A stretch of 64,000 nucleotides of DNA from the human T2T-CHM13v2.0 reference genome, Homo sapiens: assembly GCF_009914755.1 (NCBI RefSeq), contig NC_060930.1. The stretch is one strand, 5' to 3'. The translations under genes and the position numbers were made by a program. The notes beneath the pieces are model-generated. The model saw only the letters and a list, made by a program, of their open reading frames with translations. It did not search any database and was not told the origin of the DNA. Shown here piece by piece: positions 1 through 64,000 of this stretch; within the stretch, counting starts at the first letter, position 1, and the number at the start of each line of letters is the position of its first letter.

Positions 1-442
1 AAAATCTGTTTCATCCCCCAGCACAAGAGTATTCTAAAGAAATTTGCCTTTGAGTCAGCAAAACCTGTTTTTGAGAATTTACAACCACCAGCCAGCACTC
101 CTGCAGATTTGTTGCCCAAACTAGCTTTACCGTTTTGGGCCAAAATAACCTCAAAGCATGATTTTGATTAATAATTGTCCTGGATTAGCGATGATCCAAA
201 AATTGGAAGAAGGAAACAAAAATCTTTATAGGAATGCATATTTAACCCATATGTCAAAGAATTTGCCCAAATAATTCTACAAGGAAAAAGCTGCTCAGAG
301 CATGAACTGTATAAAGTACAAGTGGAGAAAAGTCAGTCTGATTGAGAACCAGTGGAAACAATAGATAAGAGGCTCATAAAGCTTCAATATTTGAATTATG
401 AAACAAAATAACGTAACTAGTATTACATTTAAAATAATTATG

Positions 443-773
<331 letters not shown>

Positions 774-914
774 CAAGCTTGAAAATGCCTACAGAATGTA
801 TTAACCTAAAAATGACCTGTTTTTCAAAAGAACTAAAGTTAGTTTTTAGGAAGTAAAATTAACTTTGATTTTAAAATTTTTAACTTAGTTGAATTAAAAA
901 TTGAAAAGTCATGA

Positions 915-2300
<1,386 letters not shown>

Positions 2301-2301
2301 G

Positions 2302-2349
2302 GGCCAGGTGCGGTGGCTCAAGCCTATAATCCTAGCACTTTGGGAGGCT
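2302..2349 (+). mobile_element. Alu 5' stub (48 bp)
   Basis: ggccaggtgcggtggctcaagcctataatcctagcactttgggaggct joined directly to L1 ORF2. Confidence 0.85.
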
Positions 2350-4313
2350 TAGATATAGAAGGAATGTATCTTACCAGGATAAAGGCTATGACAAACTCAC
2401 AACTAACATCATACTCAATGGCGAAAGTTGCATACTTTTCCTGTAAGATCAGGAACAAGACAATGATGCCCACTCTGGCCACATCTATTCAACATTGTAC
2501 TGATAATTCTAGGCAGAGTAATTAGGGAAGAAAAAGAAAAGGGATCTAAACTGGAAAAAAAGAAGTCAAATTGCCTCTGTTTGTAGATCACAAGATCTTA
2601 TATATGGAAACCCCAAACACTCCACCAAAATACTACTGGCACTGAAAAAAAAAATCAGTGAAGTTGCAGCATACAAAATCAGCATACAAAAATTAGTGGT
2701 ACTTTTATATACTTACCAAAAACTGTCTGAAAAAGAAATCAAGAAAATAATCTCAGTTATAACAGTATCAAAAAGAATAAATTAGGAATAAATTTGATCA
2801 AGGAGCTGAAAGATCTGCACACTGAAAGCCATAACAGTGACAAAAAAAATTGAAGAAGCCACAAATAATTGGAAAGATATCCTTGTTCTTGGATCAGAAG
2901 AATCATATTGCGAAAATGTCCATACTACCCAAAGCAATCAACAGATTTAATGTAACCCCTATCAAAATTCCAATGGGATTTTTAACTGAATTAGACAATC
3001 TCAAAAGTCGTATGGAACCACAAAAGAACTGCAATAGCTAAAGCAATCTTCAACAAGAACAAAGCTGGAGGCATCACACTTCCTGATTTAACATGATACT
3101 ACAAAGCTATATTAATGAAAACAGTATGGTACTGGCATAAAAACAGCACATAGAATAATGGAATAGAACAGAAAGCTCAGAAATAAATCCATGCATATAC
3201 AATTAACTAATCTTTGAAAAGGTGTCAATAATATATAATAGGGAAAGGATACTCTCCTACATATATAGTGATGGAAAAACTGGATATCCACATGGAAAAA
3301 AATAAAACTGCATCCCGATCTTACACCATATGCAAAATCAACTCCGAATAGATTAAAGATGTAAATGTAAGACCTGAAACCACAAAACTTGGAGAAGAAA
3401 GCAGGTGAAAAGCTCCGAGACATTGGCCTTGGCAATGATTTTTTTGGGGGTATTACCTCAAAAACATATGCCAAAAAAGCAAAATTAAACAAGTGAGACT
3501 ACATTAAAGTTTTTGCACAGCAACACAACAATAAACAAAATGAAAAGGCAAACCACAGAATGAGAGAAAATATTTGCAAACCTTATATTCACTAATGGGT
3601 TAATATGTAAAGTCTATAGACTCCATAGAACTTAATAGCAAAAAACAGATAACCCAGTTCAAATATGGGCAAAAGACCCGAATAGACATTTTTCAAAAAA
3701 GACATACAAATGACCAAGAAGTATATGAAAAGGTGCTCAACATCATTAATCATCAGAGAGCTGCAAATCAAAACTGCATTGACATATCACCTTACATCAG
3801 TAAGAATAGCCATTAACAAAAAGACAAGAGATAATCAGTGTTGGTAAACTGTAGAGAAAGGGAACCCTTATACATGGTTGGTAGGAATGTGAATTGGTAA
3901 AAGCATAATGGAATACAATATAGATGTTCTTCAAAAAATTAAAAACATAACTACCATATGATACAGTAATCCTACTTCTGGGCATATATAAAAAATGAAA
4001 TCAGTAAAGAAATTTCTGTACCCCCATATTAATTGCAGCACTATTCACAATGGCCAAGATATAGAAACAAAGTAAGTGTTTATTGATTAATGGATGAATA
4101 AAGACATTGTGATACACACACATACACACACACACGAATATTATTCAGACATGAAAAGGAAGGAAATACTGCCATTTGTAACAACATGGATAAATCTGAA
4201 GGACATTATGCTAAGTGAAATAAGACAAACACAGAAATAAAAATACTGTATGATCTCATTTATATGTGTAATCTATAAAGTGGAATTCAGAGAAACAGAG
4301 GTAGAAACAGTCA

Positions 4314-4638
4314 GTTGAATTAACTTAACTTTGACCTGAGGCTGCCTGTGTACCTAAGTAAGTAGGTAAACAAATCAAAACCTAAGTTAGGAGTATAACT
4401 GTTAGCTGGGGTTCACCCAATCACAAGCAGCCAGCTCATCACACCATGCCCAAATAAGGCAAATGCCTAGCTGTAGCCAATCAGGTGATTTTTCTTCTTC
4501 TGTGTCTGGCACATAAAGGCTTGCTGTGCACACTCCTGGGTGGAGCTTTCTGACCCTCTCCTGGTTCTGAGTGCTGCCAAATTTGTAAATTATTTTTTGC
4601 TTAAATAAACTCTTCTAAATTTAGTTTGTCTAAAGTTG
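4314..4638 (+). mobile_element. ERV1 solo LTR (MER57-like)
   Basis: aaataaggcaaatgcctagctgtagccaatcag core, CCAAT boxes, aataaa near the 3' end. Confidence 0.65.
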
Positions 4639-4773
4639 ATGGAATTTTTTTTTTTTTTTTTTTTTTTTTTAGGGGTTACTAGGAGTCATGGTTAGGGGAA
4701 ATGGGGAGATGTTGGTAAAAGTTTACCAACTTGCAGTTATAGGGTGAATAAGTTCTGGAAACCTAATGTACAG

Positions 4774-4835
4774 TGTGAAAGGAAAAATAATCTCAGGTCC
4801 CCAAAATCACTAAGCCAAAGTGATTTGGGCTTACA
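4774..4835 (+). mobile_element. Internally deleted MER4-type LTR (62 bp)
   Basis: TGTGAAAGGAAAA...CCCCAAAATCACTAAGCCAAAG start, TTACA end, ACAG 4-bp TSD. Confidence 0.7.
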
Positions 4836-5059
4836 ACAGGATGGCAACTATTGGTATACTTGAAATTTACTAAGAGAATAGATCTTAAGTATTCTCACCA
4901 CACACAAAAATATTAACTATGTGTCATAGATATGTTAATTAGCTTGATTGTGGTAATCATTTCACAATATATATGCATTTTAAAAATCATGTTGTACAAC
5001 TTGAATGTATATAATTCTTGTTTGTCAATTATGCTTCAATAAAGCTAGGGAAAAATAAA

Positions 5060-8290
<3,231 letters not shown>

Positions 8291-8299
8291 GGCTCACAT

Positions 8300-9690
8300 G
8301 AAATAAAATCGATGTGCCAGAGCTGCCATGGCAGATTGTGGAGAAAGAGACCAAAAGGCTCAGAGCAGTGAGCATGCTGGCATAGATAGATACACTCTAT
8401 AAAACTGGATCATGCACTGGGTGACTGTTTATTTGGAAGGGCCCAAAGGAAACTCTGTTTATCAGGCAGCAAGTCATGGGCAGGTGAACGGGGTATTAAC
8501 CTAATTTTGTCCTTTGTGGGCTGGAGCTGACTCTATGAGATGATATTGGAGAACTTGGTGCCCTAGCAACAATAGGACAGTAGGATTCCAGAAAGCTAGA
8601 GGCCAGCTGGCAGCAAGGCAGAATCAAAATGGACAAAATCCCCAAAATAGTGAGTAATGTTAGAATGGAAGCCAGGAAATCCTGACTGCAAGGGATTTAG
8701 GGAAATTATTAAGACTATGGTGTTTCTAGTTGGGCAGCCTATAAGACTGTTGTTTAATATTAGAATCAATAGATGAAAAATAGATGAGCTGAAGTCTGAG
8801 ATTAATTTCTCCAATAGAAGTTTAAAATCCCTTGCCCAGTTTCCAGACCTGAGCCAGTGCTTAGATCCAGAATCCATTCATTGAAGGAGAGTCACGTCCC
8901 CTGATGAAGTATCTGCAACACCATAAGTGTGTACAGTAGACACTTTCTACACCCTTCCCTAAAGGGATCAATGGCCATTTACTCAGGTATCAAGACACTG
9001 ATAAAGGGGAATGTCCAGATATTTTCAGGTCTATTGGATACAGGGTCCAATTTCACACTGATACCTGGGGAACCAAAGCACCCTCATGGACTTCTATTAG
9101 AGGAGAGCCACACAGGGAACTGAAAATAATTTCCTGTCTCAGGTCCACCCGTATCTCCGTGGATTCTCTGTGTCCACACATCTGCTTGGTGGTTATTTTT
9201 CTGGTTTCCAAATATGTAATTGATGGATTTATTTTGTACATTAGTTATTTCACTCACACTTTAGTCATTTCACCTGTGGAATAAAGGATTTGTAGTAAGA
9301 AAGGCCAAGTGGATGCCCCTAAGAGAGCTTCTAATATCGACCAAGATAGAAATTTTAAAACAATGTAGTATTTGAGGGGCAATGAAATAAACTGTCACTC
9401 AAAGACATAAAAGATGCAGGGGTTGTGGTTTCATCATCAACTATTGAATTTACCACTCCAGTTCTAGCAAAAATTGGATGGATGATAACAGATGACAGTG
9501 GATTAATGAAAATGTAACCTATAATTAGCCCCAACTTCAGCAGCTGTGCTGAATGTGATATGTTTAAAAAAAAAAGATTTATTGTTTTTGTATATTATAT
9601 AATGCCATTGATCTGCCTAAATGCATTCTTTTAAATACCTATAAAAAGGAGGGCCAGAAGCGAGTTTTATTCACAGAGGACAAATAATAA
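8300..9690 (+). mobile_element. ERV-L internal relic (gag end, protease, RT start)
   Basis: LLDTGSNFTLIPGEPKHPHG (aspartic protease DTG motif, ERV-L style); downstream KDAGV..., MTVD and AIDL-NAFF-like RT motifs, frameshifted. Confidence 0.8.
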
Positions 9691-10332
9691 TACATTTTAA
9701 AAAATATTTTATTTTTGATTTTCAATTTTTGTGGGTACATAATAGCTGCATATATTTATGGGGTACATGAGATGTTTTGATACAGGTATGCAATGTGAAA
9801 TAAGCACATCATGGAGAATGGGGTATCCATTCCCTCAAGCATTTATCCTTTGAGTTACAAACCATTCAATTACACTATTTTTAAATGTGCATTATTGACT
9901 ATAGTCCCCCTATTGTGCTATCAAATAGTAGGTCTTATTCTTCTAAATTTTTTTTTACCGATTAAACATCCCCACCTTCCCTTCAGCCCCCCACTACCAT
10001 TCCTAGCCTCTGGTAACCATTCTTCTACTCTTTATGTCCATTAGTTCAATTGTTTTGAATTTAGGTCCCACAAATAAGTGAGAACATGCCATGTTTGCCT
10101 TTCTGTGCCTGGCTTATTTCATTTAACATAATGATCTCCACTTCCATCCATGCTGTTGCAAATGACTGGATCTCATTCCTTTTTATGGCTGAATAGTACT
10201 TCATTGTGTATACATACCAAATTTTCCTTATCCATTCATCTGCTGTTAGACATTTAGGTTGCTTCCAAATCTTAGCTATTGTAAACAGTGTTGTAAAAAA
10301 CATAGGAGTGCAGATATCTCTTCCATATACTG

Positions 10333-10622
10333 ATTTTCTTTTTTGAGACAGGGTCACACTTTGTCACCCAGGCTGGAGTGCAGTGGCATGATCTTGGCTC
10401 ACTGCAACCTCCACCTCCTAGGTTCAAGTGATCCTACCTCAGCCTCCACAGTAGCTAGGACTATAGGTGTGAACCACTACAACTGCCTAATTTTTTTTTT
10501 GTATTTTGTAGAAATCAGGTTTTGCCATGTTGCTCGGGCTGGTCTTGAACTTCTGGGCTCAAGTGATCTGCCCTCCTCGGCCTCCCATAGTGCTGGGATT
10601 ACAGGTGTGAGCCACCATGCAA
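10333..10622 (-). mobile_element. AluJ
   Basis: Antisense Alu consensus, diverged. Confidence 0.9.
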
Positions 10623-10939
10623 AACGCTGGTTTTGTCTTTTGTGGGGTATATACCCAGCAGTAGGATTGTTGCATCATATCGCAACTCAATTTTTAGTTT
10701 TCTGAGGAACCTCTAAACTGTTATCCATAGTGGTTGTACTAATTTACATTCCCATCAACAGTGTACGAGGGTTCCCTTTTATCCACATCCTCACCAGCAT
10801 TTGTTATTGCCTGTCTTTTGGATATAAGCCATTTTAACTGGGGTGAGATTATATCTCATTGCAGTTTTGATTTGCATTTCTCTGAGGATCAATAATCATC
10901 AGCACCTTTTCATATGCCTGTTTGTCATTTTTATGTCCT

Positions 10940-11569
<630 letters not shown>

Positions 11570-11959
11570 TGTATGTCTTCTTTTGAGAAATGTCTATTCA
11601 AATCTTTTGCCCATTTTTTTACTTAGACTTTTAGAATTTTTTTTTTTTTTTTTTTTTTTACTATAGAGTTGTTTGAGCTTCTTATATACTCTGGTTATTA
11701 TTTCTTTGTCAGATGGGTAGTTTGCAAATATTTTCTCCCATTCTGTGGGTTGTCTCTTTATTGATTGTATCCTTTGCTTTGTAGAAGCTTTTAAACTTGA
11801 TGTGATACTATTTGTCCAGTTTTATTTTGGTTGCCTGTGCTTGTGGGGTATTGCTCAAGAAATTTTTGGCCAGACTACTGTCCTGGAGGTTTTCCCCAAT
11901 GTTTTCTTATAGTAGTTTCATGTTTGAGGTCTTAGATTTAAGTCTTTATTACATTTTGA

Positions 11960-12263
<304 letters not shown>

Positions 12264-13467
12264 TTGATTTGACTTTTGTCTACAGTGAGAGGTAGGGGTC
12301 TAGTTTCATTCTTCTGCATATGGATATCCAGTTTTCCCAGCACCATTTCATTGAAGAGACTGTCTTTTCTTTTCTCCAGTATAAGTACTTGGCAACTCTG
12401 TCAAAAATGAGTTCCCTGTGAGTGTGTGGATTTGTTTCTAGGTTCTCTATTCTGTTCTGTTGGACTATGTGTCTGTTTTTATGTCAGTACCATGCTGTTT
12501 TGGTGATTATAGCTCTGTAGCATAATTTGAAGTCAGGTAATGTGATTCCTCCAGTTTTGATCTTTTTGCTTAATATAATTTTGGCTATTCTGGGCATTCT
12601 GTGTTTTCATATAAATTTTGGGATTTTTTTTTCTATTTCTCTGAAGACTATTATTGGTATTTTGATAGGGATTGCATTAAATCTGTAGATTGCTTTGGGT
12701 AGTATGGACATTTTAACAATATTGATTCTTCCAATCCATAAAGATGGAATTTTTTCCATTTTTTTTGTGTCCTCTTCAATTTCTTTCATCAATGTTTTAT
12801 AATTCTCCTCATAGATATCTTGCACATTTTTGGTTAATTCCTAGGTATTTAATTTTATGTGTGGCTATTGTAAATGAAATTACCTTCTTAAATTTAAAAT
12901 TTTTCAAATTGTTCACTGTTGACATATAGAAATGCTACTGGTTTTTATATGTTGATTTTGTGTCCTGCAACTTTACTGAATTTATTGATTCTAATAGTTT
13001 TCCTGTGGAGCCTTTAGGTTTTTTCCAAATATAAGTTCATATCATCTGCAAACTAGGGTAATTTAACTTCTCCCTTTCCAGTTTGGATGGCCTTTATATC
13101 TTCTCTTGTCTGATCGCTCTAGCTAGAACATCCAGTACTTTGTTGAATAACAGTGGTGACAGTGAACATCCCTGTTGTGTTCCAGATCTTATAGGAAAGT
13201 CTTTCACTTTTTCCCCATTCAGTATGATACTAGCTGTGGGTCTGTCATATCTGGCTATTACGTTGAGGTATATTTCTTTTATACAGTTTTTTGAGGGTTT
13301 TTATCATGAAGGGATGTTGGATTTTATAAACTACTTTTTCAGCATCAATAGAAATAATCATATGGTTTTAATCATTCTTTTTGATATGATGTATTACATT
13401 GATTGATTTGCATGTGTTGAACCATCCTTGCATTCCAGGGATAAATCCCACTTGGTCATGATAAATG

Positions 13468-13758
<291 letters not shown>

Positions 13759-15097
13759 TGATGAATGATCTTTTTAATGTATTGTTGAATTTAGTTTGCT
13801 AATATTTTGCTGAGGATTCTGGCATCAATATTCATCAGAGAAATTGGCCAGCAGTTTTCTTTTTTTGATGTGTCTTTGTCTGGTTTTGGTATCAGGGTGA
13901 TACTGGTCTCCTAGAATGACTTTGGAAATATTCTCTCCTCCTCTATTTTTCAATAGCTTGAGTGGGATTGGTATTAGTTCTTCTTTAAATGTTTGGTAGA
14001 ATTCAACAGTGAAGCCATCGGGTCCTTGGTTTTCTTTAGTGGGAGACTTTTTATTATGGCTTCAACCTTGTTACTTGTTATTAGTCTGTTCAGGTTTTGG
14101 ATTTCTTCCTGGTCCAGTCTCAGTAGGTTGTATGTGTCTAGGAATTGTCAATTTCTTCTAGATTTTCCAATTTATTGGCATAGAGTTGCTCATAGTAGCC
14201 CCTAATGATCCTTTGAATTTCTGCAGTGTCAGTTGTAATGTCTTTTTCATTTCTGATTTGTATCTTGTCTCTTTTTTCTCAGTCTTGCTAAAGGCTTGTC
14301 AGTTTTGTTTAACTTTTGAAAAAAAGCAACTTTTTGTTTCATTGTTCTTTTGCATTGATTTTTATTTCAATTTTATTTATTTATGCTCTAATTTTTATTA
14401 TTTGTTTTCTTCTAATTTTGTGTTTGTTTTGCTCTTGCTTTTCTGGTTAAGGTTCATTGTTAAATTGCTTATTTGAAGTTTTTCCTCTTTTTTCATGTAG
14501 GCACTTATAGCTATCAATTTGCCTCTTAGTACTGCTTTTGCCGTATCCCATAGGTTTTGGTATGTTGTGTTTCCTTTATCATTTGTTTCAAGAAATTGTT
14601 CAATTTCCTTCTTAATTTCTTCATTGACTCAATGGTCATTCAGGAGCATATTGTTTAATTTTCATGTATTTGTAGTTTCAAAAATTCCTCTTGTTATTAG
14701 TTTCTAGTTGTATTCCACTGTGGTCAGAGAAGATGCTTGATGGTATTCAACTTTTTTAATGTTTTAAGACTTGTGACCTAACATATGGTCTATCCTTGAG
14801 AATGATACATGTGCTAAAAAAGAATGTGTATTCTGCAGCCATTGGATAAAATGTTCTGCAAGTATGTATTAGATCCATTTGATCTACAGTGCAGATTAAG
14901 TCTGATGTTTCTTTTTTATTTTCTGTCTGGAAGATCTGTCCAGTGCTGAAAATGTGGTGTTGAAGTCTCCAGCTATTATTGTATTGGGGTCACTCTCTCT
15001 CTTTAGCTCTAATCGTATTTGCTTTATATATCTGGGTGCTGCAGTGTTGAGTGCATATATATTTATATTTGTTATATCCTCTTGCTGAATTGAACCC

Positions 15098-17542
15098 TGT
15101 ATTAGTCTATTCTTGCACTGCTATAAAGAAATACCCGAGACTGGGTAATATATAGAGAAAAGAGGTTTAATTGGCTCACAGTTCTGCAGGCTGTACAGGA
15201 AGCATGGCTGGGGAGGCCTCAGAACACTTACAATCATGACAAAAGGTGAAGGGGAGGCAAGCCTGTCTTACATGGCTGGAGCAGGAGGAAAGTGGGAGGA
15301 GGTGGCACACACTTTTAAACAATCAGATCTCACAATAACTCACTCACTGTCATGAGAACAGCACCCAGGGGGATGGTGTTAAACCATGAGAAACCACCCC
15401 CATTATCCAATCCTCTTCCACCAGGCTCAACCTCCAAAATTTAGGATTACAATTGAACATGAGATTTTGGTGGGGATGCAGATCCAAATCATATTATTCC
15501 ACCTCTGGTGTCTCCCAAATCTCATGTCCTTCTCATACTGCAAAATACAGTTATATCTTCCCAACAGTCCCTCAAAGTCTTAACTCATTCCAGCATTAAT
15601 TCAAAAGTCCAAAGTCCAGAGTCTCAACCTGAGACAAGGCAAGTCTCTCCCACCTGTGAGCTTACAAAATAAAAAAACAGTTAGTTACTTCCAACATACA
15701 GTGGGGGTACAGGAATTGGGTAAACACTCCCATTCCAAAAGTGAGAAATTGGCCAAAAGAAAGGGGCTACTGGACCCATGCAAGTCTGAAACCCAGCAGG
15801 TAGTCATTAAATCTTAAAGCTCCAAAATACTCTCCTTTGACTCCATATCTCACATCCAGGGCACACTGGTGCAAGGGGTGGGCTCCCAAGGCCTTGGGCA
15901 GCTCAGCCCCTGGGACTTTGCAGGGTAAGCCACTGTCACTGCTTTCACGGGCTGGCATTGACTGCCTGTGGCTTTTCCAGTTGTACAGTGCAAGCTGTCA
16001 TTGGCAGATCTATCATCCTGGAATCTGGAGGACAGTGGCTGTCTTCTCACAGCTCCACTAGGCAGTACACCAGAGGGGAAGCTGTGTGGGAACTCCAACC
16101 CCAAATTTCCCCTCCACACTACCCTAGTAGAGGTTCTCCATGAGGGCTCTGTCCCTGCAGCTGGCTTCTGCCTGGACATCCAGGCTTTCCCACACATACT
16201 CTGAAATCTAGTTGGAGGCTCCCAAGCCTCAATTCTTGCACTCTGTGCACCTACAGGCTTAATTTAACACCACACGGGAGCCACTAAGGCTTATAACTTG
16301 CATCCTATGGAGCAGCAGCCTGAGCTATACCTGGGGCCCTTTGAGCTGAAGCTGGAGCTGGAGCAGCTGGGATTTGGAGAGCAGTTTCCTGAGGTTGTGC
16401 AGGGCAGCAGGACCCTGAGCCTGGCCCAGGAAACCATCCTTCCCTCCTAGGCCTTTGGGCCTGTGATGGGAGAGGCTGCCCCCAAGGTATCTGAAATGCC
16501 TTCAAGGTGTTTTTCCCACTATCTTGGCTATCAACATTTTGCTCCTTGTTACTTGCAATTTTCTGCAGCTAGCTTGAATTCCTCTCCAGAAAATGGTTTT
16601 TTTCTTTTCTACAACATGGCCAGGCTGCAAATTCTCCAAACTTTTACACTCTGCTTCCTTTTTAAATATAAGTTCCAGTTTCTTGTCATGTCTTTGCTCA
16701 CAAATATGAGCACAGACTACCAGAAGCAGCCAGGCCACGTCTTGAACGCTTTGCTGCTTAGAAATTTCTTCTGCCAGATACCCTAAATCTTCGCTCTCAA
16801 GTTCAAAGTTCCACAGATTCCTAGGGCAGGGGCACAATGTCTCCAACCACAATGTCCTAACAAAAGTGACCTTCACTCCAGGTCCCAATAAGTCCCTCAT
16901 CTCCATCTGAGACCTCCTCAGCCTGGACTTCATTGTCCATATCACTATCAGTATTTTGGTCAAAACAATTTAACAAATCTCTAAGAAATTCCAAACTTCC
17001 CCTCATCTTCCTATCTTCGGAGCCCTCCACACTCTTCCAACCTCTGTCTATTTCCCAGTTCCACTGCTGTTTCCACATTTTCAGGTATCTTTCTAGCAAT
17101 GCCTCACTCCTCTTTACCAATTTTCTGTATTATTCTGTTCTCACACTGCTATAAAGAAATACCCAAGACTTGTTAATTTATGAAGAAAAGAGGTTGAATT
17201 GGCTCATAGTTCCACAGGCTGTTCAGGAAGCATAGCGGCATCTGATTCTGGGAAGGCCTGAGGGAGCTTTTACTCATGGAATAATGCAAAGTGGGAGCAA
17301 GCATCTACATAGCAGGAGTAGACCAAGGCAAGCGGGTGGTGTGGAGAGGTGCTACACACTTTTAAGCAACCAGATTTCAGAAGAACTCACTATCATGAGA
17401 ACAGCACTAAGAAGATGGTGCTGAATTAGTCATGAAAGATCCACCCCCATGATCTAATCACGTCCCACCAGGCCCCACCTCCAACATTGAGGATTACAAT
17501 AGAACACGAAATTTGGGTGGGGCACAAATGGAAACCATATTA
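15098..17542 (-). mobile_element. Full-length MaLR element (MSTA/B-like LTR-internal-LTR)
   Basis: LTRs 15098-15496 and 17126-17542; internal ORF remnants (WNFELESEDLGYLAEEISKQQSVQDVAWLLL); near-TSD aaccc/acccc. Confidence 0.9.
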
Positions 17543-18874
17543 ACCCCTTTATCATTGTATAGTGACTTTATTTGTCTCATAGTTTTTGTATCAAAATCAA
17601 TACTCCTTCTCTTTTTCCTGGTTTCCATTGGCATGGAATAACTCTTTCCAACTCTTTACTTTCAGCCTATGTGTGTCTTTATAGTTTAAGTGTGTTTCTT
17701 GTAGGCAACAGATCAATGGGTCTTGTTTTCTCCATTCATTCAGCCAGTCTATGTCTTTTGATTGGAGAGTTTAGTCCATATTTCCATTCAATGTATTATC
17801 GATAAGTAAAGACTTACTCCTGCCTTGTTATTTATTTGTTTTCTGGTTGTTTTGTGGTCTTCTTCTTTCTTTTCTTCCTGTCTTCCTTTAGGGAAGGTAG
17901 TTTGCTCTGGTGATATGATTTAGGTTTTTGCTTTTTATTTTTTATGTATCCAGTGTATGTTTTTAGGTTTGAGGTTACCATAAGGATTACAAATACTATT
18001 TTGTAACCCATTATTTTAACCTGGTAACACTGTTTGCATTAACAAACAAAAAACTAATAAAAACTCTACATCTTAACTTCATCCCCCCACTTTTTAACTT
18101 TTTGTTGTTTCTAATTTTATCTTATTTTTCTGACTGGTCTTGAAAAGTTGTAGTTACTATTTTTGATTGGTTTATCATTTATTCTTTCTACTTACACACC
18201 ACAGTTACAATGTTATCACACTTTGGGTTTTTCTGTGTACTTACTCTTAACAGTGAGTTTTTTACCTTTAGATGATTCTTTGTTGCTCATTAATGTCTGT
18301 TTCTTTCTGACCAAAGTACTCCCTTAAGCGTTTCTTATGGGACCAGTCTAGTGTTGATGAAATCCCTCAGCTTTTGTTTGTCTGGGGAAGTCTTTGTTTA
18401 TTCTTCATGTTTGAAGGATATTTTTGCTGGATATACTATTCTAGGGTAAAAGGTTTTTTCCCTTCAGCACTTTAACATATGTCATGTCACTCTCTCCTGG
18501 CTTGTAAGGTTTCCACTGAAAAATATACTGCCAGATGTATTGGAGCTCCATTGTATGTTATCTGTTTCTTTTCTCTTGCTGCTTTTAGGATCCTTTCTTT
18601 ACCCTTGTCCTGTGGGAGTTTGATTATTAAATGCCTTGAGGTAATCTTTGGGTTAAATTGGCCTGGTGTTCTATAACCTTCTTGTACTTGGATATAAATA
18701 TCTTTCTGTAGGTTTAGGAAGTTCTATGTTATTATCCCTTTCAACAAACTTTCTATTCCTATCTCTTTCTCTATCTCTTCTTTAAGGCCAATAACTCCTA
18801 GATTTGCCCTTAAGAAGTTATTTTCTAGATCCTGTGGGCATGCATCATTGTTTTTTATTTTTTGTCTCCTCTGA

Positions 18875-19200
<326 letters not shown>

Positions 19201-20890
19201 TTTGTTACTGTTAATAGTGCTGCAATGAACATACACTTGCATGTGTCTTTATGGTGGAATGATTTATATTCCTTTAGGTAAATATCCAGTAATGGGATTG
19301 GTGAGTCAAATGGTAGTTCTGTTTTTAGCTCTCTGAGGAATCACCACACTGCTGTCCACAGTGATTGAACTAATTTACACTCCTAACAAGTGTATAAGTT
19401 CCTTTTCTCCATAACCTCACCAACATCTATTATTTTTTTACTTTTTTGTAGCCATCCTGACTGGCAGATGATATCTCATCATGGTTTTGATTTTGCATTT
19501 CTCTAATGATCAGTGATAATTGAGGTTTTCTTTAACACGCTAGTTGGCTGTATGTATGTCTTTTTTGAAAAGTGTCTGTTCATGTCCTTTGCCCATTTTT
19601 TAATGGAGTGGGTTTTTTTTTTCCTGTAACTGTGTTTAAATTCCTTATAGATGCTAGATATTAGCCCCTTGTCAGATGCATAGTTTGCAAAAATTTTCTG
19701 TCATTTGGTAGATTGTCTGCCCTGTTGTTTATTTTGCTATGAAAAAGCTCTTAAATCCAATTTGTCCATTTTTGCTTTTGTTACAATTGCTTTTGGTGTC
19801 TTCATCATGAAATATTTGCCAGTTCCTATGTCCAGAATGGTATTGCCTAAGTTATCTTCAGGATTTTTATAATTTTGGGTTTTAACTCTTTAAACCATCT
19901 TAATTTTTGTACATAGTAAAAGGGGTCCAGTTACGATCTTCTGCATATGGCCAGCCAGTTATCCCAGCACCATTTATTGAATAGGGAGACCTTTCCCCAT
20001 TGCTTGTTTTTGTCAACTTTGTTGAAGATCAGATGGCTGTAGGTTTGTGGCCTTATTTTTGGGCTCTCTATTCTGTCCCACTGGTCTGTGTGTCTGCTTT
20101 TGTACCAGTACCATGCTGTTTTGGTCATGGTAGCCCTGTAGTTTGAAGTTAGGTAATGTGATGCCTCCACCTTTGTTCTTTTTGTTTAGGATTGCCTTGA
20201 CTACTCAGGCTTTTTGGTTCCATATGAATTTTAAGTTTTTTCTAGTTCTGTGAAAAATGTAATTGATAGTTTGATAGGAATAGCATTGAATCTATAAATT
20301 GCTTTGGGTAGTATGGCCACTTTAATGATATTGATTCTTCCTAGCCATGAGCATGGAAAGTTTTTCCATTTGTTTGTGTCATCTCTGATTTCTTTGAGCA
20401 GCGTTTGTGATTCTCATTGTAGAGATCCTTTACTTCCTTGGTTAGCTGCATTCCTGGGTATTTTATTCTTTTTTGTGGCAATTATGAATGGGATTGTGCT
20501 CCTGATTTGGCTCTTGGCTTGGCGACTGTGTATAGGAATGTTAGTGATTTTTGTACACTGATTTTGTCTCCTGAAACTTTGCTGAAATTATCAGATGAAG
20601 GACCTTTTGGGCTGAGGCTATGGGGTTTTCTAGATATAGAATCATACTGTCTGCAAACAAGGATAGTTTGACTTCCTCTCTTCCTATTTGGATGCCCTTT
20701 ATTATTTCTGTTGCCTGACTGCTGTGATCAGGACTTTCAACACTATATTGAATAGGAGTGGTGAGAAAGGGCTTCCTTATCCTGTGCCACTTTTCAAGGG
20801 GAATGCCTGCAGCTTTTGCCCATTCAGTATGATGTTGGCTGTGGGTTTGTTATAGTTGGCTCTTATTATTCTGAGTTATGTTCCTTCAAC
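19201..20890 (-). mobile_element. L1PA/PB-type ORF2 3' fragment
   Basis: [20 protein letters not shown]...[16 protein letters not shown] peptide. Confidence 0.9.
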
Positions 20891-21093
20891 ACAAGATGGG
20901 AAGCTCCCCAAATCCACATCTCTTGCTTGTGGGGGAGCCATCCTCAGCACATCGGCCCTACCCAACCCACAGTAGATACCAACATCCCTATGATGGATGA
21001 GCTATGGTGGAGTCCCCCCAACCCCAGAGTGAGAATTGGCCCCCGATGGGGACTTAGGGAGGGCTGAGTTGGCGAGCTGTGGGAGGTCATCAT

Positions 21094-21333
21094 CAGTGGG
21101 GCTCAAGCTCTCCCCTCCAAGCTCCAAGGATCTCTGCAGCCACAGGACGCATTCCTTCTCCACTTAGATCTTGTCTGTGAAGTATCCAATTGCCTTCCAT
21201 TTCTACTTGGTGTAGAATGTAGGGGGCAATGAATGAAACTGCCGCATATTGCAGAGGGTCCATGTCCAAGCACAGGCAGTTGTAACGGTAGTAGCCACAC
21301 CACCAGTACCTGTGGTTCCTGCTAGCCCCTCCA
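21094..21333 (-). pseudogene. Highly diverged MHC class I alpha-2 (exon 3) fossil
   Basis: Minus-strand translation [69 protein letters not shown] aligns almost ungapped to HLA [39 protein letters not shown]...[24 protein letters not shown]. Confidence 0.8.
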
Positions 21334-22639
21334 CTGCCCAGGCCAGACAGTGTCAGTCTGGCAGATGTACCCCCAAGGACTCTCCCTCATGGTGTCTGCT
21401 CCTCTGCCCCACCCTTCTGATCTCACAGCTTCTCCTTAGGTGACATTCACACTTTAGACAAAGTTGTTTGGTCCCCTGATTATGATCTCCTTTACTTGCT
21501 GTCAGCTCTGCCTGGGAAGAGGTCTATGCTCAGTTCCAGGATACATGGAAAAGGCAGTGGATGGGCAGGTACAGTCTTGGGCTTTACCATGAACTGTGTT
21601 GTTTAGTCAAGTTGTTTAACCTCCACTCTGTTCATCTTGTATATATGGGTGGGGGGTGAAGACTATGAGCCCACAGGTCTGCTTCTGTGCTCACTGTAAC
21701 AGATTCCTAAGTGCAAGTCCCTGAAACAGGATCACAGTACACAACATTAACATAAGAGGGTACATTATGCACGGTACAGCTTTCCTTGAGGTTCTAGAGA
21801 ATGCAAACCTTAACATTAACAAGTACCAAACCTCTGCTGAAAAATCCTCTAATGAATTTCAAGGTTAAATATAAATAAACTGTGGGATTGTTCTGCCTAG
21901 AGTAGCCACACCCTCCTCGGGGGTCCCACAGTCCACAGGCTCAAACTCCTCATCCAACAGTTACATGCTCCACCAACTTTCAGACTGTCTCTCCCAGTAG
22001 GCAGTGAGCCCCTAGAAGGCAGGGACTATGTAACGGTGACCTGGCAACTTTGTTGAACAGCTGCTCCTATCAGGATCAGTTCGTAAAAAGCCAAGCACTG
22101 CTCAGCCTTTTATTATGCCTCTTACTGATTTATGCCTTCATTTGGCATTCAAGAACTTGCTCCAATAGTGCCAAACAGTTGGGAGATATTTACTACAAAT
22201 TATTAAAACTGCAGTCTATCCTCTGAACCAACTGTGCTCAATCCCACCACACATCTTGCTGCTCCCTAACTTCTAGCTGCTTGGAAAGTCTCATTTTCTT
22301 CATCTACTCAAATCATACACATCCCTCGGGTTCCATGCAAAGTTCCATCTCATTCATGAAACTCCCTGACCACTGGGATATCTGGCCCATGAACTTGAGC
22401 AAACTATTTCTTCTGCATCTCATTTGGCATTTGAGGAGGGACTGTTCTCTGACGTCTCCTGGTATGCCTCACAGAGTCAGTAAAGTGTTTCCAGACCTAT
22501 AGGTACCACCCCATATTGTTAGCTCTTTGAGGATACACACTAGGTTATACTTTTCTGGTTCTCCACCCTAAGCACCCAAAAGGCAGATGGTAGGTACATC
22601 TCAGCTCCAAAGAGACTGCTGAAGACTGAATGAATTAAT

Positions 22640-22785
22640 GACACACAGAGAAACTGACCCTGGTGACCAGCCTGGGCCAGTTCACTCACGTGACTGTGGG
22701 GGCTGGCAAGTACATAATTTTCAGGTTAGACTGGCAGGCTGGAGACCCAGGGAAGAGCTGACACTGCAGCCTGAGGCCACAGGTA
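22640..22785. mobile_element. MLT2-like LTR fragment
   Basis: gactggcaggctggagacccagggaagagctga motif typical of MLT2. Confidence 0.5.
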
Positions 22786-22787
22786 GC

Positions 22788-23940
22788 AGTGTTGCTGGGT
22801 TGCTGCATTCTTTACTGTGAGATTTAGAAAAACTGTCATTATCATTATCCTAATATTGTCAAAACTTGTAGGCAGCCTATTTGCTGTTTTTGGTTCTTAT
22901 TGTTAGTGTGTTGTTATTCCTGTGGAAATCATAATTGTGCAGCGTTTTGATATCTATGAATTCAAAAACTTAAACAGAATATTAAGAACAAACTAATAAT
23001 AAAGTGACAAACTTTGGATACCTTTTTAACATTGTTTCTAAATATTGTAAACATGAATCTTCTGGACCTCAGAGGGAACAAGGAAGCAATGATATTAATA
23101 ATGAATCATAATCTGGAACACCTGATATTGTACACAAACTATAACAACTGGAAATGCCTTTGCAACTGCATAAGAGTTAGTTCAAAGAAACAATAATTTG
23201 CATTTCTAAAATTTAAAAAATCCCCAATAACTTTTGACAAAACTCACAGATGGCTTATTATTGCTAGCAATGTAAATATTGGATGCAAATCATGCTCAAA
23301 AGCTGTGTGAATAGCCAAAAGTGCTAAGCACATTCTGTCAGTGCTCATAATTCAAGGAAAACATTAGCAAAATTCAAAGAAAAAAACTTGAAAAATATTA
23401 AGAACAGCTTTGTACAATAAAGTATTTGAAAAAAGCAACAAACAGTGGAAAAATGCCATCAGATGTTAGTATACAGTTTACCCAAATGTGTAATTAAATA
23501 GAGCATTTTACATCATTAAGTAGAGGCTTTTAAACAATTATACATAGTGCATATCATTGCAGTATAGATTAATGGTTCTGCTGGTTGCAAACCATATTCT
23601 ACATAAGACAACTTTTGGAAAATTTATTAATCCAAGCAATAAATCATTATCAGTGAAGTGTCAACCATTTCACAAAATGTATTTAAGTTTTAGTTCCTTA
23701 AATACTAAATGTAAGACTTACAGGAAAATGGGTTTTTGTTGATCTGAGGAACTTATACCAACCTTACTCATCAGTGCCCAAGAAAAATAGCTTTAATGTG
23801 AGACAGTTGTATGATGGTACAGATAGTGCCAGTATATGCAACGAAGAAAGTTCAGGTTTCACCAAAATTTTGCAAAATTTCGGGGTTTAAAAATCTGTTT
23901 ATCGCAGAAGTCACATTGACTGTCTCACATTTACTCTTCC
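22788..23940 (+). mobile_element. hAT DNA transposon relic (Arthur1/KIAA1586-like transposase)
   Basis: Broken peptides WLIIASNVNIGCKSCSKAV, VANHI...IISEVSTIS, TDSASIC..ESSGFTKILQNF resemble hAT transposase motifs. Confidence 0.6.
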
Positions 23941-24139
23941 TCGTGTCCTGATCCTGCTGACTTGTCCACATGGGCAACTACGAAGCTGGCACAACTATAC
24001 TTCTTTGTTCACTTTGGTCACCACCATTTGTTCTGCTGTTGGGCTGCCCATGTGTAGGCAGGTTTCACGAAAATATCAGGTTCCCTAAGCAACATGAACT
24101 GGGAGGCTCAGAGAGGGATTTCCCTAGTCACTGACTTAC

Positions 24140-24402
24140 TGAGGGATTGACTCAAGATTCCCAGGCACTAGACAGAAGCAGTCGGGAAAGGAATCATTTC
24201 CTGATTGCCTGTGGGGGAAAAAGAAACTTTTTTGGATAGAACAGTCTGGATGGACTCTAACACAGTAAAAAGTGAAGGCAGTGCATTCTTCAGAAGGGCG
24301 GCAGATGGGGCACCACGCATCCCCACAGAGGGGCTGTCCTGCGGTCCTTGCAGGAGTTGCCAGGCTCCCAAAATCTCCTCCTGCTGCTATCCCCACCCTG
24401 CC
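24140..24402 (-). ncRNA. HCG18: Candidate HCG18 exon (or start of terminal exon)
   Basis: Minus-strand acceptor cctcttttcag|GCAGG and donor CTCA|gtaagt; unique sequence with no credible coding homology. Confidence 0.45.
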
Positions 24403-25889
24403 TGAAAAGAGGTGAGGAGGATGATGGGGAGGGAGTCAAACAGACTTGGGATAGGAGGAGTGAGTGCGCTGGTAAAACCAATTACTTAGCTAAACCTTTG
24501 GCTAAAACTCTAGGAAGGGAGGCACAAAATGGGAAAGTGTGGGTTTTTTTTTTTTGCTTCTCTAGGTGAAGGTTTAAATTAACTTCAGCATGGGTAAAAC
24601 TATTCTTTCCTTCTTTTTTCTCTCCCAGAGTTCTCACCACCTCCTCCCAGGCTAAATCCTTCATGTTGCAGGAGACAGAGAATCCCAGGTGAGACCCGGA
24701 CTTTTTCTCCTCCCTCCCTTCCTTTTTTCACCGTGTTCAGGATAAATTATCTTGGTTTTGTTTCTGGAGGGAAAAGGGCAGAGAGGCCCTGACTTGAATC
24801 TCAATCACATTTCTGCACACAGTACCTGAGGAGACAGAATAGCAGAGGGGTGGGAACAATTAACATTGCTTTATGGGCTTTAGAATGGAGAAAAAATAAT
24901 TCCCACTCTTTTTTCTTTTACCCAAATCCAACTTCAGTTTTCTCTCCAACTCTCTAAAACCACCACCAATACTATTATCACATCATGTGTAGCTACTTGG
25001 GGGGTGGTGAAAGGCTGAGTACGCATCATGTTCAGGTAGTAGGGTGTTAAACGAAATAGTTCCTCACAGCAATGCCCAAAGTCATCCTTGGTCACAATAA
25101 AGGAGAATAAAGGGAAAAAAGTATGATTATTGTATTAGATTGTGGGGTTGCAGGTGAGTTTTTTTTTTCCATTTTAAAAATTATTTTGTGGTTATAATGA
25201 TGATGTCAATTTTTAAAAAAATAAAAGAATGGAAAAAGTTGACTTGGGATTTCATAATGCAAAGAAAAAAGCAAAACAAAAAAGAACAACAAAAAGCAAA
25301 CAAAACAGATTTACATGTAATACCTAATTTAATCCCTTCATAACTCTGTGAAGTGGGTCAGTATTGACGGGTCAGCTTAACTAACAGATATTAGGAATGA
25401 GATCCAAAACAACCAGCCATGGTCGCACAGTTTGTGGAACCCAGGTTCTTTGACACTCAGCCCAGTGTTCCACCTGCAATGGCAACCTAAGTGAGGAGGG
25501 GGCCTCAGAGATGAGGTGGTCGACCCTTACAATGTTGATATTCTCCATGCTTTCTCAGAGCAAGTGGCTGAATCTCTTTCGTGACAGAGAACTCACCACC
25601 TACCAAGGCAGCCCATTTTATTAAGTCTAACTTTTAAAAAAGATACTTATGATGAGCACAATTCTGTCTCTCTCATACTCTATGGAAACGACCAATTTCT
25701 GACCTCTATGTCACAAAGAGTAAGTTTAGTTCTTCACATAATAGCCCTCCAAATATTTGAAATCTCTAGTCATAGCCAGATATATTGCATCAAAATAAAT
25801 GGCTATTTTCTGCAGGAGGGTTGGTCCAAATGTCCTAGCCTACCATTACCTGAAGCAAGAAGTCCTCCCTATTTTTTGAAGAACTATAT

Positions 25890-26550
25890 TTATTTGCTCA
25901 AATCATATTTATTAGGGGCCTGCTATCTGCCAGGCAGTGGGGATGCAGCGATACACAGGTCAAATAGGCATTTGGAGTGTGGAAGTGGGTGCCCACCCTA
26001 GTCGGGGAGCATCTCAGGATGTCCTCCTCAAGGAGATGACATGTCAACTGAGCCCAGAGGACAACAGGAGTTGACAGGGAAGAGTATTTCCTAGAGCGAG
26101 AAACTGGAGGCAGCTGTAGTGAGGTGCTGATGGGTTCTGGCCACCACCTGGACCACCTAGATTTGATGTTTCTCCACCCCCACTTAGTTGTGTGACCCTG
26201 GACAAGTTCCTCACCCACTACGTGCTTTAGAACCCTCACTGTGAAATGGGAGATGTGATAGGAATGTTGTGAGGATTGTTTGAGTGAATACATGCAAAGG
26301 ACTTAGGACAAGCCTGGCACATAGTTAATGCTCAATCAATGTTTTCTCTCGCAACTGGAGGGAAACAAGGTAGTGGGCAGGAAGGGGGAGTGCGCAGACA
26401 GTTCCTGCTAAGCCTTGTAAGTTACCATGGCCCAGCACTGTAACCAGAGAAGTGAGGATGAGACTTCCACTTTGAGAAAGGCCTCTCTGGCCGCAGCATG
26501 TAAAGGAATGGGAGGGGATTAGAATGTGTGTGCACGGACTAGGTGGGAGC
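25890..26550. mobile_element. L2 and MIR fragments
   Basis: MIR core (tgtgaccctggacaag...tgtgaaatggg...cctggcacatag) at ~26170-26345, flanked by L2 3'-end-like text. Confidence 0.55.
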
Positions 26551-26661
26551 TAACTGCAGGGCCAGCATCTGTGGCACAGATTATCTCTCTTCATCCTGAA
26601 CCCCTCCCTCTTCCCGTCTCGAATCCTTTTCCCACTCCTGACCACATCCTCCACCTGTCAG

Positions 26662-27117
26662 AAAGTCACAGTTAAGGAAGAGATTTCCGAGCACACCTTG
26701 GACAGAAGTCATGATGATGGGGCCCATGACTGGCAACCTGCTGGGAGAGGTGGCCTGCAGTGTGTCTGGAGTACATGGGGGACCCCGGGAGCATCTTCTG
26801 TGTCTGTGGCCCCTGGCAGGCCTGCATCACTTGGTGCTATGCCACTATCAGATCCACCACAGGAGCCATGTGCTATTCATTCCACAAGGAGCCCTTTCAA
26901 CAGGGAGACATCAGGCCCAACTGGATTCTAGCCACCTTGGTCTCCAGTCTCCTACTCTCAAGCCCATGAGTGACAATTCAGCACAGGAAATTTGGTTCTG
27001 TGAGCAGCATCTATTGGCAGGATGACCAGCAATTCTTGTGTGTGGTTTGCAAAGATCTTAACGGAGAACAAATGTTACTTAGTGCTGCAGAAGGAGAACA
27101 ATGCTAGGTTCCACAAG
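26662..27117 (+). pseudogene. TRIM-family pseudogene, RING + B-box exon
   Basis: Frameshift-corrected NLLGEVACS/VCLEYMGDPGSIFCVCGPWQACITWC...KEPFQQGDIRPNWILATLV...FCEQH/IYWQDDQQFLCVVCKD/...ARFHK|gt. Colinear with the TRIM39 exon in this window, with the same phase-0 donor. Confidence 0.85.
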
Positions 27118-27468
27118 GTAGTCTGTCCTTTTGCTGTCTTGTCTACACCAGAGAACCTTTGGTTGACTTGCTTTAATATTGGCTTCAGTCCTATTACAAA
27201 ACAACAACAAATTATTGTATTCTAAACACAGTTCTAAATGCAACAATAGTTTATCTTTTAATCCTGGATTATACAGTTTACAATTACTTGCAAATGCATA
27301 GTACCTCACTCCAAAAAACCTCAGGCATCCAGGCATCACAATTTCTCTATCTGCATGACACAGAAACTTCCATGTCACTAGAGGATTTCACAATCCATAT
27401 ATGAATCCCCTGAAGACTTCTTGGTGTGAAGGAAACATCACTGGACACAACACTGAAAATGGCAATAG

Positions 27469-27796
<328 letters not shown>

Positions 27797-29274
27797 TTAG
27801 GTGAGCTATAACATCTGGGCAAATAAAAACACTATGTTATTCCTAGAAAAATTATAGAAATCTAACTTAACCTTGTCAACATGGGGATTCATTATCTTAT
27901 TTAGCAAACTAAAGGAACAATAATGTAACTGCACCTCAGGTACAACTGGAACCAGGGATTTGAATGCAACTAAGACTTCCCATCTTTTATTTTCTCTTCT
28001 CTAGATTAGCTCAATTTTTTGCAACACATTTCCTGTATGAACTATAACTATAGCCATTTCTAGATTAATACCTCTTGTCAGCAAAGCAAGACAGAGGTAT
28101 TCTCTGGTCATGAAGAAAATTCCAGAAAAGAGCTCTGAATCAAAGGCCAAAATCCTGGCATATCTGGTGCTGTGCAGAGCTGAGAGACTGGCTGAAGAGT
28201 GTGCCAGCAGTAAGCTATCCTAGGCATAGGGCCTGACTAGAAATCAAAGACCCTAATGTAGCAGTATTGCATCATCTATAGCCTAGATTATGCTGCAATG
28301 ATATACAACTCCCGTATCTCACTGGTATAAACCAAAAAGATTTCTTTTACATGCTACCTGTTCATCAGGAGTTGCTGAGGGGGTCACTTGGAGATCCAGG
28401 CTCGCCAAGCAGCCACTGTCTTCAGCACCAGCTAATGCCCTGCTAGTGGGCAAAGAGGGAGCTCTGGAAGAACATAAACCAGCAGTTAAATTCCCAGTCC
28501 AGAAGAAATACATATCACCCCTACTAACACCTCATTACAGGGCACAGATGATGACAATAATGACCTCTCAGGCTTAAGGACCCTTCAACTCTGAGAGAGG
28601 GTATCTAGTGGTCACCTAGCTACTATCCTGTCTTTCCCTCAGGCAGAAGTGGGTGTGGTTTCCAACACCCCCAGCTGTGTCCCGGTCCGTGACAACAAAA
28701 TCTTTGTAATCTAAAGTTTGAAGCATTTCAGAGGTCAGAAGGGTGTTTGCTGTTACGACTCTTGCTCTCACTTCTACCTGACAAGAGAGAAGAATTTGTA
28801 TAGACTGTTAGACATGTTACTATTTTTTGAAAGCACTAGGTATTTGGGACAAGGTCAACATGTTTCCCTATCAGAAATCACTCATAGATATGTTCTTTGA
28901 GGTCAGGAATTCTATGAAATAAAAATAAAGAAAATTATTGAGCCTCTCTTGGATGCCAGCACCATGCTCAGTGCTTTCATTTTTTTCAGTATACTCACAT
29001 TACTGATTATCCTTCATTTTACTTATGATCAAAGCAAGAGTTGAAGGAATGTCCTTGGTTCAAGGCTACACCTTAGGAGACACAGTCAGAATTTAAATCC
29101 AGCTTTCTTTCATTTGAAAGACTGTGCTCTGTGCTGGACCACACTGTACAGTTTTTAAAGTGATCTAACAACGACAGCATCCATCAGTGAACTCTGAGTC
29201 TACCAAACAGAAATTGCTCTTAATGGGTTCATCTAATGGCAGGGCCGGCTCAAGGCAAAATTTTTTGCCCCCAT

Positions 29275-29568
29275 CCCTCTTTTTCATTCGACACGATTTT
29301 GCTGTATCATCCAGGCTGGACTGCAGTGGCGTGGTCACAGCTCACTGCAGCCTCAAACTCCTGGCTCAAATGATCCTCCCTCCTTATCTTCCTGAGTAGC
29401 TGGGACTATGGGCGCATGCCACCATACCTGCTAATGTTTAAAATTTTTGTAAAGATGGGGTCTCACTATGTTCCCTAAGATGGTCTCAAATTCCTGGCCT
29501 CAAGCAATCCTCCTGCCGCAAATCTCCTGAAGTGCTGGGATTATAGGTAGAAGCCACAATGCCCAGTC
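29275..29568 (-). mobile_element. AluJ
   Basis: Diverged antisense Alu. Confidence 0.85.
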
Positions 29569-29589
29569 CCCTTCTCCCTGATTAAAAAT

Positions 29590-33900
<4,311 letters not shown>

Positions 33901-36600
33901 TGTACATCTCAGGGTGGCTTAAAGCACTAGGAGAAAGCATGCAAAACAGCCCAAGGTGAAGCTCACTTGGCAGCTGAGAGTGAGTTCACACCATGTACTC
34001 TAAAATGAGGAGGTGCTCTTTTCTTCTCACTCTAATTAAAGAAGACTGAGAAGCCCTTCAGCACTTCACTGTGCCCCCTGCTGCCCTGCACCTCCCGGCT
34101 ACTTTGTGGTAGATTCCTGGCACTTGAACTCTCTACAGGCCCAGGAGAGAACAGCTTTCTTGAGGTCCTAAGGATACCTGAGAATCATTCTCAGAGTTAA
34201 TGGAATCTTCTATATTTTCTGTGGATTTTGATTATCTACTTTTTTTCTAACTTCTGTGAGATTAGAGAATTGAAAGCCTGTCATATCACTGGAACTCAGT
34301 TAAAATGTGGTGTCTTCTCCAATATTGTCCAACTAGAAGATGTGGGAATCCCAACTGATATAAGAACTAAGAAATATGACTACAAACTAAAGGGAAAATA
34401 AGAGAAGAACTTAAAGAATATTTGGGAGTTTTAGGGAGGTCATAACTGTAATGAGCTAATGTCATCCATATGTCCAAGGGAAAGTGAATCTGAATTTACA
34501 GGGCAACTTCCGTGGGCCAGGTTCCTTCACACATAATTTCAAGTCATGCTAAAATGAATGCATCCAAGGAAAATTTTATCATACATAACTTATGATAAGG
34601 AAACTTATGCTTAGGAAGATTAATTAGGAGGTTAAGGTCACCAAGCCTCTAGACTGTTTCGCCAGGACCCAACCCAGGTCTGGCTTCTGTTTGGTTTTGG
34701 AGTATGTGTTATCCCCACTCCATCATGCTGCCTCTCCAACCTGCAGCCCAGTGCCCAGGGCACAGGGGTCAGGCCAAGATCAGAAGGGACACTAACACCA
34801 ACAGGCCTGGCGAGGTGGGAAGTACAGGGAAGGGGTGACTCCAGCTTACTCTTCTCTCCCTCCCAGAGGGACCATCAGGGCCATTGGCACTGTTGGGTGA
34901 TAGAAGTTGTAAATACGGGGTAAGGTACATGGATGACACCATCTCCATATGTGTATGTGATAGAGTGGCAGGCCAGAAGTTAATAGCCACATCCAGGGAG
35001 CCAAGGATATAGTTCCCAGTAACGGCGCTTGCGTTCTGCTCTCAGGGCTGATGAAAGAGGATGGAAGTTGTACTCTGTTCCTCTACTTCAATAGAAAGTA
35101 AGCTAAAAGGAGAAACTGGGAGACAGAGGTTTACAAAAGGAAATTTATAATGGGGTCATATCAAGATAATTCAAGAGGGAAAATAAGACAAGGTGGCTCC
35201 TTCCCTGAATTGGTGACACAACACTAATCACTGTCCCCACAGAGTGGCTGGGCCTGACCCCAACTACAGGAGCTCAGCTGTCTCTACCCTCTGAGGGTAG
35301 ACAGGAAGCAGTGGTCATGCTACTGCAGCCTAATGACTTGAGATTAGAATTGGCCATTGCCCCACTGCAGGGTGTGTGCCCAGCACACTTTGACAGCTTC
35401 CCTCTCTGTTCAGTCTTGAGAAAAAAATAACACTAAATAAGGAAGGTGAAGCTACAGAAAGTCCTGACTATCAAAAAATGTTAACATTCAGGGCGAGGAA
35501 AGACTTTAGAAATCATTCCAAATTTCATGAGGGTAAATCAATTGTAAGGGCCATTAAGGTTGGCAAGTGGCAGAATATGGATGCAAACCTAGGGCCCTTC
35601 ACTCCTCCTCCAGTGCACTTTCCACCATGCCAGGAGGAAGGGCGAAGAGTAAAGGTGCCAGGGGAAGGGCTGAGGCTTGTCTCCTTCCACTTCTTTACCT
35701 CACAGAAAATGAAGGATACAAATGGAGCCGAAAATTTAGGCCTCTGGAAGCTACAGGTCTGTTTCAGATGGATCTATTCTTTTTCCTGGGTTCAGTGAAG
35801 TTATTTGGCCATAAAGCCCTAAGCCATGTATGATCATAACATTTTAAGAAATAGAAGCCAGGTATTAGAAGGTTCCGTTTTCTCTATAAATAGTTCAAAG
35901 TATCTCAATGAAGTTTAGGTATCCAAAAAAAAAAATACCCCAACTTTAGGAGCATTAAGTATTATGAGTAATAAAATAAATACTTATAGCAATGGGGGTT
36001 TCAGGACAATTTACCTCTTGAACATAAGTAGATATGCTCAAGAAAGCTATCCCAAGGACAGGGTTGCATGCACGAAGAGACGAGACCAAGTTAAGTTCCA
36101 CAGTCAAAACAGACATCCCTATTTCCTTCCTAGTAGCATCTGTACAGCATAAATAGGTATTTGTGAATGAAGTCATGAAAAGATCCTCAAAGGTCTGTGT
36201 TAGAGCAACTGTGGTTAAAATACGAGAGTAGGAAAAGTGAGATTCTCCAGTTAAGTTACTAATAATTCAGACTTAAGACTTTTTAGAAAGATGATCATCT
36301 TTTATTTCTTTCAGGAGCCATGGCTATCAACCTGGAGAGAGGCCAAAAGACACCTAGGCTTTTTGTAAACCAAAGATTGAGGTATCCACATCAGTCAGCA
36401 GTGGCTTCTGCAGCAGCAGCCACAGAAAGTGAGTAATGGAAACAAAAGGATAGAGATATACAGGAAGTCCTCTTTCCTCACCTGGAGAAGAAAGAAGACA
36501 GCAAAAAAAATTAGGTCAACCCCACAATCAAGGTAGAGCTGCTCTAAAATCTGAGGTAGCCAATGACCAACACAAACCACCTCACCTTTCTGAGACTCGG

Positions 36601-36804
36601 CTCTCCTGTAAAGGAGAAACCACACTGACCCTGGATCAAAATCCCCAGACAGTAGACGTGACCTTGGATTTCAAGAAGGAGCAAATTACCTCTGCTAATG
36701 CAGATAAAGACGCCACCATTTTTGGTTTTCAGGATTTCACAGGGAAAATAGTCCCATTATTTGGCCTCTATTAGCCAGAGGCCCAGATGACCCTGTGTCC
36801 CTGA
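36601..36804 (+). pseudogene. TRIM-family pseudogene, B30.2/SPRY C-terminal fragment
   Basis: TTLTLDQNPQTVDVTLDFKKEQITSANADKDATIFGFQDFTGKIVPLFGLY*PEAQMTLCP* resembles the TRIM10/15/26 SPRY end (P-x-x-V-x-V-x-L-D-Y...F-T-N-A...I-Y-T-F...F-T-x-K-V-x-P-F-F-x-L-W). Confidence 0.75.
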
Positions 36805-36857
36805 GATAGGACATGGCTTTCCCATGGCCTCTTATGAGAACCTGCCCAGCAATAAGT

Positions 36858-37171
<314 letters not shown>

Positions 37172-37435
37172 TAAGTTTTTAATTACCAGAGTCAGTGGTT
37201 CCTGTCATTGATTGAGCTTACTGACTGGACAATGAGAGGGTCATATGTGGCTGTCTCCAGCCATTACATTAAGGTGACACTTGAGCATGACACGAGGTCT
37301 GCATTCTCTACAATCAACTGGATCTGTCCCACTGCTTCCCACCAGGAGCAGAAGCATGCTTGTGCCAGTTCCTAAACATCATCATTTCATTTTCAGCCCA
37401 CAGCCCTCCCCTGCTCAGATTTCCCACCATCTAAG

Positions 37436-37765
37436 GCAGCAATCCTCAAATGCTAGTGTGCACAAGGATCTAAGGCACTTGCCGAAAATGTAGATTCCTG
37501 CACCAACCCCAGAGAACCAGAAGCAATCCCTCTAGGGTAGAGCTTGAGAATTTGCTTTGAAAAAAGATCTTACATGTTTTTGGATAACACTTAAAGATGG
37601 TCCTAGAACAGTGCTTCTGGAAATTTTAATACGTAAGCAAATTAAGAGCAGCTTGTTAAAATGCAGACGTTTAAAAACTTGGTGCAGGCCTGAAATTCTG
37701 CACTCATATGTTCTCCCAGAGAAGCTAAAGCTGCTGGTCCTTTTGGCCACACTTTGAGTCACCAG
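37436..37765. mobile_element. MER5-type (hAT-Charlie) MITE fragments
   Basis: cttgttaaaatgcaga...cctgaaattctgca...ccacactttgag motifs. Confidence 0.5.
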
Positions 37766-40700
37766 AACCCAAAGGATTTCCGGCCTGTATCTGGGCCCAA
37801 GAGAGCAAAAGTGTCACAAACACACACAGTTTTAACCTTCCCTGATTCTCTGTGGAGTAGAATCTTCTCCCTTACTTCCAGTCAGACAGGTCCCCATGGA
37901 TAAGGGGGTACTGCTCTGCCTTGTGTGCCCTCAGTTTCCCTTTATGGAACTCTGTTCTGATCTCAAGCTTCCACTAGACCTGCTATTAGAAGTGCTGAAC
38001 ACTGATTTTCTGTGAGTATAAAGTAGTTAAAAGAAAAAAGAAATATATGTAAGGCTGTAGAGTTTCCATCTGTAGATATCAAGAAATGAGTATGAACTGT
38101 TAGGCATTCCCCAAGATTGTTGTTCAAAGATCCTCCCAAGTTTGAGACCTCAAATTCTTTCAGGTGATATTCATATCATTTACTCTTTTTTTTTTTAAAC
38201 TTAGAAAGTGAGTTGCAGCAAATTTTCTCCTGAAAGAATTGCAAAGATGAACCGTGGCCTCTTTCTATATTCATAATTTTTGTCTTAGGGTTAAAAAGAC
38301 TCCCCCAAGGACAGAAAATTGTACCTAATGATACAGCCTAGAGCGCATGTTGTTCCTTTTGTCTACAGTACCTTCTACCTCTGGCTCAAATGCACTCTGG
38401 TCACTGATGCACCTCCAGTTCTCACAGCTTAGTAAATTATGGTGTAGTGATCACGTCTATGTCCCTACTTCCCCAACCAAATTTTCTGAGCTATGCCAGG
38501 GTGAGGATGTGGCCCTTTTCATCTTGTAATTCCCAAAAGTCTGTGGTGGAGTGCAGAGATGACCACTAAATGAAAGAATCACTCGTACTGGTTGAAACAA
38601 TACCAATAAATACCTTAGGTTCTGTGGTGAACACAGATCAGTAAATAAATGTTGGGCAATCTTCCAGTCTCTCAGTGTCCCACGGTATATCTGTTCCCCC
38701 ATAGGGAGCACAGCTAGAGCTCCTTTACCTACGCTGCGGGGACACTGATTTGCATGGGGAGGCCTGGTGCAAGGCCTCTGCTGGGTATGAGCAGCAGTAC
38801 AAGCCTTTGAAGGCTGTGTGCTGTTCAGAACTTGGAGCTGGTTGGGGGCCTCCGATGCCCTGTGCTGACAAGCTGGCCTGGGGCTTCTCCCCACTAGAGT
38901 CTTCTCTATATCTCAAGGTATGCACATCTCTTCCTGGGCACACAGGCAATGGGCTAGACAAGCATCTCTCTCCTCTAAGGCTTGTCACCAAGCATTCCTT
39001 CCTTCCAGGGGGTGGGGTTTGGAAATTCCCACTTAATATAGCCCACCTTCTGTCATTTGACATTTTCTAACACTGGAGTGGTGGTTCCCAATCTCTTCAC
39101 CATCAAGGAGGCTTAATTTCTTCCCTCTCTATTTTAATACGGTTTTAACTACCAAACAGGATCCTCTAAGTGATCATTTGTTTTCTTATACTGTTCATCA
39201 GAGAGATGTTTAAGATCAACATGAAGATGACAAAGTTACATCATTTGCTATTCAATATTGGAAAATACATCTCACCCCATATTGAGATCCTAGTCTGGGC
39301 TAGCTGAGTTACGGGGGCTGCTAAAACTCTAGTAATAGCAACAGCTGTCTGCCTTCCATTCTCCTGCTATGGCACACACTTCTTTCCTTCAGAATCACAC
39401 CCCCGAGATATATGATTCATAACCTTATGGCTAGAAAAAAGAGGACATGATCATTCTACAGGTCCCTTGCTCCCTTGAATTACCTCTCCTGGGCCCATTA
39501 AGAACAGGCACATGAAGAAAGAAACCCAGGGTTGTGCCACAATCGCACAAAAATCTGTCCACAGATAACACCTCAAGGAGGTAGGGCCTGCCCACCTGAA
39601 TCACTGTTGTCTACATAATGCAACTTAACCATCCTGTTCTGCGTTTAGCTATTCAAGACTTTTGTAACCAGTCCCTGTGGTATGGGTTGTTTTCCCAATT
39701 GTACCCTGACTGAATCACTGGGTATCATGTCAGAGGAGGGGGACCTATTTAACCTCTTTTCCCTGGTGTCCTGGAGCCCAGGGGCTCCTACGTGGCAATG
39801 GGTGCCAGATACCCTTCCTCAGCTAGGATATAGGGGTCCAGATTTCCATAATATCTATAGATTGATTTACTTAAAACTTATTTGTTGTCAAAATACAAAT
39901 ACCCTGGGCTTAGGAAGAAATTAATACTTATCAAGACTATGTCAAATAAAAACAACTACCACTAACTGAAACCACTTAGTTATCAGATATATTATACATA
40001 TCACTCCATGTAATCCTCCCAACAAAATGATGTCATCTAAGAGATGAGAAACTGGGACCCAGACCAGTGAAGCCCCATGGCATAAGTCACACAGGCAAGA
40101 AATGGTAAAGCAAAAATTCACACCTACGTCTTCCTGGGCTTTGCCATAACGCACACTGGCTTCTTCACTGTGGCTATTGCCTGACAGAATGAGACTCAAG
40201 TAATTACAAGGATTCATCAGAAGGGAAAAGCTGACATGACCAGAACTAGAACACAGCCCAGGGAATGCAAGTCTGGGTAGATCATGGTACTCGAAGCCCA
40301 AGGATCATTTGAAAGAGGTTTAAAAAAATAAAAAAAGGAGTAAAATGCACAAGTGAAATGGAGGTGAAACTTAACTATAGCTTAATTTTTACTTCAAAGA
40401 CTGCTCAGCTCATTTTGGGAATGTGAGGGGAATTAAGAAGATTCTGGATAGGTTTGTAGGAGAGGCAAGGTGTGTAGGGTATATGTGGGGACAAAGGGAG
40501 CAATTGTATCCTAGACTGTATCCAATAATTTTCTGGGACAAAAGAGAGCAAATGTAGACGTGGGGAAGTAGTAGCTTGAGTGGTATCAGGTGCCAGAAAG
40601 AAGACCAAGGGAAAAACCTCTGATGACCATGGGGATAGTGTAAATTGAGTAGCAAGAGGAAGGAGGACTGCAGAAGTTCAAGAATGATGAGAACTGAGGA

Positions 40701-40791
40701 AACGAAGATAAACACAGAGATAAACACAGACAACTTCACTGCAGCGAAAGAGAAGATGGTGTTACACAGGTAAGCAGGATCAAGAAATGGC

Positions 40792-41407
<616 letters not shown>

Positions 41408-42606
41408 AAGAAATGGCTTTTAAAAATGCTGATTTGAAAGCAAAAGAGAAGGAAGTAGAGGAGAGATTTATGATTTTAAGAAAAAGGAGGAATATGAAGG
41501 ATCAACTTTGCTCTTTTCACCAGCCAAAGGGCATATTCTAGAAAGATGGTTTTAAACCTTCTCTTCCTGCATTTGTAAGTGTGCAAAGATGCCATGCCTT
41601 TATTTCTCTAGAACTGGTTTTTCTTCCTCACAAGTCTCTCATCCATAACCTTAGTCCAGCCCAATGGACAAAACCATGAGGAACCTCAAACACCCTTCCA
41701 AAAAGATTTAGATTTTACTCAAGAGGTGAAGGAGAATCATTAAAGATGACTGAGTAGGGGAATACTATAGTCAGAGTTTTTTGTTAGAAATATCACTGAG
41801 GCCATACAGGGGAAAGACTGGGAGTGTGGCAAGAGAGTGAGACCAAATGCTCAGATAAAGGTAGGGAGGCAATTGTTATAGTCCAGAACTGAAATAGGAC
41901 AGTGGAAGTGGAAATGGAGGGAGGGGACAACAAAGACATGTTTAGAGATATCAGAAATTGACCATTAAAATAGGCATACAGGAAGGGAAAATGTATCTCA
42001 TTAATTAAGAAAGCAATGGCATACTGGATACCAACAGCAAATAGCAAAGAAATGGTTGTGTGGGTGTGTGTGTTTTTTTTTAAGGGAAAAAAATGAGGAT
42101 AAAGGGAAGAGAAAGTGATGTTACTAACCCTCCATGTAATGATAATCTCCAAATAGCTCTTCCCAGCAGTTCCATACTTAAGGGTCAGGATCTCCATTCA
42201 GGGATCTTTCTGTGGTGCTCTAAAGGGGCAGACTGAGGACTTTAAGGGCTATCACTTTCAGGTGGCTTTCTAAGCAGCAGAATTCGTGGGATGAGGAGGA
42301 CATGCTTGTTCTTTACAGATTCACTGAAGTGAATCTGGGGGCTGATCGATGATAACACTGTGTTGATCCCAGAGATGACAAAGGGGCTGAGTGTGAGATA
42401 ATGGAGTTCCTGAAACCCCTACGATGAATATGTCCACCCTTCCTTTTCATCAGCTGCTAGTCCCTATCTCATCCTTCTCCTGTCCCAACCCCATTATTCC
42501 TAAATCTGAGCTCAGGCTTGCCAGCACCTCTAGGAGTAAATCACAAGACTGAGACCAGAGCAACAAGAAAAGCAGAGACAAATGACTCAACAAGACAGCC
42601 ACAGGA

Positions 42607-43282
<676 letters not shown>

Positions 43283-45187
43283 AACAGAAAATCAAACTCT
43301 AACACCATCACCTGGGTAGTTCCCTCCATTCTCCTATGACTTCCAATAAGTCATTAGCAGATCACCTATCATCTCTTTAATTTCTTCAAAAACAAATAAA
43401 ATCTCAAACTTGCATTTGGGAAACTGAGAAACTTTCAGGAAACACAGAAACACATCTTCAGGACCTTGGACAGCAGAAAAAGGACCACCCCGCACACACC
43501 CCCACCCCACCCCGGCCTCCCCACAACACATGACACCCACGCCAGCAAGACTGCTGAGGAAATGTGACACCTCAACATGCTGATGAGGGAAAGGATAAAT
43601 AAAGGGCTATATAGTCATCAATGGAGAGTGTTCAGGGAAGGTATGAAGACTCAGGCTACAATAGTCAAGAGGAGCCCTGGGCCCTACAGAATGCCTAGTC
43701 CAACTTCCTAATACTCTGAGCCAGAGAAGGACATTCTCTACACCTACATTACAACTTCCCTCTTCAGACATTGATTTTTAAAAGAATATATAGAATAGAA
43801 TATTGATATTGAGACTTTTTCCAATTCCTTGGGGAAAAATGCATAAAAATATAACTTGCAGTTCACGGATCTAGAAATAGCCTTACAAATGATAAAGAAA
43901 ATTTCACAAAGGTAAAATATCTCATCAAGGTAGAGTAACACAAGAGCTGTTGACCCAGTATTAGTCCTTGGACATCCTGACTTCTGTGCAGTGTTTTTCT
44001 CTTTGTAGTTGGTAAGTGGCTAAAGATCTGGATTCTTCTTCTAGCTCTGCCATACACCAGATGTGTGACCTTTGGCAAATTACTCAATCATGCTGAGCCT
44101 TGGGTTCCTTCTTTGAACTGAGCCCCCACCCCCACCCCACACGTCAGGCACTATTAGGGAATGAAAAACAAAACCAATCTCCATGCTAAAGTAGCTCTCC
44201 AGTGTAGCACAGTTCAGATATGAAAATATCAATAATCCAACAATACTAGTTAAACATATAAAAGTAGTACAGAGAAAAACATTAATAACCTGACATTTAG
44301 AGCAAGATTAGGAGGGCTTCACAATATAAGCAAAGGGAAATCCAGGAAGAAGAAACAGTAAAAGCATCAAGCGGTGCAACAAGACATTAGATTTAGGAAA
44401 CCATCAATAATTTAGTTTTGATGGATGGCAATGGTGGTGGGGAGAGACATGGGGTAATGAAACCTATCATATACTGATGTTGTGGAAGTCCAATGAGTCA
44501 CTATAGATAATCATTAGCTACTATTATGCCAACAGCTATCCCTATGAGAAAAACATTCCTTAATTTAACATTTATAGAAAACCTCTGTTTGCTCCCTATA
44601 CTAGGGGCAGCTCCTTTTGGTCCCTTCCTAAAGAAATAGAGCCAGTTTGAGAAACAGGAAAATCAAGTTCCATACTTTCCTAGCCTATGAAATACCAGTC
44701 AAGAGGTAAAAGTGCTTCCTCTGTCAATATCCTGATTCTTCCACTGAAATGTCACTTAGCAGAGCACATCTTTTACTTGTGCGATTTGAAAACAAGGCTT
44801 TGCCTAAAGACCAGGGTATGCAAGGGATCACCTCTGGGACGATCTCATGGCACTGAGCACTCAAGCAAGGTGGTAACATAAGAGTCAGACTTGATAAAAG
44901 TCCATTTCCCAGGACCACTTGACAATAAGGGCACAGAAAAGTGCTCTGAGGAATAATCTTCATGCTATTACCATTTTCAACCTCTTGTACTTAATACTAA
45001 TTTTCTTAGCTTCCTATAATTAGATATGTACATATGAGCTAGTAGCAGCCACAGTCCTACAATCTGACTAGTTCATGCCCAACTGCATGCCTGCATCAGG
45101 GACATCTGGCTATTGTAGTGTCATGGAAACTCTCCTCTCTGGTGAAGAGTATCTAGAGACACCCATGAGTTTTATTATCTATACCCT

Positions 45188-45639
45188 GTACTGGTTTGAA
45201 CAGTGTCCCCCAAACTCATGTCCACCCAGAACCTCAGAATGTAATCTTATTTGGAAATAGGGTCTTTGAAAATATAATCAAGTTAAGATGAGGTCATACT
45301 GAATTAAGGGTGGACCCTTAATTCAATGACTAGTTTCCTTGTAAGAGGGACACTTGGATGCAAAGAGACCCACCCATAGAGAATGTGATGTGATGATGGA
45401 GGGAGAGATTGTAGTGACAAGCCTACAAGCCAAAGAATGCCAAAGATTGCCGGCAAATGCCAAAAGCTAGGAGAGAGGCATGAAATAGATGCTCCCTTAG
45501 ACCCTCCAGGAGGAACCAACCTGGCTGACACTTGGATTTCAGACTTCTGGCCTCCAGAATTTTGACCAAATAAATTTCTGTTGTTTTAAACCACCCAGTT
45601 TTTGGTAGCTTGTTAAAGCAGCCCTAGGAAATAAATGCA
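45188..45639 (+). mobile_element. MaLR solo LTR (MLT1B/C-like)
   Basis: acctcagaatgtaatcttatttggaaatagggtctttg...ataaatttctgttgttttaaaccaccc. Confidence 0.8.
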
Positions 45640-45860
45640 TACCACCACCACTCCATCTATTTTCCTTCTATGTGCCCAACATTTATCTTCTCAGAGGATG
45701 ATTATAAACCCTAGTTATTGTATCAACACACGGGAAGGGACACTGAGCAGAACAGCAGGAGAATGAACAATTAGTATCAGATTAGCAACTTCACAGGTAA
45801 GGTAAAGGGCATGGGAATTTACTTCTCAAGGCTCTATAATATGAGACTCTTTAAAAACCC

Positions 45861-46382
45861 TGTGGTGTTTTTATATACATCTACAAGTTCTGTGATATGC
45901 TTCCTTTGAAAAAGGCAGAGCCTAATTCCCCTCCCTTTGAGTGTGGTCAGTGCTCGATGACTTGCTTTTAACAAACAGAAGTGACAGATGTGACTTCTGA
46001 AATTAGGCCATTAAAAACAATGTAGCTTTCTCCCTGCTCTCGCTCTCAAATCACTTGCTCTGGGGGATGCTAGCAGCCATGCCATGAAGACACTCTAAAA
46101 GGAGACTTATGTGACAGGAAACACACCTTCTGCCTCAGGCACACCCAGCACACCCTGCCAGGCACATGAGTGAGCTACCTTGGAAGAGGATCCTCCAGCC
46201 CTGCTCACACTTTCAGAACTGCAGCCCCAGCTGATATCGACTGGAACCACATTAGACTCTGAGCCAGAGCCACTCAGCTATGCCATTTCCAGATTCCTAA
46301 CCACGCAAACTGTGAGACAATACAAGTTTATTGTTTTCAACCATTAATCTTTGGAGAAAAACAGGGCAATAGATAATTAACA
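45861..46382 (+). mobile_element. MaLR solo LTR (MLT1E/F-like)
   Basis: tgtggt...tcacttgctctgggg...aactgtgagacaatac...caatagataattaaca. Confidence 0.7.
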
Positions 46383-46474
46383 TAAGAACCTTTAACATAG
46401 TCTTCAAGTCCTAGTAAGTACTCTTCCTGCCTACAAGACACCCGCTATGTGATTTCTTCCTGCCTCTAACATAC

Positions 46475-46688
46475 CTCTGAAACAAGTGCAATTCCAAATC
46501 CCTTAACCCAAGCTAGAGCATAGAATTCACAGGACCGCTGCCTTTGTCCTCCTCCAGCTCAGAGACTGATGTCTATATCATGAATGCGCTAAGAAAGGGA
46601 GAATCACGAGTGGAATCCAGTATCAGTAGCTGGGAGCAAAAGACACTTGCGGTAAGGGTCCTCGGGTTTTTCACTGCAAGACTTTTAC
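46475..46688 (-). ncRNA. HCG18: Candidate HCG18 internal exon
   Basis: Minus-strand acceptor ttttttgacag|G and donor GAG|gtatgt in non-repeat DNA. Confidence 0.5.
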
Positions 46689-48206
46689 CTGTCAAAAAAA
46701 TTAAAATGGAAAAGAAAATTTAATCATTTGAAACAAACATTCATTGAGTACCTTCAATGGCAAGCATAGTACCAGACAGCAGGCATAAAAATGGTCCCTG
46801 CTTAGAAATTCACAGGAATGACAAATAGGTTTTGTAACAGAAGCTACTGCTGTACCATTTATATTCCCTTAGACCAAGATCTGGCTACAGAATTTGTGAA
46901 TCCCTGTGCAAAACAAAAACGTGGGGTCCCTTGTTCAAGAATTTCAAGAGGACAGCAGCAGACCAGTAAACCAACTCCATAGGTATATGTCCATGAAGCT
47001 AGCCCTGCCTCAGGCATTCACCTCTGTGTGAAGGCTACTAACTGCTCTTTCAGTAAGCTTTTTTCTGGCTGATTTGGATGCTTAATTTGCACCAAGGGAA
47101 AGCTTAATATCCCTGAAAGCAGCACTCAACCAACGGCAAAATGGCAGTTGGTAGATAAATGCTCCAGCTTCTTCCCCCCTTGGGTGGTATAACTGAGAAC
47201 TATTCTAGTGTTGAGTTTTCCAGTGGGATTGAGATGCAAGTGTCCACAGTGTAATTGGGAGATTCCTTAAGATTACCTCTAAAATAAACTACTTATACTC
47301 ACATTCTTATCTCACAGTCTGCTTCTTGGTAAACCCAAACCATGACATCTTTCATCTTTCAAGCCAACTCTAACTTGGAATACAGTAAAATGAAAAAAAT
47401 CTAAAGCTGCATCTCATTCAACAGGAATGAATGTAATATAGTAACGCTGGCCCTCACCATGGCAAGGAAAGTGGTGGCTCTTTAAATCTGAATGGTGAAA
47501 GACCTTGTGTTTGGACTTTGAGACAAAAAGCTGTTAATGAAGGCTGTTAAGCAGCAGTTACAGGGTCTTATTTTAGAGCTACTTCTTTCCGTAATGTACA
47601 AGTGGATCAAAGTGTGGCAAGGCTGAAGGTAGGAAAACCAATTAGGAAATGAGAAACTCGCAACTGGTAAATAGGACAGGATATCTACCTGGATGACTAC
47701 CCACATCATTGACCAAAATGGAGAAAGCACACTAAGTTGTCAAGAATAAATCAATCTGTGTCACATAAGTGGCCACAAGTACTGGGATCACCTACCCATT
47801 GAGCCCCTGAATTTAACTAGCAAGGAGTGGGAAATGAAGAAGGCCAAGGGGCCGATGATGAGCACTGGGAACTGATGGCTCTTTTTGATACTAAGACCAA
47901 ATTAGGAACACGAAGCACTAACAATGCTGCCGCATCCACCACTGATTTTCACCACGGAGTGCTTAGCAAAATCAAAACAAGAACTTGTATCCTAAAGATG
48001 ATATCACATGGGCCTACTGAACACTAATCTTACGACTTTTTAGGAATTTAGAGATGATCACTCCATGAGACACTGAAATGCTGTCTAGCTTGGCAAGGTA
48101 GAAGTCTGTTTCTCTGACATGTGATGGCCTTGTTGTAGGTAGTCTTGGACTAAAATGCTGTCAGCAACATAGACTTCCTCAGTGTTCCTGCTCTGGAACT
48201 CCCAAG

Positions 48207-48382
48207 GCAGTGGTTCCCAAAGTCTGCTGCACACTGGAATCACTTGATTTTTTTAAACAATGATGTCTGGCTTCCACCCTGAGACATTCTCATTTGATTG
48301 GTACACATGGTGTGACCTGGGAACCGGGATTTTTAAAAGTTCCCCAGCTAATTCTAATGTGCAGCAAAGTTTGGAGGTGACT
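48207..48382. mobile_element. MER5A1-like MITE
   Basis: cagtggttcccaaa...ctaatgtgcagcaaagtttg. Confidence 0.65.
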
Positions 48383-49434
48383 ACCCTAAGGAACTGGGCC
48401 CACCACAGGGTCTGACAGGGCTTACCGCCATACCTGTACTGCACTCCAAACAGTGGGACAAAGCAAGGGGCATGAACCAGAAGCTGCACACACCATCTCT
48501 GCTCACCCTTACTGGCCAGTCACATGGCCATACCTGGTTGCATAAGATGCTGAAAAATGTAACTTGTATTCAGCCAGCCATGTGCCCAGCTAAAATTTTT
48601 TATTCAGGAAGAAGAGGAAGACAGGTACTGGAAGATAACCAGCAATCTCTCCCACCCCCACGCTTGTCTTTTTCAAACAGAAGCAGCCCAATCTGGCAAA
48701 AGTACCGATCCTTAGATCTGGAGACAAAACTCAACAACGGGCTTCTCTGACTTTTGTCAGACATCTTGCACATCACATGTAGATAGAGCCAGAGACTGTA
48801 ACGCATCATTGTCAGCGGGAAGAAGATACAAGCTTGGAGATATGCATCAGAATGACTACCCATGCAAATTCTTGAATTTTCACCTGAGGGAGGTGTTGGA
48901 GGAATAAATTGTTCTACGGGACAAAATCAGGTGCAATATCAAAATTCCATGTACCCACTCTAGTTGACTGAATACAGTGAAGCATTTCCAGTACAACAAT
49001 ATAGGAAAACTTCAAATAAAGGGGTATTCTCTAAATTCCACTAAATACATCATCTTTGGCCTGAAACTATCTTGTTAAGCTACTTGTTGAGACTCTTCAC
49101 TCTAGATATGCTTGGTGCTGCCTTTGCATTCAAGTCCTGTTTTCCAGACGAAATACAGACATAATCCAATTGTAATTTCATCACCATGCATCTTGGATGC
49201 TGCAGTTAGCCTAAATGAAATAAAATATACTAATCATGAGTGACAGTGATTTTTTTAATCGTAAAACGTATTATCAAGCTATTTATAAGTAAATTTCACA
49301 TTACAAATAAGGCATTAACTAAACCACTGCTTTACAGAAAATCACTTAATGACACTCTAGTATTATATACTGTTTACAGATTAAAAACTTAAGTTTAAAA
49401 AGGTAATTTGTTTGAAGTCACATAGCTAGTAAAC

Positions 49435-49484
49435 TACTAGTTATAACTTAATTAAGAGTACATTGAATTAAGTTATAACTAGTA
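49435..49484. repeat. Perfect 19-bp inverted repeat with a 12-nt loop
   Basis: tactagttataacttaatt-aagagtacattg-aattaagttataactagta. Confidence 0.9.
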
Positions 49485-50434
49485 AAGGACTAAACTTCTA
49501 GACTTGAACTTCTGATGGTCTGACTTCAAAAATATCTTATTTTTAAAATCATAGCACGGAGCACCTTGTATATCATGATATAGCTATATTACTTTGCAGG
49601 GTTTTTATGTCTAAGTTATTTTCTCCTCCTGTTCCACTTCCACCCTCCCATTCACTCTCTTCTCTCCTAGTAGACAAAGTCCTTACCTGTCTGCCAGTCC
49701 CCAACCCCATGCATGCAATTACCTCATGGAAGGACGGAAGGGGGGCAGGGAAGAGGGGACCTCCTAGCCCACCACCTTCCAACACACCTCTGCAGAGCCC
49801 AGGCCCTTTCAGGCACCCCAGTCACAGCCACACCAAGCTTCTAGCTACTGCTCAGCACACACTTACCACCTGGTTTCCCTGTGCTTCTCATTTGTAATTT
49901 TGGATTTTAGTCTAGTTCAGACATTCCTTCAATTCACATTAAGCATCCATTTCCTCTCTGATATTCTTGTCTCTGGTCCCTTTTTTGTCTTATCCATTTG
50001 GACATCTATTCCTAAGCAAAACATTCTAAATTCTATTTTCATTATCTTACTCCTTAGCCCAGATCACCAGAAGCTCCCTACTATCAACACAAATTGGAAA
50101 ATCTCTGGTGTGATTATGAGGAGACCATTCAGTATTTTCTTTGACACTATTAAACAACATTGAGTTTGCCTAATGTCAGTACTAAAGGCCAGGTTGTAAA
50201 ATAGTAAAACCTGCAGTGGTCTCTAAGGCAACTAGCTGTTTATTATAGTAGTTGGGGAAAGGAAGATATAAAAAATCTTCTAAGGAACTTTATTATAGAT
50301 CTGTTTACTTAGGTAAAGCATATACAGGAAGATGCGGGAATCATAATAAATGCTTATGAAGCAAAACTAAATGCACCTGTACTGCTACATCCAGATTCAC
50401 ATACAAACGACAAAGAGCTTATATCCAGACTGCA

Positions 50435-51630
<1,196 letters not shown>

Positions 51631-52434
51631 AAATAAACAAAAAACTCCTTCATAAGAAAAAGATTGATGACTCAATGGAAAAATGTGAGCAGAACAGATG
51701 TTTCAGAATAGAGAATACCAAATGGCCTATAAACATAGGACAATATATACTATCTGATTTGTAATCATGGAAAATACTCAGTAAAAATGGCCAAAATTCA
51801 AAAGTCTGAAAATACCAAGTACTGAGAGAATGTGAAGCAATAGGGACTCTGCACTGCTTGGTGGAGCTGCTGTGAGCTGATACTAGGGAGAATGAATGGA
51901 TCTGGGAACAGAGATTAACATGTAAATAGTTCTCTTTGACACTGAAAGGGTCTGTTCAGGTGCGAGTACACTCTGGGTCTAACAAGGGAGGGCAAGAAAA
52001 AACAACAGTTCTCTTTGGTGGGTGTAGATCTTAGGCAGATAAAGAAACTTCAACTTATTTGAGAGAGGAGGTAGGGGATGGGGAGGTCACAGAGAACTCT
52101 GGGTTTCTTCAGTTTACTATGCCACAGCACCATATTTTCGGGTATGAGTTCTGAGCCCCACAATGGCCATAAGCACTTAACCACAGACCTAGTGACGTAT
52201 GTATAAAATATACACTAGATTCCAAAGACTTAGTATACAAAAGAACATAAAATATCTTATTTGTAATTGTTTAAAACTGATTACATGTTAAAATGATAAT
52301 ATTTTAAATATAATGGGTTAGGTTGGTAAAATAAAATATATTATTAAAGTTAATTTTAACTGTTTCTCTTTACCTTTTTTAATGCAGCTATAATTAGAAA
52401 ACCACAAATCATATAAGCGGCTTGCATTATATTT

Positions 52435-52727
<293 letters not shown>

Positions 52728-53545
52728 TCGCTTCCATTATATTTCTATTGGACAGCACTGCTCTGGAGAAAAATTAAGATTCTCCTTTTACAGGATATTT
52801 TTAAAAAATATTTAAATGTAAGGAATAAAAAATATTGTAAGAAACCGAAGAAAGCAAATTAGAATCTGGAGGTCAGGATGGATTTCTTAATGAGGACAGG
52901 TAGGGGTGTGTGTGTGTGTGTGCGTTTGCATGCATGGACACACGGATAGGGCAAGCACACATACATGTGTGCATATGTATGAGACTGATAAACAATCCAA
53001 TAGGAAAAATGGGCAAAGGATAGAATTGAAAATGCACAGAAAATCTGAATGGCAAACAGTAACATAATCAAAATTACTAAAGGAAGAGAAAATTAAAAGT
53101 AACTAAGACTTCTCTTTATTGGCTGGGAAAAAAATAAAAACATAAATAATATGTATCTTTGCTGGGCAAGTGGGAAGGGAGCAGGATCATACATTGTTGT
53201 AAGGAAATGTAAAGGTTAACAGCCTACTGAGAAAGCAATATGGCAACATCCATCAAATTAGAAACATGCCATATCCTTCGACCCAGAAACCTTTCTCACA
53301 AAAATCTACCAGCACATGACATGTGTTCAGAAAGTTATTATTGTAATACTGTGTAGCAGAAAAAAAGAGGAAACTAAGTATCAATAGGAAATGAAGTAAA
53401 TGCCTATCTACTGACAAAAGGTTAAAAACATTACCTGCAAAACAAGACCTGTTATGGAATTATTAAGGATTATAAATAAAAATATCAGCAAATTTTTAAA
53501 AATATGAAAATATCAGGAATGGCACCACTGTAGGAAAACAGACTA

Positions 53546-54294
53546 CAGTAGTTCCCTCTTATTCTTGGGAGATATGTTCCAAGATCCCCGGTGGATGTCT
53601 GAAACCACTGATAGTACTGAACCCGATTGCTGTTAATAGGAAGTTTTTTTTGGTGATGTTTCCCACCCACAATTTTAATGACTTTTCTATCTTAACCAAG
53701 TGCTTAACATGCACTGTGGCTGCAACTTTTCCATTTTGAAGTGTGACAGTAAAACTAGCAAAAATTTCTTTTTCCTCCTTTATAATTTCAGGGATAGAAG
53801 ATTTGTTCTGACCATGGATCTTAGCAAACTCAGCATTTAAAAAATTTCCTTAAGTCAAGAACTTTTACCTTTTCACTTAAAAGAAGCACTTTATGGCTTC
53901 TCTTTTGTATATCCAAGTTGCCATCATTAGTACTCCTGCACTTTGGGGCCACTGTCATGTAAAATAAGGGTTCCATGAATATAAGCACTGTGATACTTAG
54001 GCAGTAAAATTGATAAGAAGGCTATTAAGTGACTAATAGGCAGGCTGCATATACACTGTGGATACTGGGCAAAGGGATGATGCAAATCCTGGGGAGGGAT
54101 GGAGTGGTATGGCATGAGATTTCATCATGTTCATCAGAATGGTGCAGCGCCCAATTTAAAACAGGAATTGTTTAGGTGCCAATTTAAAACTTAGGAATTA
54201 TTTCTGATATTTTCCACTTAAAATATTCAGACTGTGGTTGCCAAGAGTAATGAAACCTTGAGAAATGAAACCGAGGATAAGGGGAGGACTACTG
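53546..54294. mobile_element. Tigger-family (Tc1/mariner) non-autonomous DNA transposon
   Basis: TIRs cagtagttccctcttattc / ggataaggggaggactactg flanked by TA. Confidence 0.85.
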
Positions 54295-54339
54295 TATTTC
54301 ATGATATGCTGGTGTGGATAAAAATAGGTGCAACCTTAC

Positions 54340-55772
<1,433 letters not shown>

Positions 55773-56804
55773 CTTACGGAAAGATAATTGTAAAAATCTA
55801 ATAGAATTTTAAATTTCCATGCCTTCGAACCCAGCAGCCAAACTTCCAGAAATTTATCCTACTAATATAATGGCACGACGATCTAAAGAGATATGTACAA
55901 GGATGTTCTCGACAGCCTTTATTTAATAAGATGTGGAAAGAACCTTAAATGTCTACTCAAAATTGTTGAATAAATCACATGTCTACAAAATGAATAATGC
56001 AGACTTTAAAAAGAGTGAGGTAGCTCTATGTCACCAAACTGGAACAATAAAAGCCACTATAAAGTATAAAAAGCAAGCTGAAGACTGTCTCTATGTTTGA
56101 AATTTTTCATAATAAAAAATGAAAAAAATGGAGGGGGATTAGATATATTGCCTTTTCATGAGTAAGAATCTCACAAGTCTTGGACAATTAAACCCCGCCT
56201 TCATCCCTCCCATCTCATCATATCTGACCTCAACCAGTTTCCTACCTACACTGCTTATATGCCCATTTGCTCTATATGACTCAGTCATTTCAAGATTGCT
56301 TCTGTTTTCCCTTATTGATATAAAAATATTAAAAATGTATATTTAAAATTTGTTTAATTACATCCCATTATTACAGTTCATTTTTGCATATTCCTGTGTT
56401 GAAAATCCTTTGGTATAAATCAACATCAAAACTCGGTGTTATTCCACTTTTCTTGAACTGTAATCCTTTTTAAACAAGGAATATACCTTTTCTTGTTTAG
56501 AGAATATACGTACATTCATAAATCTTGGCAACTTTCAAAGGCCATAACAAATTTGTGTTAAGAATTCAGATCCCCTTTATTATTGTGGTAAACAGACAGA
56601 TGAAATTAAGAGATTATAGCTTGTTTTCACTCTCTCCCAATTACTATCGCTTGAAAAATACCGGATATTTCATTATTATCCTGTCCGGAGTCGGCAAACT
56701 ACGGTCTACTATCTGTCTTCGTATACGTCAAAAGCTAAGAATGGTTTTTACATTTTTAAATGACTGGGGAGGGAGGGCCAGAATCCAAGGGGAGTATTTA
56801 ATGA

Positions 56805-57190
<386 letters not shown>

Positions 57191-58558
57191 CTTCATTTAG
57201 TACTGTCTAATGATGTTTTCATACTGCAAGGAGAAAGCTGAGTATGGACCACAAGGCCAAAAAGATGTCCTCTCTGGCTCTCTACAGCAAAGATTTGCCA
57301 AGCCCTGTTATATGTCATACTACTTGCGCTTCATAATTTTATAGTTTTACCTAGACAGTCTCCCTTTTTTCCTTCCATATTCAGCATAAAATCCCCTTAA
57401 TATCAGTCTCTAGGCAAGCACATTCTTCACAGTCCTTAGAACTGGACCTCCTCTTGTTAATTTCCTTAGTCTAATCACATTCCTCCTGGTTATCTACAAA
57501 CAGAAAGCCAGAAAGGAGGGCTATCAACATCTTAAGCGCCACAAATTAACAAATCAAAACCAAATCTCTCTCTCCCTCCGAAGCCACGGCTAAGGAGGCT
57601 CACTGCCCAGTTAGTGGCTTTCAAACTACCCTTACAAGTGAGACATCTTGTGAATTAGAACAAGTGCTGCTGCTAAAATCCCTAACGGCTACATAGCAAT
57701 GTGAAAAAAGGTATCAAATGTAATTTTCTCAAATTTAATCTTCTTCAATTCTTGGCACAAAAAAAGGAACAGTAAAGGTAGACAACTGTAATTAGCATGT
57801 GTGATCCCAAATCTTTATACCTTAGATACTGGATTATATTTTCAGCAAGTAAATAGTTTCTGGCTCCCAAGATGAGAGGTTAAATAATGCAGGGTGTTTG
57901 TAAACAGCAGCACAATTTACACCGGAAATTAGGGCCCTTTCTCACCGAGGAGAGTACAGCAAAATCTGCTCATCTCTTTCAATGAATACTCTCCATGACT
58001 AGTGCTGGCGGCTGGGAGGCGGAGCAAGCTATCTTTTCTACCAGCCGTGTCACACCCCTCCTAGCACTAACCCCTCCTCCTCAGCCTTTTCACACCTCTA
58101 CCCACTACTAGCCCCTCCCCAGCCCCATCACCTCTTCCCGGGCCCCTCACACCTCTCCCAGCATACTCTTCCCCAGCCTCATCACCTCACCCACTTCCTC
58201 CAAAATCACTGACCTGCTAAGCTTCCAGCAGCAGGCGGGCAAAGCAGGGAGGCTGTAATGCAAAAGTCCGCAGTCCCTACACAAACACTATCTGCTCCTG
58301 CGGAGAAACTCAAGTCACAGCCCCAGAAGTGGAAAGAACAGGCCTTGGCTCTCACCCAGTTAACAAGCGTTTATCCAGCGCACGTGTTGCGGTCGGACCC
58401 CATGCGAAGGAGCTAAGGACACAAAGGTGAGCAGCAGAGACGCGGTTCCAGCTCTCCCCCGGCTCCCACTCCAGCGGGATAGGTAGATAATTTCGGTAAA
58501 TTTCGCCAAGCAGGGGCAGGACAAAGAGTATTTGAAGTCTACCGCGGGGAGAACTTAC

Positions 58559-59030
58559 CTAATCCTTGAATGTTAAAAGGCTAAAAACTCCACTAGTCGG
58601 AAGTGACGTGCCAGCTTAGCCCCGCAGGTCCGCCACGTAATTGGCCGCCGCCACAGCTAGCCACCCTCTCCCCAGACTGGCCCGAAGAGAGGAAAAGTGT
58701 GGAAGTCCACAAGCCGCCCCCGCCCCGCCCTCTTCGTCGACTTTCAGCTGCACCGGGAGGCGGCGGCGCCTGGCCAGAGCCGGGGCCTGGAGCCTGGACT
58801 AGACAGCCTCGCCGGCCGGGGCGCCAGTCCAGCGCCCTGCGGGCAATGGGCTTCAGCGCTCGAGCACGCGCATGCGCGGGCCTGTATCTCCAGAGGATTC
58901 CTCGGGTCACCTGGACGCCAGCATCTCAGCCACCTGCCCCTCTGGGTCCCTTCTTGCCCTTGATTCCCCCTGCTGCTTCTCATCGCCAGCCCTCCTCCTC
59001 CTTCTTCCGCAGGCACCGCTAGACCCGGCC
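58559..59030 (-). ncRNA. HCG18: lncRNA HCG18 first exon (5' end approximate)
   Basis: Minus-strand donor TTAG|gtaagt at 58559/58558 at the edge of the CpG island; known head-to-head arrangement with TRIM39. Confidence 0.65.
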
Positions 59031-59500
59031 GCGGCCGCCCGCCGACACCCCAGCTTCCACTGACACGAGCCTCGGCGCGGCTTCCGCTTCCGGCGAGTAT
59101 TGTGTGTCGCGCCGCGGGGCGGGGGCGAGGGGAGGAGGAAGGAGGGAGGCAGCGCTCCGGCGGCTCCGCGCCCCGCACTCCCGGACCCGAAGCCGGGAAG
59201 GTAGGTGCTGTCCCGCCGCCGCGCCCGAGCCTGGGGCCTGCGCTCGCCGGCCGGCTCCGCAAGCCGCGTCCCAGCGCCCCGCGACTGCGTCACCGGCCCC
59301 CCGCACGTAACCACAGCTGCCTCCGCCCGCCTCGGGCCCGGGCGGACGTTTTGCCGCCCCGGCGACGTCAGCGCGTCCGGCGTTGCTTGGCTACCCCGCC
59401 GTTCCCCCGTCCCGCTGCTGCTCACCTCCCCGGGTGAAACTCTGACGCAGTCACCGCGGGTCTCGGCAGCGTCATAGCGGCGGGCATCCCATCTGCACGT
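58590..59500. promoter_or_regulatory. CpG-island bidirectional promoter (TRIM39 on +, HCG18 on -)
   Basis: Very CpG/GC rich. ETS-CRE CGGAAGTGACGT 58598-58609, GC boxes ~58715-58730, NRF1 GCGCATGCGC 58868-58877, tandem ETS CTTCCGCTTCCGG 59081-59093, CRE-like GACGTCA 59364-59370. Splice donors point outward on both strands. Confidence 0.9.
59080..59200 (+). other. TRIM39: TRIM39 first non-coding exon (5' end approximate)
   Basis: Inside the CpG island; strong donor GGGAAG|gtaggt after 59200. Confidence 0.6.
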
Positions 59501-60731
59501 CACACCTCTTTCTCACCTGGACACGCATCCCTTCCTACCCTGCCAGCCACGACGTTTCCTCTTTCCCCTCTCCAATGCCCCAGCCCCAGATCTGGCGGAA
59601 GAAGATGGAGAACGGGGGTGGGACAGAGTTGTGGACAACCTCTCAGGAGAGGGTCGCAAGGTGGGACCCTGAACAGTGGTAGAAACAAAATGAGATTGTC
59701 CCTGAAGTTTGCCCTTCAGCTGAGACACAAGGAGTAGAGGAAGAGGAAGGACTAACGCAGAGGCACTCAAGGTCTCACTATGACTGTAGTTGAGAGTCCT
59801 CTCCCTTCTTCCCTAACCCTTTCCCCATTTCTCTCACCACTTCTTTGCCAGTCTAGATCCGTCCTGGTGCCTTACTGTGCATACAGTTCTACTCGTCTCA
59901 GGTGAGGAGGCCACTTAATTTGTAAAAGACTGAGGAAGGGGTAGGATCACCACAAGTCAAAGTTGGATTCCCACAGATAGAAATCATCTGACTGAACTTC
60001 TCTCCTATTGCTGACAGAAGAAATTCAAATCCAAAGAAGTTATCAGTTCCTACTCCAAATCAAACACATTTGTGTGTGCCAACAATATATACAGGAACAA
60101 TTGTTGTTAACCTACCTCATTACATGGCCACTTATCTCTCAGCACATAGATCTACCAAATTTCCTTCCTTCCAGTAGGTCCCTGGAGAAGGATGGGGGTC
60201 GGGAGGAGAAAAGGTTATGGGGATAGTTAAATCAACTTACCCATGGCTAAAAGTATGGATGTTTTAAGGATGGAGTAGGGGGCCAGCCTTGTGTTTTATA
60301 AATCTCTCCTATGCATTTCCAATTCTTCTGAGGCTGCGCTTGAGGGAGATCTCATTGCCTCTTTTGTGTCTCTTAATTCGCAACCACTCCAGGACCTATA
60401 AGTTGGAGACACACTATGCCCAGGGTGTTAGTTATCAATAGCTATATTGAAAGATTCCAGTCACTACAAATAGACTCGTTGCTCTCTTTTCAAGAAGTTG
60501 TTGGCCTGAGCTCAGCAATATTTAATATGGTTGCCATAATTTATCAGTTTTCAGCAGTTCTGAGTGTCCAGATGAACACAAGAGAAATGGAATGTTGCGT
60601 GAAATGTCATTCCAAGAAGAGAGCAGATTTCCTTTAGGCTAGTCTGATGGATAAAAGGAAGAATAATTTCAGATTTTCCTGAAAAGAGGAGGTTGCCTTT
60701 GCCTCATTCATTCCATTTGTTAGCCTTTAGA

Positions 60732-60950
60732 GCAGTGGTATCTAACCCTTTCAATATGAGGACTCTCTTTGCTTATCTGTGGTGGCTGATAAAAATTATG
60801 CATGGACCTTCTGTGGTGGTGATAGAACAAAAGTTATGCATGGACTTTTTTTTTTTTAAGCTTATCAGCTGTCATTAGTGTCAATGTATTTTATGTCTGG
60901 CCCAAGACACTTCTTCCAGTGGGCCCAGGGAAGCCAAAAGGTTGGATATT
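60732..60950. mobile_element. MER30-like MITE
   Basis: tggcccaagacacttcttccagtgggcccagggaagccaaaaggttgga. Confidence 0.65.
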
Positions 60951-61094
60951 GTGATTTAGAAGAATGAGAGAACAGTGTCAGAGAATCAAGCTTAGACTCC
61001 AGTGGATTAATCATAAAGCTCTTATAACATTAAACTTTAAAATATGGTTAATTTAAGAAATGTTAATATTTTTATGACATTTTTTACTTCTCAG

Positions 61095-61247
61095 ATTCCT
61101 TTCTTGTCTGTTAGAAACGTATGTCAAACGAGGATACAGTGTCTGGAACTATTGGTTCTAAGATATAAGTGGAATGAGCCTGGATCAGGAGAAGTATGCT
61201 GAGCTAGAGTTGAAGGAAGCTTCTCTTTCTAACAAGAGAAAGCAGAG
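61095..61247 (+). other. TRIM39: TRIM39 5'UTR exon containing uORFs
   Basis: tttttacttctcag|ATT acceptor and CAGAG|gtaaga donor, just upstream of the first coding exon. Confidence 0.75.
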
Positions 61248-61523
61248 GTAAGAGACAAGATAGATCAATTGGGGGTTGTGTGTCAGTTTACTAACAAGAA
61301 AAAAAAGGTTGATGGCTGGGAGTCACAAGTTTTGAAAATGGAGAAACAAAGAGGTTGAATTGATTGGAAGAGAAGATGGAGAATAACAAGAAGGGGCAAA
61401 TCTGGAGTTAGGACTTAACATAGGGATAAATGTCGGGTCAGGGATGCAAAAAAAAAAAAAAGAAAAAACCTCCAATTAATATTTTTATTTTCTCTGTCCT
61501 CTTCCCCACTCCCAAGTTAAATT

Positions 61524-61976
61524 ATGGCAGAGACAAGTCTGTTAGAGGCTGGGGCCTCTGCAGCCTCTACAGCTGCGGCTTTGGAGAACTTACAGGTGGA
61601 GGCGAGCTGCTCTGTGTGCCTGGAGTATCTGAAGGAACCTGTCATCATTGAGTGTGGGCACAACTTCTGCAAAGCTTGCATCACCCGCTGGTGGGAGGAC
61701 CTAGAGAGGGACTTCCCTTGTCCTGTCTGTCGAAAGACATCCCGCTACCGCAGTCTCCGACCTAATCGGCAACTAGGCAGTATGGTGGAAATTGCCAAGC
61801 AGCTCCAGGCCGTCAAGCGGAAGATCCGGGATGAGAGCCTCTGCCCCCAACACCATGAGGCCCTCAGCCTTTTCTGTTATGAGGACCAGGAGGCTGTATG
61901 CTTGATATGTGCAATTTCCCACACCCACCGGGCCCACACCGTTGTGCCACTGGACGATGCTACACAGGAGTACAAG
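61524..61976 (+). CDS. TRIM39: TRIM39 first coding exon (RING finger + B-box2)
   Basis: MAETSLLEAGASAAS...CSVCLEYLKEPVIIECGHNFCKAC...CPVC (C3HC4 RING) and CPQHHEALSLFCYEDQEAVCLICAISHTH (B-box). Acceptor cccaag|ttaaatt at 61517; phase-0 donor TACAAG|gtgggg after 61976. The ORF-track tail beyond ...QEYK is intron read-through. Confidence 0.97.
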
Positions 61977-62986
61977 GTGGGGAAGCAGACACACGATGTC
62001 AGTGTGGGTAAAAAGGGAGAAGCGGCAGAGGATGAGATACTCCCTAGGTAGAGATCGTAAGCTCCTACTACTCACTTTGTATTCTCAGAGCTGCATATGC
62101 AGGGGCACACAGTATGTGTGATCAGTTGTCCTCTAGCCTGAAAAAGAGCAATGGTGAGAAGTGCCCTAAAATTTCTCTCTGACTTTTGCAATACATGTGA
62201 GTCTTATGGGTGAATATTGGTATGTGTGGTCATATTTTTCATAAATGAATGAAACCACATGGAAAAGATTAAACTTAGGAAGAACTGAAAAGTAGTCTGG
62301 TTTCTTCATTCTGCCTGCCTGCTCAGAATGCTCCTTGTTTTCACACTGGTTATTGGGCATAGGTAATATCGCTTGAGACTGATACCTACCGGACTAAGCT
62401 GAACCATTCAATTGTTTGCAGCTTCTCTAGGTAATGGGTAACATGGCATATCATTTAACTTACTGCTGAGACAAAGGAAAATGTTTGAATAAAGGGAACA
62501 GAGATATGAATGTGTTAGCATTTTATCATATACTTTGCTTAGTTATGTTACTCTTGAAAACAAGATTTCAGGTAACTTACAGTATAATAACCATGTTTTT
62601 ATTGTAGGTGGACAGAGGTGGATGGGAGGACAGGTTTAAAGAGAGATATTAGGGTACAGAAGGTTGCTTGGATGGTAATAGGCAGTTGCCTCAGTAAGAA
62701 AATGGAAAGAGTTGAGAAAGGACACAGAGTTGATGACAGCTATCTCAGATTCAGTAAAAGGACAGTTGGGTGAGCAGAGAAGGTGATGTGGACAGGCTAG
62801 TGGCAGGAGGAGGGACTGTAGAAAGTTGACATCCCAAATGACAGGCAAGGAAGGAAGTCAGATCAAGAGGCAGTAAGATGGCTAGGAAGCAAATAAATGG
62901 TTTAAAACAAATGGTTTAATCTCTGAATGGTAGGTATACCAGTCAACCCCAAATGTCACCTCTCCCACTTCCTCCCTACCCCTCAG

Positions 62987-63082
62987 GAAAAACTGCAGAA
63001 GTGTCTGGAGCCCCTGGAACAGAAGCTGCAGGAGATCACTCGCTGCAAGTCCTCTGAGGAGAAGAAGCCTGGTGAGCTCAAG
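62987..63082 (+). CDS. TRIM39: TRIM39 96-bp coiled-coil exon (EKLQKCLEPLEQKLQEITRCKSSEEKKPGELK)
   Basis: cctcag|GAAAAA acceptor and CTCAAG|gtaaag donor; 96-nt phase 0-0 exon typical of TRIM/B30.2 genes. Confidence 0.95.
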
Positions 63083-63156
63083 GTAAAGGCAGGCAATCCC
63101 ATGTAGGCTGCTCTGAAGGGTATTTGCCTATGAGGGAATTAACTGTACACTATTTA

Positions 63157-63573
<417 letters not shown>

Positions 63574-64000
63574 TTAAATTACTTGTCATGAATTAAGTAT
63601 TAAGAGGGATTTAAGAGATGAAGAACAGACAGAATATCTTACATCTGGTGAGCTGAGAGAGTTCGTGCCTCTTGGTCTCCTTTTTTTGTTAAAGCAGCAA
63701 AGGAGGCTTTCTGCTGAGAAGGCAGGGATGGGAGTTTCTTAGAGGACTTGAAGAGAGGAGAATATGGAAGATTCACTGGGGAGAAAGGGAAAAGGAGCTG
63801 ACCAAGAGTCTCAGAAGAACTATCTAATGACATTAGGACCACATTCTTAAAACTCAAGTAAGCTTACATATGCTAGAATGTTCTCCCCCTCCCCATCCTC
63901 CACCATAGGATCTTATTCATCTCTCAGGCGGGATGAAAGCCACTTCCTATGCAGCCTTTCCTGACCCTTCAGAAATTAACATTCTTAATTTTCATACAAT

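What the first reader, a model, noticed from the sequence alone, without database searches (positions are those of the whole stretch)
21094..21333. Cryptic fossil of a deeply diverged MHC class I gene (alpha-2 exon) inside the HCG18 region
Seen: the minus strand gives [32 protein letters not shown]. A 7-bp tandem duplication (ctacatt/ctacacc) explains the frameshift, followed by [37 protein letters not shown]. Removing the 7 bp restores the frame. The exon ends in phase 1 at a dead donor (ACT G|at instead of gt), and an HLA-intron-2-like ctgac...gggcag precedes it. Known: class I alpha-2 hallmarks are (A/G)YDG-D-Y, TK-KWE, C164 and WL--YLE-G-E-L. Many mismatches are single-base changes (TAC/GAC, CGT/GGT, AAC/GAC, TGC/TAC). 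Inference: it is far more diverged than HLA-A/B/C-derived pseudogenes and may be an ancient class I lineage lost in primates. I do not recall a named HLA pseudogene here. Some mammals carry atypical class I genes beside TRIM39 (pig SLA-11, from memory), so novelty needs checking.
Basis: partly seen in the sequence, partly recalled or inferred. Interest (0 to 1): 0.85.

Follow-up and report, generated by a model that had tools for sequence, protein, structure and literature searches.

The report
Human relic of H2-T24-type gene
A lone, broken exon inside the non-coding gene HCG18 is the last remnant in humans of an old MHC class I gene that is still intact in mice (H2-T24), rats, horses, pigs, elephants and sloths but has no intact counterpart in primates.

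Summary
The minus strand 21334→21092 reads as a broken MHC class I alpha-2 exon (exon 3).

It does not derive from HLA-A/B/C-type genes. A search of 1.84 billion proteins with the 3' half found a distinct class I lineage (best E 5e-13). Named members include mouse H2-T24 and rat RT1-T24-4, with close relatives in Afrotheria, Xenarthra, Laurasiatheria and Glires. None of the 48 named close relatives is from a primate.

- **Homology:** both reading frames and about 165 and 125 bases of the flanking introns match this lineage.
- **Tree:** the relic sits inside the T24 clade, 100/98 without one long row. An AU test rejects a place with classical-type genes, p 0.027.
- **Extent:** no other exon of the gene is found in the window. 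No other T24-like copy is found in the human genome. The DNA is single copy.
- **Lesions:** a 14-15 codon deletion including Cys101, a frame shift, two stop codons and a dead splice donor. An L1-type repeat starts about 200 bases downstream.

I found no mention of it in HLA nomenclature or the papers I could search.

The parts
21092..21334 (-). Relic of class I exon 3 (alpha-2 domain), H2-T24/RT1-T24 lineage. It is read in two frames. About 73 codons can be aligned.
   Evidence: tblastn of T24-lineage proteins: P0001 at E 5e-17 for the 3' frame and 1e-7 for the 5' frame. Own T24 alpha-2 profile scores the read-through at 65-71 bits. Trees.
21219..21320 (-). 5' part, 34 codons in frame A. It covers the degraded (G)YDG-D-Y region and the well-kept LDMDPLQY stretch.
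   Evidence: The first 17 codons have 5 residues identical to the consensus and 10 one base away. No shuffle of 5000 came as close.
21321..21333 (-). Site of an internal deletion of about 14-15 codons. The start of exon 3, including Cys101, is missing. An AG that could be the old acceptor lies at 21335-21334, with an alternative at 21330-21329.
   Evidence: Frameshift-aware alignment to P0004 and P0011, two records that read through intron 2 into exon 3.
21212..21218 (-). Seven extra bases ('attctac'), the second half of an imperfect tandem repeat. Leaving them out joins frame A to frame B.
   Evidence: This model scores 70.8 bits against 69.4 for the rival model, so it is favoured only slightly.
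21092..21211 (-). 3' part, 40 codons in frame B. It holds TKxKW, Cys164 and the WL..(Y)LE.GGESL stretch. Two stop codons (21205-21203 and 21166-21164) and a 2-codon deletion lie within it. The exon ends at G 21094, and 'at' at 21093-21092 stands where the GT donor should be.
   Evidence: PDB, E 2.7e-4, residues 143-184. (Pfam MHC_I, 11.4 bits, profile positions 143-179 of 179)..
21335..21499 (-). Remnant of the 3' end of intron 2.
   Evidence: Read-through records P0004 (to 21499) and P0011 (to 21423) align here in continuity with the exon.
20969..21091 (-). Remnant of the 5' end of intron 3.
   Evidence: Read-through parts of P0001 (black rhinoceros), P0004, P0007 and P0011 align here.
20300..20892 (-). 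L1-type interspersed repeat that interrupts the old intron 3 about 200 bases after the exon. It is not part of the class I gene.
   Evidence: More than 10,000 first-look candidates in the human genome. The 39 scored copies elsewhere are 83-87% identical and start at query base 49-59. A weak reverse-transcriptase match lies at about 20705-20854.

Best explanation
This is the decayed remnant of exon 3, with stubs of introns 2 and 3, of the human counterpart of the H2-T24/RT1-T24 class I lineage. That lineage is an old eutherian gene of the kappa block of the MHC.

In species that keep it, the protein looks like a peptide-presenting class I heavy chain. It retains all eight residues that hold peptide termini, the N86 glycosylation site and both alpha-2 cysteines. 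It also carries a lineage-specific insert of 8-13 residues between alpha-1 and alpha-2.

On the line to humans the gene lost its function and has since drifted without constraint. All other exons are gone or unrecognisable. The surviving exon has:
- a 14-15 codon deletion that removes Cys101,
- a frame shift,
- a 2-codon deletion,
- two stop codons,
- GT changed to AT at the donor,
- an L1-type repeat inserted about 200 bases downstream.

It encodes nothing today. It is carried passively, on the same strand, inside the long last exon of the lncRNA HCG18.

Shown here: the homology, the lineage, the lesions, single-copy status, and the absence of other exons and of other human copies. Inferred: decay in place (not a moved copy), early loss in the primate stem, peptide presentation by the ancestral protein, and absence of present function.
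For: - **Library search:** the 3' half found 13 proteins at E <= 1e-3 and 2 at E <= 1e-10. The best are 60-63% identical and also match the 5' frame.
- **Names:** with horse protein P0005 as query, 50 of the 120 listed rows are at least 56% identical. 48 of them carry names, among them mouse 'histocompatibility 2, T region locus 24' and rat 'RT1 class I, locus T24, gene 4'. Classical class I of primates and other mammals comes at 38-54%.
- **tblastn into the window:** the only matches better than E 0.08 lie at 21499-20969 on the minus strand.
- **Introns:** three records that read through introns align across both exon borders, so this is genomic DNA and not a processed copy.
- **Profiles:** the T24 alpha-2 profile (34 rows) gives 64.7-70.8 bits. 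A profile of 34 non-T24 rows gives 28.1-32.9 bits. The best of 1000 shuffles gives 7.9 and 3.8 bits.
- **Tree of 70 alpha-2 rows:** T24 plus relic has support 94/96. Holding the relic with classical-type rows costs 37.8 log-likelihood units, AU p 0.027. Without the long row P0007, T24 plus relic is 100/98.
- **Other exons:** a six-frame scan of the whole window (3424 open pieces) with a full-length T24 profile finds only the two exon-3 pieces, at E 7.7e-8 and 6.6e-6. The next best is E 0.74.
- **Human genome:** the relic is the only hit at 60% identity. The best alpha-1 match elsewhere is 42% and the best alpha-2 match is 46%. The 621-base DNA matches only itself.
- **Codons:** 43 of 73 equal the lineage consensus, 27 are one base away and 3 are two bases away.
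- **Retained residues in intact members:** Y7, Y59, Y84, N86, C101, T143, K146, W147, Y159, C164 and Y171 are kept in 26-28 of 28 rows.
- **Transcript:** HCG18's last exon, 19623-24825 on the minus strand, covers the relic (hub annotation).
Against: - Pfam's own MHC_I model gives only 11.4 bits (E 0.25, cut-off 28.3) on the unjoined 3' piece and nothing on the other pieces.
- The 5' frame alone finds nothing in the PDB.
- Inside the T24 clade the relic does not sit with rabbit and rodents, as the species tree predicts. It sits in a 12-row set of Laurasiatheria plus sloth, support 99/90. This rests on 92 columns and a long end branch of 0.53-0.68, and may reflect fast evolution in Glires, but I have not explained it.
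- Synteny was not tested, because no genome of another mammal was within reach.
- In mouse, H2-T24 is the centromeric gene of the H2-T cluster (PMC2375909, passages). From memory that lies on the other side of Trim39/Rpp21 from the human relic.
- 'Lost in primates' rests on annotated proteins only. Primate pseudogenes would not appear in those libraries.
Confidence: 0.88

Rival explanations
1. The relic belongs to the T24 lineage but did not decay where the gene once stood. A piece of the gene was moved here from another part of the kappa block, for example from near GNL1 where mouse H2-T24 lies. The move could have been a segmental rearrangement or could have come with the neighbouring L1.
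For: Only one exon with short intron stubs survives, and an L1-type repeat abuts it. Mouse H2-T24 sits at the centromeric end of the H2-T cluster (PMC2375909, passages). From memory, that is not between Trim26 and Trim39.
Against: The upstream flank 21560-22400 is single copy and shows no sign of a junction. The relic lies 5' of the L1 piece on the same strand, which does not fit the usual 3' transduction. Rodent MHCs are known to be rearranged (established knowledge). No second T24-like trace exists elsewhere in the human genome.
Confidence: 0.1
2. It is a very diverged fragment of a primate HLA-type gene, a by-product of the duplications that made HLA-L, HLA-N or the alpha-block pseudogenes. 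Its likeness to T24 proteins would then be convergence or retained ancestral residues.
For: HLA-L lies about 22 kb away and HLA-N about 62 kb away (hub annotation). The general class I profile also matches, at 28-33 bits.
Against: The T24 profile scores about twice as high, 65-71 bits. The relic is 59-62% identical to T24 rows, against 16 of 41 residues identical to HLA-B in the part that aligns at all. The AU test rejects a place with classical-type rows, p 0.027. There is no DNA match to any HLA gene in the human genome. The intron flanks match T24-type introns.
Confidence: 0.02
3. The segment has been taken over for a present function, as a sequence or structure element of the HCG18 lncRNA, and is kept for that reason.
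For: It lies on the transcribed strand inside HCG18's last exon (hub annotation).
Against: At least 33 of 219 bases differ from the lineage consensus, and there are several indels and stops. This is the pattern of free drift. No Rfam family matches in 19000-25000. Constraint among primates could not be measured here.
Confidence: 0.03

Closest known systems
Mouse H2-T24 and rat RT1-T24 genes (class Ib)
   Same: Same lineage by tree and profile. They share the motifs LD.D..QY, TK.KW, YLEKEC.LWL and GG..(L/F).RT. All lie in the kappa block between TRIM26 and ABCF1, as that block is defined in PMC4753418 and PMC6636196 (passages).
   Different: The rodent genes are intact and widely transcribed (PMC2375909, passages), though their function is untested (PMC3030590, passage). 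The human copy is one broken exon. Within the clade the relic does not group with the rodent rows. The position within the kappa block seems to differ, but that is recalled and not tested.
Named HLA class I gene fragments such as HLA-N and HLA-Z
   Same: A partial class I pseudogene in the human MHC. HLA-Z is likewise a very short piece, 88 bp, inside a non-coding RNA gene (PMC9772353, passage).
   Different: The relic is not in the 2026 list of HLA genes (PMC12936402, Table 1). As far as I know (not tested here), the named fragments belong to the primate HLA radiation. This one belongs to a lineage with no other human member.
Pig SLA-11
   Same: A pig protein (P0021, UniRef A0A8D1HQ12_PIG) is a full-length member of the lineage, 72% identical to horse. 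SLA-11 is counted among the classical-cluster loci and reported functional in Babraham pigs (PMC13584530 and PMC11496355, one passage each).
   Different: I could not show that P0021 is SLA-11, nor where it lies relative to TRIM39. The link remains a recollection.

Membership tests
MHC class I heavy chain, alpha-2 domain (Pfam MHC_I, PF00129) | Profile match above the curated cut-off | tested here: not met
   Pfam on the unjoined pieces gives at best 11.4 bits, E 0.25, against a cut-off of 28.3. The match is in exact register, profile positions 143-179 of 179. The joined read-through could not be handed to the Pfam tool.
MHC class I heavy chain, alpha-2 domain (Pfam MHC_I, PF00129) | Significant match of the read-through to a class I alpha-2 profile that holds no T24 sequence | tested here: met
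   Own profile of 34 classical-type and distant rows gives 28.1 bits (E 1e-7 among 1001 sequences) and 32.9 bits for the variant without X. The best of 1000 shuffles gives 3.8 bits.
MHC class I heavy chain, alpha-2 domain (Pfam MHC_I, PF00129) | Hallmark residues: C101-C164 disulphide, T143, K146, W147, Y159, Y171 (list recalled from textbook knowledge) | tested here: inconclusive
   T143, K146, W147 and C164 are present. Y159 is now TAA, Y171 is S, and C101 is deleted. This is as expected for a pseudogene.
MHC class I heavy chain, alpha-2 domain (Pfam MHC_I, PF00129) | Exon 3 bounded by introns and ending in phase 1 after ...T | tested here: met
   The exon ends 'act g|at' at 21094. Both flanks align to read-through intron sequence of P0001, P0004 and P0011.
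H2-T24 / RT1-T24 lineage | Falls inside the clade of named T24 genes and their eutherian relatives | tested here: met
   Support 94/96 with all 70 rows, and 100/98 without P0007. AU p 0.027 against the classical-type alternative.
H2-T24 / RT1-T24 lineage | Higher score on the lineage's own profile than on a general class I profile | tested here: met
   64.7-70.8 bits against 28.1-32.9 bits.
H2-T24 / RT1-T24 lineage | Insert of 8-13 residues between alpha-1 and alpha-2, present in 28 of 28 intact members | not testable with these tools
   The insert precedes exon 3. No trace of exon 2 survives in the window.
H2-T24 / RT1-T24 lineage | Orthologous position (shared neighbours) with T24-type genes of other mammals | not tested
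   No other mammalian genome was within reach. The human relic lies between HLA-L/TRIM26 and TRIM39 (hub annotation). Mouse H2-T24 lies at the centromeric end of H2-T (PMC2375909, passages).
Known human HLA pseudogenes (HLA-H, J, K, L, N, P, R, S, T, U, V, W, X, Y, Z) | Being, or being a DNA-level copy of, one of the named loci | tested here: not met
   The 621-base segment matches only itself in the human genome at E <= 0.01. RefSeq annotates only HCG18 here (hub). PMC12936402 Table 1 names no locus here.

The most novel reading that the evidence does not exclude
The relic marks the original seat, between TRIM26 and TRIM39, of a single-copy, peptide-presenting class I gene that was already in the kappa block of the last common ancestor of placental mammals. 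That gene has been kept as a one-to-one orthologue in all four superorders. It was lost early on the primate line, and perhaps independently in carnivores and bats, which are also missing from the close hits.

If so, this would be the oldest orthologous MHC-linked class I gene known in placentals. It would settle the dispute over whether the kappa block is ancestral or arose stepwise in favour of an ancestral block. It would also point to an unstudied conserved antigen-presenting molecule that humans lack.
Probability: 0.4. Interest if true: 0.65.

Novelty: new member of a known kind. Interest (0 to 1): 0.5.

Why it matters
Class I genes turn over so fast that orthology is rarely traceable between mammalian orders. 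Here one lineage (H2-T24/RT1-T24) appears as close relatives in Afrotheria, Xenarthra, Laurasiatheria and Glires, and its trace is still readable in the human kappa block.

That gives a fixed point for the open question of how the class I duplication blocks arose:
- all blocks ancestral, the view credited to Kumanovics 2003 in PMC6636196;
- stepwise origin, PMC4753418;
- kappa and beta blocks ancestral, PMC6636196.

It also shows that humans lack a conserved, apparently peptide-binding class I molecule whose function is untested even in rodents (PMC3030590, passage).

For annotation, it adds an unnamed class I fragment to the human MHC, inside the much-studied lncRNA HCG18. It has no consequence for HLA typing or for protein-coding content.

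Tried and rejected
- **Pfam on separate pieces:** nothing. On a 40-residue piece, only a sub-threshold MHC_I match.
- **phmmer of the 5' frame against the PDB:** nothing.
- **Word-indexed protein search for longer relatives:** nothing, because too few exact 5-residue words are shared. The index-free search gave the key hits.
- **Rfam on 19000-25000:** nothing.
- **First tree:** I had cut the 5' half in the wrong frame, so half of the relic row was noise. It still fell in the T24 clade, but I discard that run and rely.
- **First codon count:** it was anchored wrongly, because a motif was not found in the consensus. Discarded and redone.
- stopped on a parsing error after printing the two read-throughs. 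Redone.
- **Weak alpha-1-like tblastn hits:** those at 32.2-32.8 kb (E 0.6-1.8, on both strands) and at 23413-23360 (E 2.9) were looked at. The second is AT-rich, low-complexity sequence, and none reaches E 0.7 on the full-length profile. I reject them as chance.
- **Naming the short records:** P0004, P0008, P0009, P0011 and P0131-P0133 come from unnamed sources. P0007 did not appear in that search.
- **Papers not held:** the rat MHC paper (Hurt 2004) is not held, so I saw nothing of it.
- **SLA-11:** most hits of the search term were allele names such as SLA-1*15, so they were false hits.
- **Searches for a prior description of a class I relic in HCG18 found none:** (0 papers; 7 papers, none relevant by title or abstract; 1 paper, irrelevant). 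Searches were term searches inside three MHC reviews.
- **Limits of those searches:** subscription-journal papers, for example the 1999-2006 HLA and SLA sequence papers, were not searchable. I opened no supplementary files.

Full report
**1. The observation**

Read on the minus strand, 21386→21093 is an open frame of 97 codons. The frame that starts at 21211 gives the second peptide, with TAG at 21205-21203 and TAA at 21166-21164.

- The two frames meet at an imperfect 7-base tandem repeat, at 21222-21209.
- The exon-like stretch ends 'act g|at' at 21094, and 'ctgac...tgggcag' ends at 21334.

**2. Is it more than chance?**

The first tests were mixed.

- The 3' half, with X at the two stops, matched MHC class I chains of the PDB at E 2.7e-4. 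The match was in exact register with residues 143-184, and 364 distinct chains matched at E ≤ 10.
- Pfam's MHC_I model gave only 11.4 bits (E 0.25, cut-off 28.3), though at profile positions 143-179 of 179.
- The 5' frame alone found nothing in the PDB or Pfam.
- The word-indexed protein search found nothing.

The index-free search of 1.84 billion representative proteins settled it. It returned 13 proteins at E ≤ 1e-3 and two at E ≤ 1e-10. The best were P0001 (E 5.2e-13, 60% identity) and P0005 (63% identity).

**3. What lineage?**

I used P0005 (horse, 362 residues, full-length class I) as query. 3858 proteins matched at E ≤ 1e-5, and the best 120 were listed.

- Fifty of the 120 rows are at least 56% identical to P0005, and 48 of those carry a name.
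- The named species are horse, donkey, black rhinoceros, camel, hippopotamus, deer, muntjac, pig, peccary, whales, hedgehog, sloth, manatee, elephant, aardvark, golden mole, elephant shrew, rabbit, hare, squirrels, beaver, guinea pig, chinchilla and many murid and cricetid rodents.
- Three names identify the lineage: mouse 'histocompatibility 2, T region locus 24', mole rat 'Histocompatibility 2, T region locus 24' and rat 'RT1 class I, locus T24, gene 4'.
- None of the 48 is a primate. Primate rows first appear at 49-53% identity and are classical HLA, Mamu or Patr-type chains.
- No carnivore is among the 50 close rows. The only bat row, a fused Saccopteryx model at 47%, has classical-type alpha-2 domains in my tree.

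**4. Anatomy of the relic**

tblastn of nine of these proteins against the window gave, below E 0.08, only hits between 21499 and 20969 on the minus strand. Examples are P0001 at E 5e-17 (3' frame) and 1e-7 (5' frame), and P0004 at E 6e-19.

Three records are gene models or open frames that run through introns: P0001 (rhinoceros), P0004 and P0011. P0011 is unnamed, and its alpha-2 is identical to that of pig P0021. Their intron-derived parts align to the human flanks.

- Intron 2 aligns up to about 21499, and intron 3 down to about 20969.
- The relic is therefore genomic DNA of the gene and not a processed copy.
- The read-through '...T-G-N-D-(L/F)-P-Q' implies a donor g|gtaatgac where human has g|atgatgac.

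A frameshift-aware alignment shows the lesions:

- a gap of 14-15 codons right after the acceptor, removing the start of alpha-2 with Cys101;
- a frame change between 21218 and 21176;
- a 2-codon gap, in the model that keeps the TKxKW motif;
- two stop codons;
- the dead donor.

A single-base-insertion model scores 69.4 bits. On a general class I profile the scores are 32.9 and 28.3 bits. Either single frame alone gives 31-35 bits on the T24 profile, so both halves contribute.

At the codon level, 43 of 73 aligned codons encode the consensus residue of 34 T24 rows. Another 27 are one base from doing so, 3 are two bases away and none is three. In 5000 codon shuffles the mean number identical was 4.3 and the maximum was 13. 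The 17 most degraded 5' codons are closer to the consensus than any of the 5000 shuffles.

**5. Tree**

From the 146 alpha-2 domains found in 128 stored proteins, I chose 69 domains from 60 proteins. I dropped most of the near-identical primate classical rows and some rodent rows. I then added the relic, giving 92 kept columns.

- The T24 rows plus the relic form one side of a branch, support 94/96.
- The best tree that holds the relic with the 23 classical-type rows is 37.8 log-likelihood units worse, AU p 0.027.
- The relic's nearest row was P0007, an unnamed and equally long branch. As the tool advises, I rebuilt without it. T24 plus relic then has 100/98.
- Against expectation, the relic does not join rabbit and rodents. 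It lies in a 12-row set of Laurasiatheria plus sloth, support 99/90. With 92 columns, a long end branch and fast-evolving rodent rows I do not read this as evidence against orthology, but it is unexplained.

**6. Is anything else left of the gene?**

- A full-length T24 profile (28 proteins, 347 positions) was run over all 3424 open pieces of at least 12 codons, in six frames of the window. It found only the two exon-3 pieces, at E 7.7e-8 and 6.6e-6. The next best was E 0.74.
- Pfam on six frames of 18000-26000 found only L1 domains.
- In the whole human genome, P0005 finds the relic at 60% identity and otherwise only the known class I and class I-like loci. The best alpha-1 match is 42%. The best alpha-2 match is 46%, at a chromosome 1 place that I take to be MR1 from memory.
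- The relic's 621 bases match nothing but themselves.
- Downstream, from about 20892, begins an L1-type repeat. It has more than 10,000 first-look candidates, and the 39 scored copies elsewhere are 83-87% identical.
- Upstream, 21560-22400 is single copy.

**7. What the living gene looks like**

- In 28 intact members, Y7, Y59, Y84, T143, K146, W147, Y159 and Y171 are kept in 26-28 rows. This list of residues that hold peptide termini is recalled from textbook knowledge.
- N86, C101 and C164 are kept in 27-28 rows.
- All 28 carry 8-13 extra residues between alpha-1 and alpha-2.
- Among the best 60 of 512 PDB matches to mouse H2-T24, all are classical-type chains or constructs. No structure of this lineage is apparent.
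- Mouse H2-T24 is widely transcribed and was called possibly among the oldest H2-T genes (PMC2375909, passages).
- The function of the rat genes is untested (PMC3030590, passage).

**8. History, by inference**

The minimum of 33 changed bases in 219, counting only changes that alter the residue, plus several indels, points to long neutral drift. By rough reckoning from generally accepted primate substitution rates (my own estimate, not a computation here), that means tens of millions of years. This fits a loss early on the primate line and the absence of primates among the close relatives.

The relic lies in the kappa block as defined in PMC4753418 and PMC6636196 (passages). It is in the same orientation as HCG18 and inside HCG18's last exon (hub annotation), so it is transcribed as a passenger.

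**9. Is it known?**

- The 2026 HLA nomenclature table lists no locus here (PMC12936402, Table 1 as shown in passages).
- A 2025 survey of primate MHC genes names only MHC-L, -N and -E in the kappa block, and holds neither 'T24' nor 'HCG18' (PMC12674619, term searches).
- A 2022 review of the HLA super-locus does not mention HCG18 (PMC9772353).
- Full-text searches for HCG18 with class I terms, and for H2-T24 with RT1-T24, orthologues or SLA-11, found nothing relevant.
- I could not search subscription journals, GENCODE or IPD.

**Verdict**

It is a new member of a known kind (HLA-region class I gene fragments), and is notable because it belongs to a pan-eutherian lineage that humans otherwise lack.

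Noticed in passing
Proteins P0005, P0015-P0057 (not in the window): All 28 intact T24-lineage proteins carry an insert of 8-13 residues exactly at the alpha-1/alpha-2 junction, after the N-x-S/T site. They also keep all eight peptide-terminus-binding residues. I know of no description of this insert. Whether it is an extended exon 2 or a small extra exon is open.
   Followed up: partly
table: No carnivore and no bat with a T24-type alpha-2 is among the 50 close relatives of the horse protein. The lineage may have been lost more than once. Bats are reported to have an empty kappa block (PMC4753418, passages).
   Followed up: no
P0007 (unnamed, 107 aa), aligned to window 21232-20978: This open frame runs through a decayed copy of the same exon and intron 3 in some other genome. 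It has lost Cys164 but has none of the human lesions: no stops, no 7 extra bases, and the donor is intact. On the tree it is the relic's nearest row (95/70), and both branches are long. It may be an independently decaying copy in a related species.
   Followed up: partly
window 18300-18810 and 20705-20854, minus strand: L1 ORF1 domains (Transposase_22 at E 1e-14, Tnp_22_dsRBD at E 1e-9) lie downstream of an L1 reverse-transcriptase trace on the same strand. That is the wrong order for a single element, so at least two L1 pieces are nested or adjacent here, inside HCG18's last exon.
   Followed up: no
G000:C6:30215621-30215734 (window 83621-83734, outside the window): An alpha-3 fragment 63% identical to the horse protein. 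It coincides with the annotated HLA-N fragment and is not part of the relic.
   Followed up: no
window 32171-32413 (+) and 32737-32829 (-): Weak alpha-1-like tblastn hits on opposite strands, E 0.6-1.8. They are not supported by the full-length profile, E 12. Probably chance.
   Followed up: partly
Trees: Inside the T24 clade, sloth groups with Laurasiatheria and the relic joins them, while Glires and Afrotheria stay outside. This departs from the species tree. It could be a rate artefact, or it could hint at an old duplication within the lineage.
   Followed up: no

What the first reader, a model, noticed from the sequence alone, without database searches (positions are those of the whole stretch)
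26662..27117. Unprocessed TRIM pseudogene: RING + B-box exon antisense to HCG18
Seen: polypyrimidine tract and ctgtcag acceptor, ATG at 26711. NLLGEVACS/VCLEYMGDPGSIFCVCGPWQACITW aligns without gaps to TRIM39 [35 protein letters not shown] after a 2-nt slip in a GT repeat. It continues KEPF..GDIRPNWILATLV (TRIM10/26-like), then B-box remnants FCEQH and DDQQFLCVVC, and a phase-0 donor CACAAG|gt like TRIM39's TACAAG|gt. Several zinc ligands are lost. Inference: an extinct extra member of the MHC TRIM10/15/26/39 cluster. I know of no annotation at this spot.
Basis: partly seen in the sequence, partly recalled or inferred. Interest (0 to 1): 0.8.

Follow-up and report, generated by a model that had tools for sequence, protein, structure and literature searches.

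The report
Decayed TRIM gene relic in MHC
This is the broken remains of an old extra TRIM (RING/B-box/SPRY) gene lying between TRIM26 and TRIM39 in the human MHC, a dead gene missing from RefSeq that adds a lost member to a known immune gene cluster but is otherwise ordinary.

Summary
Window 26662-27117 (+) is a decayed first coding exon of a RING/B-box2 TRIM gene. tblastn against the window gives TRIM26 E=1.5e-4 and TRIM10 E=3.2e-4. A whole-genome search with TRIM10 exon 1 finds the spot at E=4.4e-4. A frameshift-aware alignment scores 114 against TRIM10, versus about 29 for shuffles. The closest relatives are TRIM10 and TRIM26; TRIM39 ranks 14th of 28.

New here: about 9.5 kb downstream on the same strand lies the tail of a SPRY domain (36619-36801). 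It matches TRIM10 at E=4.8e-7 and TRIM15 at E=3.2e-6, and these are the only non-self matches in the genome. Its stop codon is co-linear with theirs. A probable last-exon acceptor and a weak PRY motif sit at 36316-36397. No coiled-coil exons were detected.

So this is an unprocessed pseudogene of about 10 kb. It carries at least two frameshifts and two premature stops, and has lost 9-11 of 18 near-invariant residues. Its first coding exon lies antisense inside the terminal exon of HCG18.

Pfam RING/B-box profiles do not detect it. RefSeq has no annotation, and six literature searches found no description. No present function is indicated. Interest is modest.

The parts
26582..26661 (+). Pyrimidine-rich tract ending in cag: putative acceptor of the first coding exon (inferred, not testable here)
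   Evidence: 79% pyrimidine over 26582-26658 against 50% for the window. It lies 49 nt before the ATG; TRIM26's acceptor lies about 50 nt before its ATG. There is no alignable similarity in the UTR part.
26662..27117 (+). Remnant of the first coding exon (RING + B-box2) of a class-IV TRIM gene; ATG at 26711; 407 nt from ATG to donor
   Evidence: tblastn TRIM26 1.5e-4, TRIM10 3.2e-4; genome-wide E=4.4e-4; DP score 114 against shuffle mean 29; alignments.
26756..26766 (+). Frameshift: 2 nt missing in a GT run between the first two RING cysteine codons
   Evidence: Frame change between 26758 and 26760. The TRIM39 sequence at the same place is in frame.
26967..26969 (+). TGA in the frame that carries the RING. 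This is a premature stop, unless the ancestral frame shifted near 26952 and back near 27011 (the reading that contains FCEQH).
   Evidence: stop reading; two-frameshift reading.
27051..27063 (+). Frameshift (+1) inside the B-box, between LCVVC and the end of the exon
   Evidence: Placed at 27063 (TRIM26, TRIM27), 27057 (TRIM68) or 27051 (TRIM39) by the frameshift-aware alignments.
27118..27119 (+). GT donor, phase 0, at the position where TRIM first coding exons end
   Evidence: CACAAG|gtagtc. TRIM39 has TACAAG|gtgggg and TRIM26 has CACAGG|gtaagc. Protein similarity stops here, with no exon 2 fused on.
36316..36618 (+). Probable 5' two-thirds of the last exon (PRY and first half of SPRY), heavily decayed. 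The acceptor tttctttcag| is at 36315/36316 and a weak PRY-like motif starts at 36326.
   Evidence: The acceptor and motif are co-linear with TRIM10 and TRIM15 last-exon starts. The PRY weight-matrix score ranks 25th of 127,858 window positions. This part is NOT above controls in alignment (33 against 28-38), and Pfam finds nothing.
36619..36804 (+). C-terminal SPRY (B30.2) remnant, with a premature TAG at 36772 and a TGA at 36802 co-linear with the TRIM10/TRIM15 stop codons
   Evidence: tblastn TRIM10 aa 420-471 E=4.8e-7 (40% identity), TRIM15 aa 404-463 E=3.2e-6. Genome-wide, the only non-self matches are the TRIM10 (E=0.011) and TRIM15 (E=0.034) last exons. DP alignments, DNA. Pfam SPRY reaches only E=0.23.

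Best explanation
A non-functional, unprocessed pseudogene. It is the relic of an additional class-IV TRIM gene (RING, B-box2, coiled coil, PRY/SPRY) that once lay on the + strand between TRIM26 and TRIM39 in the MHC class I region (chr6:30158662-30168804 in T2T-CHM13).

Origin (inferred): an old tandem duplication within the TRIM10/15/26 group of the cluster. After inactivation it decayed neutrally. Only the first coding exon and the last exon are still recognisable, about 10 kb apart, with their splice-site positions and stop-codon position preserved.

It makes no TRIM protein. The frame is broken at least twice in exon 1 and there are premature stops in both exons. Half or more of the near-invariant zinc-binding and structural residues are replaced.

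Today the exon-1 remnant is simply part of the 7.5-kb terminal exon of the lncRNA HCG18, read on the opposite strand.

Shown: homology, lesions, exon boundaries, strand and order. Inferred: that the two remnants come from one gene, the age, and the origin by duplication.
For: Exon 1 homology:
- TRIM26 E=1.5e-4, TRIM10 E=3.2e-4, TRIM27 E=0.014.
- genome-wide E=4.4e-4.
- of 10 non-self genome matches to the 69-aa piece, 6 are first coding exons of TRIM26, TRIM10, TRIM22, TRIM6, TRIM68 and TRIM5, as named.
- DP 114/102/97 against shuffle means near 30.
- sensitive blastn, 61% identity over 199 nt to the TRIM26 exon (E=5e-7) and over 185 nt to the TRIM10 exon (E=4e-6).

Last exon. The stop codon lies 10 codons after the GLY/GLW/AVW motif, as in TRIM10 and TRIM15.

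Unprocessed structure:
- Donor at the family's exon-1 end, phase 0.
- No exon-2 similarity follows it.
- The two remnants are 9,198 nt apart, of which 2,623 nt are masked repeats. TRIM10 and TRIM15 have 5.9 and 7.8 kb between the same exons.
- Both remnants are on the + strand, in the right order, and both are nearest to TRIM10.
- They are the only TRIM-like signals in window 1-58500.

Death of the gene:
- Frameshifts and stops.
- Only 7 or 9 of 18 columns that are at least 95% conserved in 26 working human TRIMs are kept.

A distinct old paralogue:
- The DNA search of the genome finds only itself.
- Nucleotide identity to TRIM10/TRIM26 is 65-66% over about 180 nt, within the 61-70% range seen among the longer alignments between working paralogues.
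Against: - Pfam finds no RING or B-box in the open pieces, and SPRY reaches only E=0.23, 12 bits against a cut-off of 26.3.
- The 45-aa B-box piece alone finds nothing else in the genome.
- The best non-self genome hit of the 69-aa RING piece is an unannotated chr8 stretch with three stops (E=0.015), ahead of TRIM26 (E=0.026).
- No coiled-coil or small middle exons were found between 27118 and 36618; scores equal the controls.
- The PRY and first half of SPRY are not statistically detectable. The PRY motif is only 25th of 127,858 positions in the window.
- Tree placement is unsupported. The end branch is 3.31. The grouping with TRIM68 and the TRIM26/31/10/15 set has support 48/44. The AU test does not reject a clade with TRIM39/75/60 (p=0.22).
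- That both remnants belong to one gene is inferred from strand, order, spacing and a shared nearest relative. It is not shown.
Confidence: 0.88

Rival explanations
1. Two unrelated relics: the RING/B-box exon and the SPRY tail come from two different dead genes (for example two partial TRIM duplicates) that happen to lie in the right order on one strand.
For: No middle exons link them. The 5' part of the last exon is not significant. The region is a known class I duplication block, the kappa block between TRIM26 and ABCF1 (passages of PMC4753418).
Against: They share strand and order. After removing masked repeats the spacing is 6.6 kb, between the values for TRIM10 and TRIM15. Both are nearest to TRIM10. 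There are no other TRIM-like signals in 58 kb on either strand.
Confidence: 0.08
2. Chance resemblance: a cysteine-rich open frame in unique DNA that mimics a RING finger.
For: Pfam RING and B-box profiles do not detect it. Individual E-values in the genome-wide search with the fragment are weak, 0.026 at best for a TRIM.
Against: - The reverse search from TRIM10 gives a genome-wide E=4.4e-4.
- The DP score is 114 against a maximum of 39 among 20 shuffles for TRIM10.
- The match is co-linear over about 120 residues with RING, linker motif, B-box and exon end in the family's order, ending at a GT donor.
- An independent SPRY remnant lies downstream.
Confidence: 0.01
3. A recent copy or fragment of an existing gene or pseudogene (TRIM39, TRIM26 or TRIM26BP) rather than a separate old family member.
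For: TRIM26 is the best tblastn hit. TRIM26BP lies in the same interval.
Against: - The genome DNA search finds only the locus itself.
- Nucleotide identity to any paralogue is 62-66% over the longer alignments, no closer than working paralogues are to each other.
- TRIM26BP is 50-60% identical to TRIM26 protein, whereas this exon is 26-33% identical.
- blastn between this exon and TRIM26BP gives 63% over 95 nt.
- TRIM39 ranks 14th of 28.
Confidence: 0.02
4. The relic has a present role as RNA: as part of HCG18's terminal exon it could pair with TRIM mRNAs (natural antisense) or contribute functional lncRNA sequence.
For: The exon lies inside HCG18 exon 19623-27190 on the opposite strand (given annotation). 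About 6.9 kb here (roughly 20592-27463) is free of masked repeats of 100 nt or more.
Against: Only 61-66% nucleotide identity to TRIM10/26 over under 200 nt is too little for specific duplexes (inference). No Rfam family matches in the window. Nothing here tests expression or conservation.
Confidence: 0.03

Closest known systems
TRIM10 (chr6:30016218-30025485, - strand)
   Same: It is the best match to both remnants. Exon 1: DP 114, 38/91 identical, including KEPF..RPNW and LCVVC. SPRY tail: 21/51 identical, E=4.8e-7. Both have 15 residues before the first RING cysteine, the same exon-1 end phase, the same stop position and a similar gene span.
   Different: TRIM10 is intact. The relic has frameshifts and stops and has lost 9-11 of 18 near-invariant residues. 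Nucleotide identity is only 65% over 176 nt. It lies on the opposite strand, 133 kb away.
TRIM26 (chr6:30048685-30077640, - strand)
   Same: Best tblastn hit for exon 1 (E=1.5e-4). With permissive frameshifts it aligns from the N-terminus to the last codon of the exon (46/112). Its acceptor lies about 50 nt before the ATG, against 49 nt here.
   Different: The SPRY tail is less similar (17/53). TRIM26's acidic insert in the last exon has no counterpart here. TRIM26 is intact.
TRIM15 (chr6:30027684-30036952, + strand)
   Same: Second-best match for the SPRY tail (22/59, E=3.2e-6), and one of only two non-self genome hits. The last-exon start and stop positions are co-linear.
   Different: Exon 1 matches poorly (DP 60, 21st of 28). 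TRIM15's own RING is divergent.
TRIM26BP (RefSeq pseudogene, chr6:30102529-30106505, + strand)
   Same: Another unprocessed TRIM pseudogene on the + strand in the same TRIM26-TRIM39 interval, also with a frame change inside exon 1.
   Different: TRIM26BP is clearly TRIM26-derived (50-60% protein identity, E down to 4e-18) and keeps a coiled-coil exon. The relic here is far more diverged, keeps a SPRY tail instead and is not annotated.
TRIM39 (window 58674 onward, + strand)
   Same: Neighbour on the same strand, with the same exon-1 donor phase and hexamer. The local match around the first RING loop is 12/25.
   Different: Overall it ranks 14th of 28. It has a longer N-terminus (28 residues before the first cysteine). 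TRIM39 groups with TRIM75/TRIM60 (96/90) and the relic does not, although the AU test cannot exclude it.

Membership tests
Class-IV TRIM gene family (RING, B-box2, coiled coil, PRY/SPRY), as a pseudogene | Significant similarity of the first coding exon to TRIM RING + B-box2 exons | tested here: met
   E=1.5e-4, 3.2e-4; genome-wide 4.4e-4; score 114 against about 29 for shuffles
Class-IV TRIM gene family (RING, B-box2, coiled coil, PRY/SPRY), as a pseudogene | Pfam RING (zf-C3HC4 types) and zf-B_box profile matches | tested here: not met
   0 families for the 69-aa piece and only unrelated weak hits for the 45-aa piece; no RING or B-box hit for two further overlapping open frames. The TRIM39 exon control scores 7.7e-16 and 1e-10. 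This is expected for a broken domain cut into pieces, but it is a failed test.
Class-IV TRIM gene family (RING, B-box2, coiled coil, PRY/SPRY), as a pseudogene | Zinc-ligand pattern of RING (C3HC4) and B-box2 | tested here: not met
   of 18 columns at least 95% conserved in 26 working TRIMs, 7 or 9 are kept. Losses include the RING His and at least two RING Cys, one B-box Cys (now Trp) and both C-terminal B-box His.
Class-IV TRIM gene family (RING, B-box2, coiled coil, PRY/SPRY), as a pseudogene | Coiled-coil exons (96 and 231 nt) after the first coding exon | tested here: not met
   best scores for exons 2, 3 and 5 of six TRIMs over 27118-36618 equal the reverse-complement and shuffle controls. 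tblastn finds nothing with E below 7 on the + strand there.
Class-IV TRIM gene family (RING, B-box2, coiled coil, PRY/SPRY), as a pseudogene | C-terminal PRY/SPRY (B30.2) domain in one last exon | tested here: inconclusive
   The C-terminal third is met by pairwise tests. Pfam SPRY reaches only E=0.23. The PRY and first half are not above controls, and the PRY motif ranks 25/127,858.
Class-IV TRIM gene family (RING, B-box2, coiled coil, PRY/SPRY), as a pseudogene | Family exon structure: phase-0 donor ending the RING/B-box exon, last-exon acceptor just before the PRY motif, co-linear stop | tested here: met
Unprocessed (duplicated) pseudogene | Disabling lesions in the reading frame | tested here: met
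   Frameshift at the GT run 26756-26766. TGA at 26967, or two further shifts. Shift at 27051-27063. TAG at 36772.
Unprocessed (duplicated) pseudogene | Introns retained; no fused exons or poly(A) tract as in a retrocopy | tested here: met
   Similarity ends at the GT donor and resumes 9.2 kb downstream. A poly(A) tract was not specifically sought.
Unprocessed (duplicated) pseudogene | Absence of a spliced + strand transcript or protein | not testable with these tools
   TRIM39 is 14th of 28, with tblastn E=0.27 over 25 aa. The AU test does not formally exclude a TRIM39/75/60 clade (p=0.22).

The most novel reading that the evidence does not exclude
The relic marks a lost framework gene of the ancestral mammalian MHC class I region: a third TRIM10/15-like gene between TRIM26 and TRIM39. 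It would have died roughly 100 million years ago or more in the line leading to humans, may still be intact (or independently lost) in some non-primate lineage, and would be missing from current human gene and pseudogene catalogues.
Probability: 0.3. Interest if true: 0.45.

Novelty: new member of a known kind. Interest (0 to 1): 0.28.

Why it matters
It adds one extinct member to the MHC-linked TRIM cluster (TRIM10/15/26/31/39/40, RNF39, TRIM26BP). It also gives a fixed landmark inside the TRIM26-TRIM39 interval, which sits in the class I 'kappa' duplication block. That can help reconstruct how the block and the TRIM cluster grew and shrank.

Practically, the relic should be annotated. Then TRIM-like open frames or antisense HCG18 reads at this spot will not be mistaken for a new coding gene. 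Nothing suggests a current function or a link to disease.

Tried and rejected
- **Pfam scans of the open pieces.** No RING, B-box or PRY, and SPRY only at E=0.23. The profile route fails on this broken sequence, so I relied on pairwise and frameshift-aware tests.
- **Genome DNA search with the exon.** Only the locus itself was found.
- **Genome search with the 45-aa B-box piece.** Only the locus itself was found.
- **Search for middle exons and for the 5' part of the last exon.** Nothing rose above controls.
- **A tblastn hit of TRIM10 aa 351-412 at 20441-20632 on the + strand (E=0.18; DP 49).** Rejected. It lies mostly in masked repeats (20408-20591), only TRIM10 matches it, and its translation looks to me like the end of a LINE-1 ORF2. 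That last point is recalled, not tested.
- **A TRIM10 last-exon score of 57 on the - strand in tile 27001-29000, probably the tblastn hit at 27634-27524 (E=5.9).** Rejected. That stretch lies in a masked repeat (27464-27677) and the hit is isolated.
- **A head-to-head partner gene, as in the TRIM10/TRIM15 pair.** The tile scan showed none.
- **Phylogeny.** The placement is unsupported, so I do not use it to name a parent gene. RNF39 and TRIM40 were dropped from the 28 first-exon rows before the tree and before the conservation count because their first exons are atypical.
- **Age.** From 7-9 of 18 near-invariant codons kept, and textbook neutral rates that I recall rather than measured, I obtain roughly 100 million years or more. 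This is an order-of-magnitude inference only.
- **Literature.** 'TRIM26BP' and 'TRIM26B' returned 3 papers each, none about this locus in the search listings. 'TRIM pseudogene' plus 'MHC' returned 0 papers. Three wider term sets gave nothing on it. I saw passages only of the cat MHC map (PMC2453318), the bat MHC-I map (PMC4753418) and Sardiello et al. 2008 (PMC2533329). The gene tables shown for cat and bat list no TRIM between TRIM26 and TRIM39. Meyer et al. 2003 (Tissue Antigens), the key paper on this cluster, is not held. Supplementary files and TRIMbase, which list TRIM pseudogenes, were closed or out of reach and may bear on novelty. GENCODE/HAVANA could not be consulted.
- **Not run.** I did not run the protein word search. 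Its length window (0.55-1.75 times a piece of at most 106 aa) excludes full-length TRIMs. I did not run the Atlas search, structure prediction or fold search, which are not informative for a broken gene. No vertebrate genome other than the reference was available, so orthologues could not be sought.
Full report
**What is there**

The window is chr6:30132001-30196000 of T2T-CHM13. RefSeq places only the lncRNAs HCG17 and HCG18 (- strand) over the finding. TRIM39 starts 32 kb downstream, and TRIM26BP and HLA-L lie upstream of the window (given annotation).

- A tract that is 79% pyrimidine ends in cag at 26661; the window average is 50%.
- An ATG at 26711 opens a frame that runs to the first RING cysteine.
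- Two nucleotides are missing in a GT run at 26756-26766, which moves the reading to the frame starting at 26760. That frame carries the rest of the RING, the KEPF..RPNW linker motif and LCVVC of the B-box.
- FCEQH is present in the ATG frame.
- The stretch ends CACAAG|gt at 27117/27118. TRIM39's exon ends TACAAG|gt and TRIM26's ends CACAGG|gt.

**Is it more than chance?**

I spliced the RefSeq coding exons of nine chr6 RING/TRIM genes from the reference and ran tblastn against the window.
- The exon matches TRIM26 aa 17-126 at E=1.5e-4, TRIM10 aa 18-123 at E=3.2e-4, TRIM27 at E=0.014, TRIM38 at E=0.19 and TRIM39 at only E=0.27 over 25 residues.
- Searching the whole genome in six frames with TRIM10's first coding exon gives 102 matches at E no greater than 0.001. 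One of them is this locus: chr6:30158760-30159059, E=4.4e-4, 29% identity, one TGA inside.
- In the other direction, the 69-aa open piece has 10 non-self genome matches at E no greater than 10. Six are first coding exons of TRIM26 (E=0.026), TRIM10 (0.215), TRIM22, TRIM6, TRIM68 and TRIM5. The single best non-self hit is an unannotated chr8 stretch with three stops (E=0.015).
- A protein-to-DNA aligner that I wrote to allow frameshifts scores 114 with TRIM10, 102 with TRIM26 and 97 with TRIM27. Twenty shuffles per protein have means of about 28-32 and a maximum of 47; the reverse complement scores 27-45. TRIM39 is 14th of the 28 human TRIM first exons tried.

Against this, Pfam finds no RING or B-box in the open pieces, although the TRIM39 exon run as a control scores 7.7e-16 and 1e-10. 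The 45-aa B-box piece finds nothing else in the genome. I attribute this to the domain being cut into pieces and having lost ligands, because the pairwise evidence is strong and co-linear.

**A second remnant**

The same tblastn run found a stretch on the + strand at 36619-36795. It matches the end of the SPRY domain of TRIM10 (aa 420-471, 40% identity, E=4.8e-7) and TRIM15 (aa 404-463, E=3.2e-6).

Genome-wide, the only non-self matches to this piece are the last exons of TRIM10 (E=0.011) and TRIM15 (E=0.034) (exon coordinates). The frame has a TAG at 36772. It then continues to a TGA at 36802, ten codons after the GLY motif. That is exactly where TRIM10 and TRIM15 stop after their GLW and AVW motifs.

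Upstream, at 36315/36316, there is tttctttcag| followed after three codons by a weak PRY-like motif. TRIM10 and TRIM15 start their last exons one or two codons before the same motif. This part is not significant on its own:
- Alignment scores equal controls.
- Pfam finds nothing.
- A weight matrix built from seven PRY segments ranks the site 25th of 127,858 positions in the window.

If one allows about 120 candidate positions around the expected place, that rank corresponds to roughly p=0.02. This figure is a post-hoc estimate of mine. I therefore call 36316-36618 probable and 36619-36804 shown.

**What is missing**

No coiled-coil or small middle exon could be found between 27118 and 36618. 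A tile scan of window 1-58500 on both strands, using the first and last exons of four TRIMs, gave 624 scores (median 34, 95th percentile 44). All eight top scores belong to the two remnants, so there is no partner gene and no further TRIM relic.

**Anatomy and lesions**

From ATG to donor the first coding exon is 407 nt, which is not a multiple of three. The nine working chr6 genes have 345-453 nt, all multiples of three.

Lesions in exon 1:
- The 2-nt loss between the first two RING cysteine codons.
- Either a TGA at 26967 in the RING frame, or two further shifts (near 26952 and 27011) that bring FCEQH into frame with a deletion of about six codons after it. The two readings use the same nucleotides and I could not choose between them.
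- A +1 shift at 27051-27063 before the exon's last 18 codons, which align to the exon ends of TRIM26 and TRIM39.

Among 18 alignment columns that hold one residue in at least 95% of 26 working human TRIMs, the relic keeps 7 (stop reading) or 9 (FCEQH reading). Losses include the RING histidine, RING cysteines, a B-box cysteine that is now tryptophan, and both distal B-box histidines.

The N-terminus has 15 residues before the first cysteine, as in TRIM10, TRIM26, TRIM27, TRIM31 and TRIM38. TRIM39 has 28.

**Unprocessed or processed?**

The relic is unprocessed:
- Similarity ends at a GT donor at the family's exon boundary, and no exon 2 follows it.
- Similarity resumes 9,198 nt later, of which 2,623 nt are masked repeats.
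- TRIM10 and TRIM15 have 5.9 and 7.8 kb between the same two exons.

**Which TRIM?**

Both remnants are nearest to TRIM10. TRIM26 is second for exon 1 and TRIM15 second for the SPRY tail.

At the DNA level the exon is 65-66% identical to TRIM10/TRIM26 over about 180 nt. This is no closer than working paralogues are to one another in the longer alignments (61-70%). The genome DNA search finds only the locus itself. So it is a separate old paralogue, not a recent copy.

It is 50-60% identical to TRIM26 protein, keeps a coiled-coil exon, and is only 63% identical over 95 nt to this exon.

A maximum-likelihood tree of 27 first exons gives the relic an end branch of 3.31. It places it beside TRIM68 and the TRIM26/31/10/15 group with weak support (48/44). 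A clade with TRIM10/15/26/31 alone is present in the best tree but unsupported (34/0). An AU test does not reject a clade with TRIM39/75/60 (p=0.22). The tree neither proves nor contradicts the TRIM10/15/26 affinity; that affinity rests on the pairwise results.

**How it most likely came about (inferred)**

A tandem duplicate of a TRIM10/15/26-type gene lay on the + strand between TRIM26 and TRIM39. It lost function and drifted. With half or fewer of the near-invariant codons surviving, and neutral rates that I recall rather than measured, the death would be of the order of 100 million years ago or more. This is a rough inference only.

It fits the gene tables shown for the cat and bat MHC maps, which list no TRIM between TRIM26 and TRIM39 (passages of PMC2453318 and PMC4753418). 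Those maps would not list a relic in any case.

Today the exon-1 remnant is simply part of HCG18's terminal exon (19623-27190, - strand), read antisense. I see no evidence of a function. No Rfam family matches in the window, and identity to living TRIM mRNAs is too low for antisense pairing (inference).

**Novelty**

RefSeq has no feature here. Six literature searches found no description. The key cluster paper (Meyer et al. 2003) is not held, supplements and TRIMbase were out of reach, and GENCODE could not be checked.

I rate it a new member of a known kind: an unannotated unprocessed pseudogene of a well-known family in a region rich in pseudogenes. It is of modest interest for reconstructing the history of the MHC TRIM cluster and for cleaner annotation.

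Noticed in passing
G000 chr8:103287756-103287923 (- strand), outside the window: This is the best non-self genome hit of the 69-aa RING piece (E=0.015, 27% identity, three stops inside). No gene is annotated there. It may be another decayed RING relic or chance.
   Followed up: no
window 20441-20632 (+): A weak TRIM10 SPRY-like hit (E=0.18) lies mostly in masked repeats (20408-20591). Its translation looks like the end of a LINE-1 ORF2 (recalled, not tested). I treated it as spurious.
   Followed up: partly
window 20592-27463: About 6.9 kb without any masked repeat of 100 nt or more lies under the terminal exon of HCG18. This is unusual for this repeat-rich interval. The TRIM exon relic occupies only its last 0.5 kb, and the rest is unexplained.
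   Followed up: no
L006 (chr6:30102000-30107000), TRIM26BP: TRIM26BP's first-exon remnant changes frame between L006 544-699 and 656-946. A coiled-coil exon remnant lies at L006 4240-4482 (TRIM26 aa 181-255, 53% identity). No SPRY remnant lies within the 5 kb fetched.
   Followed up: partly
window 58356-59361 (HCG18 exon, -) and 58674-59200 (TRIM39 exon 1, +): The first exons of HCG18 and TRIM39 overlap on opposite strands in the given annotation. The two genes therefore start from one shared, overlapping promoter region.
   Followed up: no
window 36852-37173: A masked repeat begins 48 nt after the relic's ancestral stop codon. It follows a T-rich run and looks Alu-like in translation (recalled). 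Any original 3' UTR is interrupted there.
   Followed up: no
window 1-64000: No Rfam family reaches its gathering score anywhere in the window. Only two short AT-rich tandem repeats occur in 20000-40000, at 23492-23540 and 25261-25305.
   Followed up: yes
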